DNA from: Cyanophora paradoxa CCMP329
Lineage: Eukaryota > Plantae > Glaucophyta
Reading direction: 5' to 3'
DNA: 64,000 nt
NCBI GenBank assembly: GCA_004431415.1
Contig: QPMI01000034.1
Coordinates: 30,753-94,752, forward strand
The notes beneath the pieces were generated by a model. That model worked only from the letters and a program-made list of their open reading frames with translations, made no database searches and was not told the DNA's origin. Positions 1-64,000 of the stretch are shown piece after piece; position 1 is the first letter of the stretch, and each line of letters opens with the position of its first letter. The position numbers and the translations under genes are program-made.

Positions 1-567
1 TCCAGCTCCTGTGGCCGGCGTCAGCGAAACAGAGAAGGGCCGAGCGGATGCGCAGGCGGCGACCCCAGGCGGAGATTCCCACTTTATGATGCTCTGTTTA
101 GTGACGCCGCTGGCTTTAGGGCTTGGGCCAGGGCCCAGGGCCGGCCTTAGCTGGCAGGGTCGTTCGGGGTGACCCGCCGGTCGATTAGAGAGCACGCTTC
201 TGCCCCATGCTGCTCACCTGCCTACTTGCATACTCCTTGAACTCAACGCTGCCAGGGTGCGTGCGCCGCCTTAGCTGGACTGGGCATCACTTGGGCGGGT
301 GTCGCACCTCACGAGCTTGGCGTCCATAGGCCCGCCGGGGCGGGATCAAGCTAGCTACAGCTTTCTCTCCTTGCACAAGTTGTCAGCCTGTTTCAGCGGT
401 CGTGTTAACCCTAGCCTCTTGTTTGTTTGCCACTCTACCCCCAGCAAAGTTGCCGATAACCGTGCCTTCTGCCTCGGCCTGCTTTTCGAGCATCTGCGTG
501 CCTTTTCCCAGGCTTTGAACATCATCCATTGCTGAACGGAGCTAGCTTTCGCCCAACGGACCTTACA
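1..567. mobile_element. Possible LTR terminus of another retroelement, truncated by the window start
   Basis: Non-genic, lower-GC block ending in CCTTACA (561-567). Its reverse complement TGTAAG is the same hexamer that starts the Gypsy element at 45949. No partner LTR is visible. Confidence 0.3.
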
Positions 568-783
568 AGCTCCTGCACTGCCGCGCAGTGCGGCAGTTAC
601 TCTAGATCTTCACCCCTTCGCATCGACCTGGTCCGCCGGCTTCCATTTCGCTAAACAACTTGCAATTTGATTGCTATCCTGACGATCAGCAGGCCGGCGC
701 CGGTCGAGGACAGTAATTCCCCGTTGCCTTGCCCCTGCTGACGGCCCGAGGCTTGCAAACGAACCCGTCTCTCGCGCATCAAG

Positions 784-2130
784 ATGGCGTCGCCGGCTAA
801 CTCGTCCGACGGAGGGGACGCCGTGCTGCTGGAGCCGACGCTGAGCGCCCTGAAGCGGAGGGCCTCCACGGGGAGCCCCCTGGACCAGCTCAAGTTCGGC
901 GGCAAGCGCTCCTCCGTCGTGGAGACCGTCGTCGGCCTCGACGAGCGTGCGCGGGACGCCCCCCTCGCCCGCACCCAAGCGGCCACCGCTGACGGCGGCG
1001 GCTCCGGACAGACGCGGACCAGTACGCGATGCTGGCGCGCTCGTTCCTGGCCAAGCTCGAGGAGCAGTCCGTGCAGCTCGCGCGCTCCCGCGAGGACGCC
1101 TCCTGCCGCCTCGAGGTCCGCGGCGGCCCCGCCGGGGCGGCGCGGTGACGCGCGCGCCGAGGGCGGGGCGGGGCGGGGCGCAGGCGTCGCAGGACAGCGC
1201 GCTGCTGGCGGCGTGCGAGGCGTCGGTGGCGGCGGCCGCCGAGGAGGAGAAGGCCGCCGCCGTCGCGCGCGCGAACCGGGAGGCGCTGCGGCTGCGGCAC
1301 GCGATCGCGAAGGGGCGGAAGGAGTGGGAGAAGCAGCGGGGGCGGCTGGAGCGGGAGGAGCGGACGCTGGCGGCGGCGGAGGAGCAGCGGCAGAAGGCGG
1401 AGGCGGGGTACCTGGCGGCGCAGCGCAAGTGGGCGCTGCAGACGAGCGAGAAGCAGAGCCTCGAGGAGGAGCTCGCCGCCATCCAGAAGGCCGTCGCCGA
1501 CGCCCAGCTCCGCCGCCGCGTCATCGCCCAGGAGGTGCCCCGCCCCGCCCCGCCCCGCCCCGCCCCGCCCCGCCCGGGACGCTGGGCCCGACGGGGGGGG
1601 CGGCGCGCAGACGGAGGAGGCGCAGCGGCAGCTGCGGGAGTGCAACACGCGGTACTACCAGGAGTCCCAGCGGATGGCGCTCGAGGCGAAGAAGGCGACG
1701 GAGCTGCGGCAGGCGATCGTCAAGGCCCGCAAGGAGCGCGAGCGCATGGACGCCCTCGCCCGCCTCGAGCAGGAGGCGGCCAACGGGCTCGTGCGGGAGC
1801 GCGTGGAGACGGCGGCGCGCCTCGAGCGCGAGATGGCCGCCCACGTCGAGGCCATGGAGCGCCTCACCGTCCTCGCCGCCGCCGACGCCCCGCCCCGCCC
1901 CCCCGCCTCCGCCTCCCCGCCCGCCACGCCGACCAAGCCGCTCGCCCCCGCCACCCCGGAGCGCGCCAGGCTGGCCCCTCGGTGGGGCGGCGGCGGGGCC
2001 GTCGAGCGCGGGGTCGACGCCGGAGCGGCGGGGCTCGGCGGCGCGCCTGCTGGCCTCGTGGGGCCTGCGCCCCATGGAGGCCGGCCCCGACGCCTACCCC
2101 GCACCCTGCGCCCCCTGGCCCGCCTCCTGA
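784..2130 (+). CDS. Spliced hypothetical coiled-coil protein
   Basis: aagATGG start. GT-AG introns at about 947-1010, 1115-1183 and 1535-1610 join MASPANSS...GLDE / ADQYAMLARS...RLE / ASQDSALL...IAQE / TEEAQRQL...; long E/R/A/Q helical stretches. The 3' end is uncertain. Confidence 0.7.
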   Translation: MASPANSSDGGDAVLLEPTLSALKRRASTGSPLDQLKFGGKRSSVVETVVGLDERARDAPLARTQAATADGGGSGQTRTSTRCWRARSWPSSRSSPCSSRAPARTPPAASRSAAAPPGRRGDARAEGGAGRGAGVAGQRAAGGVRGVGGGGRRGGEGRRRRAREPGGAAAAARDREGAEGVGEAAGAAGAGGADAGGGGGAAAEGGGGVPGGAAQVGAADEREAEPRGGARRHPEGRRRRPAPPPRHRPGGAPPRPAPPRPAPPGTLGPTGGAARRRRRRSGSCGSATRGTTRSPSGWRSRRRRRRSCGRRSSRPARSASAWTPSPASSRRRPTGSCGSAWRRRRASSARWPPTSRPWSASPSSPPPTPRPAPPPPPPRPPRRPSRSPPPPRSAPGWPLGGAAAGPSSAGSTPERRGSAARLLASWGLRPMEAGPDAYPAPCAPWPAS

Positions 2131-3028
2131 GCCAGCCCCGCCCCGCCCCCTCGCCGCCTTCAGATCTCCCACATTTACAGGGGGGCCCCCGCCCCGGGCG
2201 CTGCCCCTTACGCGCTGTAGCTCTTGATCTTGAAATCGAAGCCCTCAGCTGTACTACGGTAGTCGCCAGCTGTCAGGTCGATTTCTTTTCTTTGAATGCG
2301 TGTTTTCGTATCCGTATGCACAGACTTCGCCCAGAAACACCGTAGTTCTAGAAATTACGAAGTTAGAAGAGCTCCCGGAGTCCGCTGCAGACATCGCTAG
2401 CGCTGGTTTTCTTTTTCTTTGAACCTGTTTTTCGGTTCGTATCGGTATACGTATACGTACTACGGTATGTCCGGGACCAAATATCATAGTATGCTCATGA
2501 ACTTCATGATCAAGGCTTCGAAATTCAGAACTCTCATGGCATATGCATGCATTGTTGCCTTAGTAGTTAGGCCGGGCCATTGGCCAATGATTCATGCTCT
2601 GAGAGTCAAGACTCGGACTCGGGATATTGATGTACATGTAGGCACTGATCATGATCCGATGATCATCGGATCACAAGCTTTCAGGTCTCAGAGTCTCGCG
2701 AGATCATCGCGTCCGACGGTCGAATCGAGCTTCAAGGCTTCAAGGGCTCCGGGCTTGCCAGGCCCGGCGGCCCCGGCGGGCCGGGTTCCCCTTTGAATCT
2801 GTTAAACTTCAAGGCTTGTTAACGTTAAACGAATCTGTCACAGTGTTCATCGGATCCGATATCGATGATCTTCGGATCATGAACTTCGGAAGCCATGATC
2901 AGTGTTTCAAGTTTATCGGATATCACAGTATCGATAATGTACAATGTGACATTACGCAGCCTGGCAGCCTAGACTAGTACTGGTAGCAGCCTGTGCATGC
3001 TGGCAGGCTCGAGCCAGAGCGTACTAAG

Positions 3029-3881
3029 TTACGGTACCGACCGTACGGTCGCGTAATTATATCGCGTGCTTGAGGAGGGGCGGCGGCAGGCCCGGGAGCA
3101 GAGGAGGAGCCCGCCGCCTCGGAAGGCTCGCAGTGCTCGCCGCCGCTGCCGGCCGCGAGAAGGCCGCGGCGCAGCTCGCCGGCCGCTGCCCGCCGCCGTC
3201 ACCCCGAGCCGGCGCACTCCCCGCGACCCCCGCGCACACCGCCGCGTCGCGCTGCAGGCCAGCGCTGCGCCCAGGCGGCTTCAGCGGCGGGCCGTGGTCC
3301 GAGCGCGCGGCCTCGGGAGCCGCACGTGGAGTGGGCGTAGGCGCCAACGTACTCGGCGAGGACGAGGCGGTAGGCCCGGTTGTGCCACCCCACGAGGAAT
3401 GCCCCCGCACACAGCCCCGTCTGCAGGCGCGTCAGAAGCGGCCGGGGGCGGGCGGGGGCGGAAGGGGCGGGGCGGGGCGCTACCCGGAGGAGCAGGCAAA
3501 GACGTCTTGAGCAGCGTCTTGGCGTCTTGAGAGGACCACCCGCGACGCCATCGCGCACGCCGCCAGCGAGAGCAGCTGCAGCTGCCCCAGCCGCTCGTCC
3601 GAGCTCGTCGCGTTCAGGCCCTGCAGATCCACAAAGCCCCTCACCATTCGATACGCGCAGCTCCGTTGGTAGACCTGCCGCTCCGTTGGTACGCGCAGGC
3701 GGAGCCTGCAAGCGCGTGGCACCATCATCACGGCTGTGCGTCCACGCGCGCGGTTTGCAGCAGCGTCGCCCGTAGCCGCATTCACTCCAGAGCGCTCCCA
3801 CTTCAAGACGCCCTCATTCAACTCCGGCGCGCTTTCGCGAGTGCGTAGAAGAGGCACGGCGACTGGCAGCGGGTTCTCCAT
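3029..3881 (-). CDS. Possible spliced hypothetical protein
   Basis: ATG at 3881 (MENPLPVAVPLL...). Intron-like C-rich tracts flank an exon-like segment TGLCAGAFLVGWHNRAYRLVLAEYVGAYAHS. No family recognised. Confidence 0.3.
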
Positions 3882-3935
3882 CGAGCTCTGCGATAGCAGG
3901 CCAGCCGTAGGCGCCGACGAGCACAATGAAGGTGG

Positions 3936-4837
3936 ATGTCGCAAGTGCCCACAGGCGACGTCGGACTCTCATCTCGTCGACCTGCACAGGAAGGGGGAGC
4001 TAACCCGGCTGGGGTAGAGAGTACACGAGGGCCGGGGTAAGCGAAACAGAGTGGGAACCGCGTCCTCGATCCGATTCCTCGCATTCCGTTTAGAGCCGAC
4101 GTCGAAAGCAACCGTGTTCAGAGAGCCCGCGCCGACAGCCATGACTACAATGCAGCCGCCGCGCGCCGAGCTACCAGGCACCGAGCAGCTGCACAGCGCA
4201 CAGGCCGCCCAGCGCTCGGGACGGACTGGAGTGTTTTGCGGCGGCATGGGGGACGCGCCGCGGGTGCCCGCTTTCATTCGAACAGCGCCGCCGCGCCAAC
4301 TGCACCGACCGCCGCCCAGAGCGCAGGACGGGTGGCGTGGAGCTGGACCAAGTGGGGAGGCCAGAAAGTGTTCAACGGTGCGGACCGAGCGCGCTGGCAC
4401 GCCGCTCGGCGGCTCGCGCCGACGCCGAGCGCTCACAGGCATGTGGTACTTGGGCGAGACGTTCGCGAGCATTCTGGGCCTGTACAACTCGAAGTACCAG
4501 GACGTGCTCGACGAGTACCTTCGGATCAAGCAGAAGGTGCCGGCCCGCCGCGCCGTCGACGACGACCGCCGGGCCGCCCGCACCAACGGTGCCCGGCGCC
4601 CACCGCGCGCAGGAGATGGAGGAGGCGAACAGGAAGCTGGCGGAGGAGCAGGCGAAGCTCGCGCAGAAGGACCGCGAGGCGTCCGAGATGGAGGGCGGCG
4701 ACGCGCCGCGGACCCGCTCCGCCTCGGCCGGCGGCGTCGGCGTCGAGATGCGGGAGGGGCCCGGCGCCCCGAGCGCCTCCCCCATCCAGCTCCAGCTCCG
4801 CAGCGCGGCGGACGGCGGCGCCGGCGTCGCTGTGTAG
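3936..4837 (+). CDS. FAM177: FAM177 family protein
   Basis: The spliced product contains WTKWGGQKVFNGMWYLGETFASILGLYNSKYQDVLDEYLRIKQKEMEE, matching the FAM177 signature (LGExxAxxLGIxxxKYQYxIDEY followed by an acidic coiled coil). About 5 GT-AG introns; TAG at 4835-4837. Confidence 0.75.
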
Positions 4838-5056
4838 CGCGCAGCAGCTCCTCCCGCCCTTCCCGCCCTCGGGCCTCCCGCCTCCCCGACCCCCGTCCCC
4901 ACTCGCCGCCGCCCAGCCCCCTCGAGCCCCAAACCAACTCGTTCCACCCGCCTCTCTCGACCCCACCTCTGGCTCCGCGCCCCCTTGCACCGCCAGACCT
5001 CGCCCCGCCCCTCGAACCAGAACCAGCACCCGTGCTTTCAAATGTACAGGCTAGTA

Positions 5057-7597
5057 CTAGTCGAGCTCGACGAGGTGGGCGGGGGCCGGGGGCGCGCAGC
5101 AGTCGGCGACGCTGCCGGCGGCGGGCCGCAGGACGGCGCAGCGCGGGTGCAGGGCCTGCACGAGGGCGCCGCAGGGGCGCGCCCCCGGGCCGCGGCCCGG
5201 GGCGAGGACGACGAGCTGGGCGGAGGCGCGGACGGCGGCGAGGCGGGGGCAGGCCTCGGCGGAGAGGCGGGCGAGGGCGAGGCAGGCCTCCGCCGAGACG
5301 CGCTCCAGGCGCGGGCAGGCGACTACGGCGAGCTCGCGCAGGCCGCCGGCCGCCAGCACGGCGAGGGACTCGAGGCGGGGGCCCCGCGCAGCTCGAGGCG
5401 CTCGAGCAGGGGGCAGCCGGCGAGCTCGAGGCGCTCGAGGCGGGGCAGGCGGCGGGGAGGGCGGCGAGGAAGGGGGCGCGGGCGACGTGGGCGGCGCCGG
5501 AAAGGCGGAGGGAGCGGAGGGCGGGGCAGCGGAGCTCCAGGCGCCGGAACTGGGCGCTCGGGTCCAGAAAGGCCCGCGCGGGGGCCCCGCGGCGCTCGCC
5601 GGCGAGGGGCGGGCGAGGAGGACGGGGGCGTGGGAGCCCTCGTCGGCGGCGCGCGGGGCCGGCGGGCGCCCCGGCTCGTCCCCCGCGCACACCTCGAGCT
5701 CCCGCAGGGCGGGGCAGTCGAGGGCGAGCAGGGAGGGGGCCTCGGGGAGGGAGGGGGCGGCGGAGAGGCCGGCCAGGCGGAGGCGGCGGAGGGCCGGGGA
5801 GGCGATGCGGAGGGCGACGGGGTAGGGCGGCCCCTCGAAGTGCACGTCCTCGAGGGCGAGGGAGGTGAGGGCGGGGAAGCCGAAGGGCCCGAGGAGGGCG
5901 CGGGGGAGGAGCGAGTCGGCGAGGGCGGGGCCGCCGGGGGCGGCGCCAGCGCGAGCTCGCGGAGGCGGCGGCGGCGGCGGCGTCGCAGGCGAGGCCGGCG
6001 AGGGCCTCCCCGGGCCGGCCGCGAGCCGCGCCACGCCCCGCAGCGCCGCCCGCTCCACAGCCGGGCACTCCACGAGCTCCACCGCGGGCCGGCCTCGGGG
6101 GCCCAGCCGCAGGGCGCCCACGCCTCCCGCTCGCGGTGCTCGTCGCAGGAGGAGGACGGGGAGGAGGGGCGGGCGGGCGGTGGGCGTGGGCGTGGGCGGC
6201 GGCGAGGGAGAGAACGCGGAGGCGGGGCAGCGGGTCGCGCGGAGGGCGCAGGGCCCGGGGCCTCGACGCGGAGGGCGAGCTCCTCGAGGGCGGGGCAGCC
6301 GGCCGCCCCCGCCCGCAGCGCGGCGAAGCCCGGGCCCTCCAGCGCCACCCGCCGCGCCTTGTGCGCCGGCCCCAGGCTCACCGAGGCGGCGACGGGCCGG
6401 AGGAAGCCCGGCGGGAGGCCTCCGATGCAGAGCTGCGCGCGGCGGCGTGAGGGGCGGCGGGCGGGCGGGCGGGGCGGGGGCACCTCCTCGAGCCGCTCCA
6501 GGCCGGGCCCGAGCTCCACAACCGGCGGTGGGCCCTCCGCCCCGCCCCGCCCCAGCGCGCTGCCCCACGCGCCGCCGCGGATGCGGAGGACGCGGAGGGA
6601 GGGGAGGGCGGCGCAGAGCTCGGGGAGGGGCGGGAGGCGGCCGGTGTCGCCCCAGTGCGGGAGGGCCACGTCGAGGCAGGCGAGGCGCGGCAGGCAGCTC
6701 CGGAGGCTCTCGGGGGGAGCAGCGCCGCGCCGGGCGGGGCCTCCTCCTCGAGCCCGCCGGCGCGGGCGACGACGGCGAGCCGCTCGAGGCGCGCGAGGGC
6801 GCTGCTCCTCGCGAGGACCGCCCGCACGGTCTCCGGCGGCGCGACCAGCGCCTCCAGCTCCGAGCGGCGCGCGACCAGCGCCTGCGCCACGGCGCCCGCC
6901 TGCGGGCACCCGACCACCCGCCGCAGGGCCCGCGCGCTGCCGCCCGGTCATGATCAGATGCAACGCGCCGCTTTTGATCATGGGGGCGCACTTCGAGATG
7001 AGCGCAGCGGTGGGCAGCTGCGCGTTGGATGGCACAGGGGCCGGGTCCTCTCCGAAGCGCAGCTCCTCCAGCTGAGGGAAGAGGCTGTGGAAGCGCGCCG
7101 CCTCCGCAACCGACGCCGGCGCGCGGAAGCGCTCCAGGCTCACTGCAGCGGCGTTGAGATGATCCCGGCGATACGGAAGCCGCGGGGCGCACCGATCTTA
7201 ATCGCCGCCGAATCCTCGAAGCGCGCGGCGAGCGCCAGAAGGTCCGCGAAGCGAAGAGACCGAGGTGCATCGACTCCGGGAGGCAGCAGTGACAGCGTGT
7301 GGCGCTCCCAAACAGCACGAGACAGCGCAATCCTGCGACGGGGACGTGAGGGGGACAGCGCATGCGCAGTGCGCTTGCGGGGCCTGAGCGCGCGAACCTC
7401 CTGAGCCGAGCGCACACGAGCGCCACGTTCACCAGAATCTCGTAATCGTTGAGCTGGGCGACAACAATTTCGAGAAGGCGGTCCGGCAGCTGCAGCAGAG
7501 CGAGCGGCGTCGGCTCGAGCTCCGCATCGCTCCCTCCGCCTTCGTCCTCTGCAGCGCTCGCGGGGCGTTTCCGGCCGCGGGAGCTGCTCGAGCTCAT
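5057..7597 (-). CDS. F-box / leucine-rich-repeat protein
   Basis: N-terminal F-box LLQLPDRLLEIVVAQLNDYEILVNVALVCARLRRFA, followed by many LxxLxLxxC repeats (CPALEELAL, CPALRSLRL, CPRLERVS). Several frame breaks are present. Confidence 0.85.
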   Translation of the reverse strand: MSSSSSRGRKRPASAAEDEGGGSDAELEPTPLALLQLPDRLLEIVVAQLNDYEILVNVALVCARLRRFARSGPASALRMRCPPHVPVAGLRCLVLFGSATRCHCCLPESMHLGLFASRTFWRSPRASRIRRRLRSVRPAASVSPGSSQRRCSEPGALPRAGVGCGGGALPQPLPSAGGAALRRGPGPCAIQRAAAHRCAHLEVRPHDQKRRVASDHDRAAARGPCGGWSGARRRAPWRRRWSRAARSWRRWSRRRRPCGRSSRGAAPSRASSGSPSSPAPAGSRRRPRPARRCSPREPPELPAAPRLPRRGPPALGRHRPPPAPPRALRRPPLPPRPPHPRRRVGQRAGAGRGGGPTAGCGARARPGAARGGAPAPPARPPPLTPPRAALHRRPPAGLPPARRRLGEPGAGAQGAAGGAGGPGLRRAAGGGGRLPRPRGARPPRRGPGPCALRATRCPASAFSPSPPPTPTPTARPPLLPVLLLRRAPRAGGVGALRLGPRGRPAVELVECPAVERAALRGVARLAAGPGRPSPASPATPPPPPPPRARAGAAPGGPALADSLLPRALLGPFGFPALTSLALEDVHFEGPPYPVALRIASPALRRLRLAGLSAAPSLPEAPSLLALDCPALRELEVCAGDEPGRPPAPRAADEGSHAPVLLARPSPASAAGPPRGPFWTRAPSSGAWSSAAPPSAPSAFPAPPTSPAPPSSPPSPPPAPPRAPRARRLPPARAPRAARGPRLESLAVLAAGGLRELAVVACPRLERVSAEACLALARLSAEACPRLAAVRASAQLVVLAPGRGPGARPCGALVQALHPRCAVLRPAAGSVADCCAPPAPAHLVELD

Positions 7598-7745
7598 GGT
7601 GGCGACGGCTCTTCACAGTGTGCGCGGCAATGCGCCAAGTGCCCTCTGTACCCCCCATCAAGCCAACCTTCTACCCCTAGCCTGTAGGCCTCTCGTACCC
7701 CCCTCTTACTTTTTTGCGGTGGGGTTTTTGGTGGGTAATTCATGA

Positions 7746-9587
7746 TCAGGGCCCCGGGCGTGGGGCGGAGGTGGGGGCGCCATGGCCAGCTGCAGCTGCA
7801 GGCGCGCCCTGCTCGGCCGCGCCGCGGGCCAGGGAGACGCCCCTGTGGTGGGGAACGGAGGGCCGCACGAACGTGTGGAAGCTGCGGGCGGGGCGTGAGC
7901 TGCAGGCGCGCGGACGGGGCGGGGCGGGGCGGGCGGGTGGTGGCGGGGCGGACGTGTCGTGCCAGAGGTCGCCGAAGGCGAGGGCGCGCGAGAGGCGGGC
8001 CAGCAGCAGCGGCTCCTCCGCCTCCGCCTCCGCCTCCTCGTCCCCCGCCGACGAGGGCAGCGTCCCGTACGCCGCCGTGGGCGTCGGCGTGCGCGGGGCG
8101 GCGCGGTGGCGCCCCGGCTCGAACTGCTCGGCGCTGAAGGCCACGCTGAAGACCGCCGCCGCCAGGAACATCTGCCGCCGCCGCTCGGTTCCGGCGCGGG
8201 GCGCGGGCCTAGGGCGGCGGGCGGGCGGGCCTCGAGGCAGATGAGGAAGCCCTGGATGCCGATGGCGACGTTGCGCTGCTCGAAGGGCGGCACCGGCACG
8301 ATGTACCCCATCCGGAAGAGCGCCGCGATCACCACGCCTGCGATCCGGGGCGCGTGGGCGGGGCGCGGGCGGCGAGGGGCGGCGGCGCCTGCCGCGGCTC
8401 ACGCACCCTGCCAGAAGTTGAAGAAGACGATCCACTGCGCGGCGGGTCAGGCGCCGGGGGCCGGGGGGGGGGCGGCGGGGGCGGGGCGGGCCTTGATGCA
8501 GAAGAACTTGAGGACGGGGTAGAAGGGCCCGAGCTCGGGGCGGAGGACCCAGTAGAAGGAGGCGAGGGCGTACATCGCCGTCGAGATCGACGCGTTCTCC
8601 AGCACCAGCAGGTAGATGTACGCCCGGTCCTGCCCCCCGGCCCCGCCCCGCTCGCCCAGGCGCGGCGGGCGCGGCGGGGCGGGGCGGCGGGGGGAGCGCA
8701 CGGGCTCGAAGACGGTCTCGTTGTACCAGTGGAAGAGCTGGAGGAGGGCGACGGCGACGGCCAGCAGCGGCTTGATGAACACGAACTGCAGCACGCCCTG
8801 CCGGCACCGCAGCAGAAAGCCCGGCCCCTGCCCACGGCGTCGCTCCCGCGGCGGCTGGGGCCAGGGCCGGGAGGGGCGGGTGGGGCGCACGGGCTGGTAG
8901 GGGGGCAGGCAGCAGAGGGGCGGGAAGGGGTGGTAGGGCTCCTTGGCGGCCAGGATGGCCAGCAGCTTCCTCTCCCCGCCCAGGAAGTCTGTGCGCGCGC
9001 GCGTCAGGGCCGGCCGCGCGGGGGAAGGAGCAGTGGACGGGCCGCTGAGCATGGCGAAGAACTGGTAGACGCTGCGGGGCGGGGCGGGCGTCGGGCGGGG
9101 CGAGGAGCAGGGGCCGGCCGCGGGCGGAAAGCGGCGGACATGAAGCCCTGGTAGAAGTCGCGGAGCTGGGGGGGCGCGTGAGGCGCGGGGCGGGCGGGGC
9201 GGCGGGGCGGGTGGGGCACCATGGCGATCCAGTCGGCGGCGCGGGAGAGGTGGAGGGCGTTCCAGAGGGTGACCCAGCTGCTGAGCGAGTAGACGGGCAC
9301 CATGAGGACGATGCGGATCGCCCGCGACTGGATTGTCGGCCGCGTGAACGTCCGCAGGTGGCCCAGGATCGTAACCGTGCTCACGATGCACTGAGATGCG
9401 CGGTCAAGCCGGTTACCGAGGTTAGCACGCATACGTGGGTTCGCACCGCAAGAACTGTGGCGACGCCGGCGACGGAAAGCGACACGCGGTAGTAGTCCAT
9501 GTGCCCAAAAGGCCCGCTGGTAGGCCCATCGTCCCCGCCGGACTCCTCGCCGCCGGCCGGCCGCGGCCACGCCATCAAATTGGCCAT
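7746..9587 (-). CDS. TMEM184: TMEM184 / organic solute transporter Ost-alpha (LAZ1-like) multipass membrane protein
   Basis: Spliced motifs IRIVLMVPVYSLSSW, LRDFYQ, RQGVLQFVFIKPLLA, ISTAMYALASFY, PVLKFFCIK/WIVFFNFWQG, IQGFLICLE/MFLAA. The start could lie further upstream. Confidence 0.9.
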
Positions 9588-10152
9588 GATTGCGCCACTT
9601 CCCGTCAACTCGGTCGACGAAGCTATGCAGTCGACGGTGGGAGATATTCTAGCGCTGCAGACAATGTCTTCGCCGCACGCGTTCAACCAGTCAGCTCCGC
9701 CGTCACGCCTTGCAGCTGGCTTCTGGCGCAGACTCGCGCTTCGCTTCGCGCGAGAAGGCCTAGAGAGGCAAGCTGTCTCCACGTGGCCGAGGTCGGCCGC
9801 CGCCCGGGCTTGGTCGTCGTACGAAGCGCTAGCTTCGTGACGGCAGGAGGCGTGTCTTCGGGTTCACAACAACCCCGCACGCGCTTCCGACCGCTTTCCG
9901 ACACTCAGACTGCCGCTGCAAGCTCAGTTCGGCCGGCGGCCGCGAACCGACGGGTACAACAAACCGAGCGCCTGCATTTCCCTGGTGCTGCTCCTGCTGC
10001 TCGGCTGTGCTCATACAAGAACTGTAGCTAACAGCATCTACTGCACGCTGCATCTGAGGACGAGTCTTGAGAGGCCGTCCGCACATCTCAAATTTCGAGA
10101 GGAGCAGCCTCGGCGCTCAGCCTCGGCGGGGCGGCAGAGCTGCAGTACAGCG

Positions 10153-10683
10153 ATGAGGAATCCGTTCAGCTTCATCTTCACGGTCCGCACCGCCCTCGCG
10201 TCCCTCTAGCTGTTGAGCGGCCGCGTCCACTTTGCGACGCGTTAGAGTACGTGCTGACACGCTGGGTCCAGGGCGTTGTCTTCTCGATAATAGGCTACGC
10301 CGTTGGCATAGCTCTCGAGCGTGTGATCTGGTCGGGGACGCCGCCCACGCCACTGAGCATGCTGCCGAAGCGGATAGGGCGCCGCAACTGCGCCTTCGTG
10401 CAGCTCGCTATCAACATCGTCGTGCTGTACGTCTTCGAGCTACTCGCCCCGAGCTGGGCCGTCGCCCTCACCCTCACAGGTCCGCTGCGCATGGGCCGAG
10501 CCGGCGCCCCTGCCGCCTCCCGTTGGCTCACTCCGCTGCGCGCGCGGGCTGGCAGAGGGCATGCTCTTTCCCGCGGTGCTCTTCGGGGTGCAGGCGAGGA
10601 TGTTCGAAGCGATGGCCGACACGGCGGGGCGGGACGGCACCGGCCCGCTCCTCGGCCGCGCCGCCTCCGATAAGCTCGCATAG
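10153..10683 (+). CDS. Small multipass membrane protein, unknown function
   Basis: MRNPFSFIFT / GVVFSIIGYAVGIALERV...FVQLAINIVVLYVFELL...LTLT / EGMLFPAVLFGVQARMF...KLA*; two GT-AG introns; about three hydrophobic segments. Confidence 0.65.
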
Positions 10684-10740
10684 CCTCAGAGAACCTGCCT
10701 TCATTCTGTACATAACCAACAGCACGCTTTGCTGGGCGGG

Positions 10741-13700
10741 TCAGCTGGCGGCGGCGACGAGGCGGGCGGCGGCGGCGGCGGCGGAAGCGGCGGAGCGGCC
10801 GCTGACGCTGCTCCACGGCCGCACGGCGTCGACCGAGCCCCGGCGCTCGTCGGGCCCCGCCGCCCCGCCCCCTCGGCCCCCGCCGCCGCCGGCGCGGGCT
10901 GCACCAGAACCGCCGGTGGCGCGGGCGCAGGACGGACGAAGGGGGCGGCCTGCTGCCGGGAGGGTTGGGGCGGCGGGCGGCCGGGGCGGAGGACGGAGGG
11001 CGGGGCGGCGATCGATGCGGGATGCGAGAGGGCGGCGTGCGGGGCGGGGAACGCGGGCCGCGTGGGAGGGAGCGGGGCGCGGGCGGCGGAGGCGGGGGCC
11101 GGGCTGCGGGGCGGCTCGGGCGGGGCGAGAGGGCGGGCGGGAGCGGGGCGGCCCCTCGAGGCCCCAGACGGCCTGCAGGGAGGGCGCGGAGACGGCGTGC
11201 CGCAGCGGGCTCGGCTGCTGCAGCGACGGCCGCCGCGCCGGCACGCCGCCCCGCAGCGAGTCTGCGCGGCGGCGTCAGCGGGCGTGATGGGCCGGGGCGC
11301 GCGGAGCGGGCGCGCGCGCCTGGGAGAGCGGGCCGCGTGGGAGGAGCGGGGCGTGGAGGGCGGCGGGGGCGGCGAGGGAGTCGAGGAAGACCGAGGGCGG
11401 GGCGGAGTCGAGCGCCGCCGGGGAAACGCGGGGCGGCGCCCCGAGGCGAGCCGCGCGAGGGCGACGGCGGCAGCGCCGGGGCCCCGCGAGGGGCGCGGAA
11501 GCGCGGGAGCACGGGGACGCCGCCGCGGGATGCGGGGGCCGGGGAGGGCGGGCGGAGGCGGGGGCGGGCGTGCGCGGGCGCGGGCGGCGTCGGCGGCGAG
11601 GGCGCGGATGGCGGCGGCGCCGGCGGGGGCGGGCGGGGGGGCGGGGCCGGGCGGGGCGGGGCCCGTGGGAGGAGGCGGCGCGGAGGCGGGGGCGGTGAGG
11701 TCGCCGAGGCCGTAGAGGGAGCCCGTGCTCGCCGGCCGCGACGGCCCGCCCGACTCCGACGCGGCGCCGGGGAGGCCCTCGGGTTGATCGGGGCGGGGCG
11801 GGCGGTGCGGCGGCGGGGGCGGCCCCGCCGGCCCCGATCTCGGCGGCCAGGAGGGAGGCCTCCCCGAGCTCCGCCGCCATCCTGCGCGCCCCCGCGGCGC
11901 CGTCAGACAGTGTGCTCGTAAGTGGCAGGGGCCGGGGGCGGGGCGGGCCTGGCGGCGGCGGAGCGCCAGGCGCTGCGGCGCTGGTCGGGGTCCAGCATCG
12001 AGCGCGGCGAGGGCGCCCGCCACGCGCTCTCCCGCGCCCGGCCCTCCGGCCCGCCCCCTCCCGCCACAGGGGCGCCCCGAAGCCCCGACGCGCTCCGCCG
12101 CCTCGGGCTCGGGCGTCGCCGGGGGCTGGAGGGAGGGCTGCCGCCAGCCGAGCGGCGGCGGGAGCTCCAGGAGGGGCCCCGGCCCCGCCGGCCCGGCCTC
12201 CTCCTCCACCCCCTCCAGCCCCGTCAGGAAGGCCGCCGGGGCCGCCGCAGGCGGCGCGGAGGGCGGCGCGGCGGGCGCGGGGGCGGGCGCGCGTCGGGGC
12301 GGCGGGCGGGGCGAGGCGCGGGCGGAGCGGGGCGGGGCGGGGAGCGAGCGGCGGGGCGGGCAGGGGTGGGGCGGGGGTCCGGGGAGGCAAGGGAGCGGGC
12401 GCGGGCCGGGCCTTGGGGACCTCCAGGCTCGCCCGCCGGCTCCCGGGGCGCTCGCCGGCGCCGCCAGCGACTGCTTCCGCCGCCGCCGCGCCGCCCGCTC
12501 CCGCGCCCCCGCCCCTCCTCCCGTCCGCGGCGGGGCCGGCCTCGAGCGGAGCCTCGGCCTCGCCGGCGGGGGGCGGGCGAAGGAGGGGAGGCGGTCGATG
12601 GCGAGGTGCTCGCCGGTCGAAGCGGCGTGGAGCCAGGCGCGCAGGGTGGCGGCGTGGCGCCCGGTCCCCTCCGCGGCGTGCTCGAGGAGCTCCTCCCAGA
12701 GGGCCCGCTGCACCGCCTCCTCCGCCACCCCCGGCCCCGCTCCGTGCCCGTGCTCGTGCCCGTGCCCGTGCCCGTGCCCCGCCTTCGGCGACACCTGCCG
12801 CCCCGGCGTCAGGCCCGCGCGGCGAGGCTGGGCTGGGCGGGGCGGGGCGGACGCACGGGGTTCGGGGAGTGCGGGGAGGGGCGGGGCGCTCGGCCTCGAG
12901 GCGCCGCATGCGCGCGTTGACGACGTCGGCGAGCCACGCGTGAAACTCCGCCGCCGCCTCCGCCTCGCTCACCTCCGCCGCCTCCCCCAGCCCCCGCCGA
13001 TGCCCCCGCCCCGGCAGCGGCAGCGAGCTCCGCCGCGAGGCGCCGCCCTGCGCGAGGCGAGCGCGTGAGGGCGGCGGCAAGGGGCGAGGCGGGGGCGGCG
13101 GCTCGCCTCGCGGGAGAGGCCGAGGCTGCGGTCCAGGGCCTGCTGCTGCGCGCTCTTCGCCCTGCGGCGGGTGCGGAGGTCGGCGGGGCGGGGCGGGGAG
13201 GGCGGGGGGCGGGGCGGCGCGTACAGCGTCACGATGCCCATGATGGAGGTGCGCCTCGCGGGGGTCAGCAGGCCGAGCTCCCGGAGCTGCCGTATCGCCC
13301 GCGCGCGGCTGCGGTCGACGTCGTACTTGGGCAGGCCGAGGCGCTCCCGCCGCAGCTCCTCCATCACCTCCCGCGGGTCCCGCATCCACTCCGCCTGCGA
13401 CACGTCCACCTGCGCCACCGCCCCGCCCCGTCAGCACCCGCGGCCTCCCGGCGCGCCCGGGGGCACGGGCGGCGCGCCTTGACGATGGAGGGCCGGCGGG
13501 CGGTCGCCCTCTCGGCGGGGGCGAGCAGGGGCGAGAGGCCGCCGGGCCGCGGCTCCTCTGGCGCCGGCGACTCCAGCTCCGCATCCGAGTAGTCCGCCAG
13601 GAGCACGACCTGCGCCGCCCCGTGAGCCGCACACGGAGCTCGGTGGGCCGGGGGGCGGTTGGGGCGCACGGGGCGTGGCGAGGTCAGAAGCGAGCCGCGC

Positions 13701-13966
13701 CGAGAGGGGCTCAGGTCCTCGCGCGTTGGCGACGCGACGCCGAAGCCCTCGAGCGCGGAGCCGTCCGCATCATCAGTCCGGGCTTCGTCGCCGCTTTGGG
13801 ACGGGTCCACTTCCTGTGACACCTGCACTGCGGGCTCCTCGCGGCTCCCCTCGCTCGCTGCCTCATCCAGGGATATCGAGGGCGGCTGCAGAGTCTCAGT
13901 CTCATCATCTCGCGCCTGCTGCTCCCACTGGCGGAGCGCCTCCTCCTCGTCAGCGTCCCAGCTCAT
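10741..13966 (-). CDS. Large spliced low-complexity hypothetical protein
   Basis: ATG at 13966 (MSWDADEEEALRQWEQQ...). Coding-like exons (WMRDPREVMEELRRERLGLPKY, EFHAWLADVVNARM, VQRALWEELLEHA) are separated by typical introns. Probable stop at 10741. Confidence 0.6.
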
Positions 13967-14147
13967 CTGCGCATGCCTGGCATATGGATGACACTGTATA
14001 TCAGCTGAAGCTGCCTCAGGGCCTAGATCTGATCGTAACTCAGGAGCCTTGGAGCACGGAGCTGACTCCTCAAAATTGATCTACCCCAACGCTAACGCAC
14101 TGCGTTGCATCCGTCGCTGCAGCTGGCAGTTACCAAGCTACGGCAAA

Positions 14148-15126
14148 ATGAGAGCGCAGCGAAAAGAGCAGCAGACTGCGCTCACAGCTGCGAAGCTGCA
14201 CGTCGCCTCCAGTGCAACAGTCGTCCGGGTGCCCTTCATACGTGCCGATACACGCCCAGCCGAGCCGCCTGAGCGCTGCGGCAGGTGCTGGTGGGCTTTA
14301 GCTTCATATCAGGGCTCCTTTTCGCCATCGGGTGCGTGCTGCCCTTGACGTCGCTTCGGCCCATCGCTTCGCCGGCCTGAACGACCGGCGCATTTGACGG
14401 CTGCCTGCTGTATACCTGACGATCCGCGACGCCTCGCGCAGCGCGGGGATCAACTTCAAATTCCACAGCGGGTATTGGGTCGTAGGCGTCATGTTCACAC
14501 TGGGACTGCTGCTCATGGGCTCGGCCGGTGCGCCGCGCGTCCCTGGTCGACAGTGCAAGCCGCGTACGTGTTGAGCCGGGGCGTGCGCAGTGGTGGCGTG
14601 CCACGGGATCAGCCGGCGGCGGAAGTGGGAGCTGACCTGCTTCGCCTGCGTGACGGGGCTCGTGGCCGCGCTGGAGGCCTCAGCATCGATCTACTGTCTC
14701 TGGGGTGCTCCTCGCCCATCCTCCCGCCTGCCCGCGGCCAACCAACCCCGCCCGCAGCTGTCGCGCACATCGCCGAGTCGCTGCGGCGCCTCGCTGCGGA
14801 GAGTGCGCCGCGCGGACCCCCGATGCGCCCCGCAGCGGGCGGCTGAGGCGGCCGGCAGAGCCGGAGGAGTTCGCAGCGACGTTCAACGGGCAGCCGGTGG
14901 AGGATGCGATCCAGGCGGTGCGGGGCAACCTGGAGTGGACCGCCGCCCTCGGCCTCGCCCTCAGCGTCGCCCAGGTCGCCTCCATCATCGCAGGCCCGCC
15001 CCGCCCGCCCGCCCGCCCCCGTCCCGCCCCGTGCTGACCGCGGGGTCCGCTGCAGGCCTGATGTACCGGCGGGCGATACGGGAAGGGCTCTACGCAGAAC
15101 AGGCGCAGACCGCACAGTGGGTCTAG
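14148..15126 (+). CDS. Tetraspanin-like four-TM protein
   Basis: Four hydrophobic segments. The TM2-TM3 region VMFTLGLLLMGSAVVACHGISRRRKWELTCFACVTGLVAALE resembles the tetraspanin pattern. No CCG motif is seen in the short second loop. Confidence 0.55.
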
Positions 15127-15265
15127 CTGCCCCCGTCTCCCCCCTTTCCCCCCTCTTCCCCCCCCCCACCCCACCCCCCCCCTTCCTTCAAACTCCTCCG
15201 GCCGGCCTCCCTCCCTCCAGCGCGCACCGGGCCCCGCGTTTCAATGTACAGCTCGTTCGAGGCCG

Positions 15266-16206
15266 CTACTGCTCGGGGAGGGGCGTGCCCGGGGCGCCGA
15301 TGGCGTCGAGGGTGAGCCAGACGACGTGGGCGTTCTGGATGCGGAGGGTCTGGGCCTGGCGCGGGAGGGCGCCCCACGTCTCCCCGGGCAGGCACAGCTT
15401 CCCCACGTCCGCCAGGAGCTCCGCCAGGGGCACGCCCTCCCGCCGCGCCCGCGCCACGTCCCGCACCACGTACTCCAGGCCCTGGCCCCGCCCCGCACCC
15501 CGCGTCGGCGGAGCGCCCGGCGGACCCCGGCCCGGCGCGCGCCCCCGCTCGAGGGCGCCGGCACCTGTGCGGCGGGGTCGTCGAGGCGGGGCTCGCTCCA
15601 GCCGCGCTCGCGGGCGTCGTGGGGCCGGTAGCGTTCGTGGCGGAGGGCGGCGTAGACGGCGAGGATCCAGCCGTTGCGCGCCACGCACTCCTCGTCGTCC
15701 AGCCGGATGAAGCTGTCCACGCCGTCGTCCCCCGAGCTCAGCTCGTTCCCCGAGATCTCCAGCCGCAGCGCCGGCAGGCTGAAGCCGTGCAGGTACGCCG
15801 CGATGGCCGCCTCGCAGAAGGCGCGCAGGCAGCCGAAGTAGCGCGGATCGCCGCGCCGCGCCTGGCCCGTGTAAGTGTACACGAAAGCCTTTCGGAAGGT
15901 ATTCTCCAGTGCGAGCGTGATAATCTCTCCGGCGTCCTGCGGCGCCGACAGCTCCGCCGCCACCTCGGCTGGCCTCGGTCGCGGTCGAATTGCTATTTGG
16001 AGCGCGGTCGGTATCCGTAGCGTGCTGGTCGGAACAAACTCCGTTCGCGGTAGCAGCCGGCCCTCTAGTCGCCGCGCTCTTGCACGTGCGCGCTCAGAAG
16101 CGCTCGGCCGAGGCGCGCCCGGGCACACCAACGAGCTAGCAAGTGCGCATTGAGAGGGAGCTGAGTTGCGGCCGGCCGCCGGCGCGGGGCTCACGAAGCC
16201 GGGCAT
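15266..16206 (-). CDS. Putative plastid-targeted protein of unknown function
   Basis: S/A/P/R-rich, acid-poor N-terminus starting MPGFVSP (Phe at position 4). Globular part FCEAAIAAYLHGFSLPALRLE...RNGWILAVYAAL. One intron at about 15480-15565. Confidence 0.7.
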
Positions 16207-16208
16207 GT

Positions 16209-16354
16209 CGATCGCTAGCTAGCCTGGCTGCACTCAAGACTTGTCACGAGCTTACGGTGGTTGCGCCGCTATGTGGCCACTCGGCGGCTATGGCAAGTGC
16301 TTCGGAGCTGCGCTGGCGTTCCGGCGAAGCTGCAGTTTGATCCCCCCTCGGCGG
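16209..16354 (+). repeat. About 150-bp dispersed element, copy 1, between divergent genes
   Basis: Near-identical to the reverse complement of 32151-32304. Confidence 0.9.
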
Positions 16355-16390
16355 GTACAGGAGGTTCATTAGGGGGATACCGGCGAAAAC

Positions 16391-17313
16391 ATGGTGCGGG
16401 CCCGCTCGCGCCCCGCGCAGCCCGGCGAGGCGTCGGGGCGATTCAAGAACACGGACTTACGATGCCCGCCGCGCTTTCCGCGTGCAGGGTGTCGATCTCG
16501 AAGCGGGTGGGCGCAAGAAGAACCAGGGCCGCACGGAGCCCGCGAGCCAGAATGTCTACATTCGGCTCCTCGTCAAGGTTAGCCAGAACGACCCGGAAGC
16601 CCGGGATCCCAAACGGACCTCTCGTCGATCACGCACGCCGTGCTAGTCCTGGCGACAGCAGCGGCCACCTGGCGATATGCGCGACTGCAGCACAAAGCTA
16701 GAAGTCTAGATTACGCTAGCGCACCCCGCAGCGATCCCGTGCATGCCCTGGTCGCTCACGCTCGCCGCAGCTGTACCGCTTCCTTGCGCGGCGCACGGAC
16801 TCCAAGTTCAACAAGATCATCCTGAAGCGCCTGTTTATGAGCCGCGTCAACCGGGCCCCGATCTCGCTGTCCCGGCTCGCCCGCCTCCTGAAGGGCAAGG
16901 GCGACAAGATCGCCGTCATTGTCGGCACTGTGACCGACGACGTGCGCCTCCTGGACGTCCCCAAGCTCACGATCTGCGCTCTGCGTGTCACGGAGACCGC
17001 CCGCGCCCGCATCCTCAAGGCCGGCGGCAAGATCATGACCTTCGACCAGCTGGCCCTTAAGGCCCCCACTGGCGCCAACACCCTGCTGCTCCGCGGCCCC
17101 CGCTCGCGTGAGGCCATCAAGCACTTCGGTGCCGCTGGTGTGCCGCACTCGACTGCCAAGTGAGCTCCCCGCCGCCGCCTCCGCCGCACTCCTCGTGCTC
17201 GCTATTGCGTAGCGCAGCCCTAACGCGTGTTGCGCAGGCCCTACGTTCGCTCGAAGGGCCGCAAGTTCGAGCGCGCGCGTGGCCGCCGTGGCTCGCGTGG
17301 CTTCAAGGTATAA
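16391..17313 (+). CDS. RPL18: 60S ribosomal protein L18 (eL18)
   Basis: Four exons: ATG / [30 protein letters not shown] / [36 protein letters not shown]...GVPHSTA / [25 protein letters not shown]. Confidence 0.98.
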
Positions 17314-17561
17314 GCGGGCAGCATCCTCCGCTAGAGACTTGGTCTCCCCATTCGCCAGTTCTGTGCCGCACCGATCCCCCGGGATCTGTCAAATCGTCGA
17401 GGTCCCTCATCTCAGTATTCCGGATGCGAGGCTCGCGTTGGGGCTCGAGGGTTCGGGCGGGTGTTGGGCTGGGGCCTCGCGACGCGACGGGGCCAGCCGC
17501 TCTCCCTTCCTCTTGCTTCTTTCACTTTCGCCCCGCGTTTCCGTCGTCATTTTGGTTTTCC

Positions 17562-17713
17562 TCTCCCACAACGGTCCGGCTGGTCTAGCGGCGTGCGAAC
17601 ACACGTCGCGTTGGCCTTGCTGATCTAACCCATGTGGGGAACATAAACGGAAAGCAAAAAGCACTTGTGCTCGATTTCTATTGACAGCACGAGTCGTCGT
17701 CTTTCCCACATCA
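17562..17713 (+). ncRNA. Box H/ACA snoRNA, copy 1 (predicted LSU rRNA pseudouridylation guide)
   Basis: Hairpin, H box (ACATAA 17641-17646), hairpin, ACA (17708-17710). Guide pockets ACGGTC/AACCCA and CAAAAAGC/CGTCGT are complementary to conserved eukaryotic LSU rRNA sequences. Confidence 0.85.
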
Positions 17714-17774
17714 TGCCTTTGCAGTATCTGCCCCCCGCTCTCCCAGTTCTGTTTTCTTTCTGGCATGCCGATGC

Positions 17775-17927
17775 CACCTCGTAACGGTCCGGCTGGTCTA
17801 GCGGCGTGCGAACACACGTCGCGTTGGCCTTGCTGATCTAACCCATACGAGGCACACAAAAAGGAAAGCAAAAAGCACTTGTGCTCGATTTCTATTGACA
17901 GCACGAGTCGTCGTCTTCCCGACAATC
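17775..17927 (+). ncRNA. Box H/ACA snoRNA, copy 2 (paralog)
   Basis: Same guide pockets; H box ACACAA 17854-17859; ACA 17922-17924. Basal stem CCTCGTA/TACGAGG replaces TCCCACA/TGTGGGG of copy 1 (compensatory change). Confidence 0.85.
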
Positions 17928-18458
17928 CCCACTGATCTCCCGTCGAAGTCATAGCACTGCCATCTACCTTACCCGCATGCCTAATGCCTAGACCATTGGC
18001 ATCGGACTGCTGGATTTGTATGCAGCGGACGCCGCCCCAGCGCCTGTCAAGTGCACAGTGGGTCTTCGAAAGCCGTGCAGAATTCGAAGGCGCTTAGACT
18101 TGATTCGTCATGAAATACCCTACAGCTGCAGGGATTCAACAAAACAGGCTAGTTGTACGTATACAGAGAACATGAAAATTACAGGAGAGGAAACTGTGAA
18201 TACAAGGGAGAAAGTTCGCCCAAGCTAGAGAAATTGGGGCAGTTAGCTGCAGGCGCTTGAACAATGCCGCGGTGCGAGCGATGTCCGGTCCTTCTTGAGC
18301 AATGACGAGCGAGCTCTTCGATGTCGCATCAGCTGCCCCCCGCCGCCTCCGATCGATCGCGCGCCGCCTCCCGCCTCCGCCGCAACTTGTCAGAGCTGCA
18401 GAAATTTAGACGCGGCTGCGAGCACCAAATTCAGCGGGCTGGTGCACACCTGAAGCTC

Positions 18459-18937
18459 TTACTTCGCGACAGCGCTGGCGGGCTTCTTGTCGTCGCTGTT
18501 GTAAACGCTGAGGCGGCCCTCGCGCATGACCATCTTGTCCTCGGCGTTCGGTGCCTTAGAAGGCGTCGCCGCTGCGCGTTCGAACTGTCAGAGAGCGGCT
18601 GACAGGAGTAGCTAGCATTAAGCTCCCGCAAAAAGCGCACGTTTCGAGCGCAGGAGCGGGAGCGCCGAGATACCCTGCGCGTGCCGTGAGCACGTCAACA
18701 CGGCGGGGCGCAAAAGCGCCGTGCGTGGCGTACCAGAACGAGCGCCGTGCCTGTGCAGCGACAAGGTGGCACACAAGGCGCGCGGCGTTGCGTTAGCTGA
18801 GAGCCGGCGAGCCGGCATGGCGGCGGCGCTGAGGTGGCGCGGGGCGGCGCAAACGTACCAAGAGCCACGTAGAGCTTCTCCTTCGGGCCATTGGACATGC
18901 TCCACATAAGCGATTGTGTCTTCTTGGCGTCCGCCAT
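18459..18937 (-). CDS. Small single-pass membrane protein, hypothetical
   Basis: MADAKKTQSLMWSMSNGPKEKLYVALG / TALVL / GISALPLLRSK, with small exons flanked by GT-AG introns. The phase of the last exon is uncertain. Confidence 0.5.
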
Positions 18938-19244
18938 GGCTCTGTGCGGAAAGCTTCCACGTAAGCTCTTTGAGATTGCGATTGGGAGGTTGCTCGCTCG
19001 AGAGCAGCGAGGACGGACCTCGGCGAAAGTGAGCCGTAGCCGGTGCGGGTCCCCCCCCCCCCCCCCCCCCTCGGCCGCGTGTGGCGTGTATTGCAGGCCG
19101 AAGAGAGCTAGCTGGCAGTGCAGCGCGGCCAATCGGCATCGGCGGCCGCGTGTGTTGAACGCTGAGCTGAGCAGCATCGGTCGCTTGAGCGTGACAGCTG
19201 CAGATAGCGGCGAGTCTGTAGCTCACAGCGCCGCGCGCGGTGCG

Positions 19245-20635
19245 ATGGCGCTCCCGGAACGCGGCTGGGGGCTAGCGCTCCTGCCCGCCGCCGTGCCGCC
19301 GCAGTCCGGTCCGACGTGCGGACTCGTCGCCCTCTCTGCGGCCGCGGCCGCGGCCGGGGCGCGGGCGACGCTCAGTGAGGGCGCGCTGGTCGAGCGGGCG
19401 CGCGCCCTCGGCTTCTCGAACGAGGGGGAGATGTTCTCGGCGGCGGAGCTCGCTGCGCTGGGGGCCGCCGTCTACGGCCCGGAGCTCGAAGTCCGCTGCG
19501 CGAGCGAGTGGTCGCCCTCGCTGGTCTGCCGCGAGCTGCTCGCCGGCCGCACTGTGCTTGTCCCGTGCGTCCCCGTGCACCGCTGCACTCCCCGACCCCG
19601 CCGCGCCGCGCCGCGCGCGCGCTGACCGACGGGCCCCCGGGCAGGTACGACGCGGACTACAACAACGAGCCGGCGGTCTTCGGCGGCGCGCGGGCGCACT
19701 GGTGCCTCCTCGCGGGGCTGCTCCTGCCCCTCGAGGACCCGCAGCTGGAGGGGCTCGCCCTGCGGCCCAACCCGCTCAGCGACCTCGTGCTCGACGTACC
19801 CCTCCACGATGGCGGCCCCTCCGCACCACCTGCCGACCTCCCGCCCCTCCCTCCGCCTGCCCCCGACCGCCACCCGGCGCCCCCCAACTCCCAGCCCCCT
19901 CGGCCCGCTGCGGAACGGCCCGGCGGTGCCGGTGCCGGCGGGGCGGGGCCGGAGGGCGGCGTCGGCGATGGGGAGGGCGGGCGGCGGGGGGTGCGGGGCA
20001 TGATCGACTGGTGGAACGCCTCTTCTTCCTCCTCCTCCGGCAGCCGCGCCCCTGTCCCCCGCCCCGCCCCCGCCCCGCCCCGCCCCGCAGGCCGCCCCGG
20101 CCAACGGGAGGGGCCCTCGAGCCGCCCCCCGCGCAGCCCGCCCGGCCTCGGGTGCCTCCGCGGGGGCGGGGCGGCGGGCGGGCCGGCCGGGACGTGGGCT
20201 CGACGCTGCTGCGGTGGCTGCGGCAGGCGGGGGCGCCCGCGGGAGGCCCACGTGGTGGCCCTGCACGGCCGCACCGCCCACGCCGCCGTCTGGCGCCTCG
20301 CCGCGCTGCACGAGTCCAACGCGAGCCTGCGGGCGGCGCGGCGGGACCGCCTCGAGGCCGGCCGCTTCCGCATCCCCGGCGACCTCGCCGCCCTCCGCGG
20401 CCACGCCGTACTTTGCGGCCGGCCCTCCGACCCTCCTCCCCACGAGCCCCGGGCCCCACCGTTGGGCTCTCCTTCCGCCGCGCCCCACGCGAGCCCCGCT
20501 CCGCAGCCCGTCCCCAGCGGCACCGGCAGCCAGCAGACGGCTAGCCCCGGGGGGCGTAGGTGTAGCACAGGTCAGCATCAAACATGCACTAGATCTAGGT
20601 CAGAGGCAGCAGAGGAAAAGCTTTCAAATGCCTAG
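19245..20635 (+). CDS. ACTMAP: C19orf54/UPF0692 actin maturation protease-like cysteine peptidase
   Basis: Motifs QSGPTCGLVAL, GEMFSA, LVP/YDADYNNEP..GGARAHW and W..AALHESN.SL are typical of this family; one intron at about 19567-19644. Confidence 0.85.
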
Positions 20636-20731
20636 AGATGATTCGAAGAAACGCGCGCAAAAGGGCCTAGGAAACGAGCGAATTCGAAGGGGGTTAAGGG
20701 ATGGAAGAGGGCGCCACGGGCGAGCAATCAA

Positions 20732-21960
20732 CTAGCGTGGGGAGGAGGAAGGCGGGGGCTGCGGGCCCCGCTCGTGGCCCGGGTAGGCGCTGAAGAGGAC
20801 GGGGCTGTGGACCGACTGCAGGGGCTGCAGGGAGGCCACGGGGGGCAGGGGGACCGACGCGCCGGAGACGAGGGAGGAGGGCGGCGGGAGGGGAGGGGGG
20901 AGGGGCGGGGGGAGGTGCGGGGGGAGGGGCGGCGGGGCGGCGCTGGGGTCGTGGTGGTGGTGCATGGCGGGGCCCATCTCGGGGAGGTGCGGCGACTGCG
21001 CGTAGTGCCCGTGCATGACGATGGAGCGCAGGTCCTCGAGGCTCACCGCCTCGTCCCGGTGCTGCCGCCCCCTCAGCGGCCGCGCCCGCATAGCAAGGGG
21101 CGGGGCCGCGCACGCGGAGGATGCTGGATATCGCCTGGAAGCGGCCCAGGGCGTCGTTGAGGACCTCCATCGGCGAGTTGTAGCGGATGTGGTAGAGCTT
21201 CAGCTCGTTGCGGAGCATGCGCACGAGCTCCGCAATGCGCGTGAACTCGTTCGCCTGCAGCGTGAAGCCCTCCGCATGGAACGACTCCCGCAGACCGCCG
21301 CCCCCGCCGTTCTGCCGCTTCTGCTCCTGCGGCGGCTCGTCGTCGTCCAGGTTGTCGCTCGCCCTCCGCTTGTACGTGCGAGCCGCCTGCGAGCCGCCCG
21401 CCTGGAACTCCGCCCGCACATTCTCCGGCACCTTATCGCAGGCCGCGAGGTGCTGCTTCATCCGCGTCGTGTTCTTGCGCTGCGGCGGGCGGTGTCACGC
21501 TGGAGGTCGCCAGCAGGCGTTGCGATCGAGAAAACGGGGTGGCGGGCGCGAAGTGGCTTAGCTAGCTTCTGGATTATCGGGCCAGCGTGCGCAGGGGCGG
21601 AACGAGATGGATGGGCGCGCGCGCGGTCACCTTCAACCTCCACTTGCCGCAATGAAGGCAGATCACAGGGCCGAACTCTTTATCTTTCTCGGGGAGCTCG
21701 AAATGGTCGTCTGTCTTGAACGTCGACCTCGAGCTCTTACGGCGCTGCTGGTCCGGCTGCTGGTCCCGATCCTCCTCGCCCGAAGGCGACTCTCCATCGT
21801 GCCCCAGCGCATCAGCGTCAATGGAAGCGCTCGGCCTCCGAGTTGGCAGGGTTGGAGGCATCGGCAACGGCTGCGGCCGCCATCCAGTGTCGGGAAGGGT
21901 TCGAGGCGAAGAGTCCAGGGTGTCGGAAATCGGTGGGTGTAAAGAGCTTGATGAGCTCAT
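20732..21960 (-). CDS. BED-type zinc-finger protein
   Basis: HF...VICLHCGKWRLK / RKNTTRMKQHLAAC gives a C-x2-C...H-x3-C BED finger, followed by a helical domain and a Pro/His-rich tail. No DDE domain. Confidence 0.7.
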
Positions 21961-22204
21961 CTCCAGCTTTCGCCGGTGTCGCCAAGAAAACTCTCGATCG
22001 CTAAGCTCTGTTCAATGGGTACCCATTGTCCAGGAACTTTCCCATTTCCCTCGGGAAATTTGGAGAATTTCCCGCAGGCGGCGGCTGGTGAATTTCCCGC
22101 AGGCGCCGGCGGCAGTAGTACTATCCTATAGGCTATAGCGAGCCTACAGCTGCTGGGCCGCCGATCGCAATCAGCGCTGCTAGATAGATCTGCGGCCGCC
22201 TGCG

Positions 22205-24810
22205 ATGGGGCACGCACAGAGCGCCATTGGGCGGGCGTTCGACGCGACGGCGCGCACGGTCTTCAAAGGGCGCAAGATCCGCGTGGTCATGGTCCGCTTC
22301 GCGCCCTCTGCCTGCGGCGTCCGCCCCCGATCCGCGCCCTATAGCTGGGCCTCCGCCGATGCAGCGTCGCGGCACGTACGCGCGCCTAGTCTCCGCTCAC
22401 GCTTCCCCGGGCGCAGGTCGGCCTGGACTCGGTACGCGGACATATGCCCCTGCGTGTGCCGTCGACGTCCTGCGCCAATGCATGTCCTGCGCCAATGCAT
22501 ATCGGCATGACCGGTACCGCCGACTCCACGCCTAGATCTAGATCTGTGTGGGGCGCCGATGCTGGCCTGCCGGCCGCGGGCCATAGCTAAGCGCTCCTGC
22601 AGGGAGGGAAGTCGACGGTGCGGCGCCGACGCGTCTGGCCAGCGCCACAGCGCGCGGTCCGGCGCGCGCGAGGGCCGCGGACATTCTGATTTGGCTTGGC
22701 GGGCGGCGGTGCGCGCGCAGGTGCTGTACCGGTTGAAGCTCGGCGAGATCGTCACGACGATTCCGACGTGAGGGCGCCGGCTCGGGGCGCGGCCGGGCCC
22801 CCCCGTCGCCGACGCTCCGCGGCGCGCGGGGGCGGCAGGATCGGCTTCAACGTGGAGGAGGCGAAGGCGGACGGCGTGACGGTCACCTCGTGGGACATCA
22901 GCACCCGCGGCACCGTCCGCCCGCCCCGCCCCAGCGTCGGCCTCGCCGCCGATCGCTGCCCGCTCCCCTGCGCGGCCCGCAGATCCGGCCCCTGTGGTGC
23001 GCCCCTCCCCCCCCCCCCCCTTCCCCCCCCCTCCCAAAGCCGGGGCGGGGATGGACGCGCGGGGGGGCAGGCGGTACTACTTCAACGGGGTGGCGGCGCT
23101 CATCTACGTGGTGGACGCCACCGACCGCGACCGCCTCGCCGCCTCCCTCGACGAGCTCTTCAGGCGCGCCCGCCCCGGCGCCCCCGCCCCGCGCCGCCGG
23201 CCCCTGAGGCAGCGGGCGGGGGGGTAGGGTGCTCTCGGAGGTGGAGCTTGAGCAAGCAGTGCTGACAGTCTTCTGCAACAAGCGCGACGTCCCGCGCTCC
23301 ATGACAGGCGACGAGCTCCGCGCCAGGCCCGCCCCCGCGCCCCCGCGCGCCCTCTGGCGGGGGCCGGGGCTCACGCGCCGGGGGCCGCAGGATGGAGGAG
23401 CGGGAGGAGCGGCAGCTGCGGGACCTGCGGGGGCGGCCGTGGCGGGTCTTCGAGACGGTGGCGACGACGGGCGCCGGCATCAAGGAGGCCCTCGAGTGGA
23501 CCGCCGACGCCGTCGCCCGCCAGCTCGTCCGCACCCCCCGCCCCCCGCCCAGCCCCGCCCGCCCCTCAGCCGGCCCCGCCGGCGCAGGCGGCGGAGCAGG
23601 GGGCGGCGGAGGGCGTCGGGGGCGTGCAGCGCCTCACGGAGAAGCAGCTCGGCCTGCCGCCCCTCGTCGCCGTCCGCCCCGCCCCGCCCCGCCCCGGGCC
23701 TCTTCCCGCGCCCCACCGACGGGCCGCAGCGGGGGGACCCGACGACGGAGACGGCGGCGCAGGCGGCGCAGGCCATCGACGAGTCCCGCCGCCGCACCCG
23801 TGCCAACTTCGCCCCGGGGTCCGCCCCGCCCCGCCGCTCGCGCCCTCCCCGGCCCGTCCAAGCCCGGCTCGACCGCCGGGCTGCGGGCAGGTGGTTCCGG
23901 GACTTCGAGGCGAGCAACGGGAAGACGGACGGGCAGCTACGGGAAGACTTCGAGCAGGGCCGCCTCACCTACGACACCCTCGGCCACGGCACCATGGTCC
24001 CCGCCCCCCGCCGCCCCAGGCCCGCCCCGGCCGACGCGCCGCAGATCCGCGTGATGTGGATGCTGCTCTCCGAGTCGGCGGCGGAGCGGGCGGAGAAGGG
24101 CCAGGGGCGGCGGCGCGCCGTGGACGCGATCCTCGGGGGCGTGGAGGCGGCGCACCGGCGCTCGGGCCTCGTCTTCCACCTGACCCTCACCTACTTCTGG
24201 CTCCAGCTCGTCGACCTCGCCGTCCACTCCCCGCCCCACGCCCCGTCCGCCCCGCCCCTCCCCCCTCCTGCTGCCCGCCTCGGCCGACGCCCCCGGGGCC
24301 GCCCGGCGCAGGGGCAAGGAGGAGGAGGACGCGGCGCGGGCCGAGCAGCTGCAGCTCGAGGCCCGCGCCGCCCCACCCGCCCGCCGGCCCGCCGGATCCG
24401 AGCTGAGCGGCCGGCGCGCGCAGGCGGCGTGCGAGGCGGAGCCGCACATGGCCGCCTTCCGGCGCTTCCTCGTCGCCAACCGCTTCCTCGCCGACGACGT
24501 GCCCCGCCTCCTCCCCCGCTCCCGCCCCCGGCCCCCGGCCCCCCGGCCCCGCGCGCTCAGCTTTCCCTCCAGGGCCTGCCGGTCAGCTTCTACTCGCACG
24601 AGCTGATCTTCCGGGACCCGCGCTCCCCCGCCGAGTTCGTCCTCCCCGACCTCAGGGTACCCCCCGCCCCGCCCCTCCCACGGCCCCTCCCACGGCCTCG
24701 AGCCTCGACGGCGGGCGTGACGGGGCGCGCAGCCCCTCCCCTCCATCCTCTCCTTCAGCCGCAAAACCCTCCTCCGCCCGCCCCGCCGCCTCCCCGCCAA
24801 GCCCGCCTGA
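22205..24810 (+). CDS. ARF/ARL-family small GTPase fused to a C-terminal helical domain
   Basis: MG start, GLDS/GGKST P-loop, TTIPT/IGFNVE, WDIS, YVVDATDRDR, NKRD, VATTGAGI. It continues into FHLTLTYFWLQLV...FYSHELIF...EFVLPDLR/PLP; stop at 24808-24810. Confidence 0.85.
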
Positions 24811-24991
24811 CCCGAGCTCGGAGCGCCGCCCGCCCGCCCCCGCCCGGGCCCCATCCCCCAGCAACGAGAATGCTTGCGCGCGTCTGTTGGCAAGAGCACA
24901 CAGGGAAGAGGGGCCTGGGAGACTCGAAAGTTCGGGGTGCGCGGTGGGAAGAGGGAAGGGTGCAGGGGAGAAGGGCAGGGCGCAGGGGGTG

Positions 24992-27014
24992 TTAGAAGGC
25001 GCGGGAGATGTCGTCGGCGGCGGCGAGGTAGTCGGCGAGCTCGCGCTGGACGACGGTCTCCGTGAACTCGGGGAAGTCCCCGAAGAAGGGGTGCCGCAGC
25101 AGGTCGGCCGCCGTCACCGCCCCGCCGGCCTCCCCGCGGCACGCCCGCAGGATGTGGGCCAGCACAGGGCTCACCCCCAGCTCCCCGATCCCCGGCAGCT
25201 CCGGCCGCGCGCGCGCCGCCCGCTCCGCCGCCGCCGCCTCCTTGCGCCGCCCCGCCTCCGTCACCTTCTTCGCCTCCTCCGCCGCCCGCGCCGCCAGCCG
25301 GTTCGCCGACGCCGCGGGGGCCGCCGCGCCCGCCTTCGTGGGCCAGCGGCGCGCCGCCTCGCCCTCCCACTCCTCGTCCTCCTCCTCCTCGCCGGCCCAG
25401 AGGCCGTAGACGTGCGCGGGGGCCCGTGGTAGACCGAGTGCGGCGGGAAGGAGCTGCGCGCGGCGGCGGCGCCGGGGCCGGAGGCGGGCGGGCCCCGGGC
25501 CGCGCCAGCCGGAGCCGGGCTGCGGGGCGGGGGCGGGGGCGCCGGGGCGCTTGGGGACGACGCCGGAGAGCATGGAGACGAGGAGGTCGGCGAACTGGCG
25601 CAGCAGCGCCCCCTCCATCTGCCGCGCGAAGAGCTGCCCCTCGGGGCCCATCCCGGGCGCGTTCCGCCCGGGCCGCTCGGGGCCCCACGCCAGGTTGCGG
25701 AGGGTGAGGCGCCAGCCGCCGCCGGAGATCCAGACGGAGGCGGGGCCGACGGGCCGCTGGAGGGTCAGCGTGCAGCGCCCGAGGAGGTCGTCGAGGGCGC
25801 GGAGGAGCTCGCGGGCCCAGAAGCGGAAGAGGATCTGGTCCTCGGGGATGGGCCCGCCGCGGCGGAGGAGGGCGGCGAGGGAGCGGGAGGCGGGGAGGTG
25901 CTCGGTGAAGAAGAGGACGGCGCTCGGGTCCGTGACGTCGTCCGAGCCGAGGTAGCGGGGCACGCGCGGCGAGAGCGCCAGCTGCCGGTGCGCGTCGAAC
26001 GTCCGGAACACCGCGCACGACACGTGGTACGGCACCTGCCCGCCCCGCGCCAGGTCGGGCCCGCGCCGGCGGGGCGGGGCGGGCGGGGCGGGGGGCGCGC
26101 ACGCCGACGCGGGGGACGCGGAGGATCTCGACCTTGATGCCGCTGTCGGTGGCGGAGCCGGCGACGCGCTGCATCCCGTGCTCCATCTCCGCCAGCACCA
26201 CCGGCTTCTTGTCCCGGTCCCGGTAGAACGCCTCCCGCACCTGGCCCCGCCCCCTCGCCATCGGCGGCCGCCCGCGCCGCCGCCCGGGCGGGGGCGCACC
26301 TGGTAGCGGCCGAACTCGGCGTCGATCTCGGCGGCGTGGCGGCGCTGGTAGGCGAACGGGTCGGGCGGGAGCACGCTCGACGGGCCGTCCCCGCGCTTCT
26401 GCTCCTCGTCCGCCGCCGGCCGCAGGCGGTCCCAGAAGAAGAGCCGGTTCTCCTCGTCCTCCAGGCGCTGCTGGCCGGGCGCCTTCCCGCCGTCGGAGAT
26501 CGCCGCGTGGATGTCGCCACCGGCGTTGCGTATGCCCTGCACCAGCGCCAGCACCTGCTCCGCCGTCGCCTCGTCCATCTGCTCGATCTTCCACGCGTGC
26601 ACCATGTCCGCCACGTCCTGCGCGGCGCTCGGCTCGCGCGGCCGAGGGGGCGGGTCGGCGGGCAGGAGTCACCTGGGCTCGCTCGAGGCAGTCCCCAAGC
26701 AGCCTGGCGCATGCCTTCGAGTAGTCGCGGTTGTAGCGGTGCATGAGCAGCTCAAGGAAGACGTTCCAAGTAAACATCTCCCGCGGCTTGCGCCCCGTCC
26801 ACAGCTTCAGCAGGTCCACGCGGTCGCTCTCCAGGATCTTGCCGTGCTGCTGCAGCAGGTCCACGAAGGCCGCCCAGTGAGCGTCCGTGGAGAGGGCCTC
26901 CATCCCGCCCGCGGCGCGTCGGAACAGCTCTCGGATGGGCTCCAGAGCGTCCCTCATCCCGCCGGAAGGCGCTCCGGGCGCGTGCTCCGCTGGGGGCGCG
27001 CTGGCAGCGAGCAT
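24992..27014 (-). CDS. Protein-kinase-fold protein, probably a pseudokinase
   Basis: Kinase-like segments RVPRYLGS, LFFTEHL...SLAALL, FWARELLRALDDL and TAADLLRHPFF. The HRD and DFG positions read approximately QRP and NLA. Confidence 0.65.
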
Positions 27015-27100
27015 TTTTTTTGAACTGAGGCGCGCCCAACGGCCCTAGCTGCGGCTGCTCAAAGAGCCAGTTGCCTACGCCTGTCTACTGAATAAGCGTG

Positions 27101-27183
27101 GCCGCGAGGCTGGGCGTCGCTCGCTGGCTGGGCGGTTCAAACACAAGAGCACGCGGGTTCGACTCGGGCCCGTGGCACATTTT
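27101..27183 (+). pseudogene. Degenerate tRNA-like sequence
   Basis: GCCGCG...CGTGGCA ends can pair over 77 nt, with a B-box GGTTCGACTC and then TTTT. The D, anticodon and T stems do not pair properly. Confidence 0.3.
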
Positions 27184-27268
27184 CGTGGCGGGCAGAACGC
27201 CGGCGCCCGTGAATGAGGAGGCCCTGACGCGCACTATCGTAGTACGGAGAAGTGATCGACAAAGAAGC

Positions 27269-30200
27269 ATGGCGAAGCCAGGTACACGCACGTCCCCCTC
27301 GCGCCCGGCCGCCCCCGCGGAAACTCGGCGTCAGGTCATCTGGTCGCCGTCGTGGTGAGCGGAGACAGTCCAAGCAAAGTCGGTGCGACGGTCGCCCGAT
27401 CGGCCGCTTATGAAATCGACCCGAATTCGCGTCGCAGGCGCGTCAGAGCCGCCCACAACGACGACGTACGAACATCCGTTGCGTAGGATGTTTCAATCGC
27501 GCGTTGACCCCTCTGCGCAGCTCGCCCGCGACGTCGCCTGGTGAGACGGCAACCGGCTCTTCGCTGTCGTCAGCACCGGCGACCGTACGTCGTCGCTATC
27601 GTCATAAGTGCCACAGAAGAGCGATCGTATTGACGCCGCGCGCGCCCGCGCAAGCAGGACGCCGCCCCCGGTCCCCCGCATGCAACCCCTGCAGCTGGCG
27701 ACGAGGATCCATTGGCGAGCTTGAAGCGCAGGCTGCACGGGTTCTCGCAGAACCTAGGTGAGCACGCGCGCGTAACACGCCAACGAGACACGCTCACGGG
27801 CTTGCCAGAGTCTGTTGTGCTCAACACGAGCTCGATCGTCCCGCGCTTGAATGCGGCGTCCAGCTCCCAGCAGCTGCGTCCCAAGTCGCCCGGCCTGAGC
27901 ACGCACTCTTCATCTTCATTCTACTCGGTGACTGGATCTGCGAGCTCCCCAACAGCCTCCGGATTGCGTGCGTCACGAGTGGCGCCATGCAGTTCTGCGC
28001 GCCCAAGCCGCGCCGCGCAGGGTCGACCTCGTGGAGCGGGAACCTGGGGTCCTCGCTCAGCGCTCAGATGGCGCCCACGGCGCCGCCGCCGTCGCCGATC
28101 AACCCACCAGCAGCGACGCAGCCGGCGCCATCCGCGCCGCAGCCGGCGGCCCCGGCGTCGCCGGAGCGGCCGGCGCCGACGGCCCCGGCGCCGACGGTGG
28201 AGGACGTGTCGCTGGCGCCGGCGATGGGCGCGACGACGCCGCTGCCGCCGCCGGAGGCGACGTCGATGGCGCACTCGGCGCCGGTGACGCCGATGCTGGG
28301 GCCGCTGAACGTGCCGCGGGAGGCGGAGCGGACGCACTCGGAGTCGCAGGGGGAGGCGCCGGCGGTGCACGAGGTGAAGGCGGGGGACACGCTGGCCGGC
28401 ATCGCCCTGCACCACGGCCTTTCCAAGGGCGAGCTCATGCGCACCAACCGCCTCTTCTCCGAGCACGTCTACCGCGGCCAGGCACGCCCGCCCCCCGCCG
28501 ACCGGCGGCCTCGGCGCCGGCTGACGCGGGGCGGCAGATCCTGTTCGTCCCGCGGGGGCGCCGGAAAGAGTCGTCGGCGGAGGCGGCGGCCATCGAGGCC
28601 TCGCTCGCCGCCCGCCAGGCCCGCGCCTCCGACGGCGGCGGCACCCCGCGCCTCCGGCCCCGCACCCCGACGGGGGTCCGCCCCCTCCTCCCGCGCCCCC
28701 GCCGCGTTCTCGGCGGGAGGGGCTCTGACGCGGGGCCGCAGTCGAGCGTGTCGGAGCGGGTGCTGCGGCCGGTCGGGGAGACGCCGAGCCTGCTGTCGCT
28801 GCGGGGCATCGAGGGCGGGCTGCCGGGGACGGAGAGCCCGGCGGAGGAGGCGCCGCCCGAGTCGCACGACATCACCTTCATCAACTCGGCGTGCCCCTCC
28901 CCGCCCCGCCACCGCCACCGCCAGCGCCGCCACCACTCCATGCGCCACCGCCGCCGCACCTCGCGCGAGCGCGCCGCCCTCGCCGACATCTTCGGGCCGG
29001 GCGCCGTCCTGGAGAGCTCCAGCGGCAGCGGCGGCGAGTCGCCCAGCGGCTCCGACGCCTCCTACAACTCGGCCCCGGAGACCGACCCGAACGCCCCGGG
29101 GCGGCCCTTCCGGCGGCACCCCTCGTTCCTCTCGCAGCTCGACAAGGCCGCCCTCGCCGCCGCGGGGGGCCTCCACCACGCCGCCTCGAACCCCGCGGCG
29201 CCGGCGACGCGGGGCGGCGGGCGGGGCGACGTCTGGAAGGGGGCAAGCGTGATCTTCTGCCCGGCGGAGGACGCGCAGGTCAAGGGCGTCCTCACCGTCT
29301 CGCCGACCCTCGTCATCTTCGAGGCCCGCCGCCCCGCCCGGTGCCCGGCCCTCCGCGCGCCCCTGACGCGCCGCGCAGCCGTACGAGCACGACAGCGTCG
29401 TCCGCGAGCGCGGCCTCGTCAGCAGCCAGGCCCGCCCCGCCCCGCCCCGCCCCCGCCCCCGCCCCCGCCCCGGCGGCTGACGCGCACGGGGGCGGCAGGT
29501 CTGCATGGACGCGGCGTCGATCGTGCGGGTGCGGCTGGTGCAGGGCCCGCCGGCGGCGGAGGACTGGGCGGCGCTGCGGCGGCGGATGCCGCCGGCGGGG
29601 ATGGAGGCGGGGGAGCCCGAGGCGCCGGCGGAGGGCCCCGAGTACGACGGGAGCAGCACGAGCGGCGGCGACCCGAGCATCACCCGCAGCAGCGGCGACC
29701 CCTCCATCAACAAGCGCGCCCCCGAGGCCGCCGCCGCCGGCCACCTCGCCGACGTTGCCGAGGAGGGCGGCGCCGGCTCCGGCGGGGAGGAGGTGGAGAT
29801 GGAGCGGGGCGGGCGGGGCCGGGAGCGGCTCCTCTCGACGGGGGCCGGCGTGAGCGGCCTCTCGTCGAACGCCGCCGCCGACGCCGACCACTTTATCGCC
29901 ACCCACGGCGAGGTCTCCTTCGCCCCGCGCCCCGCCCACACGCCCCAGCTCCACCCAGCCCCCGCCCCCGCCGCCCCCGCCCCGCCCCCTCGACATCCCG
30001 CCCACGCCGCAGCTCTCCGCCTCGCCGCCCCCCTCGCCGCGCCAGGGCGGCCCCGCCCCGCACCCCGCGGCCGAGGCGCACCTTGGGACGCTCCACACGC
30101 ACCCGCCGGCGGCCACGCGCTCCCGGGGCGGGCCAAGATGGTCCCCGCGCCCCGCCCCCGGTCGTCCCGCTGCAGCCCGAGCGCATGCTCTGGCTCTGCC

Positions 30201-31577
30201 TCGCCTGGCGGGGCGCCCCGGGGCCCTCCCCCCCGCCCCCCGCCCCCGGGGGCGGGAAGCGCCCGCAGAGCCCGACCTTCTACGCCTTCTTCGCCGGCGT
30301 CCAGCAGACGTGCGCCCGCCCCCGCCCCGCCGCCCGCCCGCCCCGCCTCTGCCGCGCGGACCGAGGCGGCGGGCAGGATGCTGGAGGCGTACACGGCGCT
30401 CTGGGCGGTCGTGGACGACGCGTGCCGCCGGCGGAGCCTGCGCGCCGCGCGGCGGCAGCGGGCCGACTCGGGGCCGGCCGAGAAGAAGCCCGAGCGGGAG
30501 CGGGAGAAGGCGCGGCGCTCGCTGGACCTGCCGGCCAAGGAGGCGCCGCCGCCGCCGCGGGAGACGGGCGGGGCGGGGAGCGCGGCGGCCCGGGCGCTGC
30601 TGAGCGCGCCGCACGTGCCGCTCCTCTCCGACAAGTCCTCCGCCATCAACCCCGACATCGCCGCCCAGGCGCCACCCCCCCCCCCCCCCCCCCCCCGCCC
30701 GCCCCGCCCGGCACCCGCCCCCCGCCCCCGCTGATCCCCCGGCGGCCCCTCCCGCAGATCGGGCAGCGGCTGCCGAAACGGTACCAGGGGGCGGACTGGC
30801 ACCTGCTGTACAGCACGGAGAAGCACGGGATCTCGCTGAAGACGTTCTACGCGCGGACGGACGACATGGGCCCGACGGTGCTGGTCGTCCGGGACCGCAC
30901 CGGGGGCGTCTTCGGGGCCTTCTGCGCGGAGAGCTGGCAGATCTCCCCCAAGTACTTCGGCGGCGGCGAGGCCTTCCTCTGGGTCCTCCGGCGCCCCGCC
31001 CCCGACGCCCCCGCCCCCGCCAAGCCCCGCGTCGAGGCCCGCCCCCGCCCCCCGCCGCCCCCGCCCCCGCCGGCGCGGCTGACGGGGAGGCAGGTGTTCG
31101 GGTGGAGCCACAAGAACGAGTACTTCCAGCTCGGCAAGGAGGACTCCCTCGCCATCGGCGCCGGGTCCGCCCCGCCCTCCCGCGCCCTTGCGGCCCGCCC
31201 CCGCCCCGCCTCACGGTCCGCGCAGGGGCCACTTCGGCCTCTGGGTCGACGCCGAGTTCGAGAACGGTGCGCCGCCGCTCCCCGGGGGGCGATCCCCTTC
31301 CCGCCCCGCCCCGCGGGCCTGAGCCGGCCGCGCCGGCAGGCACGAGCGGCGCGTGCGACACCTTCGACTCCCCGCCCCTCGCCTCCACGACCGAGTTCCA
31401 GGCCCGCCCCGCCCCGCCCCGCCGGATCGTGGAGCCGGCCGTCCGCTGAGGCCGCGACAGATTGTCACGTTCGAGGCGTGGGGCTTCCGGGACAGGCCCA
31501 TCCACAACGCCTCCCTGCGCGCCGCCCTCCGCGCACAGCAGACCAGCCTCGGCTTTGGCGGCGGGCGTCGGCGGTAG
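27269..31577 (+). CDS. OXR1: OXR1/NCOA7-like LysM-GRAM-TLDc protein
   Basis: LysM HEVKAGDTLAGIALHHGLSKGELMRTNRL; GRAM-like VKGVLTVSPTLVIFE; TLDc WHLLYSTEKHGISLKTFY, GGVFGAF, YFGGGEAFLW, LAIGAG/GHFGLWVD, CDTFDSPPL, FEAWGF. About 18 introns. Confidence 0.9.
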
Positions 31578-32150
31578 ATCTTGAGGTCGTGTAAATGAAG
31601 TGCATGCGCATGGGAAAGGTGTCGTAGAGCTCGCAAAGTCGCGGGAGCGAGTTTAACGAAAGCTGCGAAATTCAGCCTGCCCCCCCCCCCCCCCCCCCCC
31701 CCCCGCCTTCCCTTGCAGGGATACAGCATATGCACCGCATGTCCGCGGCCGTACCGATCTGTTATCCGCTGCACTCGGTCGCGCGAGGACAAGTCCTGGA
31801 TGCCCTGTGACGTTGACGCGCGCAGTCGGCGAGCGCCGCGTCGAGGGGCTTGAGCTCGTCGGAAAAGTTTCCATCGATAGAGCGCGCCGCGGGAGCAGCG
31901 CCTCGCTCACTCGGCTGAGCGCTTGAGGTGCCGGGCTCAGACGCCCATCCCCGCCCGGCTGTCCGATGCTGACGCCTGGTGGTCGCACTGCATGTTGCAG
32001 CAGCACGCGCCCAGGAACTTCTCAAGGTGCTTCTCCAGCTCTGCCCGCGCCCCCCGCCTTCGTCAGACCGCACGCGCGCGGCAGCTCATGCAGCACGAGA
32101 TAACGCACCCGCGAAGCCGTGCGCGTAGCGGCAGGCGCCGCCTGAGTAGG

Positions 32151-32304
32151 CCGCTGAGGGGGGATCAAACTGCAGCTTCGCCGGAACGCCAGCGCAGCTC
32201 CGAAGCACTTGCCATAGCCGCCGAGTGGCCACATAGCGGCGCAACCACCGTAAGCTCGTGACAAGTCGTGTGTCTTGAGTGCAGCCAGGCTAGCTAGCTG
32301 ATCG
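32151..32304 (-). repeat. About 150-bp dispersed element, copy 2 (inverted relative to copy 1)
   Basis: Reverse complement of 16209-16354 apart from a 7-nt insertion, a 1-nt indel and a substitution. Confidence 0.9.
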
Positions 32305-32315
32305 CTGCGGGCGCG

Positions 32316-35300
32316 ATGCAGCACGAACAGCAAGCCGGAGGTGGCTGGGTGCCTCCGGCCTTGCCGGCGCCCTTCATGTATGCGGCGGGAATGCCGGTGC
32401 GGTCCCGCCGCGGAGCCCGAGCGTGCGCCCATCGCGCGTTTCTTACGTTGACTATGCACGCCCGCAGTGGGGCCAAGGTCCCTCGACTTCCGGAGCCGCG
32501 CCCGCCCACATACATCCCGCGTCCGCGCCCATGTCCATGGGCGCCGGCGCGGCTGTACATGTGCATGTAAATGGCCATCCTGGAGATAGTAGCATTGGCC
32601 AGCGCCAGCAGCTGTCGCCCCCGGCACCGCAGTTCGAATTCACTGCAGCAGTCCCCAACAGCGCTCATTGGCGCGGGCCCCCGCCCTCGCACATGTACAA
32701 TCAGCCAGCCACCACAACATGCGCGTCTACGGCTCCAGCTATAGCTATAGCTATGAGTGCTCATCCAAGCCTCGTGTCGCCCGAACAGCTCGGCTTTGCG
32801 CCCCCTTTGTACCCGCCGGACCAACTGTACCTGCCGCCCCCTCCTCCTCAGGCTCAGCAAGTGCACTTGCATCCACATGCTTTACGTCCGCGGCCAGCGA
32901 TGCCTTCAGCTGGCCACATTCAGCTCCCGGGACCGACGCAGCATCAGTCTGCCTTCGCCCCTCAGACGTCTGCCGCCCCATCCCTTCACGTCTCTGCCCC
33001 CGTGAGCTCGATATTGGTGTGCAGGCTTTGTCACGCGCATCATTCGTTGTTCATCATCATGATCATTAACTGAGCGTCCTCGCAGCAGCGACACAGCAGC
33101 CACATGGGCGAGAACGAGTACACTCTCTTGTGCCTGATCTTTCTTAAGCTTGCAGTATCCGACCCGTGCTGCCGCTCAATCGCGCTGCGCAGCGGTCGAG
33201 AACGGCAAAACGCGGCGCTCTTCAGTCTCCCTGGTCCAATTCAGCAGTTCTACGACCCGCTTTACGGCTATCCGCCCTCTACATCGCCGGCTCCAACGCC
33301 CCCGTACTCGCCGCCGCTCTACTCTCAGCACGCGCCCTCGCGCCCCGCGTTCGAGGCCGTCCCCGTGGCCATTTCCACGCCGGTGCGCGCGCGCCTCTTC
33401 TCGAATGCGTTGGCCGCGTTGACCGTGACCGTGACGCAGCCCGCGGCCGCCGTCCCGCCTCTAAATCTGCCGCGGCCGGCATTCCCGGCGTCTACAGGCC
33501 CCGTAGCCCTGCCCTTCGCACCTCCACCCGAAGGGAATGCCCGCCCCACGTCATCCCTCGAACAGCCCCCTTCACGCGCTACCCCGAGCGTGCATTTGCA
33601 TGCTCTGCCGTCAAATCCCCAAACTGGTCACCCGCATCTTCTCACCGGTCTGTGGCTGCTTTACGCGGATCTCGTCTTGCGAGTTCTAATCACCGATATC
33701 CATCGATATCGTTCTCTATCTGGGACCCAGACCGTGGTTCCTCTGTCCCCCCAAGCTCCAAGCGGAAGCCCTTCCCCAGTCACCGTCGCTCGCGATCCGC
33801 GTCCAGAGGTGCGTTTCCGCCTTGCGAACGTTGAGGCCAGGTGTAACCGTCATCCAACTCGGCCTGCAGAACCATCCCCAGCCGCCAATCGCGATCCGGA
33901 TCGCGATCGGCTCGCGCTTCCCCATGCGGAGCCTACAGTCGTGCTGACGACCGGTGATTCTGCATTCGAGAAACCTGCAACAGCCGCTTATGATCATCTC
34001 TGCCCCCGCCCGGCGCTCGTCGAAGGTGCTTTGTTTTCAGTCTTGCATCTTCCCAAGAGAATCAGATTTAGCGCAGATTCTTCGAGCTCCCACGTACCTG
34101 TGGCTTCCAGCTCCTCGCAGCAAGTCGATGCCCATGCAGCTGTCTTTGCACGTGAAGGTTCGACTCCAGAACATATCGATGTTCCTGTGTGCTTTTCAGA
34201 TCGCCGTCTTATCCGTCATGCAGGCACCGCCGTTTCCTCGCCTCCCACAACTAGCCGTAGTGTGGATCCGGAGCCCAGCTCGCAATCGATATCGCAGGCG
34301 CATTATGGCAACGATCATGAAGGAGGGACACCTGCTGCAGCCGTCGCCGACTCGACGCACATGCTTGCATTGTCGTCAACAAGAGAGCAATTGCAACCTG
34401 CGATGCCGTTGAATTTGCACAGTTCGCTTCACGATTATGATCAGGCAGATCGGCGAGCATCACATGCGGCTTCATTCGAGCCAGATCTGCCAACCGTTCG
34501 CCGTCTGGTAAGTATTTTCTGGTTTAGTTCTCTCGACTCCGGATCCACAGTCTCTTACTCTCGGCTTGCGTTTCAGGAGGATGTCGACGTCGACAGCCGC
34601 GACGAAGCCCGCGGCGGCACAAGCGCGCCCCATCAAGCTTTGGGCGAGCATGAGCAGTCAGCTGCAGCAAACATCTCTCAGCAGGATCTGACAATCCCTC
34701 GCACGGCCTCTCAAGAACGGACACGGTGTGATGTCGCTGGAGACCTGCCGGCTGCCGAATCTCACGGAGAGCATCTCGGCGTGGGCGTTGGGCACCTGCA
34801 TCGAGCGAACAAAGACATGGCGGACGGCTCGGCGCAGGCTGCCCCCAAGAGTGCCTTCAACTCGGCGTCGGACATGACACTGGCCGCGGGCAGTTCGCCC
34901 GTCCAAATTGCAGAGCGTCGGTCACAGGTACGAGAACACTTTTCAGCTGTGCGCCCTACCTCCATCCATTTTGATCGTTCTTCGTTCGTAGGAGGTCGTC
35001 GCCGATTGCAACGACGGCGACGGGCCCGGCTCGTATTTCGTCCCCTCGCCTCCGGACTCAGCTGGAAATCCCGGCGCTCGCTCGAGCTCGTTGCCTGCGC
35101 ATGCTGTCGGAGCGGACAGCACCGGTGCAGCCCGCGCAGCAAGAGATGTGTCAGCGTCAGCTGCAACGAACGAGAAGCTCGCGATCGAGTGCTCGCCGGC
35201 AGATGGTGCAGCCGGCATCTATCCGGACCAGCCGGCATCTGGACCGTCCACTGAAGCTACGCCAGCAACGGGGCTGACAGATGCAGCTGCAGCGGACGAG

Positions 35301-38300
35301 AAGTTTGTGATTCCGCCAGCAGCTAGCGCTGCTGATGGCCCGCAATCCTCAGTGAAGCAGTCGGTGTCCGCAGCCTTCACCGAGCCACCGAAGCCGCCGG
35401 AGGAGCCGGCGCCCCACGCAGTGGACATGGAGACGGCCGGCGAGTTGCATACCAGCGCTGAGGCTGATGCGGAGACGGCGGGCGAAGTTCGTCCCAGCGC
35501 TGAAGGTGCCGACCGCGAGGACCATGCGCATGCTCAGCTGCAGGTGGCTCTCGATGCCAAAGCCTCCAATCCATGTGCTGCTGCGACCACGACTGAAGAG
35601 TCCAGGGGCGATGCTGGCATGGTTACATCAGAAGCCTCCGAGAGCAACGACAGCGCCGTGGAGCCAGCAGCTTTCGGCGTTGATCATGGTGCCTCAGCTT
35701 CGTCGGGGCAGAGCTCTCCGTGCCGAGACGCGAGTGCAGCCGCTGCCGGCACTTCGTCGCCCGTCGTGGAACGGGGGCCCGTCCCATCCACTGGTTCGTC
35801 CCTGAACGATCTGGCAGTCCCTCCTCCCCTTCCAGCCCCTTCCTTCGCGGAAGTTCAAGCACCGCCTTCACATCGGGATTCGGCTGCGTCGTCTCCGCCT
35901 CCCGTCGACCCCCCGGGGCCTTCTCGCCCGCAGCCGGCGTCTCTCGCGGAGCATGACGGGCAAGCGGAGGGCATCCACGTCGATGCAGGCGGCGCCGCTG
36001 CAGAACGCACTGCGATGGAAGTGTTGGTGCCAGCGGACGCTGCGTCAGCAGAGGATCGTGCCTCTTCTGGGGACGGCATTGACGTCGAGCAGCCGGCACC
36101 TTCGCCAGCCGCGGGGTCTGATCTGCCGACGCCGGCGGAGCCGCCAGAGCTGTCCAGCGAGCCAGGGTCAGACAGCGGCAATACTTCAGTGGCGCGCGAG
36201 CGCCGTGCATCTGCCGGCTCGGAAGGCGATCGCGACCGCGACGAAGACCAGGCCGCGCCTGACGCTGCCGCGGACGATGCGGGCGAGGACGGCGCGGATG
36301 CGGAGCAGGGCGCCGTTGGCGTCGAAGCCGGCCCCTCCGCATCCACGGCCGCCGCCGCGAGTCCGTCAGTCTCTGGCACCGGTGTCAAGCTCGACTCCCG
36401 GCATGGCACATGGTTCATAGCGTGCGTTCGTCACGAATGATGTTTCCTGTGCAAGTTGTTTTCTTCTAATCTCCTTCCTTTCCCAGAACAACCGTCAACG
36501 GTGCTAGAATTCAAACGCCGAGGGGCCCTGATAGCTGGAAGTCGCAGGAAGCTGCAGCGCGCGCCCGTGATCGCTGGCTGTGCGTATAACGTGTTTCGCT
36601 CGTTCGTCAGCACACATCTAATCAGACGCAGAATTTTTCTGCTCGGTCCCAACGAGGCGAGGGCGCGTCTGAGCTTTCCAGTCGAGGAATACAACTCCGA
36701 GCCGTGGTTCACTTCGCTGGTTCAAGGCGAAACACCCTACGGCTATCGCCGGCTCGAAAGTGCCGGCGGCTATGGGAAGGTGGACAGCGAGGAGAAGGCG
36801 TGTGCTTTTCCTTTGAAGGTTCACGTCGCTGCATAAAATTTCATCTGATTTGTTGTGTGCATGTGCAGATGTACGCAGCGATGTACCACGGCTACATTGC
36901 AGATTCGTTCCTGTCCGAGCACAACGTCAGGAAGGACTCGCAGGGCCAGCAGATGTGCCTCTTCTGGCCTTCTGGGAACGTGAAATTGCTCGAAAGGCTA
37001 AAAACGGACTACAACCGCCATCTGTTGAAGCCCCTGCGCCCACCGCCAACCAGCACCCAGCAATCTGAAACGGACGCGGGCACCGAGGATGAGTTGATTT
37101 CACGGAGGCGAGCAGCCCCCGAGGAGCGCGGGAGGCGGCGCGCGCGGGCGAGCTCGAGGCCGCCGACTGACGGCAGCCCCGAGCAGCCGCCGAGTGCTGG
37201 GCCCAGCAAGCGCGCACGCGGCGCAGGCGGCGGCCAGCCGCGCGAGTCCCCGCCCAGCAGCGCCGCCGCCGGCGGCAGCGGCGCCCCGGGGCGGGCGGGG
37301 CTGCCGCTCGACGAGGGCGGGGCGAGCAGCAGCGGCTCTGCTCCGGTTGCCCATCCATCCGAGCCGGAGCAGACTGAATCGATGGCTGCTGGAGACATCG
37401 AGCGGGCTCCGAAACCGCCGCCAACAGCCGGCGCACTTCAATCTGTCGCGAGTGCCTCTGGCGAGCTGCAGCCGCCTCGGGACGAGGAGCACGCCTCCGG
37501 GCTTGGCGCCGACGAGGCCGGTGCGGCCGAGCCGGTCGGCAGCGGCGGCAAGGTGGCTGTGGTGGCGGCAGGGCAGAGTCGGCAGGGCCCGTCATGGGGA
37601 GTGAGCTCGTGCCCCACCGGGTGGAAGATCAGGTTCGCGCGTGGCTGCCTAGGGCGCCTCGCGCAGCCGCCTGCGTCTCCACGCCCGGGCGTGACGCCGC
37701 CGGCAGCATTTCGGCGTACAACGCGAGCGTGGTGTCGCCGGAGGCCTTCGGCTGGCCCTCGGAGGAGGCCGCCGCCCGCGCCCGCGACCGCTGGCAGTGC
37801 GTGGCCGCCGTGGCTGCTATCGAAGGGGCGAAAGCCTGATGGGTTTCGATCGGCGCAGAATTTTCCTTCTGGGGCCTGAGCTGCTGGTGGAGAACCCGAA
37901 GCTGAATTTGAACTTCCCGGTTGCGGAGTACCAGTCGGAGAGATGGTACCAAGAGATGGAAAGGCGCAAGGGGGAGCGGCCGCCTTTCGGGTTCCACCTC
38001 TTGGGCGGCAGGTCCTTCAAGCGCTTCACGGCCGCGCACCCCGACCACACCGAGAAGGTCCGCCGCCGAAGGCGCCCTGCGATATCGATCCGGCGCGCTG
38101 AGATATCGATCCGGCGCTGCGCAGGCGCGGGGGGCCATGTTCCACGGCTACATCAACTTCCTGCGGCGGCACAACGTCGAGCGAGACGCGCAGGGGCGCC
38201 TCGCGCGCGCGTTCCTCTTCTGGCCGCTGCCCCTGGACAAGAAGGGCAAGCCCCCCGCGGAAGAGGAGTTGTGGGGCGAGCGCACGGACAAGCCAAGGGA

Positions 38301-40409
38301 CGGCGAGGACGTGGACGAGGTCGACTGGGGCGGGGAGAAGCTGGCCGTAAAGTGGACCGACAGCGAGGTGAACTTGTCGAGCCTCAAGGGCGATGCGAGG
38401 CGCCTGGAGACCCTGCCGCTCTGGTCCCCCGCCGCGCCTGCCGAGGAGGGCGGGAAGCGGTGCACGCGCGCGAGGTCGAGGCCGTCGGGCGAGGCCCGCG
38501 GCAGCCCCGAGCGGCCGCCGAGTGCTGGGCCCGGCAAGCGTGCACGCGGCGCAGGAGGCGGCCAGCCGCGCGAGTCCCCGCCCAGCAGCGCCGCGGCCAG
38601 CGGTGGCGGCGCCGCGGCCGGCGGCAGAGGCGCTGCGGCAGGCGGTAGCAGCGCCTCGGCGCGGGCGGGGTCGTCGCTCGGGACTCTACTCCGGCGTCCC
38701 CTCCGTCCGAGCCGGAGCTCGCTCCAGCCGTGACCCCCCGCCGCGCGGTATCCGGCCGCTCGGCGGACGACCAGGGGGCGCCGGCGCCCGGCCCGAGCGG
38801 GGCGGGCGGGGCTTCGGCGCCGGGGGCGGCGCTGAGTGTGGCGGAGGCGGTGGCGTCCCTCGTGCGGACCGGGGGAAGGGACGTCAAGTCAGTGCGCCCC
38901 CACGGCGGCGGCGCCTTCTTCTCCGTCCGGGTCCGCCCCCCCGCCCCGCCCCGCCCCGGCCCGGCCCCCGGGGGCGCTGAGGGGGCGGGGCGGGGCGGGG
39001 GCCAGAAAACGCTGCGGGGCCGGGAGAAGGAGACGACGTGCGCGCGGGGGCGGGCCTTCCGGAGCGCGGCGGAGGCGAAGGTCTTCAGCGACTGCGCCCA
39101 CATCGTCCTCTTCGGGCCCGAGGCCGTCGCCGCCGGCAGCCGCGGCGGCCTCGCCTTCCCCGAGGGCCTCGACGCCGCCCGCGCCGACTCGTACCTGCGG
39201 ATGCCGTTCTTCACGGAGCTGCCGCGGGCGGCGGAGGAGGGGCGCGTCGTCTGCTACCTCTCGGGCCCCGCCATGGAGCGCCCCGGGGCCGAGAAGGAGA
39301 TCCTCGAAGTGCGCCCCGCCCCCCGCCCTCCCCGCCCCTCCCGTTCCCGCCGGCCGACGGGGGCGGGGGCCAGGGCGTCTTCGAGTACGTCTGGGGGGCC
39401 TTGGACGGCCTCTTCCCGCACCCGCTCCCCGACCGCCCCGGCGCCCCCGCCACCCCCGCACCCTCCCGCAAGCGCAAGGCCGCCGCCGGCGAGGGCGGCG
39501 GCGGCGGCGCGCGGGCCAAGGCGCCGAGGCGGGCGGGCGCCTCCGCCGGCCCCTCTCGGAGGGACGGGACCTCGAGCTCTGCGGAGGCGCCGCCTCCGCC
39601 CGTCAGCGCCCCCGCTCCGCCTCTGCCCGACGCCGCTTCTGCGTCGCCCGACGGCGCCCCGCCGGACGAAGCGCGGAGCGCGGCGGGTGCCGCGGCGACG
39701 CCCGGCGGGGCCGGCTCGCCGCGCGGCGGCGCCTCGTCGCCGCGCAGCGCCGCCCCTCGCCGCTCCCGAAGCTGATCGACCTCGACGAGTGGGACGACGA
39801 GGAGGAGGAGGCGGAGGAGGCGGAGCAGGGGGCGGGGGGGCCGCTGCGGACAGACGGGTGCCCAGGGCGGGCGGCGGGCGGCGGGGGCGGCGGGGAGGCG
39901 GGGCCCGACGAGCCCGGGAGCGACGGGGAGCCCGAGGTGGTGGTCGACGTGGACGAGGGCGACGGGGCCGATCGCGAGGACCCGAGAGCGACGGGGACGA
40001 GGACCCCTCGCCGCCGCCGGGAGCTCGAGCCGCGCCTCCTGCGGGACGCGGCGGCCCGAGGAGGCGGGGCGGGCAAGGCGGCGGTTGTTGGAGGCGGGCG
40101 GGGGCGGGGTCGGGGCGGGGCCCTCGGGCGGCGGGCCCTCGGTGCTCGTCTGGCTGCGGGAGCGCTCCCTGGAGCTGCCGGTGCCCGAGGCGGAGCCCGG
40201 GGGGGCCCGGGGCGGCGCTGCGGGCGGCGTCGGCGCTCTTCGGGGAGGAGGTGGCCGCCCTCGCCCGCCTCCAGCCGCCCGGCGCCGGCCCGCCCCGCAT
40301 CCTCCGCGCCGCCGCCGAGCTCGTCCCGGGGTACGACTACTCCGCCCTCACCCGCGACGACGTCATCCACCTCGCCGAGCGCGGCCTCGCCCTCCCCCAC
40401 GGCCCGTGA
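32316..40409 (+). CDS. Very large low-complexity protein with three divergent AP2/ERF-like domains
   Basis: P/Q/S/A-rich spliced N-terminus, then three related modules: GVKLDSRHGTWF...RRIFLLGPNEARARLSFP, GVSSCPTGWKI...SEEAAARARD...RRIFLLGPE...LNFP and FRSAAEAKVFSDCAHIVLFGPEA...LAFP. It could be more than one gene. Confidence 0.6.
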
Positions 40410-40986
40410 CCGCGACCGTGACCCGCCGCGCCCGCGCGCCGACCCGCTCCAGCGATCTGCTCGTAGTGTAGCGATGTTCTAGATCTTTTCTTCTGCCTGC
40501 CTGCATCATGATCAGATATGCGAAAGCTGAACCATAACGTATTGCTAAATTGCTTCGAATAAGAGACCCAATCTCTGCGAAGAATTCGAAGGCTGCGGGG
40601 TCCTACCGTAGTACGCTCTTGGGCCTGCGCCATGGCTAGGCGAGTGCGATCGCGAGGCACGGAGAGGAGCCGGAGGCTCGACTCTCGGCGAGACCTAGGC
40701 ATGGGGGGGCTAAATCAGCAGCTGTCAGACTCGAGGTGTTGGAAGAGATCGGGTTCTTGATCAGGGACAAAGCCGGGCTCGATTGCCCTTCGACGCTTTG
40801 CAACTGAAGCTGCGCCGCTGATCCGATGATCATGATCAAGACTTCGCGAGCTCGAGGCTCTGTTAGCTTCGCGATCGTTCGACGTTCAACTTGGCAAGCA
40901 TGCGCATGCCCTTCAATTGCAAGGCGATTCTGCCGGCGAAGCGCCTAGTGACTCCAGCCTTCCAGCCGGGTACAAGCAAGGGGCGA

Positions 40987-41666
40987 CAGTGCTGTCATCA
41001 TGATGGACACGGCCGTCGAGGCATCATGATGGGGTGATAATGATCGATCATGATCAATCATGATGTCATGCAGCGATCATCATCGTTTAACACGGCATTT
41101 CCCACTCCTATTTCGCTGCACGAGCTCTCTGCTGCGTTTCTAATGCAAAGCAACGTGTTTATGACTCATTCCTGACCAAGCTGGATAGAAATCGGGCTCA
41201 GAGATGGCCTGAAAGAGGCCCCCACACCCCTCTTCCCAAGATTTTTGAGGCAGAGGAGCGGTTGATTAACCTCCTGCAATGTCAAGATAGTGTGTTATGT
41301 GTTTTAGAAGCTGTGTTAAGCGTCTCCGCATCCATTCTCGAAGTGGAAATCGGTGCGATCTTGCATCGCCAGCGGCTAAGGGTGGTGTCCCCTGTACCCC
41401 CCACGGCACCACAGCAGCCTTCCAACATCGTCAGAATCGTTCCAAACCTCCTCTGACTAGCATATACGGTGTCTTTAAGCTATTTAGACAGCATATAAGG
41501 TCGTTCAAACAGCGCGGGCGTCCAGAAACACGCGATTTGTGCACTGTACAGGTACCCCTCCCCTCATCATGATGGCCCCGATCATAATCCGACGTCATCA
41601 TGATGCGTATTTTACGTGCCATCATGATGTCGTCATCATGATGTGCGCATAATTATGACAGCACTG
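40987..41666. mobile_element. Non-autonomous TIR DNA transposon (MITE), 680 bp
   Basis: Perfect 12-bp TIRs CAGTGCTGTCAT (40987-40998) and ATGACAGCACTG (41655-41666); flanking direct repeat GGCGA on both sides; subterminal (C)ATCATGAT(G) arrays at both ends. Confidence 0.85.
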
Positions 41667-42814
41667 GGCGAAGGGGAAGCAAGCTGGAACCAATGACAAT
41701 CGCGCTTGTCCGTGAATGGGTGAATTGACTTTTTGTGCCAATGGCGATCGGGCTTAACGCGAACAATTTCGTACGTACGTGCTGTTACGTGCTGTATGGG
41801 GAAAAAAGTATCCGAGTTTAAAAAAAATCGTTAGGTAAATTCTTATGTAAATTCCGAGCGGGGGTAGACCAGCCGAGGCGGCTGTTATACCGGTTCCCGT
41901 TGGCAAAAAAACTCCGCCGGACTAACCGCAGAAAAAACCGCCGGCCTGGTTCTACCCCGCCCATCTGACCGTCTCGTATAGCTCAGCGTGCTAAGCGTTC
42001 CGGCTGCGGGAATGAGCTCAGCTGCGGTGTGTGCGCTAGCGAGAACGCCTCCGTCAAGCTCGGCGGCCGCTAGGTGCGTTTTGGTGGAAGATGCCTCCCG
42101 GTCCACTCGTTTGACAGCGCGCAGGCCGCAGGCAGATGCCAGGAGATGTGAGAGATGATGAAGCTTTCAGTTGGAGGACAGGTGCCCTCGTTTGGCCGAC
42201 CTTGCTGCTAACGGTCACATTGGACCAAGCAGATTCCCACAGAGCTAAGCGATCTAGCCTCTCTTTTCTGCTCTGTTGGCTTATGTACGACCTCTTTGCA
42301 GGTCCCAGGCGCCCTCCGACACTGCTCAGGTGCATTTCGTCGTGTTGTTGCTCCCCACCCGTTTGACACGATGCAGATCCAGACTGCAGGAGCATGGCAT
42401 TACCATAAAGCACCTTGCAGAACCATCGGTACAGGTGCGATTGTACTCGTTCTGCCGACTTTCATCTGCGAGCCGCTTCCGCGATGCTGCGCTTCCACAC
42501 GCTAGATACGGCGGCTAGGCGGCGCCTACGAAGTAGCATGTCGTTAGCACAATGCCGATGGAACATCTAGGTCCCTCTCCCTTCGCGTCCTGCTCACGTT
42601 TGTCCGATCGCAGCACATCTTGTCACGGCAACACTGGGGATGCTGCGCGGAAGCTCATTGAATCATACATAGATCCACTACTGGTTAGCGTTACTTCCTC
42701 TTTCGCTCTTCTTTTGCTCTGCCGCCGCCGCTCATTTCGGACCTTCAGGTTCTTTTCCGCCCGATCATCACTCGGCGTGTTGCTCCACGACGCTGTTCGG
42801 CCGGCTGCGGCGCA

Positions 42815-43170
42815 AGCGCGGTCCGGCGAGCCGCGCCGCTGCCCGCCGCGCCCCCGCCTCGCCGCCCGCCGGCTCCGGTTCGGCCGGCTGCGGCGCCAGC
42901 GCCGGAACGGTCCGGCGAGCCGCGCCGCCGCCCGCCGCGCCCCGCCTCGCCGCCCGCGGGCTCCGGCTCCAGCGCCAACGCGGTCCGGCGAGCCGCGTCG
43001 CCGCTCGGCGCCACGCGCTGCGCCCGCCATGCTGCCATCTTCGGCTCCGGCGGTCCCGCCGCGTACGGTAGCTGATAGGTGTTGTCCGGCGGTCCCGCCG
43101 CGCGCCGTAGCTGATAGGTGTTGTCCGGCGGTCCCGCCGCGCGCCTTAGCTGTTAGGTGTTGTCCCAGGC
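42815..43170. repeat. GC-rich repeat module, copy 1
   Basis: CCGGCGAGCCGCGCCGC units, then CCGCCATGCTGCCATCTT...GGTGTTGTCC, then about three tandem 33-nt CCGGCGGTCCCGCCGCG...AGCTGATAGGTGTTGT units. Confidence 0.7.
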
Positions 43171-44284
43171 TCGTCCATCCTTGCCCGAGCTCGAGCTGAT
43201 GTATGACTTCTCACGTAAAAGGTTATCTTTTCATTGATTGGCCGGGCTCGCGCATGCGCGGTTGTGGGCGGCGCCGGAACTTGAAAATGCACTAGTAGCT
43301 ATAGTACTGCACTCCCAAGCGGCCGGCAGCGACTTAGCGGGGCGACTCGGCGATGCGGGGCCGGAACATTGCGCGCGGCAACTGTCACACTTGCCAAGAT
43401 GTCACATGCACACTCCGGGTGCGCACTGCGCTCGCCGAGTCGGTCAGCGTCTTAAGCTTGCAATTGGCGCGCGCCGGCCCGGCGGCCGCGGCGCTCCGAG
43501 GCTCAGCGGCTTACTGCCGGCGCGCGACTTTAGCTGCTGGGCTTCCCCGAGGCTTTCGCCGCTTGCAGTCGCATGTTCATCTTCTTTAGAACGTACACGA
43601 GCCCGCAGGGCGCGCCCCGCTTCGAGCTGCACCCGCGGCACGCAGCGGAGCACGGGCAGGTGCCCTCGGGTTATCACGGCGTACCGCCGCGGCGGTCGCG
43701 CCGCGGGCCCTGTTAAGGCTTCCAGCCGGGGGTTAACCCGCACTAGCATCGGTGTTTTACTCAAGCGCACTAGGCCGGGCTCGCGCGCGCGAGGGGGAGC
43801 CCTGCGGCTCGAGCATGCGCGGCAGCACAAAGACGCAGTACTCCCCGCGACTTTCCGCTTTGGGATCAAGATGTACATAGTCTAAATATCTCATGAAAAC
43901 TCAACTATCATGTCTCGACGAACGTTCCGGACGATGAGCAGGGTTTCTCGATGATGTAGTAGATATGAAGATGAACTTAGAGAAGTCATGTCTAGTACTC
44001 TGGTCTAAAGACTCATGACACCGAGGATCGTCCGGAACGTTCGCGCTCGCGGCGAAAATCGGTGCACACACTCTTAAGACATTATTCTTTTAGATTGGTT
44101 CAATATTTTGTCGGCGTGACCGTCGAATGAGGGAAAGCGGCTAAGGCACGGCACCCAGGCACGGTACAGGCTCTGCTGGGGCCGGGGAAACGGCAAACGA
44201 AAGCCATTTGAGTGCTATACACGTTCTCCAAGGCAGCGGGTGCAAGAACAGGGCACAGGGCAGGTGGGGTAGGGCAGGGATGGG

Positions 44285-45205
44285 CTCCCGCCGCCCCTTC
44301 CCCCCCCGCCGCCCCCCGCCCACCGCCCCGGCCCCCGCCACGCCCGGCCGAGCAGCGCCGCCACCCACCGCGCCCCCGCCATGCCCGGCGAGCCGCGCCG
44401 CCGCCCGCCGCGCCCCGCCCCGCCCGGCGAGCCGCGTCGCCGCCCGCCGCGCCCACGTCCCGTGTGGCGAGCCGCGCCGCCGCCCGCCGCGCCCCCGCCA
44501 CGCCGGCGAGCCGCGCCCCGCCCGCCGCGCCCCCGCCACGCCGGCGAGCCGCGCCCCCGCCCGCCGCGCCGCGCGCGCCGCGCCCCGCCACGCCCGGCGA
44601 GCCGCGCCACCGCCGCCACGCCCCGCCACGCCCGGCGGGCCGCGCCGCCGCCGCCACGCCCCCGCCACGCCCGGCGGCCGCGCCGCCGCCCGCCGCGCCC
44701 CGCCCGCCCGGCGGCCGCGCCGCCGCCCGCCGCGCCCCGCCACGCCCAGCGAGCCGCGCCGGCCGCGCGCCGCGCCCCGCCACGCCCGGCGAGCCGCGCC
44801 CCGCCGCCGTGCTCCTGCTCCGTGCGGCGAGTCGCGCCGCCGCCCGCCCGCCCCGCCACGCCGGCGAGCCGCGCCGCCGCCCGCCGCGCCTCCGCCACGC
44901 CGGCGGCCGCGCCGCCGCCCGCCACGCCCCCGCCACGCCGGCGGCCGCGCCGCCGCCCGCCACGCCCCGCCACGCCGGCGAGCCGCGCCGCCGCCCGCCC
45001 CGCCCCGCCACGCCCGGCGGGCCGCGCCGCCGCCCGCCACGCCCCGCCACGCCCGGCGAGCCGCGCCGCCGCCCGCCGTGCTCCTGCTCCGTGCGGCGAG
45101 TCGCGCCGCTGCCCGCCGCGCTCCTGCTCCGCGCTGCGCCCGCCATGCTGCCATCTTAGGGTCCGGCGGTCCCGCCGCGTGCGGTGGCTGATGGGTGTTG
45201 TCCGA
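44285..45205. repeat. GC-rich minisatellite plus second copy of the 43.0-kb module
   Basis: Many degenerate CCACGCC(C)GGCG(A/G)GCCGCGCCGCCGCCCGCC units, ending in CCGCCATGCTGCCATCTTAGGGTCCGGCGGTCCCGCCGCG...GGTGTTGTCC. Confidence 0.8.
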
Positions 45206-46884
45206 TGGATCCGGTCCGCCGCCGCCGCGCTTCCGCGCCGCCGCCGCCCGGCGAGCAGCGACGCATCTGCGTGCACGTGACCGAAGGCCCGGGGCCCGCG
45301 CATGAGCAGCATGTGTAGTTTGCTCTCGCTCTCTATAGCCATGTCTATCTCTCTCTCGCCGGCGCCGCGCTTTGGCCATGGTACCGGTGGCCTCCGCGGC
45401 TGAGGCTCCGCCAGTGCTGCAGCTGGCGGCGTTCTCTGCGCTAGTCGGGTTCCGCATACTGAGCGTATGCTCGCTGGCAGCTGGCGGCGCGGGCCGAGTT
45501 GCACCGCGCCATCGATCCTGCGGCCGTGCGCGTTCTCACGGCGCTAGCGCGAAGTCCCACCAATGCTCCGATTTACACCCCGGTGGGAGTATTGCAAAGC
45601 TGGGTACGGCATCTACAGGCCTGGGCCGCGGATTGGTGGATTTCGCGATCGAAAAAAATAGCGACGACCGCGGCCTCGGCCCGCCGGCGTTCAAAAAAAA
45701 GGGCGTCGCGATCGATGCATCAGATCAACGAGCCATGCATCACGGAAGTAGTGCGCAACGAGCGCTTTCGAATGAGCCTAACCTCGCAAAAATCCTATGT
45801 GGGGATCTGGAAATTCATGTGGCGACAATTCCCAGCAAGTTTGCAACGAAATTAACTTTTTAGTAAAAAAACGATGGGGGTACAGAGCTTTTTTGAAAAA
45901 CAAACTATTGGTGCCGGTTCAGAAAACCTTTAATCGAACCGAGTCATATGTAAGTGTTGCCACTGTAGTTTAGCTTGCATTCAGGCCTTCGAGCCACTCT
46001 GTAGTATAGTGCTAGTGCGTGGGCTGAGGCTGTAGCACTTCTCAATAGCTCATAGACTTGCCGGTACCTCCGCAGTGCCTAGGACTCCTCCGGCGTTGCC
46101 GGTTCGTAGACAGATTCTGTACCCCCCCCCACGTTGTTCGATACCCCCTCAGTCCTGTAAGAAGCCCAGCTGCGACCCGTTCGTGCTACGCCTGCGCGCC
46201 TGCCGCCTAGGCATGGGGCTGGGATCACATTGGGACACTAACTAAGCCTATTTGACCCTCGCCGGGACGATCGCTGGCCTGACGGCGGTTCGACAACGAC
46301 CCGCCGCCACCCGGCGTGAACCCGCGGGAGGAGAGTGCGTCACCCTCGACGGACGTGCTAGACTACACGACCGCGTGCCCGCTGGACGCGCCGACCGGCC
46401 GGAGCACGACCTAACTGACGGAGCTGACTTCCTTGTCCTTCGCCAAACTTGTCGCGCGGCGTGCCTTGCTCTACGCAGGACACGTGCGGGAACGAACACT
46501 CGCTGCAGGCAGTGACCCGTGTCTTGCGGCTCGCTGCCCAGTGCAGGAGAGAGTGAGGCGAAATCACTCGACCTTTACGTGTAGCGACCCGTGACTTGCG
46601 GCTCGTTACGCCTAAAGGGCAACGTGTATCGGTGCGCGATCTGCACTGCACGTTGCTGTCGCTGTCGTGTCGTACTCTCGTCGCGATCGTCGTGCTCGTG
46701 CACGCGCGCTGAGAGCTCCGCAGCTGTTGACAATACTGTCAGCAGCTCGGCCAACGACACGCAGTGACTGCTCGACTGCCTCGCCTCGTAGTCGGCCACA
46801 CGGCGGCCGCGATCGCGACGCAGTACGTTACGGACACACCGGCATACGCCGCGTACGTGACACGCAGGACGTAAACGAGCAACC

Positions 46885-47605
46885 TGTACGGATCGCACCC
46901 GCTCACGTAGCGGCTGAAATCTGTACGTCGATCTTCAGAGCACCCGCTCAGAAGGTCACCGTCAACCCCTCGTCAACTTGTACGGATCGCACCCGCTCAC
47001 GTAGCGGCTGAGATCTGTGCGTCGTCGATCTTCAGAGCACCTCAGCTCAGAAGATCATCCACCCCGTCATCTATTTTTACAGATCACACCCGCTCACGTA
47101 GCGGCTGAGATCTGTGCGTCGTCGTCATTATTTTACATCTATTTTACGAACACCCTCACGTAGCGGCTGAGATCTGTGCGTCGTCGATCTTCAGAGCACC
47201 TCAGCTCAGAAGATCATCCACCCCGTCATCTATTTTTACAGATCACACCCGCTCACGTAGCGGCTGAGATCTGTGCGTCGTCGATCTTCAGAGCACCTCA
47301 GCTCAGAAGATCATCCACCCCGTCATCTATTTTTACAGATCACACCCGCTCACGTAGCGGCTGAGATCTGTGCGTCGTCGATCTTCAGAGCACCTCAGCT
47401 CAGAAGATCATCCACCCCGTCATCTATTTTTACAGATCACACCCGCTCACGTAGCGGCTGAGATCTGTGCGTCGTCGATCTTCAGAGCACCCAGCTCAGA
47501 AGATCATCCTCGACTTCGTCGCCGGTCTACGGAGCACCTCAGCTCTCAGGACCATCACCACCGTACATCTTACTTCAGATCACACCCGCTCACGCAGCGG
47601 CTGCG
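46885..47605 (+). repeat. 97-bp tandem repeat array in the retroelement 5' leader
   Basis: Unit GATCACACCCGCTCACGTAGCGGCTGAGATCTGTGCGTCGTCGATCTTCAGAGCACCTCAGCTCAGAAGATCATCCACCCCGTCATCTATTTTTACA; exact 97-nt period at 47176/47273/47370/47467; about 7 copies including partial ones. Confidence 0.95.
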
Positions 47606-47655
47606 CTCCGTTCACCGACGGTCTTCGAAATCACTCAGAGACCATCAACGTCAAC

Positions 47656-50600
47656 ATGAACCGCGACGAGCACGGCGGCTCCCGCATCCGGAACCCGGCG
47701 CGACGCACGCGTACGGCGACTCGGCTGAGATTGCGGCGACCAACCGTGCGGAGTCCTCGCAGCTACGCGGCGGAGTCGACGCAGAGCCCCCGACGCGCGT
47801 GAAGATTGCGGAGGGGCTCATCGCCACCAGCCCCGGCCAGCCCCTCAAACCTGAGGGCGTCATTACTCATATCAACGACGGCCGTGCCATTGCTGCATCG
47901 GACCCCAAGAAGTACTCGACTGAGAACGACGGCTCCCAGAAGAGCCTCGCCCTCCTTCTTGTTCTACTGCAAGCCCTGTCGGCAGGCCTCAGATCCATCG
48001 TATCGACCCTCGTGCAAGGCACCGCTGTCAAGGTCAACGCCAGGGAGGCGGCCGATGAGAGATGCCAGGAGCTCGGCAAGCGCATCCTGGCCATGAGCAA
48101 GACGGAGAGGCAGAGTTTCAATGGGCAGCGGTTGCGGGAACGCCTCAAGAAGGCCAACGCCGAACGTGAGAGCGCTGAAGCCGCACTCGATCATCCCGGC
48201 ACGATCAAGGGCCTCCCCTCCTACATGCGATTCCTCATCAGCAAGATTAGCCCCGAGGAGAGTGAGGCCTTGGACACGCGCCTCAAGTCACCTTACGACG
48301 GCAGTCCTTTACCCGACGCGCTGAAGGCCGTACACGATTTACTCCCATCCTCGACCCTCCTTCCAGACGGACAGAAGATGAAGCCCATCGACATCGTGAA
48401 GACGCTGGAGAGCCAGATCAACCGACGCGCTGGGCACAGTGGGGGATCTTACACCAACATGAACACTCAGGAGGGTCACAACCGGTACCGTAACTTCCTG
48501 AACGCCCGCGACAAGATACCTGAATTGAAGCGGATCGCCCTCGAACACGAACCCGAGGACGACGCTTCAGCAGACTTCAGGGAAATGAAGCTTGCTTCTT
48601 TCATGACCGACGCCTTCGCCGCCATACCACCTGGCCTCTTCGTCGAGGTCCGCTCGGCATCGACCGGGGAGGCTAAGTCTTCCAAGAAGATCTCTCGAGT
48701 CGAGCGGGAACAGCGACGGGAACAACGACGGGAGCAACGTGCACGACGGCAATCGCGGAGCTCAGACGACTCTGACGGCTCTGACTCCAGCTCGGGACAT
48801 TCGAAGCGCAGGAAGAGTTCAAGCCGGGCACCCCTCGGGGCGTCCGCGGTTTACGCTCATCCAAGCTCCGGACAACCGAACCCGAACTCGGCATACACGG
48901 CAGCTATACCTGCACCGGCCAACGACAAGAAGCAGACGGGGAAACCCAATTACAATTACCCGCGCGTTGAGAAAATTACTGCAATTAAACAACGGGAAGG
49001 TTACAACCGAGCAGAGAAGCCTAAACACCGCGGTACCAACCACGACTTCTACTGCTGGCGGTGCCCTGACAATTTACCGCCGGCCGAACGCCACCATTAC
49101 GCTGACGATTACCTGGAATGCCCACGGCATGACTACCGGTATAAGCTACTGGAGATGATCCAGAGCGGCGACAACAACCCAATTGTACGAATGGCGGCAG
49201 AAATCTGCAAGATTCCCACTGGCTCAAACGGACAGACGGCGCCGACGCAGCCCACGCAAATTGCAGCGGCTAACCCGACGTCGAACCTCCAATGCTTTAA
49301 CTGTCAAGGTTACGGACATCGCCAATCGGAATGCACTCAACCCAAGAAGTGCCGACTTTGTAACTCAACTGAACACCTCCAAGCAAACTGCCCCCAGAAC
49401 GGCAACCGCGACGGCGGTGGCGGCGCAGGAGGCGGTAATAAGGACACCTACCCCTGGAGTCGTGGTGACCGTGGTGGCCGCGGTGGACGAGGTGGCGGAC
49501 GAGGCGGCGGACGAGGCGGCGGTCGCGGCGGCGGTGGAGCACCTTCATCGCGCCCCCCCCTCGGCATCACTGCCAATGACAATCCTACAACGACGACGGA
49601 CGCACCAAAGACCCCGGCCACGACGCCGGCGCCTACGTGCCCGTCTGACACCACTACGCCCCTCACAACAGGTGTACCACAGACCCCGGCCACGACGCCG
49701 GCGCCCGTGGGCCCACCTGGAACTACGGCTTCATTACACACGCCGACAGTGCCAACCACTGCAACGCAGGCCCCGGCCACGATGCCGGCGCCGACGAACC
49801 CAGTGGAGACACCAGTCTTGCAAACTGTGCCGGTACACGTCGCACAGCCAGCTCCAATGGAAGAAGTGCCAGCCCCGACCACGACGTCGGCGCCAGCACC
49901 CACCTCCATGCCTACGGAACAGCAAATCGCAGAACTGGTGCAAGAAGCTAGAACGCGGGCTACCAAACCACCCTTCCAGCCCAGACCTGTTAACGTAACA
50001 CAAGCTCTATATGACTTGCAGCGAGAAGAAGTACGAGTGTCGGCAGTGACATCGACTGTCCTCGACAAGGTCAACAGAGCACTGGCTAAAATGGCCAACC
50101 TCGGAGCGCGAGCTGCCACCCCAAACCGCCCCAAGAGCAACAAGTATACAACCAAATTTGGCTTCATTCGGGAACGTATCTCTGCAATTACACAAGCCGC
50201 GGCAATCCCAGTACGGCGGATCGAAGTCGACAAGAACGCGACAAAGACCCGTTGGAATACGGACACGTGCGCTGAACACCTTCAAGGGCCTCTGGTAAAG
50301 ACGCTGCAGGACGTTACGGCGCGGGCCGCCAACCTCGATCTCGAGATCGCGGCAACGAAGGCGGCACTTACCAGCAAAGGGGGCAAGACCACAAACGTCT
50401 CGACGGCAAAGGCTCATGATGGCCAGCCACCCGTTGCCTCGACGGCGCAGAAGCCGGTAGTGGAGCACGCAACACCGGTCATCTCGCCTACGGTGAACCA
50501 GATCGTGGAGCCGGCCGAATCTACTGCTGAGTACGTAGGGCCGCTCACGACGTACCTACGAGAAGTACTGGGCTACATGCACAGACGACGCCTCGCAAAC

Positions 50601-52217
50601 CCCGTCTACTTTCGCGAAGTGCCCGGAAGTGCATGGTTCACACATGGCTTCCCTGGCTGCGACTTCCGACAGGCGTTCATCGACGCTGTCCTCTATTGCC
50701 CCCAACTGAAGCACATTACCATACTCTTCGGACACAAGGGTGCGGGACTGTGTGCGACAGCAGCGGGTGCAAGAGAGCAGGCACTGCAGAACGGCAGTAC
50801 CGACGTCGACGACGTAACGATGCTTCATCGGTACCCTATCCCTCACGAACATGTACGGCCCATCTTTCACCACGCTCTCGACTACAACGTCACCAAATTA
50901 GCTGCACCTCAACGCCAACACCGCCCGTTAGCGGAGACGGCTGGGGAGAGCGACCTTTCCACATTCCCAGACGTGATTCAGTACGAGCCTCACGGTGACT
51001 TTGGCGGCGAAACAACTTTCATTCACGAGTGTTGTGACCGGTGCACGCCGATAACAATCCAGCAGTCGGCAGCCGGAGCACTGGAGCCGCGCGAGATTCA
51101 CGGTCAGAGTCGGCAGCCTTCGAACGGACCGGCGGACCGTGCACTCCACTTGCATCTCACGACGCTTGTGGATTCACTTCGCAGCTTGGGCCAGGCCCAC
51201 CCAGCCAACGCGGTTGCGGGCCGACCTCAGTACATCACACTACTTAAACGCACGGCAGTGCAAGCATTCTGGAACGGCAACCCAGTTGCGGGAACTGACA
51301 TGGATCGACCTTGCGTACCGGACGCGCGACCCCTCAGTGGTGACCATGATCACGAACACTGGGATACGTTAGCTGAATATCCAGTCCAGCAACCCCCAGA
51401 CTTGACAGATCGACTTAATTTGACAACAGCTATCCGGGCTACAATCCTCAGGCGCACAACCTCCGCTGACCTCATACTGCTCAATGAGTGGGCGAAGCGG
51501 ACGGCCAATGCAATCAACACTGGTGCATGGCAGCAGGCCGTGAATTGGACACGGCGGGACCGACCATCCGACAACTACAACTTGGAACGGACACTTGCCC
51601 CGGCCACGGCCGGCGCAGTACCAGTTCCTACGACACGAGATATTACACCCGCCCCGGCCACGGCCGGCGCGCTCACCGTCCCTACTGCGCGAGACTCAGT
51701 ACCTGCCCCGACCACGGCCGGCGCAGTACATGTCCCGCCTCCACCACACTCGACACCCACACCAGCAATAGCTGACGGGGTAGCCCAGCCTCCTCCGACA
51801 TCACTTGAAATGCCATTGGACCGCGGTACCCAATGGACTTCAGAACAAGTATCACTGATACGAGGATGGGCCGAATCAGTACATAATCGCACACGGCGAG
51901 AAAACGTTGATCTTTGGGAACTCTACAACTGCAGCCCAACGGCGGCACTCACATGGATCGTCACCATGATGCCCCCCACGACGTACCCCACGATAGCTCA
52001 AGCAGTTCTTGACGCTTATCTGGAAACGTACCCACGGAACTCGCTCGTGCCAGAGCCGACGAACTCCTCTGTCAAATGGATGCTCGCAACTCGGAACCGG
52101 AGTCGCAACGCGAAACCTTCCATGAGCTACATGCGAAGCCAAGCTAAATGCCTGACCACGGACGCTGTCAGCATCCTGCGGCAGCGATTCCGGGCCGGAA
52201 GCAATGCGTCTTTGTGA
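47656..52217 (+). CDS. gag: Gag-containing first segment of the retroelement polyprotein
   Basis: Two CX2CX4HX4C knuckles (CFNCQGYGHRQSEC, CRLCNSTEHLQANC; 49293-49391) followed by an RGG box. The likely ATG at 47656 needs one -1 correction near 47680. Confidence 0.85.
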
Positions 52218-55200
52218 GCCCTGGCGCCCAGCAAATCTACATCCGCTGCGAGGCGGTTGGCTTTCCCGGACCATGCCCGGCAACGCCAGTCGCCCGAACG
52301 GCGCCATCACAAGGGCACGCAGCCACATGTCACCACCACTGCCAACAGCTGAACATGTTATTTTACCGACGGCACCTTTACAACCCCGACGGACAGTTCA
52401 CCAGCACTCGCGTCGAGATGACTATGAACTGTGGGACGTGTGGCAAGTACCCACTCGTGTCTTATTGCAACTACCCAGACGCCGAGGTGACAGGCTTGTA
52501 CCCCATCCGACGCCTGTGGGCCCGGACGGCCCCTTGGACCGGAGAGTAACAACTCGAGCCGAGGAGACGTTCAATGCAATCATCATGGAAGCGCTCGCTT
52601 GGTGGCCCGAGAGCCAGCTCGCCTGCAAGCATGGCTATGCCAATGTTTACGACCGCTTCATCAACCTTAACATGGAGCCGTTCGACGTACGTGCGTACAG
52701 AGTCCACGCCAACACAGAATGGTCCAGCACGCGACCCAACCAGCGGTTCAACTACGGGACCCTACGCACGGCAACTCGAACTCCAACCAGGACCGGGGAC
52801 ACGCGCAGCGCACCCCCGACACCGGCTCACGGCCCATTGGTCAGCCTCACGACGCAACCACAGCAGCACTGGCCTGAGGAAGCTCGCAATCCCCCGCGGC
52901 TGTTGAAGCCAACGACGGTCATCTCGTACCAGTCTCACGAGGCCGGAGTGGTAGACAGCCGTGGCTGCACCATACCTTACTTCGGCATCGGCGAGCACGG
53001 ATCCGCCTACGAGTATTTCAATCCAATCCGAGTCACAGCCATCTTGCGCCGAATTTACGACCCGGACGAGCAGCGGAAGTATAAGGAAGCCATGAAGATC
53101 ATCCCTGAGTCATATGACTTCATTGCAGCCCAGCTGGAGACCAGTACAACCTGGCCCCCCTCATGGACATACCCGACTGACGACGACAAGCGTAACTTTA
53201 TCGATCTTATGTACGAGCGGGAACGACGCCCGAGCCGAGCGCCTCAACGACCAGCTGGAACCAAACCCCGAACGGCGCCTGGATCCGTGGATCTGACGGC
53301 GAGCGTGAACACGGCGTATGACGCCGATTACGCCTTGGGTGAGGGCAAAGGTCCTTACATGGCGGCGGCGCTTACTGGTTACGCTCGAGCACGGGGACGC
53401 GAAGCGAACAGGACCGCCTCGAGCGCTACGCGGAAATACAAGCCACGACAAGTCCGGGTACAGACCATCGCGAACAAGATGGAAGATACACCACCGACGT
53501 CGTCATCTGAGACCCGGAACGGACACCTTCACCCCCGTTCAGGGCGACCTCGGCCGACCCCCAAGCCCCAACTCTGGACGATCCCGGGAGTGGTGTCCTC
53601 AGCCCCAGCGACAGCGTGGCCCTTGGTTATGGCACTACGAATCCCTCCAGTCTCATTACCGTCGCCCCGGCCACGGCCGGCGCGCCGCAAACTGAGACGA
53701 ATGCTACCAACGTAACAATCAACCCGAGCCCTGCATCTCCGACCCTTACGACGCCCCTGGAAGCCGCCCCGGCCACGGCTGGCGTGGCTCAACCCGGCGT
53801 TATAGCTTCAGAGCAAGCGACTCCGGACATGACCATAACTGTCAGGGAGCAGACTTTGACACTGCCAACTGACAACGAATCGACCACGACCCCCGCAACT
53901 ACCGCCCCGGCCACGGCCGGCGAGCCCTACGGCAAGGCCGGATGACCTCATCGTTGAGTCCGAAAGCCCTCCAGGGCCCGACTGGATTGAATGCCCAGGG
54001 GATTGCCGTCCCCGACTGTGGGCTCGCCCACACTCGCGCGCGTGGATATATGCACGTGAATACTGGCGATCCTGGAACGAGGAGGAGCCAACGGCAGAGG
54101 AAGATGGCTCGGGACCAATTCACATTTCCCGGATCGGACTTACCCTACTGTCACTGAGGATCCCCAGCGTTACATCCAAGTCGGCGACATTCCCGTCCCG
54201 ATTCCGGAACCTGAACCGCCACTCCCAGTCCCGCCGGAGACCGGCGCAATCGTGAGAACCACACACTTGGGCGAGGTCACTGCTGCAGTTTCACAGCGCC
54301 TCGGAGACTGTGGGGTCATACCAAGCACAATGCCCGGCTACGCAGAGGCAGCGGCTGCGGTCGACAATCCCAACCTGTTTGCAACCTATCGCAAGTACAC
54401 GCCATGGAATGCAAGTACGGACCCGTCCAAGACCGGCCTCTACCTCACAAACATTTCCACGCTGCCTGACGGACTCACGGAGCTGAACCCGGCTAACCGG
54501 CACGTCCTCGACAGACTCGTCACGTACGTCGATGTCGAGGAGCAATCAGCGATTTTGCTCAAACATACCGCCCATCTCCGCGCTGTCGCTTATGCGATCA
54601 TGAGAATTGCGGGCACAGCCGACACTACGGATAGCTTGGAAGAGACGCTGCGTCACGCATCTGTCCTCGAGCTGCTGGCCTTGATGCACAACAAGCAATA
54701 ACCCTGACGACTTCACGGCAAGGAATATTGCCTTGGCTCTTCGACGTCATGATCTCGTACGGCCGAAGCATGCGGGCACAATTCCCTACTTACTTCGAAC
54801 CGCACGGGGACTACTATGCGCCTTTCCCCACTCTCGCCGACGCGCTGACGGTCCGCATGACGGCACTGGAACGCTTAATCCTCGAGTCGCACCTGCCGCC
54901 GCCCTTCGACGACGAATTCGCGCCTTACCCCACGGCGACACCTCCAGCGCTCGATCGAGACATCGCCCTCGAGATGCGGGTGACAGCCCTGGCCAACGCA
55001 ATTCACATTGCAGCGGCTGGAGCACGCATCTACTTCCACTCGAAGCCTCGGGAGTTGGAACGGAATCACTCATGGCGCAGCCCTTGGCTTCGCTGTTCGG
55101 ATCCGTTCTCGGCAAAGCCAAATAGGCTGCTGTGGCCGACAAGCCCAGACTTCTACTTCACAATGGGAGTCGAAATGGTGGAGTACATCACGCGCGTGCT

Positions 55201-58200
55201 CAACCTGCCCTTCGGAGGCCACTTCGCGAATAGCCCCAACAGCTGGCTGGCTACCGTCGACCGGTACCTTGACCGGACACAGACGCCCCCGGAACAGGGG
55301 ACCTTGGACGTTCCCCGGAAGCCCTTCGAGCTCCACGGTGTATTACTCGACGAGTACAAACTAGCGGTGATTGAATGTAACGAGCGACGCCTCGACTACT
55401 CCGAAGACCCGCTTTCTCCACTCTGGAGAGGTCTTCAGGCGTTCCGGACCGGTGCCGAGAACTCCGGCAACGTGTTCGTGACCCATCTCTCCGCGAGGAC
55501 AGCCTTAGGGCGTGCCCGCGAGCTCGGCGACGTAGCAGCATTCCGACAGGCCCTGCGGCTCCATCTGGACCGTTACCCGGAGAGAGTACATGAGCGCGTC
55601 GGTGCTCGTAGCTACCCGAGCAGCTTCGAGCTCAGCCGTGTGGAACCGGGACCTGACCTGCAACTGTCACTGGTTGAAGGCTACCCTGAGGGCCCGTACA
55701 CCATCCGTATTCAACATCAGGAGGCGGTACTCCTCTCCAACCCCACGTTGTGGCACGCCACTGTTCTCGACGCATTGTATTGGGCGTTGAAGCGTAAATA
55801 CAACGGGGACAAATGGACGGATGCGGAGGATTGGCAGGCTCAGTGCCTGGCATACGGAATGACAAACCGCCTTCGACTGATCGACTCCCAGCCGAACACC
55901 CTAGTCCGGCTCTCCCTCGTCCGGGCGATCATGTACGGGGCCGACAAGATTCTCGGAATTTTCCAGTACTGGAACAAGTCGAAGGAGAACCTACTTGCGG
56001 ATCTTACACCCTGCGTACCGAACGATTACGTGAATCCAAGCACGGCAACCATCGACATTATGCAGGCGTACAACGTCCCATTTCCCCCGATACGTCAGAG
56101 GATCACGGAGTACGGCCTCAATTGGGACACCCGCTTCCTCCTGCGTTGGGCAGAACTGACCACGCTCCGAATCCACGATTCCATGTTCTTTACGGCCGAC
56201 GACGAGACCACACTGCGGAGTCACCCCCTCATGTTCTCAGGACGGAAACGACCGCCCCCGGCACCGGTGCAGCAACCACGTAGCACAACTTCAGGCTCAA
56301 CTGCTAAACGCGTGGGCCTGAAAAAGGGCCGCAAGACAGTAATATCGGAAGACGAGGCTGGTGACGATTGGTTTTACGAAACTGTCGACCTCAGCCGGAA
56401 CGCCCGGGCCATATTCGGTACCCGATATTACTACAAGTTCTTCGGTGCCGACATCATCGAGAACGGCTACGTTACCGACAAGTTCGAACGCGTCGGATGG
56501 TGGGGCGACCCCAGGAACGCATCCACCGCAAGCAATCATACTCAAGTGCGGGGACTCGACGACAGCGTCGATACTCAGTGGGCATTTGAGGCGGGGCACT
56601 CGGGCCTCCAGCACGGGAGGGGACAACACAACGACTTCCGCTTGTTCACGCTGTCTTACCACAAGGATCTGCCGGCACTCGAACGTCTGGAGGACCCCAC
56701 TATCCCCGAGGATAGTACGGTGCAACTCTACGACGTGACACGCTCAGACACGCGCAACGAAGTATACACGATCAACAAACAGCCGCTCGCATTCCGAGGC
56801 GTCGAATTCTTTCTCAGTACTCTCAGCTCCGCGATGGCCGAGAACATGAGATACACTCCGTGGTCTGCCGTCCTCGTGGCAGAAATGTGCAGCGCCTCGC
56901 AACCTCGGTCCTCGTTCACGCGTGACTTGACGGCATTGGAGGAGTACGTGAATACGAAGCCTGAATGGGAACACCCACTGGCAGAGAGCCAAATTCAGTA
57001 CTTCATGCACGGCGACACGAACATGGACAAGTTCATGCGGAAGCTTCCAGAGTTCAGACCGATCCACGCGCTTAACCAGCTTCGTTGGCGCGGAGCACTA
57101 CAGGCGCTCGACGGCGTGGTACGCCATCGGGCACGCAATCGTTCCAACCCGTACCTGCACGGGGTGCAGACCGTGACAGATGACGGCAATACCGCAAGAA
57201 CCGTTGCGAGATCAAGTTTACCACCTTGACAATCGCTCCCGCCAATGAGCACAACCCGTTGAATGAGCTCGGTAACTACCTCACAGCGTTCCGAAGCCCA
57301 CTCGAGCGGCCTCAGGGACATGAAATGGCTCCCCCGCTTGGCAACGGCGGACCCATGCTGGCACGTTCCACGAGTTCAACTCCCCGACGATACTGAGCGA
57401 CACCCTGGAAGTCTTCGCCAACGGCGGCCCGCGAATTTACACAAAGACGCGGACCAGGGACACCCAGGCTGTCGTTCACGTGTTCGATGCCAACAACCGT
57501 GACACTTGGCTCCAAATCGCCCGTTCGAACAGGCCACAACGGCCCGCGGACCAGCCTGCATACTTCGACTACAATCGCATACCAATTCTGCTTGAGGAGA
57601 CGATCCTACCCGGCGGCGTCTGGAAGACCATCGAGAGGCCTACTAGGCCGACGGAGGGTGCATTCATCCACGTTATCCCTTCAAGCCGGAAGTACATCAC
57701 TGGGTCCACCACTTCGCACATCACGTAGCAGCTTCAATCCGTTTGTACACGGCGTTCCCGTCGAAACAGATGCCAATCCACGACGGCCTGCTGGAGATTC
57801 TCGACGAATACGTGACTTCGAATGCGAGCCTACTACACTTCCGTGTCGACGACGACGGCAACATGACCGTGTCTCAGGAACTGCAAGACTGGTACGCCCG
57901 GGATTTTGGCACGGCAACACCACCACCCGGCGCCATGTTTGCAACGGCCTTCATGGCACTACTAGTCACGGCGATTACAACGCAACTCGCGGCAGTTGTC
58001 CGCCACGGGGCCCTCGGCAATGCCGGGCGCGCCTCCACAACAGCCAAGGAGACATGGCAACGCTACGAAGATCGCCAGTCGCAGCGTGCACACTTTCCCG
58101 CTGCCTTCGACCTCCCTGTCAACGTCATCGAGATGTTTGGACACGACGGAACCATGGTCGGCAACAGGGGCATGGACAACCTCGGCATGGGCGTGAGCCA

Positions 58201-60110
58201 ATACACGTTCAACAGGAACGAGTTCGAACGGTCCTGGCGTCATTACGAACAGCACGTGGGTCCGGAGGTACTCCTACAGTACAATGAGATCCACGCGTCC
58301 GAGGAAGATTCGATTCCCGAATTGTTTCTCCTTGACTACGGCGCAATACTGTTCTCCGACGACCTCGTGGAGCATCGTACGCGCTGGATAACGCTGGCTT
58401 ACAACGCTTCTGGCACGTCACGGGACGACCGCATCACCATGACAGCTGAACTGGCACCCCCTTGCGGTACAGCGGAGGTCTCACAGAAGCCGACGGAGCA
58501 AATCCTAGCCGTTTCGGGCCCCACCTCTACATCGGTGACGACGAGGACGGAGCTCCTCCCGGACCATTTGAGGGCGTCGGGTTGTCCATCAACCCGCTGC
58601 GCGGCGCTCTACAAGTCGACCCCCGATACCCGCGGACGTACCTGTACGACCAGGCGACGGGGACGATGGAGCAGCCCAGGCTGGTACGACGGCAGAACGC
58701 GGCCGCCGCGAATCCAAGTCTAGCCGGTACGAAGCCGAGGCCGAAGCGCATGAAGGAGACAGACCTCCCGAACGACGGCGAGAAGGAGCACAAATGGGCC
58801 CTGTGGATCACACCGCGAACAATTGACGGTGCTCGGGTTGGCGGCAAGACGCCCGTCGTGATTGACAGGGGTGACACGGCTCGGGCACTTCGCCTTTGTC
58901 GCTTCGACGTCGCACCCGAGTTCAAGCCCCGTCTGCCCCAAACAGGAGTTCACCGCGTTCGCTTCCGGCGCGTCGCCCGAACACCACCGGTAGCGGGCAG
59001 CGACAGCGACACCACAAGCACGACTTCTCGAACTTCGGCACTAGCTCCACGCGGAAGTAAAGGAGCCCTCCCGCCTACCTTCTACTTCCGCGCACACTAC
59101 CGTGACCTCTCCCAAACGCCTGTGGACACCTCGTACACGGAGTACAGCTGGGAACGCTTCGCGGCACACGGTCAGTCTCACGAGTCCATCCCCGTACTCT
59201 GGCCAGACCTCTGGGACGAAGACGGAACGAACTTCAGGACTGAATACGATTTGTATGACTGGAGCGCATTCCGAACACCGCATCAGCTCAATGCTGACGC
59301 CCTCGTGTCATTGGCTGAGGATCTGCGAGCACGGCCGCCTGACCTCTCCAACTCGGCGGGAGCCTCCTTGGACGTCGTGCGCACACGCGCCCTGTTCACT
59401 CGCATGGCGTTCATCATGAACACTTTGGGGTTCACCGCGTGGGACGCGGTCAAACACGCCTCGCTCGTCTCCATCCATCGGGACCGCGCTCGATTTTACT
59501 TCAACTCGATCCTGCAGGGCGACACCCGCCTACCTCACCAGTGGAAGACGCTGGTCAGCTACTTGCGCGAGGGCCTCAGTCGCCACGGCCATCATTACGC
59601 GGAATACGACACGCTCGTCGACTTCGATCCCAACCCTGACTCGGATGAGAGCATCGCTTACATCTGGTTTGGCCGGAAGACCAGCGTACACGCCCAATAC
59701 CTCACAAAATCCCCGAGACGAGGACTCGGATTCAGCCGGCAGGACCACAGCACTCGTCCTAGCAGCGGCCCGGTGCCGTCCAACAGCACCCGCCTGATTC
59801 CAAACCGACCTCGAACCTTCGCGGCGGTACATGTTTTCAACAGAGCACATGAATCGGTCTCCAAGGTGGAGAAGACTGCCCGCATCCGGGTTGCCCGCCT
59901 CCCACCTGACGCCATCTCATCGTCACGACCTTTGACGACGCCAGTGGAACGGAGCTACCAGACAGCACTTCGTGTCCGCACGGCAAGAATGCTCGGTTGG
60001 CTGGGTGACATCGTGTCTCCTAACGACATACCTACAGCCGAGGATACGGCAATAGGAAGTCGAATCGCTCAGCTGACAAAACCCGACCGGACAATGAAGC
60101 AACGGATTGC
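52190..60110 (+). CDS. Uncharacterised cargo region of the retroelement polyprotein (chain of overlapping frames)
   Basis: ORFs 52148-52549, 52204-53715, 53616-53945, 54252-54701, 54728-57229, 57480-57728, 57743-58723 and 58462-60366 plus short bridging frames tile the region without gaps and read as globular protein. Confidence 0.75.
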
Positions 60111-60480
60111 AGATGGTCGCATCTGCGTGTCGGTGCGACTCGGGTCCTATGCACCAGGACGGAAAGTCGGACCGTCCGTCAAAACTCTGGCGTTGGTGGA
60201 TACGGGCGCCGCAGCTGACGTGATTGACGGAGACCTCGCTGCGCGCATCGAGGGCCTCCGTTACAGCCGCGCGCCGCCAGTACAACTGACCGGATTTGGC
60301 GACGACATGACGGCTTACGCTCGCATCGCCTACATGGCGGTCATGATTGGTCCGTACGGTCGGTGAGAGAGGTCCTAGTGGTGGACAAGGGCCTCATGGG
60401 GTCTACCCAAATGCTCCTTGGATTGGCGACGCTCATTGCCATGAACGCTCACATCTCGCTCGACCGACTAACTGGGGAAT
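60111..60480 (+). CDS. Retropepsin-type aspartic protease domain
   Basis: LALVDTGAAADVI (DTG at 60199-60207), flap-like LTGFG; after a -1 correction near 60353, VLVVDKGLMGSTQMLLGLATL. Confidence 0.9.
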
Positions 60481-60531
60481 GACGATCACGGCACCTGACG
60501 CCGACAATGGCGAACGATACCATGTCCCTTT

Positions 60532-63500
60532 TTGCTTGCGGACCAGACCGACGGGGGCGTTCTGGTCCGCCTCGCCCAAGATGTCACCGTCGGGCCAGGC
60601 GAAGCTCTCGTTCGCTGTTACGTCTCGACGGGCCCTCAAGACGCGACTGACGATGCGCCGGAGATGCTCCTCACGCCGCCGCCGCACATTGTTGGAGACG
60701 ACGACGGAGCCGACGACCCCGGTGAAGGAGATGAACCGCGTCATCTTGTCCCTCACCAAATACATCGACGTCCTCGAGGAGGAGCTTTCCTCGCTCAGGT
60801 CTGCAATCCTCAACGCCGACCCGTCCGCTTGAAAGCGGGGACCGTCATCGCGGAGGCGGAATTCGGCAAGTGGCCCGAGAGCGAGTTCCGACCCCACGAC
60901 GACGTCTATCGATACCCGACGGGTTCTTACAAGACCTGGTCGAGTGACGAGAAGCGCAAGTTCCCCATCTCTTCCATCGCCGTCCAAATCCTCTCCAATG
61001 TGCAACCTGTGATTGTACCTGGGCGATCACAGCCTCGACGTTACGTATCCCGAGTGCACGAACAGTACCCCTCTGTTTTTGCACGGCCACCACAACCCCA
61101 GACCGAGGACCAAGGCCTAGACCCCGCTCACAGAGCGGCGCCGACGCCCCGAGTCCTCACTTCCGAAGCTCAAACCCAACTCTCACGCTTTGTGACTGCG
61201 TTCGTCACGCGATACATCCGAGAATCACGTGCGATTCTGACGCCATCGGAGATCAACGAGTTGTGCAAGATCTTCGAACCCCACTTTGCCGATACCTATC
61301 GGCAAGGCGGGCCCCTCCTCAGCCCTGTATGCATCACGTTTGCCCCGACCACGCCGTCGGCGCAACCGCGTTGCATCACCATCTCCTCCGCTTCACCTGC
61401 CGAACCCCACGCAATGGAACCGCCTTCGAGCGCCAATGCCACTCCCCCACCACAGACGGAGGAGGAAGTCCGACAACTCGTCGACGATCTCATGCAGCCG
61501 TCCAAAGACGACAACGATGTGACGGAGGAGGAGCGTGACCAACTACGTAGCCTCTTCACACGGATGGCGCACTGCTTCGCGCAACGCATCAACCCCAAAG
61601 AGCTACTGAAGTACCGTCACAGCATCCGACTCCTCCCCGGCGTACCTACGAAGCATCTGCCTTTGTACAGCGTACCCCGGCGCCTCTCTCCTCCTGCTGA
61701 GAAGGCGGCCAAAGCCGAAATCGAACGACTGCTGCAAGATGGTCTGATCGAACCCTCCCAAGCTGGATACGGTTCCCCAGTGGTACTGGCGCCCAAGAAG
61801 GACGGGACAATGAGATTTTGCGTCGATTACCGCAAGCTGAATTCGCTCACGGAGCGCGACGTCTTCCCTCTCCCGAGAATAGACGATCAACTCGAACGCC
61901 TGCAAGGCGCGACGTACTTCTCGACGTGTGACGCCACCTCCGGGTTCTGGCAGCTTGAACTCGACGAAGAATCCAGGCCTTTGACGACGTTTATCGTACC
62001 CTGGGGTATGTACCAATGGCGAGTTACCCCGTTTGGTATTACGAACGGACCAGCGGCGTTCTGTCGAGCAGTGACATCGATCTTGGGCAATCTGCTGTCA
62101 ACAAGTGTTGTCGCTTACGTTGATGACCTCACGGTCCACTCCCCGACGGCCTCACAACACCTTGTCGACCTTGAGGCGTTCTTCGCCGCGATCGAGCGAG
62201 GAAACCTCAAGCTCAAACCGTCCAAATGCCGTTTCATGGTGAAAGAGATCGACCTACTCGGACACCGTGTCAGCCGCAACGGCGTGAAGATGGACAAGAC
62301 CAAGATGGCCCTCATCGAGAAGACCCAGGAAAAAGATCTCGGAACTGTCGAGTCCATTCGCAGCTTCATCGGCATGACTGGATTCTACAGACGGTTCATT
62401 CGCAACTACGCGAAGCGGGAACTGCCCCTACGCGACCTAGTCACGCGAGCAACACGAGCTGACTCGCTGACGGTCACCTGGGACGATGACGCTCGACGGG
62501 CGCTGGACGACCTCAAGGCCGCCATCATGGAGGATGTCGCACTACTCTTACCCGACTTTGCCAAACCATTCGTCATCCACACGGACTGGAGCAAGCGCGC
62601 CATGGGGGCGGTCCTCATGCAGGCTGACGACTGCGGACGAGAGCGTCCCATCGCTTTCATCAGCAGGACCCTGACTGCGACGGAGCGCAAGTTTCAAAGT
62701 CCGACGGAAGGGGAATGCATCGCGGTACTCTGGGCGGTGAAAGTGTGGAGCCATTACTTCGAGTGCGGGCACCCATTTACAGTCCGGACCGATCACTCGG
62801 CACTCCAATGGTTGAAGTCACAGGACGTGACGAACAACAAGGCGCTCTGTCGAGCGGCGCTGGGACTTCAGGGCTACAACTACACCATCGAGTACCGCGC
62901 GGGGCGCACCAACGTTGTTGCAGACTTCGAGTCGCGTCTGGAACCGTCACACGACCTCTTCCTCCCAGGAGCGGGTGACGGCTCAGACCTCACGACTGAC
63001 ATCCCCGACGGAGCTCGAGGATTCGGTGTACCCCGAGGCGATCTCGACGACCCAACCCAGCTCTTCGCGGTAGCCCCCACGGACACGCTCGACGGGCCAG
63101 CATGGGCGTTGGCGCCGGGAGCGAAGCGGCGTCGCCAAGCGCCCCCTGTAGACGAGCATCGACCCGTTGGCCAACGGCTCGGTCCCTCCTCTACAGCACC
63201 CCAGCCGCCGACGTCACCCCCCAGTTCGCGACGGCGAATTCGGCCCGACGGCGACAGTGACACCGGTGACGAGGACGAGAGTGCACAGCCCCCTCCGCCC
63301 CGACGCACTCGCACTGAGCCTTCGCTACCACCCCACGCGGACGGAGCTCAGTCTCAGGGACAAGAGGGCTGCCCAGCCCCCGTGCCCCCTTTCCCGAAGC
63401 GACCACGTGGACGCCCGCGGAAACTCCCCTCCTCCCCCTCTAAACGACTCGTACTTGCGAGCTTTGGAATCCGAACGAGATCGGAAACGCCTCCAGGCGC

Positions 63501-63588
63501 AAGCTGGCCCTTCTACCTCGTCCGTCGGCAACGGAATTCCCGCTCCACCTCCGCGCGACCCGCTCACCGAGCGGCTTGCACGTGGTGA
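60532..63588 (+). CDS. pol: Pol: reverse transcriptase and RNase H, Ty3/Gypsy type
   Basis: SPVVLAPKKDGTMRFCVDYRKLN, FPLPRIDD, DATSGFWQ, TPFGITNGPA, YVDD (62116-62127); RNase H HTDWS, ECIAV, RTDHSAL, NVVADFESR. Confidence 0.97.
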   Translation: MLADQTDGGVLVRLAQDVTVGPGEALVRCYVSTGPQDATDDAPEMLLTPPPHIVGDDDGADDPGEGDEPRHLVPHQIHRRPRGGAFLAQVCNPQRRPVRLKAGTVIAEAEFGKWPESEFRPHDDVYRYPTGSYKTWSSDEKRKFPISSIAVQILSNVQPVIVPGRSQPRRYVSRVHEQYPSVFARPPQPQTEDQGLDPAHRAAPTPRVLTSEAQTQLSRFVTAFVTRYIRESRAILTPSEINELCKIFEPHFADTYRQGGPLLSPVCITFAPTTPSAQPRCITISSASPAEPHAMEPPSSANATPPPQTEEEVRQLVDDLMQPSKDDNDVTEEERDQLRSLFTRMAHCFAQRINPKELLKYRHSIRLLPGVPTKHLPLYSVPRRLSPPAEKAAKAEIERLLQDGLIEPSQAGYGSPVVLAPKKDGTMRFCVDYRKLNSLTERDVFPLPRIDDQLERLQGATYFSTCDATSGFWQLELDEESRPLTTFIVPWGMYQWRVTPFGITNGPAAFCRAVTSILGNLLSTSVVAYVDDLTVHSPTASQHLVDLEAFFAAIERGNLKLKPSKCRFMVKEIDLLGHRVSRNGVKMDKTKMALIEKTQEKDLGTVESIRSFIGMTGFYRRFIRNYAKRELPLRDLVTRATRADSLTVTWDDDARRALDDLKAAIMEDVALLLPDFAKPFVIHTDWSKRAMGAVLMQADDCGRERPIAFISRTLTATERKFQSPTEGECIAVLWAVKVWSHYFECGHPFTVRTDHSALQWLKSQDVTNNKALCRAALGLQGYNYTIEYRAGRTNVVADFESRLEPSHDLFLPGAGDGSDLTTDIPDGARGFGVPRGDLDDPTQLFAVAPTDTLDGPAWALAPGAKRRRQAPPVDEHRPVGQRLGPSSTAPQPPTSPPSSRRRIRPDGDSDTGDEDESAQPPPPRRTRTEPSLPPHADGAQSQGQEGCPAPVPPFPKRPRGRPRKLPSSPSKRLVLASFGIRTRSETPPGASWPFYLVRRQRNSRSTSARPAHRAACTW

Positions 63589-64000
63589 GCGAGACAAGGC
63601 GAAGACGACAACCAAGCAGCAACGCCGCGAGTCAGAGGAGCAGTACAAGCAAGCCCTCGATAACCGCCGCGAGCGGCTGTCAGACCAGGCCAAGAGTCGT
63701 CACGATGCCAACCGCCGCTCGTGCAACCGACCGGAACCGCCGACCAAGTCGACGCGACGCGAAGCGAGGAACGCCGACTGGGAAGCGTGGAAGCAGTCAG
63801 CAGACACCCTCAGCGGGCCGCAGACCTGCCCCCTCGCCTCCCAGGGAGGAGATCTCGATCCTCTCGCCACTCCATTGCGCCCCCCGCCGTTCTCGACGTC
63901 GCCGACGAAGCTGAGTACGAGGCGTACTTACAGCAGCAACGCGACTCTGGAATTCCTCAGCCTACTCCGATGAGCACCGACGCTGTCGCGCCGCTGGACA

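Follow-up and report, generated by a model that had tools for sequence, protein, structure and literature searches.

Here we describe a 10.8 kb insert in a Ty3/Gypsy retrotransposon of the glaucophyte alga Cyanophora paradoxa, found in a 64,000 nt stretch of its genome (the window), and conclude that it is probably an integral, translated part of the first open reading frame (ORF1) of a giant, recently active element of Ty3/Gypsy type. ORF1 is ordered Gag(NC)-X1-X2-X3-X4-protease, with Pol downstream in the -1 frame; the four modules X1-X4 (collectively X), with P/T/A-rich linkers between them, occupy an NC-protease interval of 10,807 nt, or ~3,600 codons, from the knuckle end at 49391 to the DTGA at 60199. 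Such a layout, in which thousands of in-frame codons run from the Gag knuckles to the protease, has earlier been described only for the planarian element Burro. We favour a reading of X as accessory proteins released by the element's own protease. The features of the window are as follows.

46880-47509, + strand: 97-bp tandem repeats (TRF) in the 5' leader of the element, ahead of gag.
48093-49292, + strand: N-terminal part of Gag, from the first in-frame ATG at 48093, in ORF 47358-52214.
49293-49391, + strand: nucleocapsid (NC) with two CCHC zinc knuckles, at 49293-49334 and 49350-49391 (Pfam zf-CCHC, E=5e-7).
49392-49960, + strand: linker 1, G/R-rich then P/T-rich, with three TPATTPAP-type repeats.
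49961-51580, + strand: module X1, ~540 aa, orphan, in the same uninterrupted ORF as gag, with a HECCDRC cluster at 51024.
51581-51790, + strand: linker 2, 54-nt tandem repeats encoding an APATAGA motif.
51791-53520, + strand: module X2, ~575 aa, orphan, read through frames mod0, mod2 and mod1 in turn.
53521-53900, + strand: linker 3, P/T/A-rich with APATAGA motifs.
53940-58460, + strand: module X3, ~1,500 aa, an orphan family conserved in three Cyanophora families.
58461-60140, + strand: module X4, ~550 aa, orphan, fused in frame directly to the protease (ORF 58450-60363).
60187-60525, + strand: retropepsin, DTGA at 60199 (Pfam gag-asp_proteas / Asp_protease_2, E ~3e-4, on the copy P0013).
60526-60570, + strand: candidate -1 ribosomal frameshift signal, C CCU UUU at 60526-60532, a 5-nt spacer and a 10-bp stem.
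60532-62878, + strand: Pol in the -1 frame, with a post-PR segment, RT at 61792-62272 and RNase H at 62482-62878 (Pfam).
62879-64000, + strand: P-rich tail past RNase H, with an AT-hook-like KRPRGRPRK at 63397-63423.

Three features found together place the element in Ty3/Gypsy, namely the type of its RT/RNase H, a CCHC Gag upstream of pol and a retropepsin before RT. Pol matches the Pfam families RVT_1 (4.7e-34), RT_RNaseH (4e-30) and also RT_RNaseH_2, and its best PDB match is the Ty3 RT/RH 4OL8 (E=1.5e-57), with Ty3 Gag-Pol 7Q5B also at E ~1e-57; yeast Ty3 has the closest RT/RNase H to that of the Cyanophora element and shares its order gag(CCHC)-PR-RT-RH. The protease matched gag-asp_proteas (E=2.6e-4, below the gathering score) in the unbroken copy P0013 only, the window's own protease being interrupted by one-base steps at 60354 and 60464. 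Pfam recognised no capsid domain in Gag and matched the knuckles alone. An LTR search found no repeat of the 45.3-46.9 kb region within the window, the element's 3' end lying beyond it; a simple search for a tRNA-Met primer-binding site was negative, and the 1.1 kb between RNase H and the end of the window at 64000 holds neither an integrase HHCC motif nor any Pfam match. As a separate observation on the leader, the C-terminus of P0002, which belongs to another family, is a translation of the same 97-bp repeat unit.

The first-pass annotation had read about 3,600 aa of same-strand, intronless coding sequence between nucleocapsid and protease, and this stands, provided that frame steps are allowed in the window: a path through the three plus-strand frames, readable without introns, stays free of stops for 3,721 codons (49392-60532), whereas ~113 stops would be expected from composition. 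Frames of the minus strand hold 89-127 stops over the same interval; codon position 2 is GC-poor along the path, and codon-usage scores follow it. At the upstream end ORF 47358-52214 fuses gag in frame with X1 and reaches into X2, and at the downstream end ORF 58450-60363 carries X4 into the protease.

In between, the window copy is not a single ORF, as 13 frame steps (11 inside the interval and 2 inside the protease) are spread over 52150-60464, including those in X2 near 52150 and 52480 and those in X3 at 53880-54080, 54640, 57196, 57350 and 57665. These 13 changes, together with private frame changes in the copies P0007 and P0012, might suggest a decayed pseudogene copy whose long 'ORF' is a mere relic, a reading that we regard as highly improbable: the path holds zero nonsense codons, each of the 13 steps is the loss of one base that shifts the frame the same way, and copies of the element are 97-100% identical in protein. 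The six steps that can be checked against other copies all fall in C runs that are one base shorter here, a shortening absent from the other copies, and for this reason the steps look like PacBio consensus errors. Repeats are only weakly corrected by Illumina reads in this assembly, which was made with PacBio RSII/Canu/Quiver (PMC6704402). Judging from these sequence comparisons, assembly error rather than decay is the most likely source of the breaks, and the locus illustrates that one-base homopolymer errors persist in repeats of the current Cyanophora assembly. The window's frame-shifted pieces were searched separately, with unbroken gene models from other contigs as continuous references; among these, P0004 is continuous across pieces D-E-F-G, and P0011 and P0013 are continuous across F-G-PR.

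Gag, X and protease likely constitute one ORF, with Pol reached by a predicted -1 frameshift just past the protease. The pol frame is open from 60499, the same frame relation recurs in other copies, and within the overlap of the two frames (60499-60829) C CCU UUU is the sole X XXY YYZ heptamer that is in frame. The candidate combines a zero-frame heptamer, a spacer within the 5-9 nt range, a downstream stem (predicted pairing of 60538-60547 with 60561-60570) and a -1 ORF, while the fold z-score of the surrounding 101-nt stretch is -0.78, which is not significant. In alpharetroviruses gag-pro is one ORF and pol is expressed by a -1 frameshift; the Cyanophora element resembles them in that the protease ends the gag ORF and a canonical-looking slippery heptamer and stem are predicted before pol. 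Betaretroviruses encode a dUTPase between NC and PR, and the Cyanophora element likewise has extra protein at this position, although ~25 times larger.

The element is young and multi-copy. Other copies lie on at least five other contigs, with protein identity of 97-100%, and at least 13 gene models of the EukProt Cyanophora proteome match the region; these models are fragments of the element. Copies occur on contigs tig00020903, tig00000404, tig00020904, tig00020510 and tig00020952 of the C. paradoxa assembly, and the diverged families on tig00021720, tig00000842 and tig00020848. The downstream half of the insert together with the protease (pieces D-G plus protease, or X3-X4-PR) is present in the other copies on record. 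X3 further reaches beyond the window's own family, matching P0002 at 43% identity over 141 aa (E=5e-29) and P0003/P0010 at 24-27% over ~600 aa (E=1.5e-20); detectable homology begins near 54309 and is collinear back to that point, with dozens of invariant residues. As judged from these alignments, X3 is an orphan family whose amino-acid sequence is constrained in three or more diverged families of the alga; in the window's family it lies between gag and PR. Taken together, the conservation of X3 in three families and the presence of the downstream half in other copies argue against a nested transposable element or junk, and agree with the earlier annotation of X as element-encoded.

It is nevertheless conceivable that X is foreign cargo, with at least one gene from the host, a virus or another TE having been captured by or nested in an ancestral element and since carried in frame. 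Giant LTR elements do pick up host-like domains, as in Burro (BIR, BCL2-like, MATH, ankyrin; PMC6431247), and module content varies by family here: residues 1-330 of P0010 have no similarity to X1 or X2. We consider this origin unlikely, however, as no module bears the signature of a transposase, a second RT or another known domain, and the insert is seamless and in frame, with its X3-X4-PR part in the other copies on record. Furthermore, an exhaustive phmmer search with 864 residues of X3 (54635-57226) against 1.84 billion protein representatives returned three Cyanophora clusters only, with no relative outside multi-copy Cyanophora loci. Scans of metagenome, IMG/VR and prokaryote contigs with X3 profiles also found no relatives, nor did IMG/VR contig scans with parts of X1 (50520-51579), X2 and X4.

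The earlier statement that no domain is recognisable is likewise borne out by the searches of Pfam (at E<=0.01 and E<=5), PHROGs and NCBIfam, in which all modules and the unbroken copies yielded knuckles, protease and RT/RH only, and by PDB searches, by sequence and by two profiles, in which X had no match. Whole-module profile and PDB searches with X1, and profile-library and PDB searches with X2, gave no match. No 2A-like skipping peptides were found, and no module searched has function-bearing homology. Internal duplication was considered and rejected by blastp among the pieces and by hhalign comparisons among the X3 profiles and with X1, which is unrelated to X3.

Several local motifs had been singled out, and WTSEQVSLIR (51834-51863), the CHHHC and CGTC sequences and a hydrophobic stretch at 57932-58000 are all present. 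WTSEQVSLIR had been read as a Myb-like start at 51835, which we do not uphold, as 49998-52214 has no Pfam match to Myb even at E<=5. CHHHC (52328) and CGTC (52430) delimit a putative Cys/His cluster in X2 (52328-52441) that lies in a different frame from the preceding ORF. The hydrophobic stretch, which lies in X3, is real as a feature of the window and is the only segment across the insert with KD>1.5, but as a membrane anchor it was rejected, being amphipathic here and made up of polar or charged residues in both other families. Since X has neither a signal peptide nor a credible membrane segment, it is not Env-like; a hydropathy scan, in which this sole stretch is the one polar in the other families, led us to reject an Env or membrane reading.

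Comparative support is lacking for X1 and X2, and for X4 it comes from near-identical copies only. A word-indexed protein search with X1 and X2 returned nothing, not even the queries themselves, as the candidate list was swamped, and the window's own X1/X2 gene models, sought by their ATG start, do not occur in the protein collection; the corresponding search with X4 returned near-identical copies only, and X4 is 99-100% identical in P0011, P0012 and P0013. Because the protease and Pol downstream keep X open anyway, an open frame by itself is no proof of separate functions for X1, X2 and X4. Perhaps X (at the least X1, X2 and X4) is a stuffer without function, an enlarged spacer that stays open solely because the protease and Pol must be translated through it. 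The absence of any homologue found for X1, X2 and X4, the low-complexity, repetitive linkers and the very low structure confidence would fit such a spacer; the last concerns X3, the one module modelled, for which AlphaFold2 on two alignments of four rows each gave unusable pLDDT values of 31 and 35. We assign the idea little probability, as a neutral spacer would not keep X3 at 24-43% identity with many invariant residues across three families, and 10.8 kb is costly to carry through reverse transcription. Composition also speaks against it: a scan agrees with the previously noted alternation of P/T-rich linkers and aromatic-rich blocks, with P/T/A/G-rich sequence at ~49420-49960, 51580-51790 and 53520-53900 and globular-looking, aromatic-rich blocks between.

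The first-pass annotation noted that the protease of Ty3/Gypsy elements normally lies close to the knuckles. Among metagenome RT relatives (30-49% identity), the distance from knuckle to PR motif is 150-1,306 nt in the 10 with both motifs, and in each of the 17 that have a knuckle it sits 1.1-2.4 kb ahead of the RT match. Set against these 0.15-1.3 kb, the 10.8 kb from knuckle to PR motif in the Cyanophora element (and 12.3 kb from knuckle to RT) makes the insert unusual, and no X-like sequence was found in the relatives. To call it an undescribed system, however, is too strong, since a giant multi-domain insert, in frame from gag to PR, is already known from Burro and GYPSM1, which are giant multi-copy planarian LTR retrotransposons of Gypsy-like type (Grohme 2018; reviewed in PMC6431247). 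Burro ORF1 comprises 4,873-5,140 aa, with a CCHC Gag followed by an in-frame modular insert and then PR-RT-RH (PMC6431247), and in its described architecture it shares with the Cyanophora element a modular insert of thousands of codons from CCHC Gag to PR. The two differ in host (an animal versus a glaucophyte alga), in pol, which in Burro lies within the same giant polyprotein (PR-RT-RH-IN; PMC6431247) and in Cyanophora in the -1 frame, and in the modules themselves. Those of Burro are recognisable (AIR1, Smc, MATH, BIR, ankyrin, BCL2-like, SUMO-like and Env-like; PMC6431247), whereas no module of the Cyanophora insert has a Pfam match at E<=5 or a membrane or Env-like segment. A second useful comparison is CERV of the C. 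elegans element Cer1, a 517-aa protein expressed from a spliced mRNA and encoded mostly downstream of pol; it is an orphan, fast-evolving and with no homologue outside the host genus, and serves the element's own RNA biology (PMC10309623). X is similarly an orphan, element-encoded and with no homologue found outside the host genus, but it is seven times as large and is fused in frame to NC on one side and to PR on the other.

Returning to our favoured reading, that of accessory proteins released by the element's protease, the position of X upstream of the frameshift implies that X would be made in the same amount as Gag. A closed particle could hardly be built from Gag molecules each burdened with ~400 kDa of additional protein, and we therefore infer that the embedded protease would cut within the linkers, early or in cis. 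Cleavage would free Gag/NC for assembly and X1-X4 as soluble cytoplasmic or nuclear accessory proteins, whose roles may be to handle the RNA or particles of the element or to interfere with host control. More tentatively, X3 and possibly the other three modules may be new retroelement proteins with activities of their own (an enzyme or counter-silencing factor, for example), equimolar with Gag and cut from a Gag-X-PR precursor of ~4,200 aa; the strategy of the element would then be specific to glaucophytes and independent of planarian Burro.

Most LTR retrotransposons are compact and seldom carry additional conserved domains. A second, independent example of several thousand in-frame codons placed between Gag and protease would mean that giant polyproteins are no peculiarity of planarians, and the Cyanophora case would place one in a deep-branching alga, with an insert made up wholly of orphan modules. 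It also raises the testable problem of how particles assemble when every Gag carries ~400 kDa of extra protein. Finally, X3 is a conserved orphan family whose function could reveal new interactions between element and host.

A single retroelement occupies the + strand from ~47.4 kb to the end of the window, with an RT/RNase H nearest to that of yeast Ty3 (4OL8 and 7Q5B, E about 1e-57); by a published estimate, LTR elements make up 1.77% of the Cyanophora paradoxa genome. X, its ~3,600-codon insert between the Gag zinc knuckles (NC) and the protease (PR), comprises four modules and their linkers:

49293-49334 and 49350-49391, + strand: two CCHC knuckles (motif positions; Pfam)
49420-49960, 51580-51790 and 53520-53900, + strand: three P/T/A/G-rich linkers with recurring TPATTPAP or APATAGA motifs
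49960-51580, + strand: X1, into which the gag ORF continues uninterrupted
51790-53520, + strand: X2, holding the Cys/His cluster (52328-52441) noted in the first-pass annotation
about 53940-58460, + strand: X3
58460-60140, + strand: X4, in an ORF common to X4 and the protease
60199, + strand: protease motif DTGA (motif position; Pfam)
61792-62878, + strand: RT and RNase H (Pfam)

Given the knuckle and DTGA positions, the interval singled out by the first-pass annotation, 49392-60190, corresponds exactly to the 10,807 nt separating the last knuckle from the active site of the protease, and the motifs named within it are all found in the sequence. X is encoded by the element, in frame with NC and PR, and recently active. 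A stop-free path through the three + frames extends over 3,721 codons (49392-60532), where composition predicts about 113 stops and none is observed; the minus-strand frames hold 89-127 stops. Second codon positions are GC-poor along this path, and codon-usage scores trained on this element's long, unambiguous ORFs agree with it.

Directly upstream of the element lie very GC-rich tandem arrays of 38-39-bp and 73-bp units (42830-45213), with an 84-nt unit at 43014 and 45130 (89% identity) flanking the array at 44.3-45.1 kb. A lower-GC host stretch carries a direct repeat of ~150 nt (17570-17924), whose two copies are 88-95% identical and separated by 213 nt.

The window copy of the insert region is not one ORF, being broken by 13 frame steps:

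near 52150, 52480, 53520, 53900, 53940, 54080 and 54640, + strand: frame steps, approximate positions
57196, 57350, 57665, 58462, 60354 and 60464, + strand: frame steps, exact positions

These could reflect decay of this copy, a reading with which the private breaks in two near-identical copies (gene models P0007 and P0012) are compatible, as they are with consensus error. Consensus error fits better, since all 13 steps are single missing bases in the same direction, nonsense codons are absent from the path, copies are 97-100% identical in protein, and at 6/6 comparable steps the window's C run lacks one base that is needed for the reading of the other copy. Gene models of near-identical copies on other contigs read unbroken across the successive pieces (D-G) of the insert's downstream half (P0004) or from F through G and the protease (P0011 and P0013). 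The steps are apparently PacBio consensus errors that survived in repeats, as the assembly combined PacBio RSII/Canu/Quiver with Illumina majority correction, which is poor where reads multi-map (PMC6704402). For searches, frame-shifted pieces were treated separately, with natural unbroken gene models from other contigs as continuous references.

That X contains no recognised domain holds across Pfam, PHROGs and NCBIfam, and across the PDB by sequence or profile. The proposed Myb-like start is unsupported by profile searches, and neither a 2A-like peptide nor an internal duplication was found in the insert. Its one hydrophobic stretch (57932-58000, the only one with a Kyte-Doolittle mean >1.5) is an amphipathic helix and not a membrane anchor, because K, H, R and Q occupy the equivalent positions in two diverged families. 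AlphaFold2 runs on two X3 alignments of 4 rows each gave pLDDT of 31 and 35.

An exhaustive phmmer search of 864 residues of X3 (54635-57226) against 1.84 billion protein representatives returned one 100% identical protein and two diverged clusters, with no protein outside Cyanophora; all named members are EukProt gene models of C. paradoxa. One family (P0002) matches X3 at 43% over 141 aa (E=5e-29) and at about 30% further on, the other (P0003/P0010) at 24-27% over about 600 aa (E=1.5e-20). The homology is collinear back to 54309 (pairwise E 0.003, matching spacing), and dozens of residues are invariant across families. Judged from these alignments, X3 is demonstrably under amino-acid constraint, and it alone among X1-X4 has deep comparative support; for X4 such support is limited to near-identical copies. 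X1, X2 and X4, though not X3, could plausibly be a stuffer that stays open only for downstream translation; an alternative is that X is cargo captured long ago. X3 profiles found no relatives in contigs of metagenomes, IMG/VR and prokaryote genomes, nor did parts of X1, X2 and X4 in IMG/VR contigs.

Families may vary in which modules they carry, given that residues 1-330 of P0010 resemble neither X1 nor X2. Each of the two diverged families seems to be associated with repeats: P0003/P0009 derive from two contigs, and the tail of P0002 encodes a leader repeat. In the element leader, this 97-bp unit forms about 6 tandem copies, up to 99% alike (46880-47509); its translation constitutes the last 26 aa of P0002, on another contig.

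Short motifs are restricted to the linkers (49614-49800, 51600-51730, 53667-53900), TPATTPAP occurring three times and APATAGA about six, variants included; the protease may cleave at these motifs, or they may be modified. Similar A-P-S/T-A-x-x-P units occur in the P0010 linker. Gene model P0005 (tig00000404) ends in 21 aa that are 90% identical to the minus strand of the X2-X3 linker (53553-53615), so this copy may be rearranged or its contig may carry an inverted assembly artefact.

Gene models of other copies continue past the protease in the same frame into R/S/T-rich sequence, stopping at 60829. The RT frame, shifted back by one base relative to the protease frame, is open from 60499. The overlap (60499-60829) contains a single in-frame X XXY YYZ heptamer, C CCU UUU (60526-60532), within:

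60526-60570, + strand: candidate -1 ribosomal frameshift signal (heptamer, 5-nt spacer, 10-bp stem pairing 60538-60547 with 60561-60570)

We consider this somewhat likely to be the frameshift site, a rating held down because codon statistics leave the two frames inseparable in the overlap and the 101-nt fold is no better than shuffles (z=-0.78). Such a signal would make gag-X-pro one ORF, with pol expressed via frameshifting. By eye, the loop could also pair downstream (GGGCG with CGCCC). The pol-frame start (60540-60900; GVLVRLAQDVTVGPGE ... PVRLKAGTVIAEAEF) presumably resembles the beta-rich PR-RT segment of many Gypsy elements, and has an acidic insert mid-segment. The tail that follows RNase H (62879-64000) is P-rich, disordered-looking and >235 aa long, and it includes KRPRGRPRK (63397-63423), which resembles an AT-hook. 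An integrase motif was not seen up to the end of the window, and a second insert may separate RNase H from integrase.

X would be made at the Gag level. As a ~400 kDa tail makes Gag assembly unlikely, the protease probably cleaves the linkers, either at an early stage or in cis, which would free soluble accessory proteins; we lean towards roles in element RNA or particle handling, or in interference with host control. The first-pass interpretation, accessory proteins released by the element's protease, is supported in part: the coding status stands, and release is proposed.

No X-like sequence occurs in 55 metagenomic Ty3/Gypsy RT relatives (30-49% identity). In the 17 that have a knuckle, it sits upstream of the RT match by 1.1-2.4 kb, compared with 12.3 kb in this element; in the 10 where both motifs were located, 150-1,306 nt separate it from the protease motif. 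The single described precedent is planarian Burro/GYPSM1, whose ORF1 of 4,873-5,140 aa encodes a typical Gag, then many in-frame domains before PR (PMC6431247). Both elements have a giant in-frame Gag-to-protease insert; Burro's domains, however, are recognisably host-like or Env-like, whereas none is recognisable here. Our literature search found no published description of the Cyanophora element, whose Burro-like giant Gag-to-protease insert is new in its orphan modules and glaucophyte host.
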